Of a stretch of DNA of 24,687 nt, positions 1-24,687 are shown one piece after another. The translations under genes were made by a program, and so were the position numbers. This DNA comes from a virus (Duplodnaviria > Heunggongvirae > Uroviricota > Caudoviricetes), in IMG/VR virus record IMGVR_UViG_2711768042_000001, positions 1 through 24,687 of that record; one strand, given 5' to 3'. How positions within the stretch are numbered: the first letter of the stretch is position 1; the number at the start of each line of letters is the position of its first letter. Below the pieces are notes generated by a model. It was not told where the DNA came from. It saw nothing but the letters and a program-made list of their open reading frames with translations, and searched no databases.

Positions 1-239
1 TGCCCGAGGCCGCTGGCAACTATCCGGTAACTCCGGATGGTTGGATAAGCTGTAGTGAGCGAATGCCGGAAGAAACGGGTGACATTATTGTTGTTTCGGA
101 TGGCATTGTAATGTCAGGGATTTCTTATTCTCGTCGTGACGGGTTCTATATAGCCGCATTGGAGTACGACGACGATGAGCCAATTGACGGTGTAACCCAC
201 TGGATGCCTCTACCGGAACCGCCGCAGGAGGTTAATTGA
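1..239 (+). CDS. DUF551-like protein, C-terminal fragment (5' end lies outside the window)
   Basis: Frame is open from the window edge (first full codon at 3) to TGA at 237-239. C-terminus ...DGVTHWMPLPEPPQEVN carries the W-x-PLPEPP signature typical of DUF551 proteins of lambdoid prophages. Stop overlaps the next ATG (TGATG). Confidence 0.6.
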   Translation, partial: PEAAGNYPVTPDGWISCSERMPEETGDIIVVSDGIVMSGISYSRRDGFYIAALEYDDDEPIDGVTHWMPLPEPPQEVN

Positions 240-523
240 TGGTCTCCTTCGCGAAATATACGATTATTGACTGGATAGCATTCATTCAGGTTTTGCTCAT
301 CTGGTTTTATATGGCTTACAGGAGTGGACAGTGGATTGTCAGTGTAGCCTGTAGCAAGGGATGGCGTTGGTGGAACCGGAAGAATAAAAAAGCGCTGGCC
401 TTGGATTCGTTTTACGAAGCATTCAATCTTAACAGCCTTAAGCCTGGTTCTGTCGTTGTAGTCACCACTCAAAGCGGCATGACGATACAAATTCACAAGC
501 CAAAGGAGGAAGGTCGTGGCTAA
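239..523 (+). CDS. hypothetical small protein with hydrophobic N-terminal segment
   Basis: ATG at 239 overlaps the upstream stop (translational coupling); 94 codons; hydrophobic stretch IIDWIAFIQVLLIWFYMAY; same strand and tight spacing with flanking genes. Antisense ORF 146..562 lacks this context. Confidence 0.45.
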   Translation: MVSFAKYTIIDWIAFIQVLLIWFYMAYRSGQWIVSVACSKGWRWWNRKNKKALALDSFYEAFNLNSLKPGSVVVVTTQSGMTIQIHKPKEEGRG

Positions 524-797
524 CCTGCAACTTGCCGTCAAAGGTGAATACTTCGATGCCATGATTCGCGGAGAGAAAACGGAAGAGTATCGCCTGTGTA
601 ATAACTACTGGAATAAGCGCCTCGTTAACCGTAAGTATGACCGCCTGATTATCACAAAGGGATATCCGAAGCGTGACGATTCCAGTCGCAGAATAGACGT
701 CCCGTATGAAGGGTATGAAATCAAGACAATCACACATCCGCACTTCGGAGATAAACCGGTAAAGGTGTTCGCGATAAAGGTGAATATTGATGGCTAA
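516..797 (+). CDS. ASCH-domain (PUA-like fold) protein
   Basis: GTG start at 516 preceded by AAGGAGGAAGG (503-513). Protein contains GEKTEEYR, matching the ASCH GxKxxExR signature. 8-nt overlap with upstream gene. Confidence 0.6.
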   Translation: MANLQLAVKGEYFDAMIRGEKTEEYRLCNNYWNKRLVNRKYDRLIITKGYPKRDDSSRRIDVPYEGYEIKTITHPHFGDKPVKVFAIKVNIDG

Positions 798-1128
798 ATC
801 AGCAGCAGAGCGCAAAGCCGCTCAGAGAGCCAGACAAGCTGCATCTGGTGTGCGTAAGCTGGAAATTGTGCTTGATGCTCAGGAAATTGAAATGCTGGAG
901 CGTAACTGTGCCACGCGTCGCCCCGGGCGTGCGCCTTACGAATTTGGTGAGTATATAGCGTTACTGATCCGCCAGGATGATGCACGCGTGCACGGGCGTA
1001 TAAAATCGATCAGCAGAAAACGTTGCGGTAAGTGCGGCGAGAGAGTTCCTGTGAATTCATGCCCGTGTGATGGTGACTCGCAATGCTGGGTGACTAAAGG
1101 CTGGCATGAAACGAAATTAATAGTGTGA
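790..1128 (+). CDS. hypothetical protein with C-terminal Cys-rich zinc-ribbon-like motif
   Basis: ATG at 790 (track start 787 is TTG) directly follows the previous stop; C-terminus CGKCGERVPVNSCPCDGDSQC. The stop TGA lies inside the palindrome GTGACATGTCAC. Confidence 0.5.
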   Translation: MAKSAAERKAAQRARQAASGVRKLEIVLDAQEIEMLERNCATRRPGRAPYEFGEYIALLIRQDDARVHGRIKSISRKRCGKCGERVPVNSCPCDGDSQCWVTKGWHETKLIV

Positions 1129-1136
1129 CATGTCAC
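1125..1136. repeat. 12-bp perfect palindrome GTGACATGTCAC, copy 1 of 3
   Basis: Exact string read in the sequence; identical copies at 3390-3401 and 21581-21592, all at gene-module junctions. Confidence 0.9.
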
Positions 1137-1168
1137 GAGTAGATTATGCATGATGAATTTGATGGGGT

Positions 1169-1843
1169 TTGAATACTGCCGCCAACTATGGCGGCTTTAT
1201 TTTGCATGATACTATTACCACAACGGTAACTATTACCACGGTGGTTATGATGCCTGCTGAACCTAAAGCCTATAAACGCAAATCAACGCAATTTAAGCCA
1301 CTAACAGCAATGCAGGAGGCTTATTGCCAGTCATACATCAAAACGCCTGAAAACCAGACTCAGGCAGCGATTAATGCAGGATTCTCCCCAAATACAGCGG
1401 CAGTTAAAGCCAGTGTCATGATGCGCGATGAACGCATTCAAAAACGGATTGCCGAGTTGATGGAGGAGCGCAACAAACGAATGCGCGTCAGTGCTGATTA
1501 CGTTCTCATGCGCCTGGTGGAGATCGACCAGATGGACGTGATCGACATCCTCAACGACGATGGGAGCCTTAAGCCAATCCGCGAGTGGCCGAAAATCTGG
1601 CGCACTACGCTTAGCGGCTTTGATCTGTCATCGACCATCATGAACATGAACGAGGATTCGATAGAGACAATCCTCAAAAAAATTAAATGGCCTGACAAGG
1701 TGAAGAACCTCGAACTGATTGGTAAGCACGTCGACGTCAACGCATTCAAAGAACGCCTGGATGTTAATGTGAATGTGACAATTGCTGATCGCATAGCAGC
1801 AGCCAGGAAGCGACTCAAAGAACGTCAGGATGGTAATCAGTGA
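1169..1843 (+). CDS. terminase small subunit (Terminase_2/P27-like)
   Basis: Sits immediately upstream of the large terminase with overlapping stop/start; region AMQEAYCQSYIKTPENQTQAAINAGFSPNTAAVKASVMMRDERIQKRIAEL resembles small-terminase DNA-binding domains. True start may be ATG 1247 (MMPAEPK). Confidence 0.6.
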   Translation: MNTAANYGGFILHDTITTTVTITTVVMMPAEPKAYKRKSTQFKPLTAMQEAYCQSYIKTPENQTQAAINAGFSPNTAAVKASVMMRDERIQKRIAELMEERNKRMRVSADYVLMRLVEIDQMDVIDILNDDGSLKPIREWPKIWRTTLSGFDLSSTIMNMNEDSIETILKKIKWPDKVKNLELIGKHVDVNAFKERLDVNVNVTIADRIAAARKRLKERQDGNQ

Positions 1844-3315
1844 CAGATACAGTGTTATCTCCTGAAGAGCAGTTGATCGAGGATATTGCAGGGTTTACTC
1901 ACGATCCGCTTGGTTATGCCCTCTATGCGTTCCCGTGGGGGGAAGAGGGGACTGAACTGGCACATGCTACTGGCCCACGTCAGTGGCAGGCTGATGCGTT
2001 CCGAGAGATACGTGATCACCTGCAGAATCCAGAGACGCGCTATCAGCCGCTTATGCTGGCACGCGCTTCTGGTCACGGTATTGGTAAATCCGCATTCATC
2101 TCAATGCTGATCAACTGGGGCATGTCCACTTGCGAGGATTGTAAGGTCGTGGTGACCGCCAACACCGACAACCAGCTACGAACGAAGACCTGGCCGGAAA
2201 TTATCAAGTGGTCGAACCTTGCTATCACGAAAGACTGGTTTACCTGTACCGCTACCGCGATGTACAGCAATGATCCTGGACACGACAAGCGGTGGCGAGC
2301 TGACGCAATCCCCTGGTCTGAGCACAACACTGAGGCATTCGCCGGACTACACAACGAGCGCAAACGCATCATCGTGGTGTTTGATGAAGCGTCGAACATT
2401 GCGGATCTGGTGTGGGAAGTTGCCGAAGGTGCGCTAACGGACGAAGACACTGAGATTATCTGGGTGGCGTTCGGAAACCCGACGCGTAATACCGGACGTT
2501 TCCGTGAATGTTTCCGCAAGTATAAACACCGCTGGAAAACTGCGCAGATTGACAGTCGGACGGTGGAAGGTACCAACAAACAGCAGTTGCAGAAATGGGT
2601 TGATGACTACGGGGAAGACAGCGACTTCGTTAAAATCCGTGTGCGTGGCATATTCCCTGATGCATCTGAATTGCAGTTTATCCCTACCGGTCTTACTGAC
2701 GAGGCAATGAAACGGGTGGTAACCGCTGCGCAGGTTGCACATGCTCCGGTGATAATCGGCGTTGACCCGGCATACTCCGGCGTTGATGACGCTGTGATAT
2801 ACCTGCGGCAGGGGCTACACAGTAAGGTGCTGTGGACTGGCAACAAGACTACCGACGATCTGATTATGGCGAAGCGTATCGCTGACTTTGAAGACCAGTA
2901 TCAGGCTGACGCGGTGTTCATCGACTTCGGTTACGGAACCGGTTTGAAGTCAATCGGTGACGGCTGGGGTCGTACATGGCAACTTGTTCCGTTCGGTGGC
3001 GCGTCTACTGACCCGCAGATGCTTAACAAGCGTGGGGAGATGTTCAACTCATGCAAGACATGGCTGAGGCTCGGCGGCATGCTGGATGACCGGGAAACAG
3101 CGGACGACCTGTCGACGGCAGAGTACAAAGTTCGCGTGGACGGTAAAATCGTTATCGAACCGAAGGAAGATATCAAAGAGCGACTTGGGCGTTCGCCGGG
3201 GAAAGGCGATGCGCTATTGCTGACGTTTGCTTTCCCGGTCTCGAAACGCATAAATATACCAGGACAGCAGAACCAGCAAGGCAAGGCCATCACAGATTAC
3301 GATCCCTATGCTTAA
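1840..3315 (+). CDS. terminase large subunit
   Basis: GTG start at 1840 overlaps terS stop (GTGA). 491 aa with P-loop-like ASGHGIGKSAF and Walker B-like IIVVFDEASNI; size and position typical of TerL. Confidence 0.85.
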   Translation: MTDTVLSPEEQLIEDIAGFTHDPLGYALYAFPWGEEGTELAHATGPRQWQADAFREIRDHLQNPETRYQPLMLARASGHGIGKSAFISMLINWGMSTCEDCKVVVTANTDNQLRTKTWPEIIKWSNLAITKDWFTCTATAMYSNDPGHDKRWRADAIPWSEHNTEAFAGLHNERKRIIVVFDEASNIADLVWEVAEGALTDEDTEIIWVAFGNPTRNTGRFRECFRKYKHRWKTAQIDSRTVEGTNKQQLQKWVDDYGEDSDFVKIRVRGIFPDASELQFIPTGLTDEAMKRVVTAAQVAHAPVIIGVDPAYSGVDDAVIYLRQGLHSKVLWTGNKTTDDLIMAKRIADFEDQYQADAVFIDFGYGTGLKSIGDGWGRTWQLVPFGGASTDPQMLNKRGEMFNSCKTWLRLGGMLDDRETADDLSTAEYKVRVDGKIVIEPKEDIKERLGRSPGKGDALLLTFAFPVSKRINIPGQQNQQGKAITDYDPYA

Positions 3316-3351
3316 TCCGCTAGTGGGGATAATGTCGTTGATATCCTCTGA

Positions 3352-3385
3352 TGAGGATAAAACAAAGCCAGCTCATCGGCTGGCT
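3352..3385 (-). terminator. intrinsic terminator for the minus-strand moron (hairpin AGCCAGC/GCTGGCT plus T-run on minus strand)
   Basis: 7-bp stem at 3366-3372/3379-3385 with 6-nt loop; minus-strand reading continues TTTGTTTTAT. Only a weak T-run on the plus side. Confidence 0.5.
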
Positions 3386-3389
3386 GTTT

Positions 3390-3401
3390 GTGACATGTCA
3401 C
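3390..3401. repeat. 12-bp perfect palindrome GTGACATGTCAC, copy 2 of 3
   Basis: Exact string between the terL stop region and the moron stop. Confidence 0.9.
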
Positions 3402-3405
3402 GGTG

Positions 3406-3825
3406 TTACTTAATGGCATCAAATCCAGCGTTGATGGCTTCCACAATATTGATGGCACTTGTTTTATCGAAGTGCCCATTCTGAATAAGCGCCGCATGCA
3501 GGCATTGTAACTTCATGTTGTATAAGTGTTCGCTCATGTAATCATTATCACTTTTTGCTTTAGCGTAAACAGCGCGAGAAATATCAAACACATCGCCTTT
3601 TTCCATTTCAGAACGTTGTGCTGTTATCCAGTCATGGAATGTAACGCTAGTACCATGGTCTTCGCTAAGAGTTAACCCGGCCAGTCCCTCACTCTGAATT
3701 ACTTCGTAATGCATTTCATTACCAGCAAAAACGCCATAAAAAACGCAGTCTTCAGCCTGAACGATACGAGAATATTTTAATGGCCATTCATTTAGATACT
3801 TAGCCAACATATCAATTGTTTTCAT
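3406..3825 (-). CDS. moron: hypothetical acidic cytoplasmic protein (139 aa)
   Basis: Only credible ORF on the minus strand here; ATG at 3825 preceded on the minus strand by AAGGTGAGA; bracketed by hairpin/T-run elements on both sides; opposite orientation to the structural genes. Confidence 0.6.
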   Translation of the reverse strand: MKTIDMLAKYLNEWPLKYSRIVQAEDCVFYGVFAGNEMHYEVIQSEGLAGLTLSEDHGTSVTFHDWITAQRSEMEKGDVFDISRAVYAKAKSDNDYMSEHLYNMKLQCLHAALIQNGHFDKTSAINIVEAINAGFDAIK

Positions 3826-3834
3826 GATCTCACC

Positions 3835-3860
3835 TTAAAAAAATGCCCGGCGACCCGGGC
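3835..3860 (-). terminator. terminator-like hairpin (GCCCGG-GTCG-CCGGGC followed by TTTTTTT on minus strand) just upstream of the moron RBS
   Basis: Plus-strand 3845-3860 GCCCGGCGACCCGGGC preceded by AAAAAAA; on the minus strand this is a GC stem followed by a U-run, lying between the tRNA and the moron. Confidence 0.5.
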
Positions 3861-4023
3861 GAACTGGAAGCAATGAGTTATGCCTTCCGTGGCTGTACTG
3901 GTTTACAGCATGAAGTCATCGCAATGGCGTCCTGCTGTAAAAAGGGCGGTAATAGTCCTTCAAGGGAAACTATCACCGCCAAGCACCTGGAACTTCTGGC
4001 ATCACGGTCCTTAGGCGTGATTC

Positions 4024-4100
4024 TGGCGTGGCATGCAGGATTCGAACCTGCGACCAACCGCTTAGAAGGCGGTTGCTCTGTCCAACTGAGCTAATGCCAC
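4024..4100 (-). tRNA. tRNA-Arg (anticodon UCU, decodes AGA), phage-encoded
   Basis: Reverse complement folds as a canonical cloverleaf: acceptor GTGGCAT/ATGCCAC, D-arm GCTC-AGTTGGACA-GAGC, anticodon arm ACCGC-CTTCTAA-GCGGT (anticodon TCT), T-arm GCAGG-TTCGAATC-CTGC, discriminator G and encoded CCA. Differs from E. coli argU as I recall it (from memory, not a comparison). Confidence 0.9.
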
Positions 4101-4422
4101 AACGCTGAGAGCACTTAGCCTGTTAAGGCGCCACACTTTGTCGCGGCTCCATAAATGCTCTCATCGTTGTACCCTCGTCTCTTCCGAGGCGTCACACCGA
4201 ATCGCCGGGATGGTGAATCCCCGTGCGCGGAATAAAACCGCTCGACTTGCACATTCCGGCTACCTGGTTCGTTTGCCCGAGCAAGGGAGGGTGCCCCTTA
4301 AACGTATCCAGACCGCTATCGGCGCATGTGCCATACGCCGTACTGCTCAAAATAAAAGCTCACTCCACCTGTTCAATTTAACGACAAGCCAGTCAGGTTA
4401 ATAACCGGAATGAACCATTTTC

Positions 4423-4437
4423 TTACCTGAAAGGTAA
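4423..4437. promoter_or_regulatory. palindromic motif TTACC-TGAAA-GGTAA (candidate operator), site 1 of 6
   Basis: Exact string; same motif class recurs at 20015, 20601, 22348 (imperfect), 23388, 23768, always intergenic. Confidence 0.4.
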
Positions 4438-4527
4438 TAATTAGTGCGTTAAATGTCAACTATCTACGATAAATAAATCATATGTGGTTAAATTGGTAAT
4501 AATTTAATTTCGTACGGAGTCATTGAT

Positions 4528-4734
4528 ATGTGCATGGGTAGCTCACCGTCAGTGCCTGCAACACCAGAAGTTCAGGCAGCACCACAGGAGCAGGATGCCG
4601 CCGTTGTTGATGCCCGCGACGAAGAAACTCGTCGCCGTCGCGCTGCTGCTGGTCGTAGTTCTACGCTGCTTACCGGTTCTCAGGGTGACACATCAACCGC
4701 TAATACCAGCGGTAAAACGCTGCTTGGTCAGTAA
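4528..4734 (+). CDS. hypothetical small protein (68 aa), low-complexity Ala/Thr/Ser/Gln-rich
   Basis: Start context CGGAGTCATTGATATG is nearly identical to the portal start context CGGAGTCATTGAAATG 220 nt downstream; sits directly upstream of the portal on the same strand. Confidence 0.4.
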   Translation: MCMGSSPSVPATPEVQAAPQEQDAAVVDARDEETRRRRAAAGRSSTLLTGSQGDTSTANTSGKTLLGQ

Positions 4735-4748
4735 CCGGAGTCATTGAA

Positions 4749-6428
4749 ATGGCGGAAACAACTAAAGAGCGATTGAACAAACAGTTCGCACAACTTGAAA
4801 GCGAGCGTCAGTCGTTCGAGCCGCACTGGCGCGAGTTGAGTGATTACATCAACCCGCGTGGTTCCCGCTTTCTGACTTCTGAGGTTAACCGTAACGATCG
4901 ACGCAATACACGCATTATTGATTCGACCGGGACTATGGCGGCGCGCACTCTTGCCAGCGGCATGATGTCAGGCATAACAAGCCCCGCCCGTCCGTGGTTT
5001 CGCCTGGCTACGCCAGATCCTGAAATGATGGACTATGGCCCTGTTAAGTTGTGGCTTGAGGCAGTTCAGAACCGCATGAACGATATGTTCAATAAGTCGA
5101 ATCTCTACCAGTCTCTTCCGCAGTTATACGGAAGCCTCGGCACATACAGCACTGGTGCAATGGCGGTGCTGGAGGATGACGAGGACATCATTCGCACAAT
5201 GCCATTCCCGATAGGCAGTTACTACCTGGCTAACTCACCTCGTGGCAGTGTGGACACCTGTTTTCGCAAGTTCTCTATGACTGTTCGTCAGCTTGTTCAG
5301 GAGTTCGGGCTAAATAACGTCAGCGAATCCGTAAAAAGCATGTGGGAAAGCGGCACCTACGAGAAGTGGATTGAAGTGATGCATTCGGTTTACCCGAACA
5401 TTGACCGCGATACATCGAAGCTGGATAGCAAGAACAAGCCATTCAAATCGGTTTATTACGAGGTTGGTGGCGATAACGACAAGTTGTTGCGTGAGTCCGG
5501 ATTCGATGAGTTTCCAATTATGGCTCCGCGCTGGGAAGTTAACGGCGAAGATGTTTATGGATCATCATGCCCGGGTATGCTGGCGCTTGGACCTGTTAAG
5601 GCATTGCAGCTTCTCCAGAAGCGCAAGTCGCAGTTGATTGATAAAGCCACCAATCCGCCGATGATTGCTCCGACTTCCCTCAAGAATCAGCGCGCCTCCC
5701 TTCTTCCTGGCGACATCACGTATATCGATCAGATTACTGGTCAGGATGGTTTCAGGCCTGCTTATCTGGTTAACCCCAGTACAGCAGATCTGGTGGCAGA
5801 CATTCAGGACACTCGTCAAATCATTAACAGTGCCTACTTTGTCGATCTGTTCATGATGTTGCAGAACATCAATACCCGTTCGATGCCTGTTGAAGCGGTG
5901 ATCGAAATGAAAGAAGAAAAACTTCTGATGTTGGGGCCGGTTCTGGAGCGTCTGAACGACGAATGTCTTAATCCTCTCATTGACCGCGCTTTCTCGATGA
6001 TGGTGCGTAAAAACATGCTGCCGCCCCCGCCTGACGCGATGGAAGGTATGCCCCTGAAGGTCGAATACATTTCCGTCATGGCTCAGGCGCAGAAGTCTAT
6101 CGGCCTGTCCAGTCTGGCGTCCACGGTTAACTTCATTGGTCAACTTGCGCAAGCGAAACCAGAAGCTCTCGACAAACTCAACGTTGATCAGGCAATCGAT
6201 GCATTCGCTGATATGTCCGGAGTGTCTCCAACCGTCATTGTTCCGCAGGAACAGGTTGAGCAGGCTCGCCAGCAACGGGCACAGCAGCAACAGCAGCAAC
6301 AAATGATGGCGATGGGGATGGCGGCGGCACAGGGTGCCAAGACGCTAAGCGAAGCTAAAACTTCGGATCCGAGTGTTTTGTCAGCTATGGCGAATGCAGT
6401 TAGTGGTCAGGGTGGGCAATCACAATGA
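4749..6428 (+). CDS. portal (head-to-tail connector) protein, T7 gp8-like
   Basis: 559 aa, follows terminase; Gln/Ala/Met-rich C-terminus (QQRAQQQQQQQMMAMGMAAAQGAKT...) resembles the characteristic C-terminus of T7-type connector proteins; RBS GGAG upstream. Confidence 0.8.
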   Translation: MAETTKERLNKQFAQLESERQSFEPHWRELSDYINPRGSRFLTSEVNRNDRRNTRIIDSTGTMAARTLASGMMSGITSPARPWFRLATPDPEMMDYGPVKLWLEAVQNRMNDMFNKSNLYQSLPQLYGSLGTYSTGAMAVLEDDEDIIRTMPFPIGSYYLANSPRGSVDTCFRKFSMTVRQLVQEFGLNNVSESVKSMWESGTYEKWIEVMHSVYPNIDRDTSKLDSKNKPFKSVYYEVGGDNDKLLRESGFDEFPIMAPRWEVNGEDVYGSSCPGMLALGPVKALQLLQKRKSQLIDKATNPPMIAPTSLKNQRASLLPGDITYIDQITGQDGFRPAYLVNPSTADLVADIQDTRQIINSAYFVDLFMMLQNINTRSMPVEAVIEMKEEKLLMLGPVLERLNDECLNPLIDRAFSMMVRKNMLPPPPDAMEGMPLKVEYISVMAQAQKSIGLSSLASTVNFIGQLAQAKPEALDKLNVDQAIDAFADMSGVSPTVIVPQEQVEQARQQRAQQQQQQQMMAMGMAAAQGAKTLSEAKTSDPSVLSAMANAVSGQGGQSQ

Positions 6429-6721
6429 CAGATTACGAAGACGATCAACTGAAAGAAGAAAACGCCCGTAAGCAACGTGACATGGCACAGCGTGAAATTG
6501 ATGACATTCGCTTTGTCATGAGCAGTGAACAGGGGCGTCGCGTTGTCTGGTCGGTGCTGGAGAAAGGCCGTGTGTTTTCTGCTATCTCACCGATGGACGC
6601 TATGGCTATGGCATTTAATGAGGGGCAACGCAATCTGGCGCTGGAACTGTTTCAGCGCGTTATGGCGCATTGCCCTGAACAGTATTTGAAGATGGCCAAA
6701 GAGGCCAGTGAACAGGAGTGA
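6425..6721 (+). CDS. hypothetical protein (98 aa) between portal and scaffold
   Basis: ATG 6425 overlaps the portal stop (ATGA); stop overlaps the region just before the next start. Confidence 0.5.
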   Translation: MTDYEDDQLKEENARKQRDMAQREIDDIRFVMSSEQGRRVVWSVLEKGRVFSAISPMDAMAMAFNEGQRNLALELFQRVMAHCPEQYLKMAKEASEQE

Positions 6722-6723
6722 TC

Positions 6724-7419
6724 ATGAATTTATTTGAGCGTTTGCTGTATCGCCGTCTTTGCAATGAGCAACCAGTCGATGGTGGAGCAGCTCCGGCTGC
6801 GTCAGAACCGTCAGCGCCTGCAGGTGATAACCCTGCTCCAGTTGGTGATCCATCACAATCGGAAGGTGATAAGCCACAACCTGTTGCTGATGGCGATAAA
6901 CCTGCTGATGACAAAAAGCCTGAAAACGATAAGCAGGATGAAAAAAAGGACGGCGATAAACCAGAGGGTGCGCCTGAGAAGTACGAGTTTCAGGCTGCCG
7001 AAGGCGTAGAGCTGGATACAGAAGCGTTGAAGGAATTCGAGCCTGTGGCGCGAGAACTTAACCTGACCAACGAGCAAGCGCAAAAGCTGGTTGATGCTTA
7101 TCCGAAGATTCTGGCAGGTGTTCAGCAGCGCCAGGCAGAAGCCTGGCAGAAAACAACCGAGCAGTGGGCTGCGGATGTAAAAGCTGACAAAGAAATCGGT
7201 GGCGACAAGTTGATTTCTAACCTTAGCGCCGCACAGCGTGCGCTTGACCAGTTCGGGACACCTGAGCTCAAAGAATATCTGAACACCACCGGGCTGGGTA
7301 ATCACCCTGATCTGGTCAAAACGTTCGTGAAAATCGGAAAGGCGATGTCTGAAGATGGCATGGTCACCGGTGGTAATGAAGGCCAGCGTAGTGCGGCCGA
7401 AGTGCTCTATGGCAAATAA
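6724..7419 (+). CDS. putative scaffolding protein (acidic, Pro/Asp/Lys-rich N-terminal low-complexity region)
   Basis: Position between portal and major capsid; ATG 6724 with AGGAG 8 nt upstream (track ORF starts at GTG 6718); helical acidic composition typical of scaffolds. Confidence 0.55.
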   Translation: MNLFERLLYRRLCNEQPVDGGAAPAASEPSAPAGDNPAPVGDPSQSEGDKPQPVADGDKPADDKKPENDKQDEKKDGDKPEGAPEKYEFQAAEGVELDTEALKEFEPVARELNLTNEQAQKLVDAYPKILAGVQQRQAEAWQKTTEQWAADVKADKEIGGDKLISNLSAAQRALDQFGTPELKEYLNTTGLGNHPDLVKTFVKIGKAMSEDGMVTGGNEGQRSAAEVLYGK

Positions 7420-7433
7420 GAGAGGAAATGACA

Positions 7434-8420
7434 ATGGCTGTTAAAGGCTTAACTGCGCTAACGCTGGCTGACTGGGGTAAGCGCGTCGATCCAAACGGGA
7501 AAGTCGATAAGATTATCGAGCTTCTCGGTCAAACTAACCCGATCCTTCAGGATATGCCTTTTGTCGAAGGGAACCTTCCTACCGGACACCGAACCACCAT
7601 TCGTTCTGGTTTACCTTCAGCTACCTGGCGTTTGCTGAACTATGGCGTACAGCCAAGCAAATCAACCACAGTGCAGGTAACCGATTCCGTTGGCATGCTG
7701 GAAACCTATGCGGAAGTCGATAAGTCACTGGCTGATCTGAACGGCAATACCGCCGAATTCCGCCTTTCTGAAGACCGCGCATTTATTGAAGCGATGAATC
7801 AGCAGATGGCGCAGACGCTGTTTTATGGTGATTCCAGCGTTAATCCTCAGCAGTTTATGGGACTGTCCTCCCGCTATTCCAGCCTGTCTGCGGGTAATGC
7901 TCAGAACATCATTGATGCTGGTGGCACGGGTACAGATAACACCTCAATCTGGTTAGTGGTGTGGGGCGAAAACACCGTGCATGGCATCTTCCCGAAAGGG
8001 CAGAAGGCTGGCATCCAGATGGAAGATAAAGGCCAGGTGACACTGGAAGATGCTAATGGCGGCAAGTACGAAGGCTATCGCACCCATTACAAATGGGATA
8101 ACGGACTTGCTCTGCGTGACTGGCGTTATGTTGTTCGCATTGCAAACATCGATGTCAGCAATCTTTCAGAACCATCCTCTGCCGCAAATATTGCGAAGTT
8201 GATGGTTAAAGCACTACATCGCATTCCAAACCGTGGCATGGGCCGCCCGGTGTTCTACATGAACCGCACTGTAGGCCAGGCTCTTGATCTGCAGTCTCTG
8301 GAGAAAACATCTCTGGCTATCAGCGTAAAAGAGACAGAAGGCGAGTGGTGGACTTCATTCCGTGGTGTACCAATCCGTGAAACTGATGCGCTTCTGGAAA
8401 CAGAAGCCCGCGTGGTGTAA
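7434..8420 (+). CDS. major capsid protein
   Basis: About 329 aa directly after the scaffold gene; ATG 7434 with AGAGGA 7 nt upstream (7428 alternative); followed by small genes and a strong terminator. Confidence 0.65.
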   Translation: MAVKGLTALTLADWGKRVDPNGKVDKIIELLGQTNPILQDMPFVEGNLPTGHRTTIRSGLPSATWRLLNYGVQPSKSTTVQVTDSVGMLETYAEVDKSLADLNGNTAEFRLSEDRAFIEAMNQQMAQTLFYGDSSVNPQQFMGLSSRYSSLSAGNAQNIIDAGGTGTDNTSIWLVVWGENTVHGIFPKGQKAGIQMEDKGQVTLEDANGGKYEGYRTHYKWDNGLALRDWRYVVRIANIDVSNLSEPSSAANIAKLMVKALHRIPNRGMGRPVFYMNRTVGQALDLQSLEKTSLAISVKETEGEWWTSFRGVPIRETDALLETEARVV

Positions 8421-8471
8421 CGCCTGTTATTAACCTGTGGGTCGTAACAGACCCACTAATGGAGAAAGAAG

Positions 8472-8909
8472 ATGATCACCGACAAACTGTTGATGTTCTC
8501 CGAAGCACAGGCGGTAACTGATACCGCGGCTTCTACTGACGTAATCGATCTCGGTCCAATTGACGGAAAACGTCGTGATATCGGCGTTGGTTACCCGCTT
8601 GAGTTTTGGGCGCTGGTTAACACAGCCGCCGCGGCAAGCGGTGATGCAACTGTAAACATCCAGTTGCAGACGAGTGAAAATAACAGCTCATGGACCACTA
8701 TTTATGATAGTGGCGCACTGGCAAAGACCGCCCTGACAGCAGGTAAACGAGTTGTTTCTGCAAAGGTGCCTGCCGGTGTTCAGCGATATCTGCGTGTTAA
8801 CTACTCCGTCGCAACTGGCCCACTAACGGCTGGCGAATTCACTGCTGGTATCAGTCTTGATGTTGATGCCAATACGCCGTATCCGATCCGCTCAAAAGTA
8901 ACTGGTTAA
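8472..8909 (+). CDS. putative virion structural protein (capsid decoration/accessory candidate)
   Basis: 145 aa, RBS GGAGAAAGAAG before ATG; beta-rich composition; position after the capsid gene. Confidence 0.45.
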   Translation: MITDKLLMFSEAQAVTDTAASTDVIDLGPIDGKRRDIGVGYPLEFWALVNTAAAASGDATVNIQLQTSENNSSWTTIYDSGALAKTALTAGKRVVSAKVPAGVQRYLRVNYSVATGPLTAGEFTAGISLDVDANTPYPIRSKVTG

Positions 8910-8919
8910 GGTGATATCG

Positions 8920-9255
8920 ATGTCAGGTGAGAAACCAAGATACCTCGTTCTGCGCCTCTCTCATATCCATAACACTCTGTGGCCGGAGGGGGCAGAAATC
9001 GAATACGAAGGTGAGCCTGGTAGCGCACTGGAACCTGTTAACGATGCAGCCAGACAGGCAAAAGCAAAAGTTGCAGGAAAGGTGTCAATGGCAGCAACCA
9101 GCACCAAAATCATCAACGATGTGTCAGATGATGGTGAACTGGATAAGCTCCGTGAAGAGTACGAATTGCTCTTTAACGAGAAGCCACACCATAACGCTAA
9201 AGCCGAAACGCTCCGCGAGAAGATCGCAGATAAGCGTAAAGAACTAGGCGTGTAA
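8920..9255 (+). CDS. hypothetical protein (112 aa)
   Basis: ATG 8920 with AAGGTGA 5 nt upstream (track start is GTG 8911); followed by an intrinsic terminator. Confidence 0.5.
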   Translation: MSGEKPRYLVLRLSHIHNTLWPEGAEIEYEGEPGSALEPVNDAARQAKAKVAGKVSMAATSTKIINDVSDDGELDKLREEYELLFNEKPHHNAKAETLREKIADKRKELGV

Positions 9256-9273
9256 GCCTCGCGAATCCGACAA

Positions 9274-9293
9274 GGGGCTTCGGCCCCTTTATT
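9274..9293 (+). terminator. rho-independent terminator (GGGGC-UUCG-GCCCC then TTTATT)
   Basis: 5-bp GC stem with UUCG tetraloop at 9274-9287 followed by a T-rich run; located after the capsid-proximal gene block. Confidence 0.65.
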
Positions 9294-9305
9294 GCAGGAG
9301 TGTAT

Positions 9306-9629
9306 ATGGAACTCGTAAACCTCAAAACCGGCACTGACAGCTACCAGGATGAGAGCGGAGAAACCAGAACTCGCGATGAATACCCGTGGGGGCTGTGCAT
9401 CACTCTTAATAACGACACATTGAATAAGCTGAAGGCGCAACCTCAGGGCGTCGGAACAGAAGTGATGATAACTGCAAAAGCTGTTATTCGAGGCCTGTCT
9501 GCCAGAGAAACTGACGATGGTGTTAATCGCAGCGCCGATCTGCAGATCACTGATATGGCGATCGCTCCTGTTTCCGGGGATGTAGAAAAATCAGCGGCTG
9601 AAACCCTGTACGGCAATGGGGGTGAGTAA
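9306..9629 (+). CDS. hypothetical protein (107 aa)
   Basis: ATG 9306 with AGGAG 5 nt upstream; stop overlaps next start (TAATG). Confidence 0.5.
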   Translation: MELVNLKTGTDSYQDESGETRTRDEYPWGLCITLNNDTLNKLKAQPQGVGTEVMITAKAVIRGLSARETDDGVNRSADLQITDMAIAPVSGDVEKSAAETLYGNGGE

Positions 9630-10234
9630 TGGCCTCTGTAGTAGAGATCTGCAATCGTGCGCTGTCCAATATTGGCAATAGCCGCAGCATTAACAGCCTG
9701 ACGGAAGCCAGCAAGGAAGCGGGGGAATGTTCGCTGCACTTTGAGGCCTGCCGTGATGCTGTGCTTTCTGATTTTGACTGGAACTTTGCTACCAAACGCG
9801 TGGCGCTTGCAGATACGAGCAATCCACCGCCTGACTGGGAATATGCGTATCAGTACCCGTCCGATTGTCTGCGCATTACTGAAATTATGCTTCCTGGTGT
9901 ACGCAATCCAACAGCAGCAATGCGCGTTCAGTACGAAGTTGGTGCAGACACCAACGGAACAGGAAAGTTGATCTACACAGACCAGCCGCAGGCATGGCTC
10001 AAGTATGTCTCTCGCGTTTCAGATGTGAACATGTTTGATGCCATTTTTATGGAGGCGTTGGCCTGGCGTCTTGCGGCAGCTATTAACATGGCGCTGACTG
10101 GGAATGCAGACCTCGGTACGTTTGCCCTCAATATGTACAATCGCGTGATTCTTAGTGCTGGCTCGCATAGCCAGAATGAATCACAGGAACCACTGCCACC
10201 GGTTGACGAGTTTACCATTGCGAGGTTGTCCTGA
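9629..10234 (+). CDS. tail tubular protein A-like (T7 gp11-like)
   Basis: 201 aa, immediately upstream of a ~820-aa gene, the same size pairing as T7 gp11/gp12; N-terminal region resembles gp11-family proteins in composition; translationally coupled on both sides. Confidence 0.55.
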   Translation: MASVVEICNRALSNIGNSRSINSLTEASKEAGECSLHFEACRDAVLSDFDWNFATKRVALADTSNPPPDWEYAYQYPSDCLRITEIMLPGVRNPTAAMRVQYEVGADTNGTGKLIYTDQPQAWLKYVSRVSDVNMFDAIFMEALAWRLAAAINMALTGNADLGTFALNMYNRVILSAGSHSQNESQEPLPPVDEFTIARLS

Positions 10235-12705
10235 TGGCTATCAGTTGGATCCAGCCCAGCTTTGCCGGTGGTGAGATTGGACCGTCGTTGTACGGTCGTA
10301 TCGACATGGCGAAGTACCAGGTGGCATTGCGCAAGTGCGATAACTTTATCGTGCGGCAGTATGGCGGAGTTGAGAATCGACCTGGTACGCGTTTTGTCGG
10401 TGCCGCCAAATACCCAAATCGGAAATGCCGCCTGATCCCGTTCCAGTTCTCGACGGTTCAGACTTATGCTCTGGAGTTCGGACACCAGTACATGCGCGTT
10501 ATCAAAGATGGTGCGTTGGTGCTGAACAGCAGCAATGTTATTTATGAAATTTCCACGCCATATACTGAAACCGATCTGTTCCGAATTAAATTCACGCAAA
10601 GCGCAGACGTGCTTACGCTGGTTCATCCGGCATACCCGCCGAAAGAGTTGCGCCGCTATGCGCATGACAACTGGCAACTGGTTGATGTGGTAACGAAGAA
10701 CGGGCCATTTGAAGATATCAATATTGACGAGTCAGTGACGGTTTATGCCAGCGCCAGCACCGGGACAATTACGCTAACGGCAAGCGCCTCTATTTTTGGC
10801 GCGGAGCAGGTAGGCAAATTGTTCTATCTGGAACAGCCTGCAGTGGATTCTGTGCCGGTATGGGAAACCAGTAAGAGTACGTCGATTGGCGATATTCGCC
10901 GTGCAGACAGTAACTACTATCGCGCCGTTACAGCAGGCAAAACAGGTACTTTGCGCCCTTCGCATACAGAAGGCACATCATGGGATGGCTGGGGCGGATC
11001 CGGTGATGATGATACTGGCATTGAGTGGGAATATCTGCACAGTGGTTTTGGCATTGCCCGTATCACTGCTGCAAATGGAACTACTGCAACTGCCGAGGTG
11101 ATTTCCTATATCCCTTCGCAGGTCGTGGGCGAGGATAATGCCAGCTATAAATGGGCTAAATATGCCTGGAACAGTGTTAATGGTTATCCTGGCACTGTTG
11201 TTTATTATCAACAACGTCTTTACTTCGCCGCATCGACTGCGTTTCCTCAGACTATCTGGGCCAGCCGTACCGGGGATTATAAGGATTTTGGCAAAAGCAA
11301 TCCTACGCAGGATGACGACAGAATTATCTACACCTATGCCGGACGTCAGGTTAATGAGATCCGCCACCTGATTGATGTTGGTTCTCTGGTGGCGCTGACT
11401 TCCGGAGGTGAGTACGTCATCACCGGCGACCAGAACAAAGTGTTAACCCCATCATCATTTGCATTCAGCTCTCAGGGATCAAATGGCTCAAGCAACGTCC
11501 CGCCAATTGCCGTGGCGAATATTGCTCTGTTCGTCCAGGAGAAAGGCAGCGTTGTCCGTGATCTGGCCTACTCATTCGATGTTGACGGCTATCAGGGGAA
11601 CGACCTGACCATCCTTGCCAATCATCTTTTTCAGAAGCACAGCATTGTTGACTGGTGCTTCTCGATAGTCCCTTACTCCAGCGCCTTCTGCATTCGTGAT
11701 GACGGTAAATTACTGGTGATGACCTATTTGCGTGATCAACAGGTTTTTGCATGGGCACCACAGTCCAGTACCGGAAAATATGAAAGCACATGCAGTATCA
11801 GCGAAGGCAATGAAGATGCGGTGTATTTCGTCATTAACCGAACCGTTAACGGGCAAACAGTGAGATACATCGAGCGACTGTCCAGCCGTTTATTTACCAG
11901 CGATGAAGATGCTTTCTTTGTTGATTCTGGCCTTAGCTATGATGGAAGAAATACGTCTGACAGAACGATGACCATCACTGGTGGTTCTGGCGAATGGGAT
12001 TACCGCGCGGAATATACAATCAGTGTTTCTGGTGGTGCGTACTTCACCAGTAGTGATGTCGGCGCGCAACTACAGTTCCCTTATACCGGAACTGATCCTG
12101 ATACTGGCGATGAGGTGTCAAAAGAATTACGTTGCGACATTATTTCTGTAACCAGCAATACCGCTGTAGTGGTTCGTGCTAACAGGAACGTCCCGCCATC
12201 CCTCAGGAATGTGGCCACCACGAACTGGCAGATGGCGCGCCGGACATTTGGAGGCCTGTCTCATCTTGAAGGCCAGACCGTAAACATTCTCTCTGATGCG
12301 AACGTGGAACCACAGAAAGTGGTTTCCGGAGGTGCCGTCACGCTGGAATCTCCGGGGGCTGTAGTGCACATCGGCCTGCCAATAACTGCTGAATTCGAAA
12401 CACTGGATATCAACATTAACGGACAGGAAACGCTGCTGGACAAAAAACAGGTAATCCCCTCCGTTACTCTGGTTGTGAATGCCAGTCGCGGCATCTGGGC
12501 GACTACGCCCGGCGGTAAATGGTACGAATATCCACAGCGTGAATTCGAGTTCTACGATGATCCTGTTGATGATGCTACCGGAAAAGTAGAAGTGAAACTG
12601 GACAGTAACTGGGGCAAAAACGGACGTGTAAAAATCCGTCAGCTTGATCCGTTGCCGCTGTCTGTTCTTGCCGTTATTCCTCGCCTTACTGTTGGGGGAT
12701 TCTGA
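10234..12705 (+). CDS. tail tubular protein B-like (T7 gp12-like)
   Basis: 823 aa, coupled start (TGATG), position and size; N-terminal motif pattern (SFAGGEIGPSLYGR...) similar in style to gp12-family proteins. Confidence 0.6.
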   Translation: MAISWIQPSFAGGEIGPSLYGRIDMAKYQVALRKCDNFIVRQYGGVENRPGTRFVGAAKYPNRKCRLIPFQFSTVQTYALEFGHQYMRVIKDGALVLNSSNVIYEISTPYTETDLFRIKFTQSADVLTLVHPAYPPKELRRYAHDNWQLVDVVTKNGPFEDINIDESVTVYASASTGTITLTASASIFGAEQVGKLFYLEQPAVDSVPVWETSKSTSIGDIRRADSNYYRAVTAGKTGTLRPSHTEGTSWDGWGGSGDDDTGIEWEYLHSGFGIARITAANGTTATAEVISYIPSQVVGEDNASYKWAKYAWNSVNGYPGTVVYYQQRLYFAASTAFPQTIWASRTGDYKDFGKSNPTQDDDRIIYTYAGRQVNEIRHLIDVGSLVALTSGGEYVITGDQNKVLTPSSFAFSSQGSNGSSNVPPIAVANIALFVQEKGSVVRDLAYSFDVDGYQGNDLTILANHLFQKHSIVDWCFSIVPYSSAFCIRDDGKLLVMTYLRDQQVFAWAPQSSTGKYESTCSISEGNEDAVYFVINRTVNGQTVRYIERLSSRLFTSDEDAFFVDSGLSYDGRNTSDRTMTITGGSGEWDYRAEYTISVSGGAYFTSSDVGAQLQFPYTGTDPDTGDEVSKELRCDIISVTSNTAVVVRANRNVPPSLRNVATTNWQMARRTFGGLSHLEGQTVNILSDANVEPQKVVSGGAVTLESPGAVVHIGLPITAEFETLDININGQETLLDKKQVIPSVTLVVNASRGIWATTPGGKWYEYPQREFEFYDDPVDDATGKVEVKLDSNWGKNGRVKIRQLDPLPLSVLAVIPRLTVGGF

Positions 12706-13169
12706 TGATCGATGTTCAAATTATTCCCGCAACCGAAGAGCATCTTCAGATGATTTTGCCGGATGTTCGTCAGGCTGATATTGACGAACTGTATGCGGTA
12801 TCACTGATGACTACCGAAGATGCGCTGCGTGTTGGTCTGCGTACTGCGACTATGGCCTGGTCAGGATTTGCGAACGGAGAACTGGTAACCATGTTTGGCG
12901 TATCTCCGGCGTCAATGATCGGTGGCAATGGTACGCCCTGGCTGGTCGGAACCAGCCGTATCGAAAAATATCAGAAGACATTTCTTCGCCACTGCCGCCC
13001 TGTATTGCAGCAGATGCTGGCAGTTTATCCGCGCCTGGAAAACTATGTCGACGAGCGAAACCATGTTGCCAAAGCATGGCTGCACTGGCTTGGATTCAGG
13101 CTTGAAGAAGCCGCGCCTTATGGTGCTCTTGGTCTTAATTTCCACAGATTTCACATGGAGAGAAAATAA
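12705..13169 (+). CDS. putative internal virion/tail assembly protein (gp13 position)
   Basis: 154 aa, coupled to flanking genes; assignment by synteny only. Confidence 0.45.
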   Translation: MIDVQIIPATEEHLQMILPDVRQADIDELYAVSLMTTEDALRVGLRTATMAWSGFANGELVTMFGVSPASMIGGNGTPWLVGTSRIEKYQKTFLRHCRPVLQQMLAVYPRLENYVDERNHVAKAWLHWLGFRLEEAAPYGALGLNFHRFHMERK

Positions 13170-13714
13170 TGTGCGATCCGGTTATTGCTGGTGGCGCAAT
13201 GCTCGCCATGAGTGGCATTCAGGCATACACCCAGTACCAACAGGGAAAGTATGCCTCGAAGGTTGCAGAAGCGAACGCAGATATAGCCACAGCTCAGGCA
13301 AATGATGCAATAAACAGAGGTAACGCTGAAGCTGAGCAACGGCGCAGAGAGACCCGACAGCGGCTTGGTACACAGGCGGCGACAATGGGGGCTACCGGCG
13401 CTGATTTATCTACAGGTAACGCGCTGGATATATTTGGCGACACTGCCCAGTTTGGCGCTCTTGATTCTCTGACGACGGTGAATAACGCGCAACGCGAGGC
13501 TTACGGTTATCAGGTTCAGGCTGCCAACTATAAAGCAGAAGCCAGTTCAGCCCGTAAACAGGGGAATGTGGGAGCAGCAACAACATTGCTCACTGCGCCT
13601 CTGAAGGCATATGGTGCGTACCAGATGTTTGGTGGGACGTGGAGTCCGTTTACTCAAAGCACTCCTGCGCCAATCGGGGCAGCAGCAGGAACCAGATTAC
13701 CCGGAGGATTATAA
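13169..13714 (+). CDS. putative internal virion protein (gp14 position), Ala/Gln-rich
   Basis: 181 aa, ATG overlaps upstream stop (TAATG); low-complexity helical composition. Confidence 0.45.
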   Translation: MCDPVIAGGAMLAMSGIQAYTQYQQGKYASKVAEANADIATAQANDAINRGNAEAEQRRRETRQRLGTQAATMGATGADLSTGNALDIFGDTAQFGALDSLTTVNNAQREAYGYQVQAANYKAEASSARKQGNVGAATTLLTAPLKAYGAYQMFGGTWSPFTQSTPAPIGAAAGTRLPGGL

Positions 13715-16422
13715 TGCCAGTCGTACCAACAGTATCCGGACGTCAGGTGCAAAGTCGTGGTGTGCAAACCGGTGGTTTTCAGACCTTCGATGTTCCTCAA
13801 GCAGGTCAGGTGCTGGCGAATGTCGCAGATCAGTATGCGGTGGCATATGGTGAAGCCAGGCAGAAAGCGAATGTTGCATTGTCTCAGGATGCCATCCTTC
13901 AGCTTAATCAGCGCAGCAATGAACGTCTTTATAACCCTCAAACCGGTTTTTATGCACAACAAGGCAAAAATGCGATTGGTAAGGGGCAAGAGTACATATC
14001 TGGATTTGATCAGGATGTGGAAGAAATAGCTGCTTCATTGACTGATGAAGCAGCAAGAAATATGTTTTTGCAACAAGCCAGAACACAGAAAATTCAGTTC
14101 AGTACTGGAGTTCTCAGACATGAGATAGGGCAGACAAATGCCTATGAAGATGAGCAATATCAGGCAACGAGAAAATTATGGATACAAAATGAAGCGGATG
14201 CCTGGAATGACCCGCAAACTGCCACTTTAGCCAGAAATTCCAGAATGGTAGCCATTGCTAGATATGGAGCTGCCAGGGGATGGTCACAAGAACGCATTCT
14301 GGAAGAAATAGAAAGTGATGATCGCCGTGCCACAGAAATGCGGGCGAAGAATTATGCCGCTGCCAATCCAGAAGGATGGCTAAATGGTCTGTTTCAGAAA
14401 AATGATTCTGGAGGCATGGACATGCGTGCCATACGCCTTGTTGAATCAGGTGATCGACATTTTAATCCTGATGGTAGTCTTCTTGAAGGACCGATAACAT
14501 CTTCTGGAGAGAGAGCCCAGGGGAAATACCAGTTAATGCCGGGCACAGGGAAAGAACTGGCGGCCAAGCGTGGCGTTAAATACAACCCTACGGACGAACA
14601 ACAGCATGAAATGCTCGCCAGTGACTATGTAAATCAACTGTATGGTAAGTACGGCTCCGAAATATTGACCGGAGCAGCATATAACTGGGGGATGGGTAAC
14701 GTGGATAAACTGATCGCCAAAGTCGGTGATCCACGTAAAGGTGAAATATCAGAAGAAGAATTTATCCGAAATCTTCCATCAGAAACACAAGGGTGGCTTT
14801 CCCGATATAGAAAAAATAAAACTGGAATGGATCCGCTGACTATTTATCAAATAGATAACCTTGCTAATAGTCAGATAGAAAAGCAAAGGAAGTTAATATT
14901 AGAACAGCTTGAGCCAGCTATTAATAACACCATGGCCCAGCTATATAACGGTGAGGTTCCAGATTATATACCGGCTCAGGAGACCATCATCAGGGGGTAT
15001 GGAAAAAACGCAGATAAAATAATCAATCAACTGGATATAGCGATTGATAACGCGAGAATATTCCAGGCAATTCAGTATTTGCCTCCTTCTCAGCAGCAAG
15101 AAGAAATGCAGAAAGTGAAGCCTGAGGTTAACGATCCTCACTATGCGTTAAAACTCGATGCTTACGGAAAATTGTCTGCATTGCTTCAGAGATCAAATGA
15201 AGCAATTCAGGCGCAACGGGATTCACGCAGATTTAATGAGGCGCTGACAATAGGTGAAAAATTAGACCCAAGCAACAAGTCAATGCAGAAAGCTGCTGAT
15301 TACACAGAAATGGCGCAGAACTTTCGTATTAATGATGCCTCCACTCATGATGGGGTTGTTCGGCTTGTGGCTCAGACTGGCATAATGCCTTCGCAGGTCA
15401 TCACGCAGCTTTCAGCAGTATCCCGATCCAGCAATCAGGAAGTGGTTAAAAATGCGGCGGAACTGTTTAGTCGGTTATATGAAACAGACAATGCATCTAT
15501 TGGAAATATGCCGAAGGATATGCAGGGTTTTTATCTGACTGTTAAGCAACTAACTGATGCAGGGATGTCTTCTGATGCTGCTATTGTGGAAGCGCAGAGT
15601 AAGACATACAACCAGACAGATGCACTAAGGGCGCAGCTCTCATCTGTTCAGAGTACAAGAGAATACAAAAAAGAGCGTGACAGCGCAGCCAATTCTGCTG
15701 TCAGCAATATGGCTCATTGGCTTCGCTGGGATCCGTCTGCGGATGACCAGACGCCGGAAGCAGCGCTCTTTCGCAATGACTATCAGATGCTGTATGACGT
15801 TAACTATCGCCTTGCTGGTGGTAACGCTGACGTAGCGAAGCAAATGACCAACCAGCAGATAGCCCGCACCTGGAGTATCAGCGAGGTCAACGGGGAAGCA
15901 CAGTTTATGAAATATGCACCGGAGGCGCTTTATCAATATGGGCCGTCAGGTTGGATTGCAGCGCAATGGAAGGCTGAAAAAGAAAAAATCATGTATGGCG
16001 ATGACTTACATAAACCGGCTCCTTCATTTAACCGACCTTCAACTGAGGCTGGTGCATTGGGACTGAATAAGCCACGCTCACTGGTTGGAGGTGAGTTGAT
16101 TCTCGTTCCTGACTTATCAACTCCGAGAGATAAGCTTTATTCAGTTGTGATCAGAACAAAAGATAAAAATGGTATTACGAGGGATGATTTATTTTATGAC
16201 AAGCATGGAAGACAGATGCGCTGGGGGCCATCACTAGAAGATTGGGAACCTTATAAGAAAATGCAGCAGGAACGGGAGCAGCACGAGCAGGAAGAAATTA
16301 TGCGTGGACAGGCTATACGAAACTTCAAAGACAAGCATCGCGCTCTGGATGAGCAGTATCAGCGCCTGCATAACGAACGTATGGACAAATTTAAAGATTA
16401 CTTTTCGTGGGGATCTAAATAA
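13714..16422 (+). CDS. internal virion (ejection) protein with soluble lytic transglycosylase domain
   Basis: ATG 13714 with GGAGG upstream (track ORF begins earlier at 13639, overlapping the previous gene). SLT motif block: RLVESGDRHFNPDGS...GKYQLMPGTGKELAAKRG...AAYNWGMGNV (catalytic E-S motif, QLMP, AYNxG). Confidence 0.8.
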   Translation: MPVVPTVSGRQVQSRGVQTGGFQTFDVPQAGQVLANVADQYAVAYGEARQKANVALSQDAILQLNQRSNERLYNPQTGFYAQQGKNAIGKGQEYISGFDQDVEEIAASLTDEAARNMFLQQARTQKIQFSTGVLRHEIGQTNAYEDEQYQATRKLWIQNEADAWNDPQTATLARNSRMVAIARYGAARGWSQERILEEIESDDRRATEMRAKNYAAANPEGWLNGLFQKNDSGGMDMRAIRLVESGDRHFNPDGSLLEGPITSSGERAQGKYQLMPGTGKELAAKRGVKYNPTDEQQHEMLASDYVNQLYGKYGSEILTGAAYNWGMGNVDKLIAKVGDPRKGEISEEEFIRNLPSETQGWLSRYRKNKTGMDPLTIYQIDNLANSQIEKQRKLILEQLEPAINNTMAQLYNGEVPDYIPAQETIIRGYGKNADKIINQLDIAIDNARIFQAIQYLPPSQQQEEMQKVKPEVNDPHYALKLDAYGKLSALLQRSNEAIQAQRDSRRFNEALTIGEKLDPSNKSMQKAADYTEMAQNFRINDASTHDGVVRLVAQTGIMPSQVITQLSAVSRSSNQEVVKNAAELFSRLYETDNASIGNMPKDMQGFYLTVKQLTDAGMSSDAAIVEAQSKTYNQTDALRAQLSSVQSTREYKKERDSAANSAVSNMAHWLRWDPSADDQTPEAALFRNDYQMLYDVNYRLAGGNADVAKQMTNQQIARTWSISEVNGEAQFMKYAPEALYQYGPSGWIAAQWKAEKEKIMYGDDLHKPAPSFNRPSTEAGALGLNKPRSLVGGELILVPDLSTPRDKLYSVVIRTKDKNGITRDDLFYDKHGRQMRWGPSLEDWEPYKKMQQEREQHEQEEIMRGQAIRNFKDKHRALDEQYQRLHNERMDKFKDYFSWGSK

Positions 16423-19400
16423 TGCCGTTCTATCCTGTATCTGAATCAAACAATAACGGATTTATTTCTGCTGGTCTCGCCATTCCTGAACCTGATGAAC
16501 AGAGTTTTGATGTGCATCCGCCAGAAGGTAAGAACCCTGAACCTCGTCCCAAAGAGCCTTCATTGCTTGCCGCAGCAATACGACAGAACAATATTCTGGC
16601 TGGTTTTTTCCGTCCTGCCAGACAGTTTGAACCGGTCGAGGGTTATAACCCATATGCTGATAAAAATGAGTTGCACGGTTATGAATACTGGGGGGCGAAA
16701 TTTGCAGATTCCCGATCGCCAGAGGAAACGGCGTGGATTAAGCAGCAGATAGATGATGAAAATGAAGATCGGCGTTTTATCTCTGAAGCAGGCTTAGCTG
16801 GTGGAATTGCCAGTGCAACAGCGATGCTTTTTGACCCGGTTACTGTTGCGTCAATGTTTATCCCAGGTGCTCAAGGAGGGGCACTGGCGCGTATTGGCTC
16901 ACAGATTGCGATTGGTGCTGCCGGTACTGCATTAAGCGAGGTTGTACTGAATAATCAGCAAATAACACGCTCATGGGGTGAAAGTGCCGCTCACGTTGCA
17001 GCGGGTGCGATGATGAGCGGCGTGTTTGCCAGTGCTGGTGTTGCGCTTTCGCCATCCGTCCGGGCTGCAGCCACACGTGAGGTTGCTGATGCTCTTGATA
17101 ATATGAGCATTACATCAGCGACTGACAGGGCTGCCGCTTCGCTTTCCGATGGTGGTAGTGTTGGTGCTATGAAAATTGATACAGCGACTCTGGATGATTT
17201 AACCCCTGTTTCCGGTGGGTGGGTTGGAAAGGCTGCATGGAAAGCAGGGAGCTATCTTACTCCTTTGACAAGGTTAATGGAGTCTCCGTCCAAGACGGTG
17301 CGAAAAACAACGCTGGAGTTAGCCGAAAATAATTTCACCCTTAAAGGAAATGAAAGGGGGATTGAAACACCGGTAGCTGTAGAAACCCGTACACGTGGAT
17401 GGCAGCGTGAAGAAGCTGCTGTTGTTGTCGGAAATAAACAGGCATACGCAAAGTATAAAGCTGATGGTGGTGACATGAGTTTTGATTCATTTCGTCAGCA
17501 GGTTGGGAATGCTATGCGAAGCGGTGATGTGCATGCTAATCCTGTTGTTCAGGAAACGGCGCAGGCGATGCGAACTGTATTAAATCGGGTGAAAGTTGAA
17601 ATGCAAAAGCTTGGTTTATTGCCGCCAGATGAAGAACTGAAAGCATTAGGCCAGGCAAGCTATTTCCCACGCATATATAAAGTTGGAAAAATAATCAGTG
17701 AACGCGATAAATTTCGACGTATTTTGGTTGACTGGTGGTCGAGAGGAAATAAAACACTGGATCCTGAGGATGCTGAAATTGCAGCGGATATCGTAATTAA
17801 TAAAATTACTGGTGCTAAGGTTCCACAGGATTTTGTCAGCGTATTTTCTGTAAAAGCCGCAGGTAGTACGAAAGAAAGAACATTAAATGTTCCTGATAGT
17901 CTTATCAGGGATTATCTTGAAAGTGATGTGAATTACGTGCTGCAACGTCATATCCGTGAAGCGGCAGCAGAGATTGAGTTGACGAGAACATTTGGCAAAC
18001 GAACTATGACTGAGCGTCTGCAATTAATTGAGGACGAATATGACAGTCTGTTACGGGAAGTGCCTGAAAAAATAAAGGCGAAATATGACGAAAGTGTGGC
18101 AAATCTGAAAGCACGTTATGAGAGCAATGGTGAAGTTGTTCCTCAGGGTAAACTCGATTCATTAATGCGAAAGTACGAAAAGGAATTACGGAAAGAACAG
18201 TCCAGACTTTCAAAATCAAGAGCAAATGATCTCAGAGACATAACAGCATTACGCGATCGTCTTGTTGGTACATATGGTATGCCTGATGATCCGTCTTCGT
18301 TTTTTGTTCGTGCTGGCGCTTTTCTGCGGGATGTGAACTTCACGACCAAACTCGGTGGAATGACAGTATCAGCTATTCCAGATCTGGCCAGAGGGGTTAT
18401 GGTTAATGGTTTCCGTAACACCATGAAAGGCTATGCTTCTCAGATATCCCAATCACCGGCATTTAAGGCCAGCAAAGAAGAGATGTTGAAGATGGGGATT
18501 GGATTGGAAACTGTACTACATTCACGTTCTCGTGCAATTGGTGATCTTGTTGACAGTTCTTCCAGGACAACAGCAGTCGAAGCAGGAATGGAGCGAATTA
18601 CTGATGCCTTCGGCAAGCTGACACTCATGGATCGATTTAATGACATAAACAAATCCATGAACGGAATGCTCACGTCAGACGGTATTTTGTCTGGTGCGTT
18701 TTCTGCACGTCGCATGGCAAAACTCGGTATCAACGACAATATGGCGGCGCGTATTCGCAGTGAGTTCGAGAAACATGGTGAGGTAATTGATGGATGGCAC
18801 ATTGGTAACTTTGATAAATGGGACGATCAGTACGTTGCCGGAGTATTCCAGTCAGCGGTTCTGAAAGACGTTAATAACACTATCATCACCCCCGGTATTG
18901 GTGACACACCTTTATGGGCGAGTACTCCAATGGGGCGAACGATATTTCAGTTTAAATCATTCACAACGGCTTCATACAACCGTGCGCTACTTGGTGGGTT
19001 ACAGGAAGGAACTGCGCAATTTTATTATGGCACTGCATTTCAGATTGCTCTTGGCTCACTGGTCTATGCGCTAAAAGAAGCATCGAAAGGGAAAAATGTT
19101 GACTGGTCACCAGAGAAGCTGGTGCTTGAGGGTATAGATAGATCCGGTATTCTTGGGCCATTGATGGAATATAACAACATGGCTGAAAAGGCTACTGGTG
19201 GTGCTGTTGGGCTGGGGGCTTTATTTGGCACTGGCACACAGTCTAGGTATGCCAGTCGTGGATTCGTAGGATCTCTATTCGGACCGTCATTTGGTCTTGC
19301 GGATAGCATCATTGATGTGACCGCAGGAGTGTTGAATGGTGATGCCGGTGATCGTATTGTGCATAATGTCCGAACCCTGATACCAGGCAATAACCTGTTC

Positions 19401-19445
19401 TGGATTGCGCCACTAATAAACCAAGTGGATCCGGTGATGCGTTAA
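16422..19445 (+). CDS. large internal virion/DNA-injection protein (gp16 position)
   Basis: 1007 aa, ATG overlaps upstream stop (TAATG); last gene of the + strand structural block before the accessory locus. Confidence 0.6.
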   Translation: MPFYPVSESNNNGFISAGLAIPEPDEQSFDVHPPEGKNPEPRPKEPSLLAAAIRQNNILAGFFRPARQFEPVEGYNPYADKNELHGYEYWGAKFADSRSPEETAWIKQQIDDENEDRRFISEAGLAGGIASATAMLFDPVTVASMFIPGAQGGALARIGSQIAIGAAGTALSEVVLNNQQITRSWGESAAHVAAGAMMSGVFASAGVALSPSVRAAATREVADALDNMSITSATDRAAASLSDGGSVGAMKIDTATLDDLTPVSGGWVGKAAWKAGSYLTPLTRLMESPSKTVRKTTLELAENNFTLKGNERGIETPVAVETRTRGWQREEAAVVVGNKQAYAKYKADGGDMSFDSFRQQVGNAMRSGDVHANPVVQETAQAMRTVLNRVKVEMQKLGLLPPDEELKALGQASYFPRIYKVGKIISERDKFRRILVDWWSRGNKTLDPEDAEIAADIVINKITGAKVPQDFVSVFSVKAAGSTKERTLNVPDSLIRDYLESDVNYVLQRHIREAAAEIELTRTFGKRTMTERLQLIEDEYDSLLREVPEKIKAKYDESVANLKARYESNGEVVPQGKLDSLMRKYEKELRKEQSRLSKSRANDLRDITALRDRLVGTYGMPDDPSSFFVRAGAFLRDVNFTTKLGGMTVSAIPDLARGVMVNGFRNTMKGYASQISQSPAFKASKEEMLKMGIGLETVLHSRSRAIGDLVDSSSRTTAVEAGMERITDAFGKLTLMDRFNDINKSMNGMLTSDGILSGAFSARRMAKLGINDNMAARIRSEFEKHGEVIDGWHIGNFDKWDDQYVAGVFQSAVLKDVNNTIITPGIGDTPLWASTPMGRTIFQFKSFTTASYNRALLGGLQEGTAQFYYGTAFQIALGSLVYALKEASKGKNVDWSPEKLVLEGIDRSGILGPLMEYNNMAEKATGGAVGLGALFGTGTQSRYASRGFVGSLFGPSFGLADSIIDVTAGVLNGDAGDRIVHNVRTLIPGNNLFWIAPLINQVDPVMR

Positions 19446-19466
19446 TCAATATTTATTGGAGTTCTT

Positions 19467-19994
19467 TCAATGGCTGTTTATGGCTTCTAAAGAAGCTTCT
19501 GCACTTATCGGCAAAGCAATAGTATCCTTGTTAGATGTGCTATTGCTTTCCAGAACTATGGAAATCCAATCCTCTTGGTTTTCATTAATTGTGCTGACAG
19601 CCATGATAGCATTCAAATCATTTTTATATATTTCTGATCGAATAAGACCTTTCCTGAATAATTTAGTTAAGTTTTCAGCTATCGACATCGCACGAATGCT
19701 AACTTTACTAAGCTCAATTGCGTCACTACCTGCGACTTTGGCGTGTTGAGAAAGAGCCATCAAAGCTATATGTGAAAATGTTTCTTCTTTTGAAAAACCG
19801 TTACTTAAAGACATGAGTGATACACCAGCTCCGTATGGAGTGAGTTTATATCCTGATACATTCAGTGCATGCTCTACAAAGGTAAGATCATCAGTTGTAG
19901 AAACATGCATATCGTTACTTTTTTGTTTTTTTGCAATAAATAAAAAAACAAAATTAATAATCACGATGCCGACGATGATTAAGAAAACTTCCAT
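19467..19994 (-). CDS. membrane-anchored accessory protein (single N-terminal TM); superinfection-exclusion candidate by position
   Basis: ATG 19994 with GAGG 7 nt upstream; N-terminus EVFLIIVGIVIINFVFLFIA is one TM helix; AT-rich; sits directly after the injection gene on the opposite strand, where P22 carries sieA. Confidence 0.6.
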   Translation of the reverse strand: MEVFLIIVGIVIINFVFLFIAKKQKSNDMHVSTTDDLTFVEHALNVSGYKLTPYGAGVSLMSLSNGFSKEETFSHIALMALSQHAKVAGSDAIELSKVSIRAMSIAENLTKLFRKGLIRSEIYKNDLNAIMAVSTINENQEDWISIVLESNSTSNKDTIALPISAEASLEAINSH

Positions 19995-20014
19995 TGCTTT
20001 TCCTCACAATAACA

Positions 20015-20029
20015 TTACCTTAAAGGTAA
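20015..20029. promoter_or_regulatory. palindromic motif TTACC-TTAAA-GGTAA, site 2 of 6
   Basis: Exact string 20-35 nt upstream of the 19994 start on the minus strand. Confidence 0.4.
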
Positions 20030-20054
20030 TATTTTGTGCTAATGTGATCAAGTG

Positions 20055-20453
20055 TTAAGTGTATACCTCCTGTTGCTCAGTGGTGATTTTACCCGGCAAC
20101 ACCTTTTTAGCTTTGTGCGGGTTAACCACATGGCCTTTAGTCCAGTACTCGTAGAGCACATCGTCACACTCTTCCTGATACTGGATTACCTTGTCGCGGA
20201 TTTCAGGGCGGACTTTGTTAGGGCTGATGCTGTTCAACCAAGCTGCCAATTTTCGTAAAGCCATACAAATCATGGCTTGCACCCCACCGGCAGAAGGTAT
20301 GGTGATTTCCACCATACCCTTCGAGAAGCGTTGAGAAATCTTCTTATGTTGAGATTTCCAGTCTAGCCCCATTCCCTCAACGATAGGTTTCATTGGGGTA
20401 TACGGTTCGCCGTTGTGATTGACAACATAAAGCTCTGCGCCGTGGAATGGCAC
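20055..20453 (-). CDS. antirepressor N-terminal-domain-like protein (P22_AR_N-like), possibly truncated
   Basis: N-terminus FHGAELYVVNHNGEPYTPMKPIVEGMGLDWKSQ...VIQYQEECDDVLYEYWTKG has the style of P22-antirepressor N-domains (from memory). Starts with GTG, no clear SD, only 132 aa, so may be a remnant. Confidence 0.45.
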   Translation of the reverse strand: MPFHGAELYVVNHNGEPYTPMKPIVEGMGLDWKSQHKKISQRFSKGMVEITIPSAGGVQAMICMALRKLAAWLNSISPNKVRPEIRDKVIQYQEECDDVLYEYWTKGHVVNPHKAKKVLPGKITTEQQEVYT

Positions 20454-20590
20454 GTTGATAGTAGTGACAAATTTGAAACATCGCTGGTTGTAAGCCAGCA
20501 GATGCTCGTTATTTTACGTCGCGGCACAATTTCTCGCTGCTGGCTCTTTTACACACATTAACCAAATATGGTTGATTTTAATATTTATAC

Positions 20591-20886
20591 GCGCTTATCA
20601 TTACCTTTGCGGTAAATTTACATTGCATTCCTCTTGTGCCATAGTAATCGGGCACTGGCAAAATCCAGTGTCGGGATTGGTCTCCCGGATTACTAAGTGG
20701 CGCATACCACGCCAGACGTGGTTTTTTTATGCGTATAGCACAGTCATGCCAGAATTATGGTGGGCTGAATGGGGGTCCGAAAGGACGCCGGTACCACTTA
20801 GGCCGGTAAGACCAACTCCGTTCAGTTCACCACCATCTGATTGGTCTCAGCGGTGGTGATGTAATTCGCTAAGTGGAGACGCCATC
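20591..20886 (+). promoter_or_regulatory. structured ~295-nt leader upstream of the AntA-like gene (copy 1 of an inverted pair)
   Basis: About 85-90 percent identical to the reverse complement of 23122-23412; contains TTACC-TTTGC-GGTAA (20601-20615), two stem-loops, an intrinsic terminator, then complementary sites AGACCAA (20809-20815) and TTGGTCT (20841-20847) before the RBS GGAG. Confidence 0.7.
20651..20727 (+). ncRNA. candidate C4-like antisense sRNA, copy 1 (SL1 CACUGG-CAAAAU-CCAGUG; SL2 CGGGA-UUGGUC-UCCCG; terminator CCACG-CCAGA-CGUGG then U7)
   Basis: Three consecutive hairpins ending in a U-run, about 77 nt; SL2 loop UUGGUCU is complementary to AGACCAA in the downstream leader. 5' end not determined. 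Confidence 0.45.
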
Positions 20887-21543
20887 ATGAACGCTCAACT
20901 CATCCCCGTATTCAACGGCACTATATCTAACGAAACAGCCCTACTTTGTAATGCCCGCGATCTGCACGCTTTTTTAGGTGTTAAAAAGGTGTTTGCAGCA
21001 TGGATTACAAATCGCATTTCAGAATACGAATTCATTGAAAATCAAGACTATATTTTGCTTTCCAATTTGGGAAAGCAAACATCTGGTAGAGGCGGCCACA
21101 ACCGCAAAGAGTACCACCTCACCCTTGATACAGCCAAAGAGCTGGCGATGGTCGAGCGTAACGAAAAAGGTCGCCAGATACGACGCTACTTCATTGAATG
21201 CGAGAAACGTTTAAGACAACAAGAAACAAAGGTGGAGAAGGTCTTGTCAGGCTTCATGCCAGCCATTATGGAGGCGATCAAGCTGGAAGACAAAAAAGAA
21301 TACAGCGCCCAACTGAAGCCCGGCTACCGCAGCCTGATTCATTCGCCGTCTGGTGTTCTCGGCCTGACGGAGAACTCACTGCTGATGAATTTGCTGAACC
21401 AGTTACAGGAAGACGGGCATGATGTATCGGGCGCGGCAGCGGAGCTGACCACCATGTTCTGCTACATCGTCGGTGTGAGCAAATGCCTGCGTGATATCCA
21501 GACGCACGCGGAGTACATCAACGACAAGGCAGGGTTCTTCTGA
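20887..21543 (+). CDS. antirepressor, AntA-type N-domain plus shared C-terminal domain
   Basis: ATG with GGAG 8 nt upstream; N-domain ...[16 protein letters not shown]...[30 protein letters not shown] matches the AntA pattern; the C-terminal 80 aa are near-identical to the C-terminus of the 22435..23121 gene. Confidence 0.75.
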
Positions 21544-21568
21544 CGAGCGGCGGCACAGGGATGTGCAA
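21301..21568. repeat. inverted repeat arm A (antirepressor C-domain coding plus 25 bp of 3' flank)
   Basis: About 94 percent identical to the reverse complement of 22410-22677. Confidence 0.8.
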
Positions 21569-21580
21569 AACGGAACTATC

Positions 21581-21592
21581 GTGACATGTCAC
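21581..21592. repeat. 12-bp perfect palindrome GTGACATGTCAC, copy 3 of 3
   Basis: Exact string between the antA stop and its terminator. Confidence 0.9.
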
Positions 21593-21593
21593 A

Positions 21594-21617
21594 GGCCGCT
21601 TTCGCGGCCTTGTTTTT
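21594..21617 (+). terminator. rho-independent terminator (GGCCGC-UUUC-GCGGCC then TTGTTTTT)
   Basis: 6-bp GC stem with tetraloop and T-run directly after the AntA-like gene. Confidence 0.7.
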
Positions 21618-21654
21618 AACGAATGCCACCGCCACCCGGGCGGGAATCCGCAGA

Positions 21655-21678
21655 CACAAAAAAGCCCGCGTCGCGGGC
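21655..21678 (-). terminator. rho-independent terminator for the minus-strand membrane-protein gene (GCCCGCG-AC-GCGGGC then U6 on minus strand)
   Basis: Plus strand AAAAAAGCCCGCGTCGCGGGC at 21658-21678, abutting the stop of the 21679..22218 gene. Confidence 0.65.
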
Positions 21679-22218
21679 TTACCAAAACTTGTACCACGGG
21701 GATTTATCCTTCAATGGACAATCCTTCCATCGTGTGGCCAACCATTCATATTCTTTAAAATATGTGTTTATGTTTTCTTTTTCTCTAATAGCTTGTATAA
21801 GAGGTAGCGCAATCTGATAGTTATTTACAACGGAGCTGTAAAATACTTCCTTAATCATGGTCTCATCATAAGTTTTCCGCTTCACGCTCACAGCCATGCG
21901 TTCGTAGAAACCTAGACAGTAAATTATTTCTCTCTTCTCTATCTTTTCTTCATCCGTAAGATCAGCCTGCCCATTGCTTGGATACATATAAGAGCGGAAT
22001 GATTTGTTCGATTCGTGAATGCGGCGCATAGTAGATAGGCCTTTCTTATAATCTACATCAAACCTGCTTTCACCAAGGAATACTGAAGTGTGTACTTTTC
22101 TCGCTGTATTTACATTATAAATAATAGTAGCGATAGCTATGAACAAGCCAAGCGAAACCGCGACTGCACTTACGATTTGAGCCACAGCCATGGCAAATTG
22201 CATTTCTTCACTTAACAC
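21679..22218 (-). CDS. membrane-anchored accessory protein (N-terminal TM helix), unknown function; exclusion/abortive-infection candidate
   Basis: GTG 22218 with GGAGA 6 nt upstream (alternative ATG at 22203); TM segment FAMAVAQIVSAVAVSLGLFIAIATIIY; own terminator; AT-rich; lies between the two convergent antirepressor cassettes. Confidence 0.6.
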   Translation of the reverse strand: MLSEEMQFAMAVAQIVSAVAVSLGLFIAIATIIYNVNTARKVHTSVFLGESRFDVDYKKGLSTMRRIHESNKSFRSYMYPSNGQADLTDEEKIEKREIIYCLGFYERMAVSVKRKTYDETMIKEVFYSSVVNNYQIALPLIQAIREKENINTYFKEYEWLATRWKDCPLKDKSPWYKFW

Positions 22219-22347
22219 AAACTGTCTCCAGACATGAAAACGGGGCCTAATGGCCCCGTCATTAAACTATCCGAATGTTAAACGCCTTCGTACTCGTCAA
22301 ATTTTCTCATGTGGGCTCCTCCTGTATCGGTGCCTAATCGCTATGGA

Positions 22348-22362
22348 TCACCCGTAAGGTAA
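22348..22362. promoter_or_regulatory. imperfect palindromic motif TCACC-CGTAA-GGTAA, site 4 of 6
   Basis: One half-site mismatch relative to TTACC-N5-GGTAA; intergenic, about 140 nt upstream of the 22218 start. Confidence 0.3.
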
Positions 22363-22409
22363 TAGTACTCTATTCACCCCCCTGTCTGCAATCGTACAGA
22401 ATTATTTAA

Positions 22410-22677
22410 AGGCACATCCCTGTGCCGCCGCCCGTCAGAAGACCCCTGCCTTGTCGTTGATGTATTCCGCGTGGGTCTGGATATCACGCAGGCATTTACT
22501 CACACCGACGATGTAGCAGAACATGGTGGTCAGTTCCGCCGCCGCGCCCGATACGTCGTGCCCGTCTTCCTGTAACTGGTTCAGCAGATTCATCAGCAGT
22601 GAGTTCTCCGTCAGGCCGAGAACACCAGACGGCGAATGAATCAGGCTGCGGTAGCCGAGCTTCAGTGGGGCGCTGTA
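22410..22677. repeat. inverted repeat arm B (antirepressor C-domain coding plus 3' flank)
   Basis: Reverse complement about 94 percent identical to 21301-21568. Confidence 0.8.
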
Positions 22678-23121
22678 GGTTTTGTTCTCTACCTTCATTG
22701 CCTGCATCACTGCTGATGCTGTGGCGCTGGCTACCTGGTCGGCAACCATCTTTATGCGTTCTTCCTGCGGGAGCGAGTTTTTAATGTAACTTCCGGTGCG
22801 GCGGATCTGAGGAAGAACCTCACCTGTAACCCATTTACGAAAGCGGTAGGGGGTAGTGCCTGGTGTCACCGCATCGCGGCAGCGGAGGATCAGTGTGTAG
22901 AGGCCTGACTCGTTGATAATATTGGTTTCGCCTTGACGGCCTAAGTTAAATTTAGCCCTTTCATCATCATCAAGAGATTTTATTGACATAGTGGGGTTTG
23001 TCAGTTGAAGAGCTTTAATAACGTCTTTGGCAACAAACCAAGGATTTCCATCAATAACAATGGCTCGAATGGTTGCTTCTGATTCAAAATGAAAAACAGA
23101 TGGGGTTACGTTAGCAGTCAT
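22435..23121 (-). CDS. antirepressor, Bro-N-type N-domain plus shared C-terminal domain
   Basis: ATG 23121 with AGGTGAT upstream (track ORF extends to 23274 but that N-terminal extension overlaps the conserved leader). Bro-N pattern: IDGNPWFVAKDVIKAL...NESGLYTLILRCR...YRFRKWVTGEVLPQIRRTGSY. Confidence 0.75.
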   Translation of the reverse strand: MTANVTPSVFHFESEATIRAIVIDGNPWFVAKDVIKALQLTNPTMSIKSLDDDERAKFNLGRQGETNIINESGLYTLILRCRDAVTPGTTPYRFRKWVTGEVLPQIRRTGSYIKNSLPQEERIKMVADQVASATASAVMQAMKVENKTYSAPLKLGYRSLIHSPSGVLGLTENSLLMNLLNQLQEDGHDVSGAAAELTTMFCYIVGVSKCLRDIQTHAEYINDKAGVF

Positions 23122-23274
23122 AGCGATCACCTTTGTAGTTAGGTTAATCACCACTACCGACGCCAATCGGTTGGTGGTGAACTGTGCAGGGTTGGCGTAA
23201 CCGGCTACAAAGGACCCGGCGCACCTTTCGGTGCCCCCACACAGCCCACCATAGAATAGGTGCGCTTTACACAT

Positions 23275-23352
23275 AAAAAAACCGCTTATGCGGCATATGT
23301 GCCTCTGTAGTAACTCGGGACGCCAATCCCGGCACTGGATTTTGCCAGTGCC
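23275..23352 (-). ncRNA. candidate C4-like antisense sRNA, copy 2 (SL2 loop UUGGCG; terminator CCGC-AUAA-GCGG then U7)
   Basis: Same three-hairpin architecture as copy 1; loop UUGGCGU is complementary to ACGCCAA (plus 23192-23198, read on minus) in its own leader. Confidence 0.45.
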
Positions 23353-23387
23353 CGATTACTATGGCACAAGAGGAGTGCGATGTAAAT

Positions 23388-23402
23388 TTACCGCAAAGGT
23401 AA
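23388..23402. promoter_or_regulatory. palindromic motif TTACC-GCAAA-GGTAA, site 5 of 6
   Basis: Exact string at the upstream end of leader copy 2, mirroring 20601-20615 in copy 1. Confidence 0.4.
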
Positions 23403-23433
23403 ATATAAGCACTCCATTTGGTAATTGCAAACC

Positions 23434-23691
23434 TTATCTGGTTTGTTTTCGTAATTGTTCGGCACAATAGTCGAGATGTGTTTGCAGATCCTGCATAGAC
23501 ATCTGTGAGCTGGTGACGTAGTTAATCAGTGCAGTCAGTTCGGCAAGTGGGCCATCGACATTAAATCCATCCTTATCGAGATCCCGGAGTAATTTCATCA
23601 AGTGCGATCCCTCCACCAGTGACCTGACGCCTCCCGGCGTGTGAATCCTTTCGGTAAATCCGTCTTCCAGTGGATAGTGATACTGCTGCAT
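23434..23691 (-). CDS. small protein (about 85 aa) homologous to the antirepressor C-terminal domain only
   Basis: ATG 23691 with GGAG 6 nt upstream (track start 23814 is probably too long because it would cover the LexA box and operator motifs). YHYPLEDGFTERIHTPGGVRSLVEGSHLMKLLRDLDKDGFNVDGPLAELT aligns with [50 protein letters not shown]. Confidence 0.55.
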   Translation of the reverse strand: MQQYHYPLEDGFTERIHTPGGVRSLVEGSHLMKLLRDLDKDGFNVDGPLAELTALINYVTSSQMSMQDLQTHLDYCAEQLRKQTR

Positions 23692-23710
23692 CTTATCTTC
23701 TCCATGCAAT

Positions 23711-23730
23711 AACTGTATATTTATACAGTA
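23711..23730. promoter_or_regulatory. LexA (SOS) box: AACTGTATATTTATACAGTA
   Basis: CTGT-N8-ACAG with an AT-rich spacer, 18 of 20 matches to the E. coli consensus TACTGTATATATATACAGTA; 20-40 nt upstream of the 23691 start on the minus strand. Confidence 0.6.
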
Positions 23731-23767
23731 GCAAATAATTTGTTTGCTATCCAGCACGTTTTGCAAA

Positions 23768-23782
23768 TTACCTGAAAGGTAA
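23768..23782. promoter_or_regulatory. palindromic motif TTACC-TGAAA-GGTAA, site 6 of 6
   Basis: Exact string, identical core to site 1 (4423-4437). Confidence 0.4.
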
Positions 23783-23886
23783 TATCTATTCGTATTTACA
23801 GTCTTTCTATCCATATGTGGTTTTCCAGGTAATAGAATAACCAGATATGCGGCGCAACGGGTGCTGCGACTATCTGGAGATTTAAC

Positions 23887-24687
23887 ATGACGGTCTCAAC
23901 CGAAGTTGACCACAACGAATACACCGGTAACGGCGTTACGACATCGTTTCCGTATACTTTTCGAATTTTCAGAAAATCAGACCTGGTTGTTCAGGTGTCT
24001 GACCTGAACGGAAACGTAACAGAATTGGTTCTGGATACCGGTTATACGGTAACTGGGGCGGGCACTTATAGTGGCGGTTCTGTGGTTCTTCCGTCTCCGC
24101 TTGCTACTGGATGGCGAATTACGATAGATCGTGTGCTTGATGTAGTGCAGGAGACAGACCTTCGCAATCAGGGAAAATTTTTCCCCGAAGTGCATGAAGA
24201 TGCCTTTGACTACCTGACGATGCTGATCCAGCAATGTTTTGGGTGGTTCAGACGTGCATTGATGAAACCATCTTTGCTTGCAAAATATTACGATGCAAAG
24301 CAAAACAAAATTTCTAACCTTGCAGATCCATCATTTGAGCAGGACGCTGTAAATAATCGCTCAATGCGTAATTATGTCGATGCTGCAATCGCCGGGGTTG
24401 TTGGTGGTTTTGGTTGGTTTATTCAGTATGGTTCTGGGGCTGTGTACCGAACGTTCCAGGATAAAATGCGTGATGCTATTAGCCCCAAAGATTTTGGAGC
24501 TGTTGGTGATGGTATAAATGACGATTCCACTGCAATAAGCGCGTGCCTTGAAGCCTCATCTCCAGGTTATAAAATTGACGGATTAGGGCTTACTTTTAAA
24601 GTATCAACTCTTCCGGATGTCAGTCGATTTAAAAATGCTCGTTTTTTATTTGAGAGAATACCGGGCCAGCCTCTTTTTTATGCTTCT
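23887..24687 (+). CDS. tailspike/tail fiber protein, N-terminal part (3' end outside the window)
   Basis: ATG 23887 with GGAGA upstream; open to the window end (267 codons); N-terminus TVSTEVDHNEYTGNGVTTSFPYTF is typical of tailspike adaptor domains, and DFGAVGDGINDDSTAI is the pectate-lyase-type beta-helix entry motif. Missing from the supplied ORF track because it has no stop in the window. Confidence 0.75.
   Translation, partial: MTVSTEVDHNEYTGNGVTTSFPYTFRIFRKSDLVVQVSDLNGNVTELVLDTGYTVTGAGTYSGGSVVLPSPLATGWRITIDRVLDVVQETDLRNQGKFFPEVHEDAFDYLTMLIQQCFGWFRRALMKPSLLAKYYDAKQNKISNLADPSFEQDAVNNRSMRNYVDAAIAGVVGGFGWFIQYGSGAVYRTFQDKMRDAISPKDFGAVGDGINDDSTAISACLEASSPGYKIDGLGLTFKVSTLPDVSRFKNARFLFERIPGQPLFYAS

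Follow-up and report, generated by a model that had tools for sequence, protein, structure and literature searches.

Two c4/IsrK-type RNA cassettes with different pairing sequences in one epsilon15/phiV10-like E. coli prophage

Introduction

The P1-type c4 principle has been known since 1990, and textbooks explain the heteroimmunity of P1 and P7 by compensatory changes in the a and b sites. Translation of ant is repressed by C4 in the systems known so far. The C4 precursor is processed by RNase P to an active RNA of ~77 nt, and the cross-reaction between P1 and P7 is stopped by a 4-nt difference in a' (PMC5320573). Activation of downstream antirepressor translation in trans by a short IsrK RNA has been shown only for Gifsy-1 of Salmonella, where the IsrK substitutions G28A or G31A lead to the loss of both trans-activation and binding, and the compensatory changes C162U/C159U bring back the inactive fold (PMC4825925). 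At the protein level, Ant of phage SPC32H binds and disassembles the cognate Rep tetramer. The P1 c4, Salmonella IsrK and SPC32H LexA-Ant switches usually belong to separate literatures; all of them meet at the locus described here.

This locus lies in a 24,687-nt stretch of an epsilon15/phiV10-like E. coli prophage, all of which was analysed and is called the window below. An original prediction, made from the letters of this DNA, had pointed to two copies of an RNA leader with co-varying sites and to two specificities in one prophage.

Results

Two leader copies and their RNAs

As predicted, the leader at 20593-20886 recurs in a second copy, on the opposite strand at 23122-23412. When 23110-23450 (- strand) is aligned to 20560-20900, column identity is 84%. 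The repeat search yielded inverted arms 20593-20695/23308-23410, 91% identical and spanning the promoter and a palindrome in the first ~100 nt of the leaders, as well as further inverted arms, 20786-20860/23147-23221 and 20713-20742/23261-23290. The two cassettes are convergent, cassette 1 being on the + strand and cassette 2 on the - strand.

On both strands, an isrK match is followed by a C4 match, the expected order. IsrK-like RNA 1, corresponding to the c4-a1b1 decoy (20652-20728, + strand), and IsrK-like RNA 2 (23275-23351, - strand) score 65.5 and 74.2 bits with Rfam RF01394 (gathering score 50), while C4 antisense RNA 1 (20753-20837, + strand) and C4 antisense RNA 2 (23256-23170, - strand) score 61.2 and 79.5 bits with RF01695 (gathering score 45), both matches being full-length (model positions 1-87). 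The Rfam search of the window gave no match at gathering score to the c4-a1b1 model RF03163, whereas the isrK model did match; in relatives, RF03163 matches overlap those of RF01394, and RF03163 also matches P1.

Each IsrK-like RNA has two hairpins, the second of which presents a1 in its loop; b1 comes just 3' of a1, in the linker of IsrK-like RNA 1, and the RNA ends in an intrinsic terminator. Terminators with a T run are found at 20706-20722 for IsrK-like RNA 1 and at 23294-23281 for IsrK-like RNA 2. The minimum free energy folds of the two C4 copies (-41.2 and -45.2 kcal/mol) have the canonical shape, with a long closing stem, a hairpin with the GAAA tetraloop, a hairpin with b' in its loop, and single-stranded a', ending in ACCA. 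The visible prerequisites for RNase P processing, that is, a tRNA-like stem and the 3' ACCA, are present in both copies, and both C4 precursors may be processed in this way. A compensatory change noticed earlier in a nearby stem (GUCC/GGAC in copy 1, CACC/GGUG in copy 2) proved to be in the GAAA-capped first hairpin of C4.

Scanning for consensus promoters, we found TTTACA-17-CATAGT with a TG extension in cassette 1 (20617-20645, + strand), 7 nt upstream of the start of the isrK match, and in cassette 2 (23358-23386, - strand). The palindrome TTACCTTTGCGGTAA (20601-20615), a candidate operator, abuts the -35 element of the cassette 1 promoter, and the palindrome TTACCGCAAAGGTAA (23388-23402) is at the cassette 2 promoter. 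Eight sites of the form TTACC-N5-GGTAA are present in the window, compared to 0.4 expected, and TTACCTTTGCGGTAA is one of them. According to the P1 annotation, the C1 operator Oc4 sits where the cassette 1 palindrome does. An additional promoter-like site upstream in cassette 1 (TTGATT-18-TATCAT, 20572-20601, + strand), found by the same scan and presumably functional, has a position analogous to that of the second c4 promoter of P1.

A scan of the leaders for ORFs revealed no icd/orf45-type ORF ending at or overlapping the ant start in either of them. The sole ORF in the copy 1 leader encodes 26 aa and ends inside C4. As read from the sequence, an AUG at the 5' end of C4 is followed by a stop after 3 codons in copy 1 and after 15 codons in copy 2. 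An ATG at 23274 in copy 2 is in frame with ant2 and has no Shine-Dalgarno sequence. The 279-aa ORF at 22435-23274 was rejected as coding, since it runs through the Rfam-matched RNAs and the homologues of ant2 start at 23121; the small ORFs across the leaders were rejected because they overlap these RNAs. With regard to existing annotation, the E. coli genome records that were inspected list none of the leader RNAs, and most of the phage matches listed have no annotated feature beneath the leader.

Two sets of pairing sites

Three 7-nt sites change jointly between the copies, as had been noted: UUGGUCU/AGACCAA/UUGGUCU in copy 1 become UUGGCGU/ACGCCAA/UUGGCGU in copy 2. The first, a1, is read from the sequence in the SL2 loop of IsrK-like RNA 1 (20677-20683, + strand) and in IsrK-like RNA 2 (23326-23320, - strand). 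It is complementary to a', which is located in the single-stranded 3' segment of C4 RNA 1 (20809-20815, + strand) and in C4 RNA 2 (23198-23192, - strand). The target, a2, forms the loop of a small hairpin directly after C4 in copy 1 (20841-20847, + strand) and a hairpin loop in copy 2 (23166-23160, - strand). The middle site, a', had been described as an upstream complementary site; its actual position is inside the C4 RNA, ~130 nt downstream of the SL2 loop.

Another, longer co-varying trio, b1/b'/b2, had been overlooked. In copy 1, b1 (CUAAGUGG, 20693-20700, + strand) is in the linker of IsrK-like RNA 1 and pairs with b' (CCACUUAG, 20794-20801, + strand) in the loop of C4 hairpin 2 with a duplex energy of -14.5 kcal/mol, and the b2 target (CUAAGUGGAG, 20869-20878, + strand) overlaps the Shine-Dalgarno sequence of ant1. 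In copy 2, b1 (CUACAGAGG, 23310-23302, - strand) is in IsrK-like RNA 2, b' (CCUUUGUAG, 23213-23205, - strand) is in C4 RNA 2, and the b2 target (CUACAAAGGUG, 23138-23128, - strand) overlaps the Shine-Dalgarno sequence of ant2. The motifs covered by b2 are GGAG in copy 1 and AAGGUG in copy 2, 9-10 nt ahead of the ATG. Within each copy, Watson-Crick matches extend over 7 nt for a':a2 and 8-9 nt for b':b2.

Co-variation in related leaders

Three-way complementarity of a1, a' and a2 is kept in 98 of 100 different leaders taken from viral contigs. Scoring of covariation in an alignment of 50 diverse homologues, proposed together with the original prediction, showed 99.4% of a1:a' cells to be paired; 55 cells were double changes, compared to 11.3 +/- 2.6 in shuffles, and none of 500 shuffles reached the observed value, while controls with slid sites were only 20-47% paired. 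The a':a2 sites in the same alignment gave a similar picture (99.4% paired, 56 double-change cells, 0/500 shuffles). Fifty-three species-representative genomes, selected with a1 fixed as UUGGCGU, served as an independent sample; of these, 49 contained CGCCAA and 47 contained another UUGGCG downstream.

Variable loop lengths prevent scoring of the b sites in the MAFFT alignment, and these sites were compared by duplex length in cognate and non-cognate pairs. The b':b2 Watson-Crick duplex is at least 8 nt long in 85 of the 100 cognate pairs, and mostly 4-6 nt in non-cognate ones. Six b classes were each found with two a classes in the 100 leaders; therefore, at least six switches of a class changed all three a sites together. 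The 98 complementary leaders and the shuffles support the initial reading of the co-variation as the mark of genuine RNA-RNA pairing partners.

The copies could also be viewed as an inverted duplication drifting apart, with the matching changes being coincidental or a sign of a decaying copy. The region is indeed a recombination patchwork, with a P22_AR_N remnant, inverted repeats and variable cargo. However, both copies exceed the Rfam gathering scores, the ORFs of ant1 and ant2 are both intact, and three-way complementarity is retained at two separate sets of sites. Such drift is refuted by the family-wide co-variation, with the complementarity rule in 98/100 homologues and 0/500 shuffles reaching the observed value, and we consider it extremely improbable.

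Specificity and cross-pairing

The two leaders do carry different pairing sequences, as had been claimed; they differ at two of the seven a positions and over most of b. The cognate a':a2 duplexes have energies of -9.5 (copy 1) and -10.3 (copy 2) kcal/mol, compared to -4.4 and -5.6 kcal/mol for the cross pairs. For b':b2, the respective values are -13.3 (copy 1) and -13.2 (copy 2) kcal/mol for the cognate pairs and -4.9 and -9.6 kcal/mol for the cross pairs, the strongest cross pair being b' of C4-2 with b2 of leader 1; five of the seven a positions also still match. Judging from these sequences, orthogonality of the cassettes is a reasonable inference. The residues G28/G31 and C162/C159 of the Gifsy-1 system would fit the pairing of a1 UUGGCGU with a' ACGCCAA, the class of copy 2.

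Some co-resident cassettes, in the relatives L157 and L162, share the a class and differ in b only, so that it is not certain which of the sites confers specificity. In addition, L133 and L063 are natural chimeras, combining a1 from one class with a'/a2 from a different one, and given these chimeras the a1 match may be dispensable. As the two promoters are nearly identical, transcription of the cassettes may respond to inputs that are not independent.

Residual complementarity and the shared promoter/operator might even make the two cassettes cross-talk as one regulatory unit with two outputs. This would agree with the five common a positions, with the 91% identity over the initial ~100 nt of the leaders, promoter and palindrome included, with the -9.6 kcal/mol duplex between b' of C4-2 and b2 of leader 1, and with the tolerance of relatives to the same a class in both cassettes. 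However, at each site the cognate duplex is favoured by 4-8 kcal/mol, P1 and P7 are separated by as few as 4 nt (PMC5320573), and single-base changes in the a1 loop of IsrK abolish binding and activation (PMC4825925), which makes cross-talk rather unlikely.

Antirepressor genes and their surroundings

The product of ant1 (20887-21543, + strand, 218 aa) is comprised of an AntA N-domain (Pfam PF08346, 3.9e-26) and an Ant-like C-terminal domain, and that of ant2 (22435-23121, - strand, 228 aa) of a Bro-N N-domain (PF02498, 2.9e-20) and an Ant-like C-terminal domain. Ant1 matches PHROG antirepressor families, with phrog_450 at residues 135-216, and Ant2 matches phrog_450 at residues 145-226 (E-values 1.5e-34 and 1.8e-35, respectively). 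The two leaders had been predicted to control different antirepressors. This holds for the N-domains, AntA or Bro-N, one per leader, but not for the C-terminal ~80 aa, which are near-identical in Ant1 and Ant2 and homologous to a small Ant. At the DNA level, the repeat search and protein alignment place the shared C-terminal domain of ant1 in one arm of a 282-nt inverted repeat (21285-21566, 94%), and that of ant2 is in the other arm (22412-22693).

The small Ant, a third protein with the Ant domain, is encoded at 23434-23691 (- strand, 85 aa) and is of the SPC32H type (PDB 5D50 chain E, E = 4.1e-47; phrog_450); in a full three-way alignment, it is 37% identical to Ant1. A perfect LexA box, CTGTATATTTATACAG (23713-23728), is found 22 nt upstream of its start codon. 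The LexA-box pattern has three matches in the window, compared to 0.3 expected, and the one at 23713-23728 is AT-rich in the middle.

A DUF4760 cargo gene (21679-22218, - strand; PF15956, 1.6e-30) lies between the convergent ant genes, where relatives hold other cargo, e.g. the YafO toxin. The remnant of a P22-type antirepressor, retaining the P22_AR_N domain only (20055-20453, - strand; PF10547, 1.3e-44), is listed as an incomplete pseudogene in the annotation of E. coli relatives. The phage repressor is located outside the window.

Proposed mechanism

We consider it very likely that the window contains two complete convergent cassettes of the P1 immI c4/IsrK type, each gating its own ant, and, together with the small Ant, three routes to one repressor. 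A sigma-70 promoter beside a palindromic operator-like site would start each cassette. The 77-nt IsrK-like RNA with a1 and b1 would be made first, ending at the intrinsic terminator, and read-through would yield the ~80-nt C4 RNA, in which a hairpin loop displays b' and a' is single-stranded, and then the ant leader with a2 and b2. C4 is predicted to pair with a2 and b2 and thus block ant translation, while the short a1/b1 RNA would compete for C4 and switch ant on. This differs from the roles assigned initially, when the short RNA bearing SL2 was taken for a repressor; where such systems have been studied, this RNA (IsrK) activates or serves as a decoy. Each C4 and each IsrK would find its leader through the a and b sequences; with two of seven a positions and most of b differing between the cassettes, control by each cassette is most likely confined to its own ant gene.

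The C-terminal domain of both Ant1 and Ant2 is homologous to SPC32H Ant, which dismantles the phage repressor. Since Ant1, Ant2 and the small Ant with the LexA box share the Ant domain, the same repressor can probably be reached by three routes, each gated separately.

Origin of the two cassettes

Prophages with several cassettes are not confined to this locus: at least two cassettes of different specificity are present in ~8% of related prophages, the arrangement was seen in three checked E. coli genomes, and one locus (L084) has four cassettes in tandem. Hence, some prophages stack several cassettes with different addresses. Both cassettes of the window are intact, and each is 99.6% identical to the sole cassette of a different deposited phage. 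In the 100 leaders, the a class CGU occurs 61 times and UCU 29 times, and all four combinations of the a and b classes of the window exist among homologues.

Compensatory evolution within this prophage is probably not the source of the co-varying changes, as either specificity class is a common allele in a reassorting pool shared across the family. Rather, the difference between two functional cassettes could be a by-product of a recombinational draw from this pool, with orthogonality unselected, which we regard as a reasonably likely explanation; it opposes duplication followed by compensation, not the function of the cassettes. The same a and b classes recur in many unrelated contigs, all four class combinations of the window are found, and each cassette has its near-identical single counterpart in a different deposited phage. 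Moreover, the b class travels with the type of the ant gene, because b2 overlaps the gene start. Among the 80 parsed cassettes of an 80-locus sample of related prophages, a random pair is identical in ~17.5% of cases, and the chance probability of zero identical pairs in ~7 multi-cassette prophages is ~0.26. On the other hand, no co-resident pair was identical in both a and b in the multi-cassette loci examined, including L084, a sample too small to be decisive.

A more speculative possibility, which we hold only tentatively, is that enterobacterial temperate phages assemble two to four non-identical c4/IsrK switches under selection against a shared address, yielding multi-input control of the repressor. 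The address code would have two parts, with at least seven a words and dozens of b words, reassorting freely. If this were true, several SOS-independent signals, along with the SOS signal of the LexA-controlled Ant, would feed one repressor via the shared domain, and these switches would form a multi-input induction circuit as well as a naturally occurring library of orthogonal RNA regulators.

Discussion

The RNA parts and the pairing logic described here are textbook P1 biology. The implied novelty of the mechanism in the original prediction did not hold, as the Rfam C4 and isrK/c4-a1b1 families and the P1 annotation identify the system as the immI c4 system of P1/P7, and no new mechanism needs to be invoked. 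Only the two-in-one-prophage arrangement seems to be undescribed: we found no description in the literature of two or more c4/IsrK cassettes of different specificity in one prophage, consistent with what had been stated on this point. Provided that the two cassettes really are orthogonal, this prophage would be induced through several triggers under separate control, and the family would supply many ready-made regulator/target RNA pairs for engineering.

At the protein level, the closest system is Rep-Ant of SPC32H, an epsilon15-like Salmonella phage (PDB 5D50), which has a homologue of the small Ant, a LexA box and the same type of phage backbone as the window. For SPC32H, control by protein and SOS has been described and no RNA switch, whereas in the window the Ant domain is fused to AntA or Bro-N under c4/IsrK.

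The IsrK-orf45/STnc1160-anrP locus of Gifsy-1 in Salmonella (Hershko-Shalev et al., 2016, PMC4825925) has an Rfam isrK match and, like the window cassettes, a terminated short RNA with read-through into an antirepressor gene. Its STnc1160 is a processed stable downstream RNA (PMC4825925), which would correspond in position to C4 of the window. The comparison suggests that the orf45/STnc1160 region is a c4 homologue, although the downstream RNA was not read so in the original description, which reports one such locus (PMC4825925). Gifsy-1 has a 45-codon ORF coupled to ant, while the window leaders have no such ORF; given the lack of a coupling ORF, details of translational control may differ from those in P1 and Gifsy-1.

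Several C4-family RNAs per genome, differing in a'/b' and proposed to have different targets, have been reported for Acinetobacter baumannii (Weiss et al., 2016, PMC5320573). However, these C4-like sRNAs are dispersed on the chromosome, while the C4 RNAs of the window are parts of complete cassettes with their own decoy and ant target in one prophage.

Finally, immI of P1 and the window cassettes share the order of elements, with the operator/promoters, a1, b1, c4 (b', a'), a2 directly after C4, and b2 at the ribosome-binding site before the first gene. A direct reading of the P1 sequence also places b' in the loop of a hairpin, followed on its 3' side by a', as in the window. The C4 RNAs of P1/P7 and of the window belong to the same Rfam family, and the a and b sequences of P1/P7 define immunity specificity (PMC5320573). 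Unlike P1 immI, which has icd, the window cassettes carry no icd and b2 is directly on the Shine-Dalgarno sequence of ant. The antirepressors are AntA or Bro-N fusions to the SPC32H-type Ant domain instead of Ant1/2 of P1, and the host element is an integrated podovirus-like prophage, in contrast to the plasmid prophage P1. While P1 and P7 have one cassette each, the window has two cassettes of different specificity in one genome.

Paired leaders and their RNAs

On alignment, 20560-20900 and the minus strand of 23110-23450 share 84% column identity, and the inverted arms are also found by a repeat search, which bears out the original prediction of a second, inverted leader copy (copy 1, 20593-20886, plus strand, preceding ant1; copy 2, 23122-23412, minus strand, preceding ant2). 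The claim that three sites change together holds as well, as all three are read in both copies: UUGGUCU (20677-20683), AGACCAA (20809-20815) and UUGGUCU (20841-20847) on the plus strand in copy 1, and UUGGCGU (23326-23320), ACGCCAA (23198-23192) and UUGGCGU (23166-23160) on the minus strand in copy 2. The reported stem change from GUCC/GGAC to CACC/GGUG is likewise present. The complementary site had been placed upstream; it actually lies ~130 nt downstream of the loop, within structured RNA. The list of pairing partners was incomplete: the first trio does co-vary, but a second, longer co-varying trio had been missed, consisting of CUAAGUGG, CCACUUAG and CUAAGUGGAG in copy 1 (plus strand) and of CUACAGAGG, CCUUUGUAG and CUACAAAGGUG in copy 2 (minus strand). 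In both copies, its last member is situated on the Shine-Dalgarno sequence of the gene downstream.

Each leader matches the Rfam models of isrK (65.5 bits in copy 1 and 74.2 in copy 2, against a gathering score of 50) and the C4 antisense RNA (61.2 bits in copy 1 and 79.5 in copy 2, against 45), all above the curated thresholds and in identical order. The GenBank record of phage P1 lists the C1 operator with two promoters, a1, b1, the 77-nt c4 RNA, a2, and b2, with a2 annotated directly after c4 and b2 directly before the first gene; reading the P1 sequence directly, we found b' within the c4 hairpin loop and a' in the single-stranded stretch on its 3' side. Since the layout of the window is the same, the predicted trio corresponds to a1/a'/a2, and the missed one, to b1/b'/b2 in the P1 nomenclature. 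This assignment agrees with how the c4-a1b1 motif was described in 2010. Moreover, the c4-a1b1 and isrK models match the same DNA in related loci and P1, and therefore IsrK is the a1/b1 "decoy" RNA plus its terminator. The co-located models, isrK (RF01394) and c4-a1b1 (RF03163), are seen in viral contigs L084 and L106 and in P1 (locus L202); isrK is outside clan CL00128. Folding predicts the canonical C4 shape with 3' ACCA for both C4 copies. In both leaders, a promoter (TTTACA-17-CATAGT) precedes the start of the isrK model by 7 nt, and an intrinsic terminator closes isrK.

Co-variation across homologues

A pattern scan of viral contigs yielded 120 loci, with 100 distinct leaders containing a C4. 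Sites a1, a' and a2 are mutually complementary in 98 of them; by a class, these comprise 61 CGU, 29 UCU, seven AAC, and one UCC leader. The remaining two combine AAC-class a' and a2 with a deviating a1, UUGGAGC, for which pairing is still possible via G-U wobble, or UUGGUCU. Three more a classes (UUAGCAG, UUCGCAU, UUUGCAC) occur in other loci. In an alignment of 50 sequences, P1 included, both a1:a' and a':a2 are 99.4% paired, with 55 and 56 double-change cells, respectively, a number reached in none of 500 shuffles for either pair; for a1:a', the shuffles gave 11.3 ± 2.6 such cells, and slid controls were 20-47% paired. Hence, the co-variation originally read from two copies is upheld by their homologues.

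Watson-Crick pairing between the b' loop and its own Shine-Dalgarno region extends over at least 8 nt in 85 of the 100 leaders, while duplexes of non-cognate pairs are mostly 4-6 nt long. The leaders contain 45 distinct b' strings, of which 33 are supported by b':b2 pairing over 8 nt or more. Six b classes are each found with two a classes, implying that all three a sites switched jointly at least six separate times, and this answers the objection that the co-variation could reflect shared ancestry. In an independent sample of 53 species-representative genomes ranging from Enterobacterales to Aeromonas, where a1 was fixed as UUGGCGU by the search pattern, CGCCAA was present in 49 and a second UUGGCG downstream in 47.

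Natural chimeric leaders, with a1 of one class (CGU or UCU) and both a' and a2 of another (UCU or AAC), were observed in the second cassette of locus L133 (C4 near 9450, minus strand) and in locus L063 (5890-6146, minus strand). These may be recombination intermediates or a sign that the a1 match is dispensable.

Antirepressor genes and their context

The window corresponds to the late region of an E. coli prophage of the epsilon15/phiV10 type, with the tailspike gene at its end. The product of ant1 (20887-21543, plus strand) has an AntA N-domain, and that of ant2 (23121-22435, minus strand), a Bro-N N-domain. Their last ~80 residues are near-identical, the DNA forming a 282-nt inverted repeat (94%; 21285-21566 and 22412-22693). 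A small Ant of 85 aa (23691-23434, minus strand) matches Ant of Salmonella phage SPC32H (PDB 5D50, E = 4.1e-47), a tetrameric protein that takes apart the tetramer of the Rep repressor. It shares the PHROG family phrog_450 with the C-terminal domain of Ant1 and Ant2, so the Ant module has become joined to two unlike N-domains. Upstream of the small ant gene, at a distance of 22 nt, is a perfect LexA box, CTGTATATTTATACAG (region 23434-23728); judging by sequence, the two constitute an SOS-controlled induction switch of the prophage. With the two cassette-encoded Ants, three Ant-domain proteins thus appear to be present, each under a different control: SOS for one and an RNA switch for each of the other two.

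The palindrome TTACC-N5-GGTAA occurs eight times in the window (0.4 expected), at intergenic or promoter positions (1215, 1233, 4423, 20015, 20601, 22348, 23388, and 23768). It adjoins the -35 element of both leader promoters, where the c4 promoter of P1 has its C1 operator, and another copy lies between the small ant and the tailspike gene; it is probably the operator of a phage regulator.

An ORF at 20055-20453 (minus strand), annotated in E. coli relatives as an incomplete pseudogene, retains only a P22_AR_N domain and is a remnant of a P22-type Arc/Ant module of the kind still present in phage TL-2011b. The cargo that separates the convergent ant genes varies: it is DUF4760 in the window (21679-22218, minus strand), and relatives (L001, L203-L205) have either a toxin of the YafO family or small hypothetical genes in its place. 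The segment resembles a moron or defence-gene slot. A phage tRNA-Arg gene (anticodon tct; 4024-4100, minus strand) is found between the terminase and portal regions.

Frequency and origin of double cassettes

Among 80 related prophage contigs with the same small Ant, 67 carry one cassette, five carry two, one carries three, and seven have none. Two convergent cassettes differing in a and b are present in all three E. coli complete genomes that were checked, TUM9803, A_5, and MS8345, whose records annotate proteins alone at this locus. Viral contig L084 (2286-5104, minus strand) has four tandem isrK-C4-ant cassettes at ~850-nt spacing, all confirmed by Rfam, with a classes UUAGCAG, UUGGCGU, UUCGCAU, and UUAGCAG and four different b classes; the two tandem cassettes of L106 share b but differ in a. 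None of the 235 deposited phage records matching a leader contains two cassettes.

No co-resident pair among the examined multi-cassette loci is alike in both a and b, and two pairs share a. The chance probability of seeing no identical pair is ~0.26 at this sample size, and hence the sample does not demonstrate selection for orthogonality. All four combinations of the window a and b classes occur elsewhere, and the two window cassettes each have a 99.6% identical counterpart, in two different phages that carry no other cassette. Therefore, the cassettes most likely came ready-made out of a pool that reassorts, rather than diverging by compensation in place.

Proposed mechanism and comparison with known systems

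In P1 and P7, RNase P cuts c4 out of the operon transcript, the b' loop occludes the ribosome-binding site, and a' provides target specificity; the two phages do not cross-react owing to a 4-nt difference with matching target changes, and a1/b1 have been proposed as competitors for c4. In Gifsy-1 of Salmonella, the majority of transcripts end at the IsrK terminator, the read-through RNA is translationally silent, the antirepressor AnrP is turned on by short IsrK given in trans, and a stable processed RNA, STnc1160, is found at the place expected for C4 (PMC4825925). Mutations G28A or G31A in IsrK abolish binding and activation, and the silent fold is regained with the partner changes C162U and C159U (PMC4825925). 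By their positions, these residues would fit a1 UUGGCGU paired with a' ACGCCAA, the class of copy 2. The orf45/STnc1160 region looks like a c4 homologue, and orf45 has been reviewed as conserved in nucleotide but not in protein sequence.

Based on these experimental systems, C4-1 and C4-2 would each silence their own ant mRNA via a2/b2, and IsrK-1 and IsrK-2 would each relieve their own C4. Predicted energies are -13.3 and -13.2 kcal/mol for the cognate b':b2 duplexes compared to -4.9 and -9.6 kcal/mol for the cross pairs, and -9.5 and -10.3 compared to -4.4 and -5.6 kcal/mol for a':a2, making the two cassettes likely orthogonal.

The interpretation in the original prediction stands insofar as the a/b co-variation is real and each leader precedes its own ant; however, the RNA families and their pairing logic were already established, as was the part that a/b differences play in specificity, and several C4-like RNAs with different a' have been reported from one Acinetobacter genome (PMC5320573). 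Any novelty would lie in the arrangement. As predicted, a literature search, with most subscription journals and the original P1 papers outside its scope, returned no description of a single prophage with two or more complete c4/IsrK-ant cassettes that differ in specificity. The same search also gave no account of such cassettes together with a LexA-controlled Ant paralogue.

An ATG at 23274 (minus strand), just downstream of the isrK-2 terminator, shares the reading frame of ant2 across all of C4-2, mechanically yielding a 279-aa ORF; lacking a Shine-Dalgarno sequence and a counterpart in copy 1, it is probably a coincidence. An ORF search of both leaders identified no small ORF coupled to ant, whereas P1 has icd and Gifsy-1 has orf45 in this role. 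Unlike in these systems, b2 of the window cassettes lies directly on the ant Shine-Dalgarno sequence.

Follow-up and report, generated by a model that had tools for sequence, protein, structure and literature searches.

A small antirepressor orthologous to SPC32H Ant, very probably the LexA-gated induction switch of an epsilon15/phiV10-type prophage of Escherichia coli

The closest described relative of the protein considered here is Ant of the Salmonella phage SPC32H, a LexA-controlled antirepressor whose complex with the repressor Rep has been solved (PDB 5D50; PMC9638917, PMC9986798, PMC7380047). In that system self-cleavage of LexA precedes the synthesis of Ant, which inhibits the repressor through protein-protein contact (PMC7380047). 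Rep binds DNA as a tetramer, and its C-terminal domain has two roles, in tetramerisation and in binding Ant (PMC9986798), which also acts as a tetramer (PMC9638917). Dissociation of the Rep tetramer from DNA by a bound Ant tetramer is known for SPC32H only (PMC9638917, PMC9986798). Prophages of the phiV10 species in E. coli are induced by the microcin Mcc1229, which the title of the preprint classes among the DNA-damaging bacteriocins (bioRxiv 10.64898/2026.05.26.727859).

Two other groups of antirepressors invite comparison. Tum of phage 186 and the Tum-like antirepressors of Fels-2 and Gifsy follow the same logic as SPC32H Ant, in that a small LexA-repressed protein inactivates a non-cleavable repressor by contact; the RefSeq record of 186 annotates Tum itself as a DinI-type protein that binds RecA filaments. 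The immI-type antirepressors (c4-icd-ant of P1 and P7, Ant of P22 and proteins with Bro-N, AntA or KilA-N domains) include the P1 and P7 systems, in which C4 antisense RNA genes precede the antirepressor. SPC32H Ant (SPC32H_020; chains E-H of PDB 5D50) is reportedly the subject of two primary papers (Kim & Ryu 2013, J Virol 87:11775; Kim et al. 2016, PNAS 113:E2480), and its role as a DNA-damage switch of the prophage is said to have been established by genetics and a crystal structure. The mechanism discussed below is based on secondary descriptions of the SPC32H system and on the PDB entry.

The DNA analysed here, referred to as the window, is a stretch of 24,687 nucleotides (IMG/VR record IMGVR_UViG_2711768042_000001). 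It is part of an epsilon15/phiV10-type podovirus prophage of E. coli, genus Uetakevirus, and its genes code, in order, for the terminase, the portal, the capsid, the injection proteins and a tailspike whose N-terminus is of the epsilon15 type. A tRNA-Arg gene (anticodon TCT; 4024..4100, minus strand) separates the terminase genes from the portal gene, an arrangement shared with SPC32H. The tailspike gene (23888..24687, plus strand) encodes an epsilon15/phiV10-type N-terminal domain. Its closest matches in E. coli genomes carry the annotation of endosialidase catalytic beta-propeller proteins, which makes a polysialic-acid (K1-type) capsule a possible target of the phage. A mosaic accessory region of about 4 kb (19400..23430) separates ant from the last injection-protein gene; its equivalent in SPC32H is about 200 nt long. 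None of the complete E. coli genomes covers at least 80% of the arrangement at 19400-24687.

The ant gene runs from an ATG at 23691..23689 to a TAA at 23436..23434, and translation returns exactly the position and the 85-aa product of the original prediction. The mechanical list of open reading frames also holds a 126-aa frame (23434..23814), which is a spurious extension of ant: in Tyrion, BUCT554, phiV10 and the Klebsiella relatives the frame ahead of ant either is closed or contains no ATG, and the SPC32H protein of known structure has 86 aa. Compared with ant of SPC32H, as E. coli and Salmonella orthologues, the gene has a dN/dS of 0.06 (dS 1.4, dN 0.085), and the frame is thus under strong purifying selection. 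The features of the region are collected in Table 1.

Table 1. Position and basis of the features in and around the ant region of the window
Feature	Position	Strand	Basis
ant, small antirepressor, orthologue of SPC32H Ant	23434..23691	-	translation, homology, structure match, dN/dS
Shine-Dalgarno GGAG, 8 nt 5' of the ant ATG	23700..23703	-	sequence; invariant in 7 phages
LexA (SOS) box, core CTGT-N8-ACAG at 23713..23728	23711..23730	.	18/20 to consensus
Candidate ant promoter: -35 TGGATA (23753..23748), 17-nt spacer, -10 TACTGT (23730..23725)	23725..23753	-	inferred from sequence
Inverted repeat TTACCTGAAAGGTAA between ant and the tailspike gene, candidate Rep operator	23768..23782	.	motif enrichment
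TTACCGCAAAGGTAA, candidate operator at the promoter of the isrK/C4/Bro-N cassette	23388..23402	.	motif
TTACCTTTGCGGTAA, candidate operator at the promoter of the isrK/C4/AntA cassette	20601..20615	.	motif; inside 103-nt inverted repeat I2
TTACC-N5-GGTAA sites	1215, 1233 (1 mismatch), 4423, 20015, 20601, 22348 (1 mismatch), 23388, 23768		
isrK (23351..23275) and C4 (23256..23170), between ant and the Bro-N gene	23170..23351	-	Rfam 74.2 and 79.5 bits
isrK (20652..20728) and C4 (20753..20837), 5' of the AntA gene	20652..20837	+	Rfam 65.5 and 61.2 bits
Ant-like C-terminal domain of the Bro-N antirepressor (gene 22435..23121)	22438..22689	-	BLASTP; PDB match
Ant-like C-terminal domain of the AntA antirepressor (gene 20887..21543)	21289..21540	+	BLASTP
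Truncated third antirepressor, 132 aa, P22_AR_N domain only	20055..20453	-	Pfam

On the features that can be compared from sequence, the 85-aa gene is a full-length, syntenic orthologue of SPC32H ant and a member of the SPC32H-type family. SPC32H ant (KC911856, where it is annotated as ant) is 88% identical to the window protein over residues 2-84 (tblastn). Phages ZX5 and Phi05_1387 B have a protein that is 100% identical over all 85 residues, labelled in both as a hypothetical protein, and in TL-2011b the identity is 100% over residues 1-84. A phmmer search of the PDB aligns residues 2-84 with residues 3-85 of the 86-aa chain E of 5D50, which is named 'Anti-repressor protein' (E = 4e-47), and phrog_450 matches at E = 9e-48. 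Pfam and NCBIfam return no domain for the 85-aa protein, only sub-threshold noise (DUF724, UpsF). The gene is located 3' of the injection-protein genes and is divergent from the tailspike gene in both the window and SPC32H, and this synteny is shared by ZX5, E. coli MS8345 and six distant homologues. The homology to the SPC32H protein is full-length, the protein is a single domain of about 86 aa, a LexA box is present upstream, and the gene is found in a Uetakevirus genome, divergent from the tailspike.

A near-consensus LexA box ends 21 nt before the ATG of ant with no ORF between the two, and ant had been described beforehand as the first gene after this box. The core of the box reads CTGTATATTTATACAG, and the 20-mer that contains it agrees with the LexA consensus TACTGTATATATATACAGTA at 18 of 20 positions. 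The pattern CTGT-N8-ACAG has three occurrences in the window, against 0.3 expected. The upstream regions of the window and SPC32H genes align, including the LexA box, which is about 20 nt before the start, and the Shine-Dalgarno sequence. Together with a CTGGA.A block, read here as the candidate -35, these two elements are conserved in seven aligned Uetakeviruses from four host genera. In particular, SPC32H, Tyrion, BUCT554 and phiV10 keep the box, and the Klebsiella phages have a change in one of its half-sites. A LexA-like box is also found 17-29 nt 5' of the start in four of the six distant standalone Ant lineages. The candidate -10 hexamer of the ant promoter falls inside the LexA box, and the CTGGA.A block is invariant in all seven aligned phages. 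A consensus promoter scan did not report this promoter, the hexamers being below the scan threshold, and the -35 and -10 hexamers, which are weak, are candidates assigned from their conservation.

The partner of Ant is encoded elsewhere in phages of this type. A search of the window did not find rep, whose place in phages of this type is upstream of the terminase genes and beyond the window. Homologues of Rep are found in essentially the same phage records as Ant (about 35 of 50,697), and two phages in which the identity to the window Ant is 100%, ZX5 and TL-2011b, both have one. The ZX5 Rep matches 5D50_A (E = 4e-42) and 5D4Z in the PDB. The rep genes of related phages that were compared are at 33739..34335 in L002 and 13182..13766 in L003. 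Rep of the E. coli phages is 42% identical to Rep of SPC32H, the N-domain (HTH) being 54% identical and the C-terminal half, which binds Ant, 37%; Ant of the window is assumed to bind it. In the Klebsiella phages the identity is 63% for Ant and 64% for Rep. With 88% for Ant against 42% for Rep in the one comparison and 63% against 64% in the other, the divergence of the two proteins is uncoupled, so Ant may read a small conserved surface of Rep or have a broad specificity.

Taken with the SPC32H work, these features make it very probable that ant is a LexA-gated, SOS-triggered switch for the induction of this epsilon15/phiV10-type prophage. In the lysogen, host LexA would occupy the box that overlaps the ant promoter and keep ant silent. 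On DNA damage, RecA would become active, LexA would cleave itself and ant would be transcribed. The 85-aa protein would then form a tetramer and bind the C-terminal tetramerisation domain of Rep, and the DNA-binding Rep tetramer would be split into dimers that leave the operators, turning on the lytic genes. For the window protein, the binding of LexA, the tetramerisation of Ant and the disassembly of Rep are all predicted from SPC32H. The phage differs from SPC32H in its host, in the sequence of the partner Rep and in having two fused paralogues of Ant (Bro-N-Ant and AntA-Ant), which SPC32H does not have. The likeness to the SPC32H protein extends to the size (85 and 86 residues), the genus Uetakevirus and the presence of a Rep-type repressor in genomes that carry an Ant identical to that of the window.

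Similarity in logic to Tum does not reflect a relationship in sequence. Ant and 186 Tum gave E = 0.06 in a single BLASTP comparison and a profile-profile (hhalign) probability of 0.08%, and Ant was rejected as a Tum/DinI-like homologue. The relationship to the immI-type antirepressors is of a different kind, since the Ant fold is the C-domain of two proteins of the window whose genes are preceded, as in P1 and P7, by C4 antisense RNA genes. Ant itself has neither an N-terminal domain nor C4 or Mnt/Arc control, and would be controlled by LexA instead. It was therefore rejected as a full-length immI-type antirepressor, for want of both the N-terminal domain and an upstream C4.

Both long antirepressors of the window end in a domain related to Ant. 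The small protein aligns without gaps with the Bro-N protein (31/78 identical, 40%, E = 2e-15) and with the AntA protein (30/74 identical, 41%, E = 7e-15) in BLASTP, and the aligned part is the last 80 residues or so of each. The identity of about one-third that had been estimated by eye thus becomes stronger on formal alignment. The lack of N-terminal domains in the small protein had been read correctly as well: Pfam finds the Bro-N, AntA and P22_AR_N domains in three neighbouring genes and none of them in the 85-aa protein, the Bro-N domain being at residues 18-104 and the AntA domain at residues 22-92 of the respective long proteins. Since the C-domain of the Bro-N protein also matches residues 3-79 of 5D50_E (E = 2e-13), the shared domain is the Ant fold. 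The window has exactly three significant copies of it in tblastn, all other matches having E > 1. The ends of the two convergent antirepressor genes that code for the C-domains form a 282-nt inverted repeat, 94% identical (21285..21566 and 22412..22693). Its arms bracket a segment of 845 nt with a 179-aa ORF (21679..22218, minus strand), and related E. coli genomes encode a protein with a DUF4760 domain in the corresponding region. Recombination between the arms could invert this segment.

A word-indexed protein search gave only close standalone relatives, and it was an exhaustive profile search of 1.84 billion representatives that revealed the fused forms, with only 59 Ant relatives in all. 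These consist of several standalone lineages of 82-96 aa and of fusions to AntA, Bro-N, Phage_pRha and ORF6N N-domains; synteny is preserved in six distant standalone members. In the phage collection the fused Ant C-domain occurs only in Uetakevirus records that have Rep, while the Bro-N part is widespread (N15, phiKO2, Aaphi23, mycobacteriophages and others). This distribution agrees with the attachment of a repressor-specific C-module to a generic N-module; the alternative is shared ancestry of the records.

The control of the long genes is of another type. Each is preceded by an isrK and C4 cassette, both above the Rfam gathering scores, and Rfam finds no such cassette upstream of ant in the window, only the two long genes having one. 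Each C4 has two pairing partners within its own leader, of which one covers the Shine-Dalgarno sequence, and compensatory changes distinguish the two cassettes. In the Bro-N cassette the pairing over the Shine-Dalgarno sequence is CCTTTGTAG with CTACAAAGG and the second is ACGCCAA with TTGGCGT; in the AntA cassette the corresponding pairs are CCACTTAG with CTAAGTGG and AGACCAA with TTGGTCT. These compensatory differences suggest that the cassettes, which look like switches of the P1/P7-immI type, are orthogonal to each other. As paralogues with the Ant fold, the C-domains of the long antirepressors most likely also engage Rep, and they would be gated by C4 antisense RNAs, not by LexA.

A palindrome, TTACC-N5-GGTAA, is much more frequent in the window than expected and is found in promoter regions. 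The window has eight matches within one mismatch, six of them exact, against 0.4 expected. The copy between ant and the tailspike gene is conserved in seven aligned phages, with one base changed in phiV10. The copy at the promoter of the Bro-N cassette overlaps promoter-like hexamers at 23431..23402 and is just upstream of those at 23386..23358. In SPC32H and ZX5, clusters of the same palindrome are found in the intergenic region between rep and cro, so that it is probably the operator of Rep. If it is, Rep would directly control the late promoters, the ant/tailspike promoters and those of the C4 cassettes.

The presence of three copies of one fold in the window could also be taken to mean that the small protein is a decoy or modulator and not itself an inactivator of the repressor. 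It would then act by titration of the full-length antirepressors' partner, or by joining their C-domains in mixed oligomers, so that their activity is tuned or blocked; since Ant works as a tetramer, mixed tetramers are conceivable (PMC9638917). The original prediction had offered such a decoy as one of its two options. However, the small ant is a conserved core gene, found in every Uetakevirus record examined, and the fused copies are variable accessory cassettes that number from zero to two per genome. SPC32H, epsilon15 and SPN1S carry the small ant without any fused copy (one place per record), and in SPC32H it is the small Ant that is the inducer. A gene that is always present, even where there is no fused copy, cannot exist mainly to modulate the full-length proteins, and a decoy role, left unsupported by this distribution, is very improbable. 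It is harder still to believe that ant is the C-terminal remainder, with no function of its own, of a full-length antirepressor that has decayed. One truncated antirepressor is indeed close by, with the P22_AR_N domain only and flagged by RefSeq as incomplete, but ant has the low dN/dS given above, its standalone length is constant (82-89 aa) and it has its own start, Shine-Dalgarno sequence and LexA box across distant lineages, and its orthologue has been solved as an independent 86-aa protein. At the DNA level the truncated gene shares 97% identity with a part of ant from phage CUS-3, and its counterpart in E. coli MS8345 is the one flagged in RefSeq, with the C-terminus missing.

The much greater conservation of Ant than of Rep in the SPC32H comparison, set beside the nearly equal values in the Klebsiella phages, means that one type of Ant coexists with very different Reps. 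Ant might on this account act mainly on Rep-type repressors from other Uetakevirus-like prophages that are resident, whether in addition to its own Rep or in place of it; the Gifsy prophages and Fels-2 provide known examples of antirepressors that work in trans (PMC7380047). However, nothing here points to a second Rep-type prophage, and the simplest reading of the conservation is that the cognate Rep is targeted through a conserved surface; cross-talk as the main function is very improbable. The preferred reading of ant remains that of an SOS-triggered switch acting on its own Rep. It agrees with the other option of the original prediction, a minimal antirepressor, which gains support from the 88%-identical syntenic orthologue under LexA control and from the solved Rep-Ant complex.

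In this respect the ant gene of the window is an ordinary feature, its function being already known from the SPC32H orthologue. The experiments that had been proposed, as if for a kind of protein that had not yet been studied, are in essence published for that orthologue. The role of minimal antirepressor is established in the literature. There is an annotation gap, in that Ant is called hypothetical in most of the phage and bacterial records seen, PHROGs gives its function as unknown and neither Pfam nor NCBIfam has a model for it, and this gap persists despite the solved structure and published function of the orthologue.

The paralogy of Ant with the C-domains of the Bro-N and AntA proteins leads to a modular reading of the long antirepressors that can be tested. 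It is tentatively suggested, as a possibility to which we give clearly less than even odds, that the Ant fold is a repressor-specific 'warhead' which Uetakeviruses would have attached to generic Bro-N and AntA chassis with orthogonal C4 switches, and that Ant may also act across heteroimmune Uetakeviruses, as its 88% conservation alongside Reps that are 42% identical would allow. If the fold is such a 'warhead', the prophage would have three independently gated routes, one through the SOS response and two gated by antisense RNA, to disassemble the same Rep tetramer, possibly by way of mixed tetramers.

Follow-up and report, generated by a model that had tools for sequence, protein, structure and literature searches.

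A probable LexA operator in front of an antirepressor gene in a phiV10/epsilon15-like prophage of Escherichia coli

The window, by which we mean the whole stretch of 24,687 nucleotides that was analysed, carries terminase, head and internal virion genes in turn, followed by the beginning of the tailspike gene, whose start is at 23888. It matches phiV10, epsilon15, SPC32H, SPN1S, Tyrion and other members of Uetakevirus, and we take it to be late-region DNA from a Uetakevirus prophage of the phiV10/epsilon15 type. The features considered here are centred on the intergenic region between the tailspike gene and a small divergent gene, ant (Table 1). A 20-bp palindrome stands in front of ant, a Rep-type operator motif and a late-promoter-like element lie on the tailspike side of it, and two modules, each composed of isrK, C4 and an antirepressor gene, are found on the other side of ant.

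Table 1. Features of the ant locus and of the neighbouring antirepressor modules; positions are those of the window
Feature	Position	Strand	Basis or remark
LexA-type (SOS) box AACTGTATATTTATACAGTA	23711-23730		Weight matrix, consensus match, conservation; the ant-sense strand reads TACTGTATAAATATACAGTT
P_ant candidate -10, TACTGT	23725-23730	minus	Predicted; occupies the left box arm
P_ant candidate extended -10, TGC	23733-23731	minus	Predicted; precedes TACTGT
P_ant candidate -35, TGGATA	23748-23753	minus	Predicted; 17 nt from the -10
Shine-Dalgarno sequence GGAG	23700-23703	minus	8 nt before the ant ATG; conserved in the eight-phage alignment
ant, 85-aa antirepressor	23434-23691	minus	Ortholog of SPC32H Ant and epsilon15 gp19; phrog_450
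Rep-type operator motif ATTACCTGAAAGGTAAT	23767-23783		Matches the epsilon15 'repressor' annotation
Late-promoter-like element CATATGTGGTT-N6-GGTAATAGAAT	23812-23838	plus	Before the tailspike gene (ATG 23888); invariant alignment columns
Separate unit: operator-like site (23388-23402), PisrK-like promoter, isrK	23275-23402	minus	Rfam, promoter and terminator patterns
PisrK-like promoter	-35 TTTACA 23386-23381; -10 CATAGT ending 23358	minus	
isrK RNA with terminator	23351-23275	minus	Rfam isrK, 74.2 bits
C4 antisense RNA	23256-23170	minus	Rfam C4, 79.5 bits
Bro-N antirepressor gene	22435-23121	minus	Bro-N domain; C-terminal 80 aa homologous to Ant
Second isrK-C4 pair	20652-20837	plus	Before the AntA-type gene; Rfam isrK 65.5 bits, C4 61.2 bits

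The palindrome AACTGTATATTTATACAGTA has two mismatches in 20 positions to TACTGTATATATATACAGTA, the LexA consensus of E. coli. The initial annotation, made from the sequence alone, had counted 18 matching positions and a CTGT-N8-ACAG core, which is confirmed. Within the 24.7-kb window this is the only site with three or fewer mismatches to the consensus, and 100 dinucleotide-preserving shuffles of the window produced no such site, which places the palindrome far beyond chance expectation. The core itself occurs three times in the window against 0.3 occurrences expected; the other two copies, at 3893 and 8435, have G+C-rich spacers and score poorly.

Scoring with a LexA weight matrix had been proposed as a check, and the matrix used was symmetrised and built from 31 E. 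coli sites; small errors in it are possible. On this matrix the box reaches 27.4 bits, the top score of the window, against 9.9 bits for the second-best 20-mer. All 31 training sites fall below it (12.0-26.0 bits), and the ideal consensus itself scores 29.1 bits. The placement of the box just upstream of the small minus-strand gene was likewise recovered, with 19 nt separating the end of the box from the ATG at 23691. Judged by these properties, the box is a strong LexA-type operator of functional appearance.

The gene behind the box had at first been treated as the small leading member of an operon in which a Bro-N protein was the LexA-controlled antirepressor. Homology points to a different effector. 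The small gene product is identical to Ant of Salmonella phage SPC32H at 73 of 83 positions (88%) and matches chain E of PDB entry 5D50, 'Anti-repressor protein', with E=4e-47, and the small gene is therefore probably the antirepressor itself. Entry 5D50 is a crystal structure of SPC32H Ant together with the repressor Rep. In the SPC32H record ant is annotated at the homologous place, divergent from the tailspike gene, and the arrangement of box, ant and divergent tailspike is common to SPC32H, epsilon15, phiV10 and others. The orthologs in phiV10 (p24) and epsilon15 (gp19) are both labelled hypothetical in their records. The sister prophages of E. coli strains A33 and ExPEC XM, which lie beside guaA, encode an identical Ant (WP_001188252.1).

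Family databases say little about this protein. Searches of Pfam and NCBIfam with Ant found no model, a below-threshold Pfam match to DUF724 having been dismissed, and across Pfam, NCBIfam and PHROGs the only matches were phrog_450, phrog_15539 and phrog_1760, with PHROG 450 labelled 'unknown function'. Of 5426 complete E. coli genomes, 529 contain the ant region, and in these the gene goes by the name 'hypothetical protein'.

Conservation of the box was followed in 16 relatives from 11 genera, comprising eight phages (of Escherichia, Salmonella, Enterobacter and Klebsiella) and the genomes of eight species, the latter found in an alignment-based scan for further Ant genes that took one genome per species. 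In all 16, a gap of 18-20 nt separates the box from the ant ATG that follows it. In each of the eight phage loci it is the best match to the matrix, and the alignment of their ant-tailspike intergenic regions shows no change in CTGTAT, the left arm, or in the ACA of the right arm. The spacer is variable and takes the forms ATATTTAT, ATAAATAC, ATAAACAT, ATGCTTAT, ATATATGT and ATATATAT. The final G of ACAG is changed in both Klebsiella phages of this alignment. The eight genome loci, of 2.6 kb each, come from Klebsiella, Kluyvera, Scandinavium, Superficieibacter, two Citrobacter species, Pseudocitrobacter and Candidatus Erwinia dacicola. Their top LexA matches, of 13.8-25.3 bits, start at positions 1162-1164 of the locus, with the ant ATG at 1201, and a subgroup of Klebsiella, Kluyvera and Superficieibacter has ATGT in place of CTGT in one arm.

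Closer to the window, the ant box is the sole strong site in the whole 45-kb locus of a sister prophage, with 27.9 bits against 10.5 bits for the next. When Ant alone was searched against viral contigs, all loci returned were near-identical E. coli copies, and 77 out of 80 of these keep the box; for the remaining three the box is absent from the DNA stretch that was retrieved. Phages SPC32H and SPC32N differ by exactly two bases over a 5.4-kb locus. One of these changes turns CTGT into CTTT in the homologous LexA box, and the other falls in the fifth codon of the tailspike gene. Kim and Ryu reportedly described SPC32N in 2013 as two nucleotides away from SPC32H, with one of the two in a LexA site overlapping the ant promoter, and this LexA-site change is said to make Ant synthesis constitutive.

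A promoter for ant can be proposed in the same place. A strict scan for the sigma-70 consensus found no promoter over the LexA box. In a softer scan, in which five relatives were scored, TGGATA-17-TGnTACTGT was the sole positionally conserved candidate on the ant strand, and it overlaps the box. The exact hexamers, which we infer, are weak, the -10 matching the consensus at 3 of 6 positions with the aid of the TGn extension. The CTGGA core of the -35 is nevertheless invariant in the eight-phage alignment and present in 8 of 8 genome loci, in whose upstream DNA the spacing of the candidate can be read by eye. The ant start site is predicted near 23718, within the box, and this position of the box over P_ant agrees with the overlap of LexA site and ant promoter that is reported for SPC32H. 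Two other combinations were set aside: a -35 TTGCAA (23766-23761) would stand 20 nt from the only conserved -10-like element, and a pair formed by TAGCAA and TATAAA with an 18-nt spacing is possible in the window but lacks conservation among the relatives. We consider it very probable that host LexA uses the box as its operator at the ant promoter of this phiV10/epsilon15-like E. coli prophage.

On the tailspike side of the box, TTACC-N5-GGTAA at 23768-23782 forms the core of ATTACC-N5-GGTAAT, a motif that the epsilon15 record annotates seven times as a 'repressor' site, three of these lying between rep and the leftward early genes. Allowing one mismatch, TTACC-N5-GGTAA occurs eight times in the window against 0.4 expected, and the immunity region of the sister prophage contains eight operator motifs, four of them flanking rep. 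On the plus strand the operator is part of a cassette in which it is followed, after approximately 30-42 nt, by CATATGTGGTT and, after a further 5-6 nt, by GGTAATA. This cassette of operator and promoter-like element recurs before the head operon (4423-4500) and at both epsilon15 counterparts. Repressor control of the late/tailspike promoter is the most likely role of the operator at the ant-tailspike junction.

Layered control of the box region had been suggested from this site and from a second adjacent palindrome, AGCAAA-N7-TTTGCT. TTACC-N5-GGTAA is present and enriched. Layered control through it is possible, but a role at the tailspike promoter is more probable. The second palindrome is also present, but only in the window and in phiV10, and it belongs to a common type: 86 perfect 6-bp inverted repeats with loops of 5-9 nt were counted in the window. 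We have rejected it as a regulatory site because it is unconserved beyond phiV10, lies inside the spacer of the candidate promoter and has so many counterparts.

A form of layered control in which the Rep-type operator would also repress or activate P_ant, and ant would sense both LexA and Rep, is rather unlikely in our view. Operator and box are separated by exactly 52 nt, both in the window and in 8 of 8 species genomes, and given the predicted start site the centre of the operator would fall near -57 of P_ant; this fixed spacing may turn P_ant into a logic gate for LexA and Rep together. The same constancy may, however, merely reflect a compact, conserved divergent region, and the cassette of operator and late promoter also heads the head operon, where ant is absent, which argues for a plus-strand role of the operator. 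Kim and Ryu also reportedly found in 2013 that one mutation of the LexA box suffices for constitutive Ant, and this would argue against strong repression of ant by Rep.

Downstream of ant the picture is one of separate transcription units. In both isrK copies of the window and in the phiV10 copy, TTTACA-17-CATAGT ends 7 nt before the isrK 5' end, these promoter-like sites adjoin an operator-like TTACC-N5-GGTAA, in the window at 23388-23402 and 20601-20615, and each isrK ends with a hairpin and a T-run. The operator at the isrK promoter is found in the Uetakevirus copies and is absent from the one Stx-phage copy examined (2851). The unit that holds the second isrK-C4 pair spans 20601-21543 and ends in an AntA antirepressor gene. 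The Bro-N and AntA proteins have near-identical C-terminal domains, encoded at 22435-22689 and 21289-21543 respectively, that are 40% identical to Ant (E=2e-15 for the Bro-N domain). Phage phiV10 has one isrK-C4-Bro-N module where the window has two modules of this kind, and SPC32H, epsilon15 and BUCT554 keep the box and ant with no Bro-N module.

The initial annotation had joined the small gene, an sRNA leader, the Bro-N gene and a membrane protein gene into one co-oriented operon headed by the box, so that all of them would be under SOS control and Bro-N would be the effector. We regard such an operon as improbable, although some observations do favour it. Every member lies on the minus strand, and the Bro-N protein has an Ant-like C-terminal domain. 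The interval from the ant stop (23434) to isrK shows no terminator pattern, so that transcripts from P_ant can enter isrK. At the homologous Gifsy-1 locus, the antirepressor gene beyond isrK depends on PisrK for its transcription, and only some of the transcripts continue past the isrK terminator into that gene (PMC4825925).

Against this stand the promoter-like site of isrK, correctly placed for its 5' end, and its strong terminator, as well as a further hairpin and operator-like site that precede the gene for the membrane protein (DUF4760). The second module, on the other strand, has the same promoter and no LexA site. The matrix detected no LexA-like site upstream of either isrK module of the window or in the modules of Stx phage 2851 and a Salmonella phage. 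An additional scan, covering the DNA before the second isrK module, before the DUF4760 gene and before the 19467-19994 gene as well as the sister immunity region, found no LexA site either, its best match (13.0 bits, at 8903 of locus L011) lying within the recT coding region. The promoter and terminator belonging to isrK, together with the retention of the box in phages that have no module, indicate that the box controls ant and that the other genes form separate units.

Separate units may still be linked in time. As a tentative and rather improbable extension of the LexA-Ant switch, the switch may feed a cascade in which the Bro-N and AntA fusions form a second stage, derepressed by loss of Rep and gated by RNA. 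SOS would then bring on Ant first, and loss of Rep, together with additional IsrK arising by read-through from ant into isrK, would turn on the Ant-domain fusions. Were this cascade true, it could act as a feed-forward lock on induction or allow cross-induction of co-resident prophages.

The suggestion that the box might instead act on the divergent tailspike (late) promoter is highly improbable. The box does share the intergenic region with that promoter and stands 158 nt from the tailspike ATG, but the late-promoter-like element is some 100 bp from the centre of the box, which makes direct action on the tailspike gene unlikely. No LexA site accompanies the cassette at the head operon, and the distance that is held constant, at 18-20 nt, is that between the box and the ant ATG. 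It is scarcely credible that the box is a chance palindrome without LexA binding, as might arise in A+T-rich intergenic phage DNA with inverted repeats as frequent as those counted above, given the empty shuffles, a score that tops every training site, fixed arms around a variable spacer in 16 relatives and an SPC32N mutation that falls inside the homologous box.

With ant as the target, the following induction switch can be proposed. In the lysogen a LexA dimer on the box would cover the -10 and the start site of the leftward promoter and keep Ant off. DNA damage would activate RecA, LexA would cleave itself, and ant would be transcribed. By orthology with SPC32H, an Ant tetramer would bind Rep and strip it from its ATTACC-N5-GGTAAT operators. 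Rep would be an HTH protein that has no autocleavage domain, and its removal would lead to lytic growth. As a LexA operator puts the antirepressor under SOS control, induction would probably proceed via the antirepressor and not by RecA-mediated cleavage of the repressor. An SOS-derepressed antirepressor was also the route foreseen in the initial annotation; SPC32H orthology favours that mechanism in kind, but neither the gene then named for it (Bro-N) nor the extent of the operon holds.

For this scheme the present analysis contributes the site, its statistical uniqueness and conservation, the orthology of Ant and the Rep orthologs of the sister prophages, while LexA repression of ant and the binding of Rep by Ant come from the SPC32H literature; we infer that the SPC32H events also occur in the E. 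coli prophage. In 2013 Kim and Ryu are said to have found SPC32H ant to be under negative control by LexA, and SPC32H Rep to remain uncleaved during SOS. A review counts SPC32H among several Salmonella prophages in which the SOS response and LexA self-cleavage result in synthesis of an antirepressor, which blocks the repressor through protein-protein contact (PMC7380047), and another names it with phages whose lytic growth is triggered by way of host LexA (PMC9437464). Structural work on SPC32H shows an Ant tetramer engaging two Rep dimers and disrupting the tetramer in which Rep binds DNA (PMC9638917; PMC9986798; bioRxiv 10.1101/2025.11.27.690993).

The repressor gene of the window prophage would lie outside the window, and a Rep ortholog for it is proposed from the sister prophages, whose moron content is different. 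Both A33 and ExPEC XM encode an HTH_3 protein of 194 aa whose identity to SPC32H Rep is 43% (5D50_A, E=3.5e-42) and whose gene has operator motifs on its flanks. A search for a Peptidase_S24 domain gave no match in this protein of either prophage, and a protein with HTH_3 and no Peptidase_S24 fits a non-cleavable repressor. As the E. coli Rep is only 43% identical to that of SPC32H, the Ant-Rep interaction is assumed for the E. coli pair.

The mechanism is already known, being the LexA-Ant-Rep switch of SPC32H, a sister phage species with another host. The likeness to the SPC32H Ant/Rep system (Kim and Ryu 2013, J Virol 87:11775; Kim et al. 2016, PNAS; PDB 5D50, 5D4Z) extends beyond membership of Uetakevirus and the close similarity of Ant to the adjacent Rep-type operator, the position of ant between the virion-protein genes and the tailspike gene, a box 19 nt before the ATG, and the Rep ortholog of the sister E. 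coli prophages. The present system differs in its E. coli host and in the lower identity of the sister-prophage Rep. It differs also in the two isrK-C4-antirepressor modules and other morons that lie downstream of ant in the window, and as a result of these insertions ant no longer stands directly before a terminator. Epsilon15 gp19 and phiV10 p24 are similarly orthologous in gene, box and operator. Their records, by contrast, annotate the gene neither as an antirepressor nor as LexA-regulated, and the sister prophages of the window differ from these phages in having an endosialidase-type tailspike.

The initial annotation had drawn its comparison with 186 Tum and the Gifsy prophages. This is fair as a functional analogy, and SPC32H is the closer, orthologous precedent. 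Kim and Ryu reportedly placed SPC32H Ant in a structurally distinct class. In the Tum-type logic, a small antirepressor gene is kept silent by LexA, and the SOS response sets free an inactivator of a non-cleavable repressor (PMC3121763; PMC7380047). The Tum proteins of 186 and Fels-2, GfoA/GfhA of Gifsy-1/3 and AntC of N15 share this logic with the present locus at the level of function, and belong to other lineages.

The P1 immI locus (c4-icd-ant) and isrK-orf45-anrP of Gifsy-1 resemble the units at 22435-23402 and 20601-21543, with their isrK, C4 and Bro-N or AntA components. These units differ from ant in being RNA-controlled from a promoter of their own with no LexA site, and they would be neighbours of the box and not its target. 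P22 immI (mnt-arc-ant) is alike in that an antirepressor locus of a short-tailed temperate phage immediately precedes the tailspike gene. It differs in that its ant is under Mnt, Arc and sar RNA, not LexA, and in that the c2 repressor is cleavable through RecA (PMC7380047).

What is new here is of value for annotation, in view of the 529 complete E. coli genomes in which ant is called hypothetical. A widespread type of E. coli prophage would use an antirepressor route to SOS induction, and recognising it helps to predict which prophages are induced by DNA-damaging antibiotics. The coupling of the switch to isrK-C4 antirepressor modules and Rep-type operators would be a mildly novel part. As a separate observation, the tailspike of the sister prophages A33 and ExPEC XM is annotated as an endosialidase; the endosialidase of known phages targets the K1 capsule.

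The Rep-type operator motif TTACC-N5-GGTAA, annotated 'repressor' in epsilon15, has eight sites in the window against 0.4 expected. Nearly all transcription units here have one upstream: the terminase, the head operon, the gene at 19467-19994, the two isrK promoters, the DUF4760 gene and the tailspike. Upstream of the head operon and the tailspike, in the E. coli prophage and epsilon15 alike, the operator opens a conserved late-promoter cassette, where it is followed by ~30-42 nt annotated in epsilon15 as an IHF site, then CATATGTGGTT, N5/6 and GGTAATA; the GGTAAT half-site reappears at the -10-like element. In Stx phage 2851 the isrK module lacks the TTACC-N5-GGTAA motif and has a promoter different from those of the window copies, and because of this the operator seems to have been acquired within the Uetakevirus context. 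The tailspike 5' leader also carries a conserved G+C-rich, hairpin-like segment, GCGGCGCAACGGGTGCTGC, directly 5' of the Shine-Dalgarno sequence, with its GCGC...GGGCGC core kept in seven of eight relatives.

Features of the window and of epsilon15 discussed in the text
Feature	Positions	Strand
TTACC-N5-GGTAA sites	1215, 1233, 4423, 20015, 20601, 22348, 23388, 23768	
Late-promoter cassettes, window	4423-4500; 23768-23838	
Late-promoter cassettes, epsilon15 (L009)	2931-3010; 19895-19990	
isrK-C4-antirepressor module, Bro-N type	22435-23402	-
isrK-C4-antirepressor module, AntA type	20601-21543	+
279-aa ORF	22435-23274	-
132-aa ORF	20055-20453	-
Tailspike-leader segment	23849-23867	+
tRNA gene	4027-4100	-

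The two isrK-C4-antirepressor modules are convergent, and their antirepressors have unlike N-terminal domains (Bro-N vs AntA) and C-terminal ~80 aa nearly identical to each other. This C-terminal stretch is 40% identical to full-length Ant in both proteins, so the prophage encodes three Ant-domain proteins. Within the Bro-N module, the 279-aa ORF is an in-frame fusion of the Bro-N gene with the upstream ORF, the orf45 equivalent, which overlaps C4; a comparable fusion of 287 aa was noted in Shigella dysenteriae (PMC4825925). Divergent from the second isrK module, the 132-aa ORF contains a P22_AR_N domain and nothing else. P22_AR_N is the N-terminal domain of P22 Ant, and the ORF looks like an antirepressor fragment, either truncated or stand-alone.

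Between E. coli and SPC32H, Ant retains 88% identity and Rep only 43% (46/97 for its N-terminal half and 36/93 for its C-terminal half), an asymmetry that is unexpected for a binding pair. At five Ant loci from Klebsiella, Kluyvera and Superficieibacter (L005, L006, L095, L096 and L098) ATGT replaces CTGT in one arm of the LexA box, giving ATATGTATATATATACAGTA, which scores 13.8-19 bits with the weight matrix. Such a box may act as a weakened LexA operator or reflect a shifted -10, and the ATGT arm might make induction leakier or differently tuned in this subgroup.

Among 5426 complete E. coli genomes, 529 carry the ant region, annotated in every case as 'hypothetical protein'. The two sister prophages examined (L010 and L014) have their integration site between guaA and yfgI and encode endosialidase-type tailspikes, with different moron sets in the stretch from ant to the gene for the internal virion protein. 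The tRNA gene flanked by the terminase and portal genes in the late region is annotated as tRNA-Arg in sister prophages.
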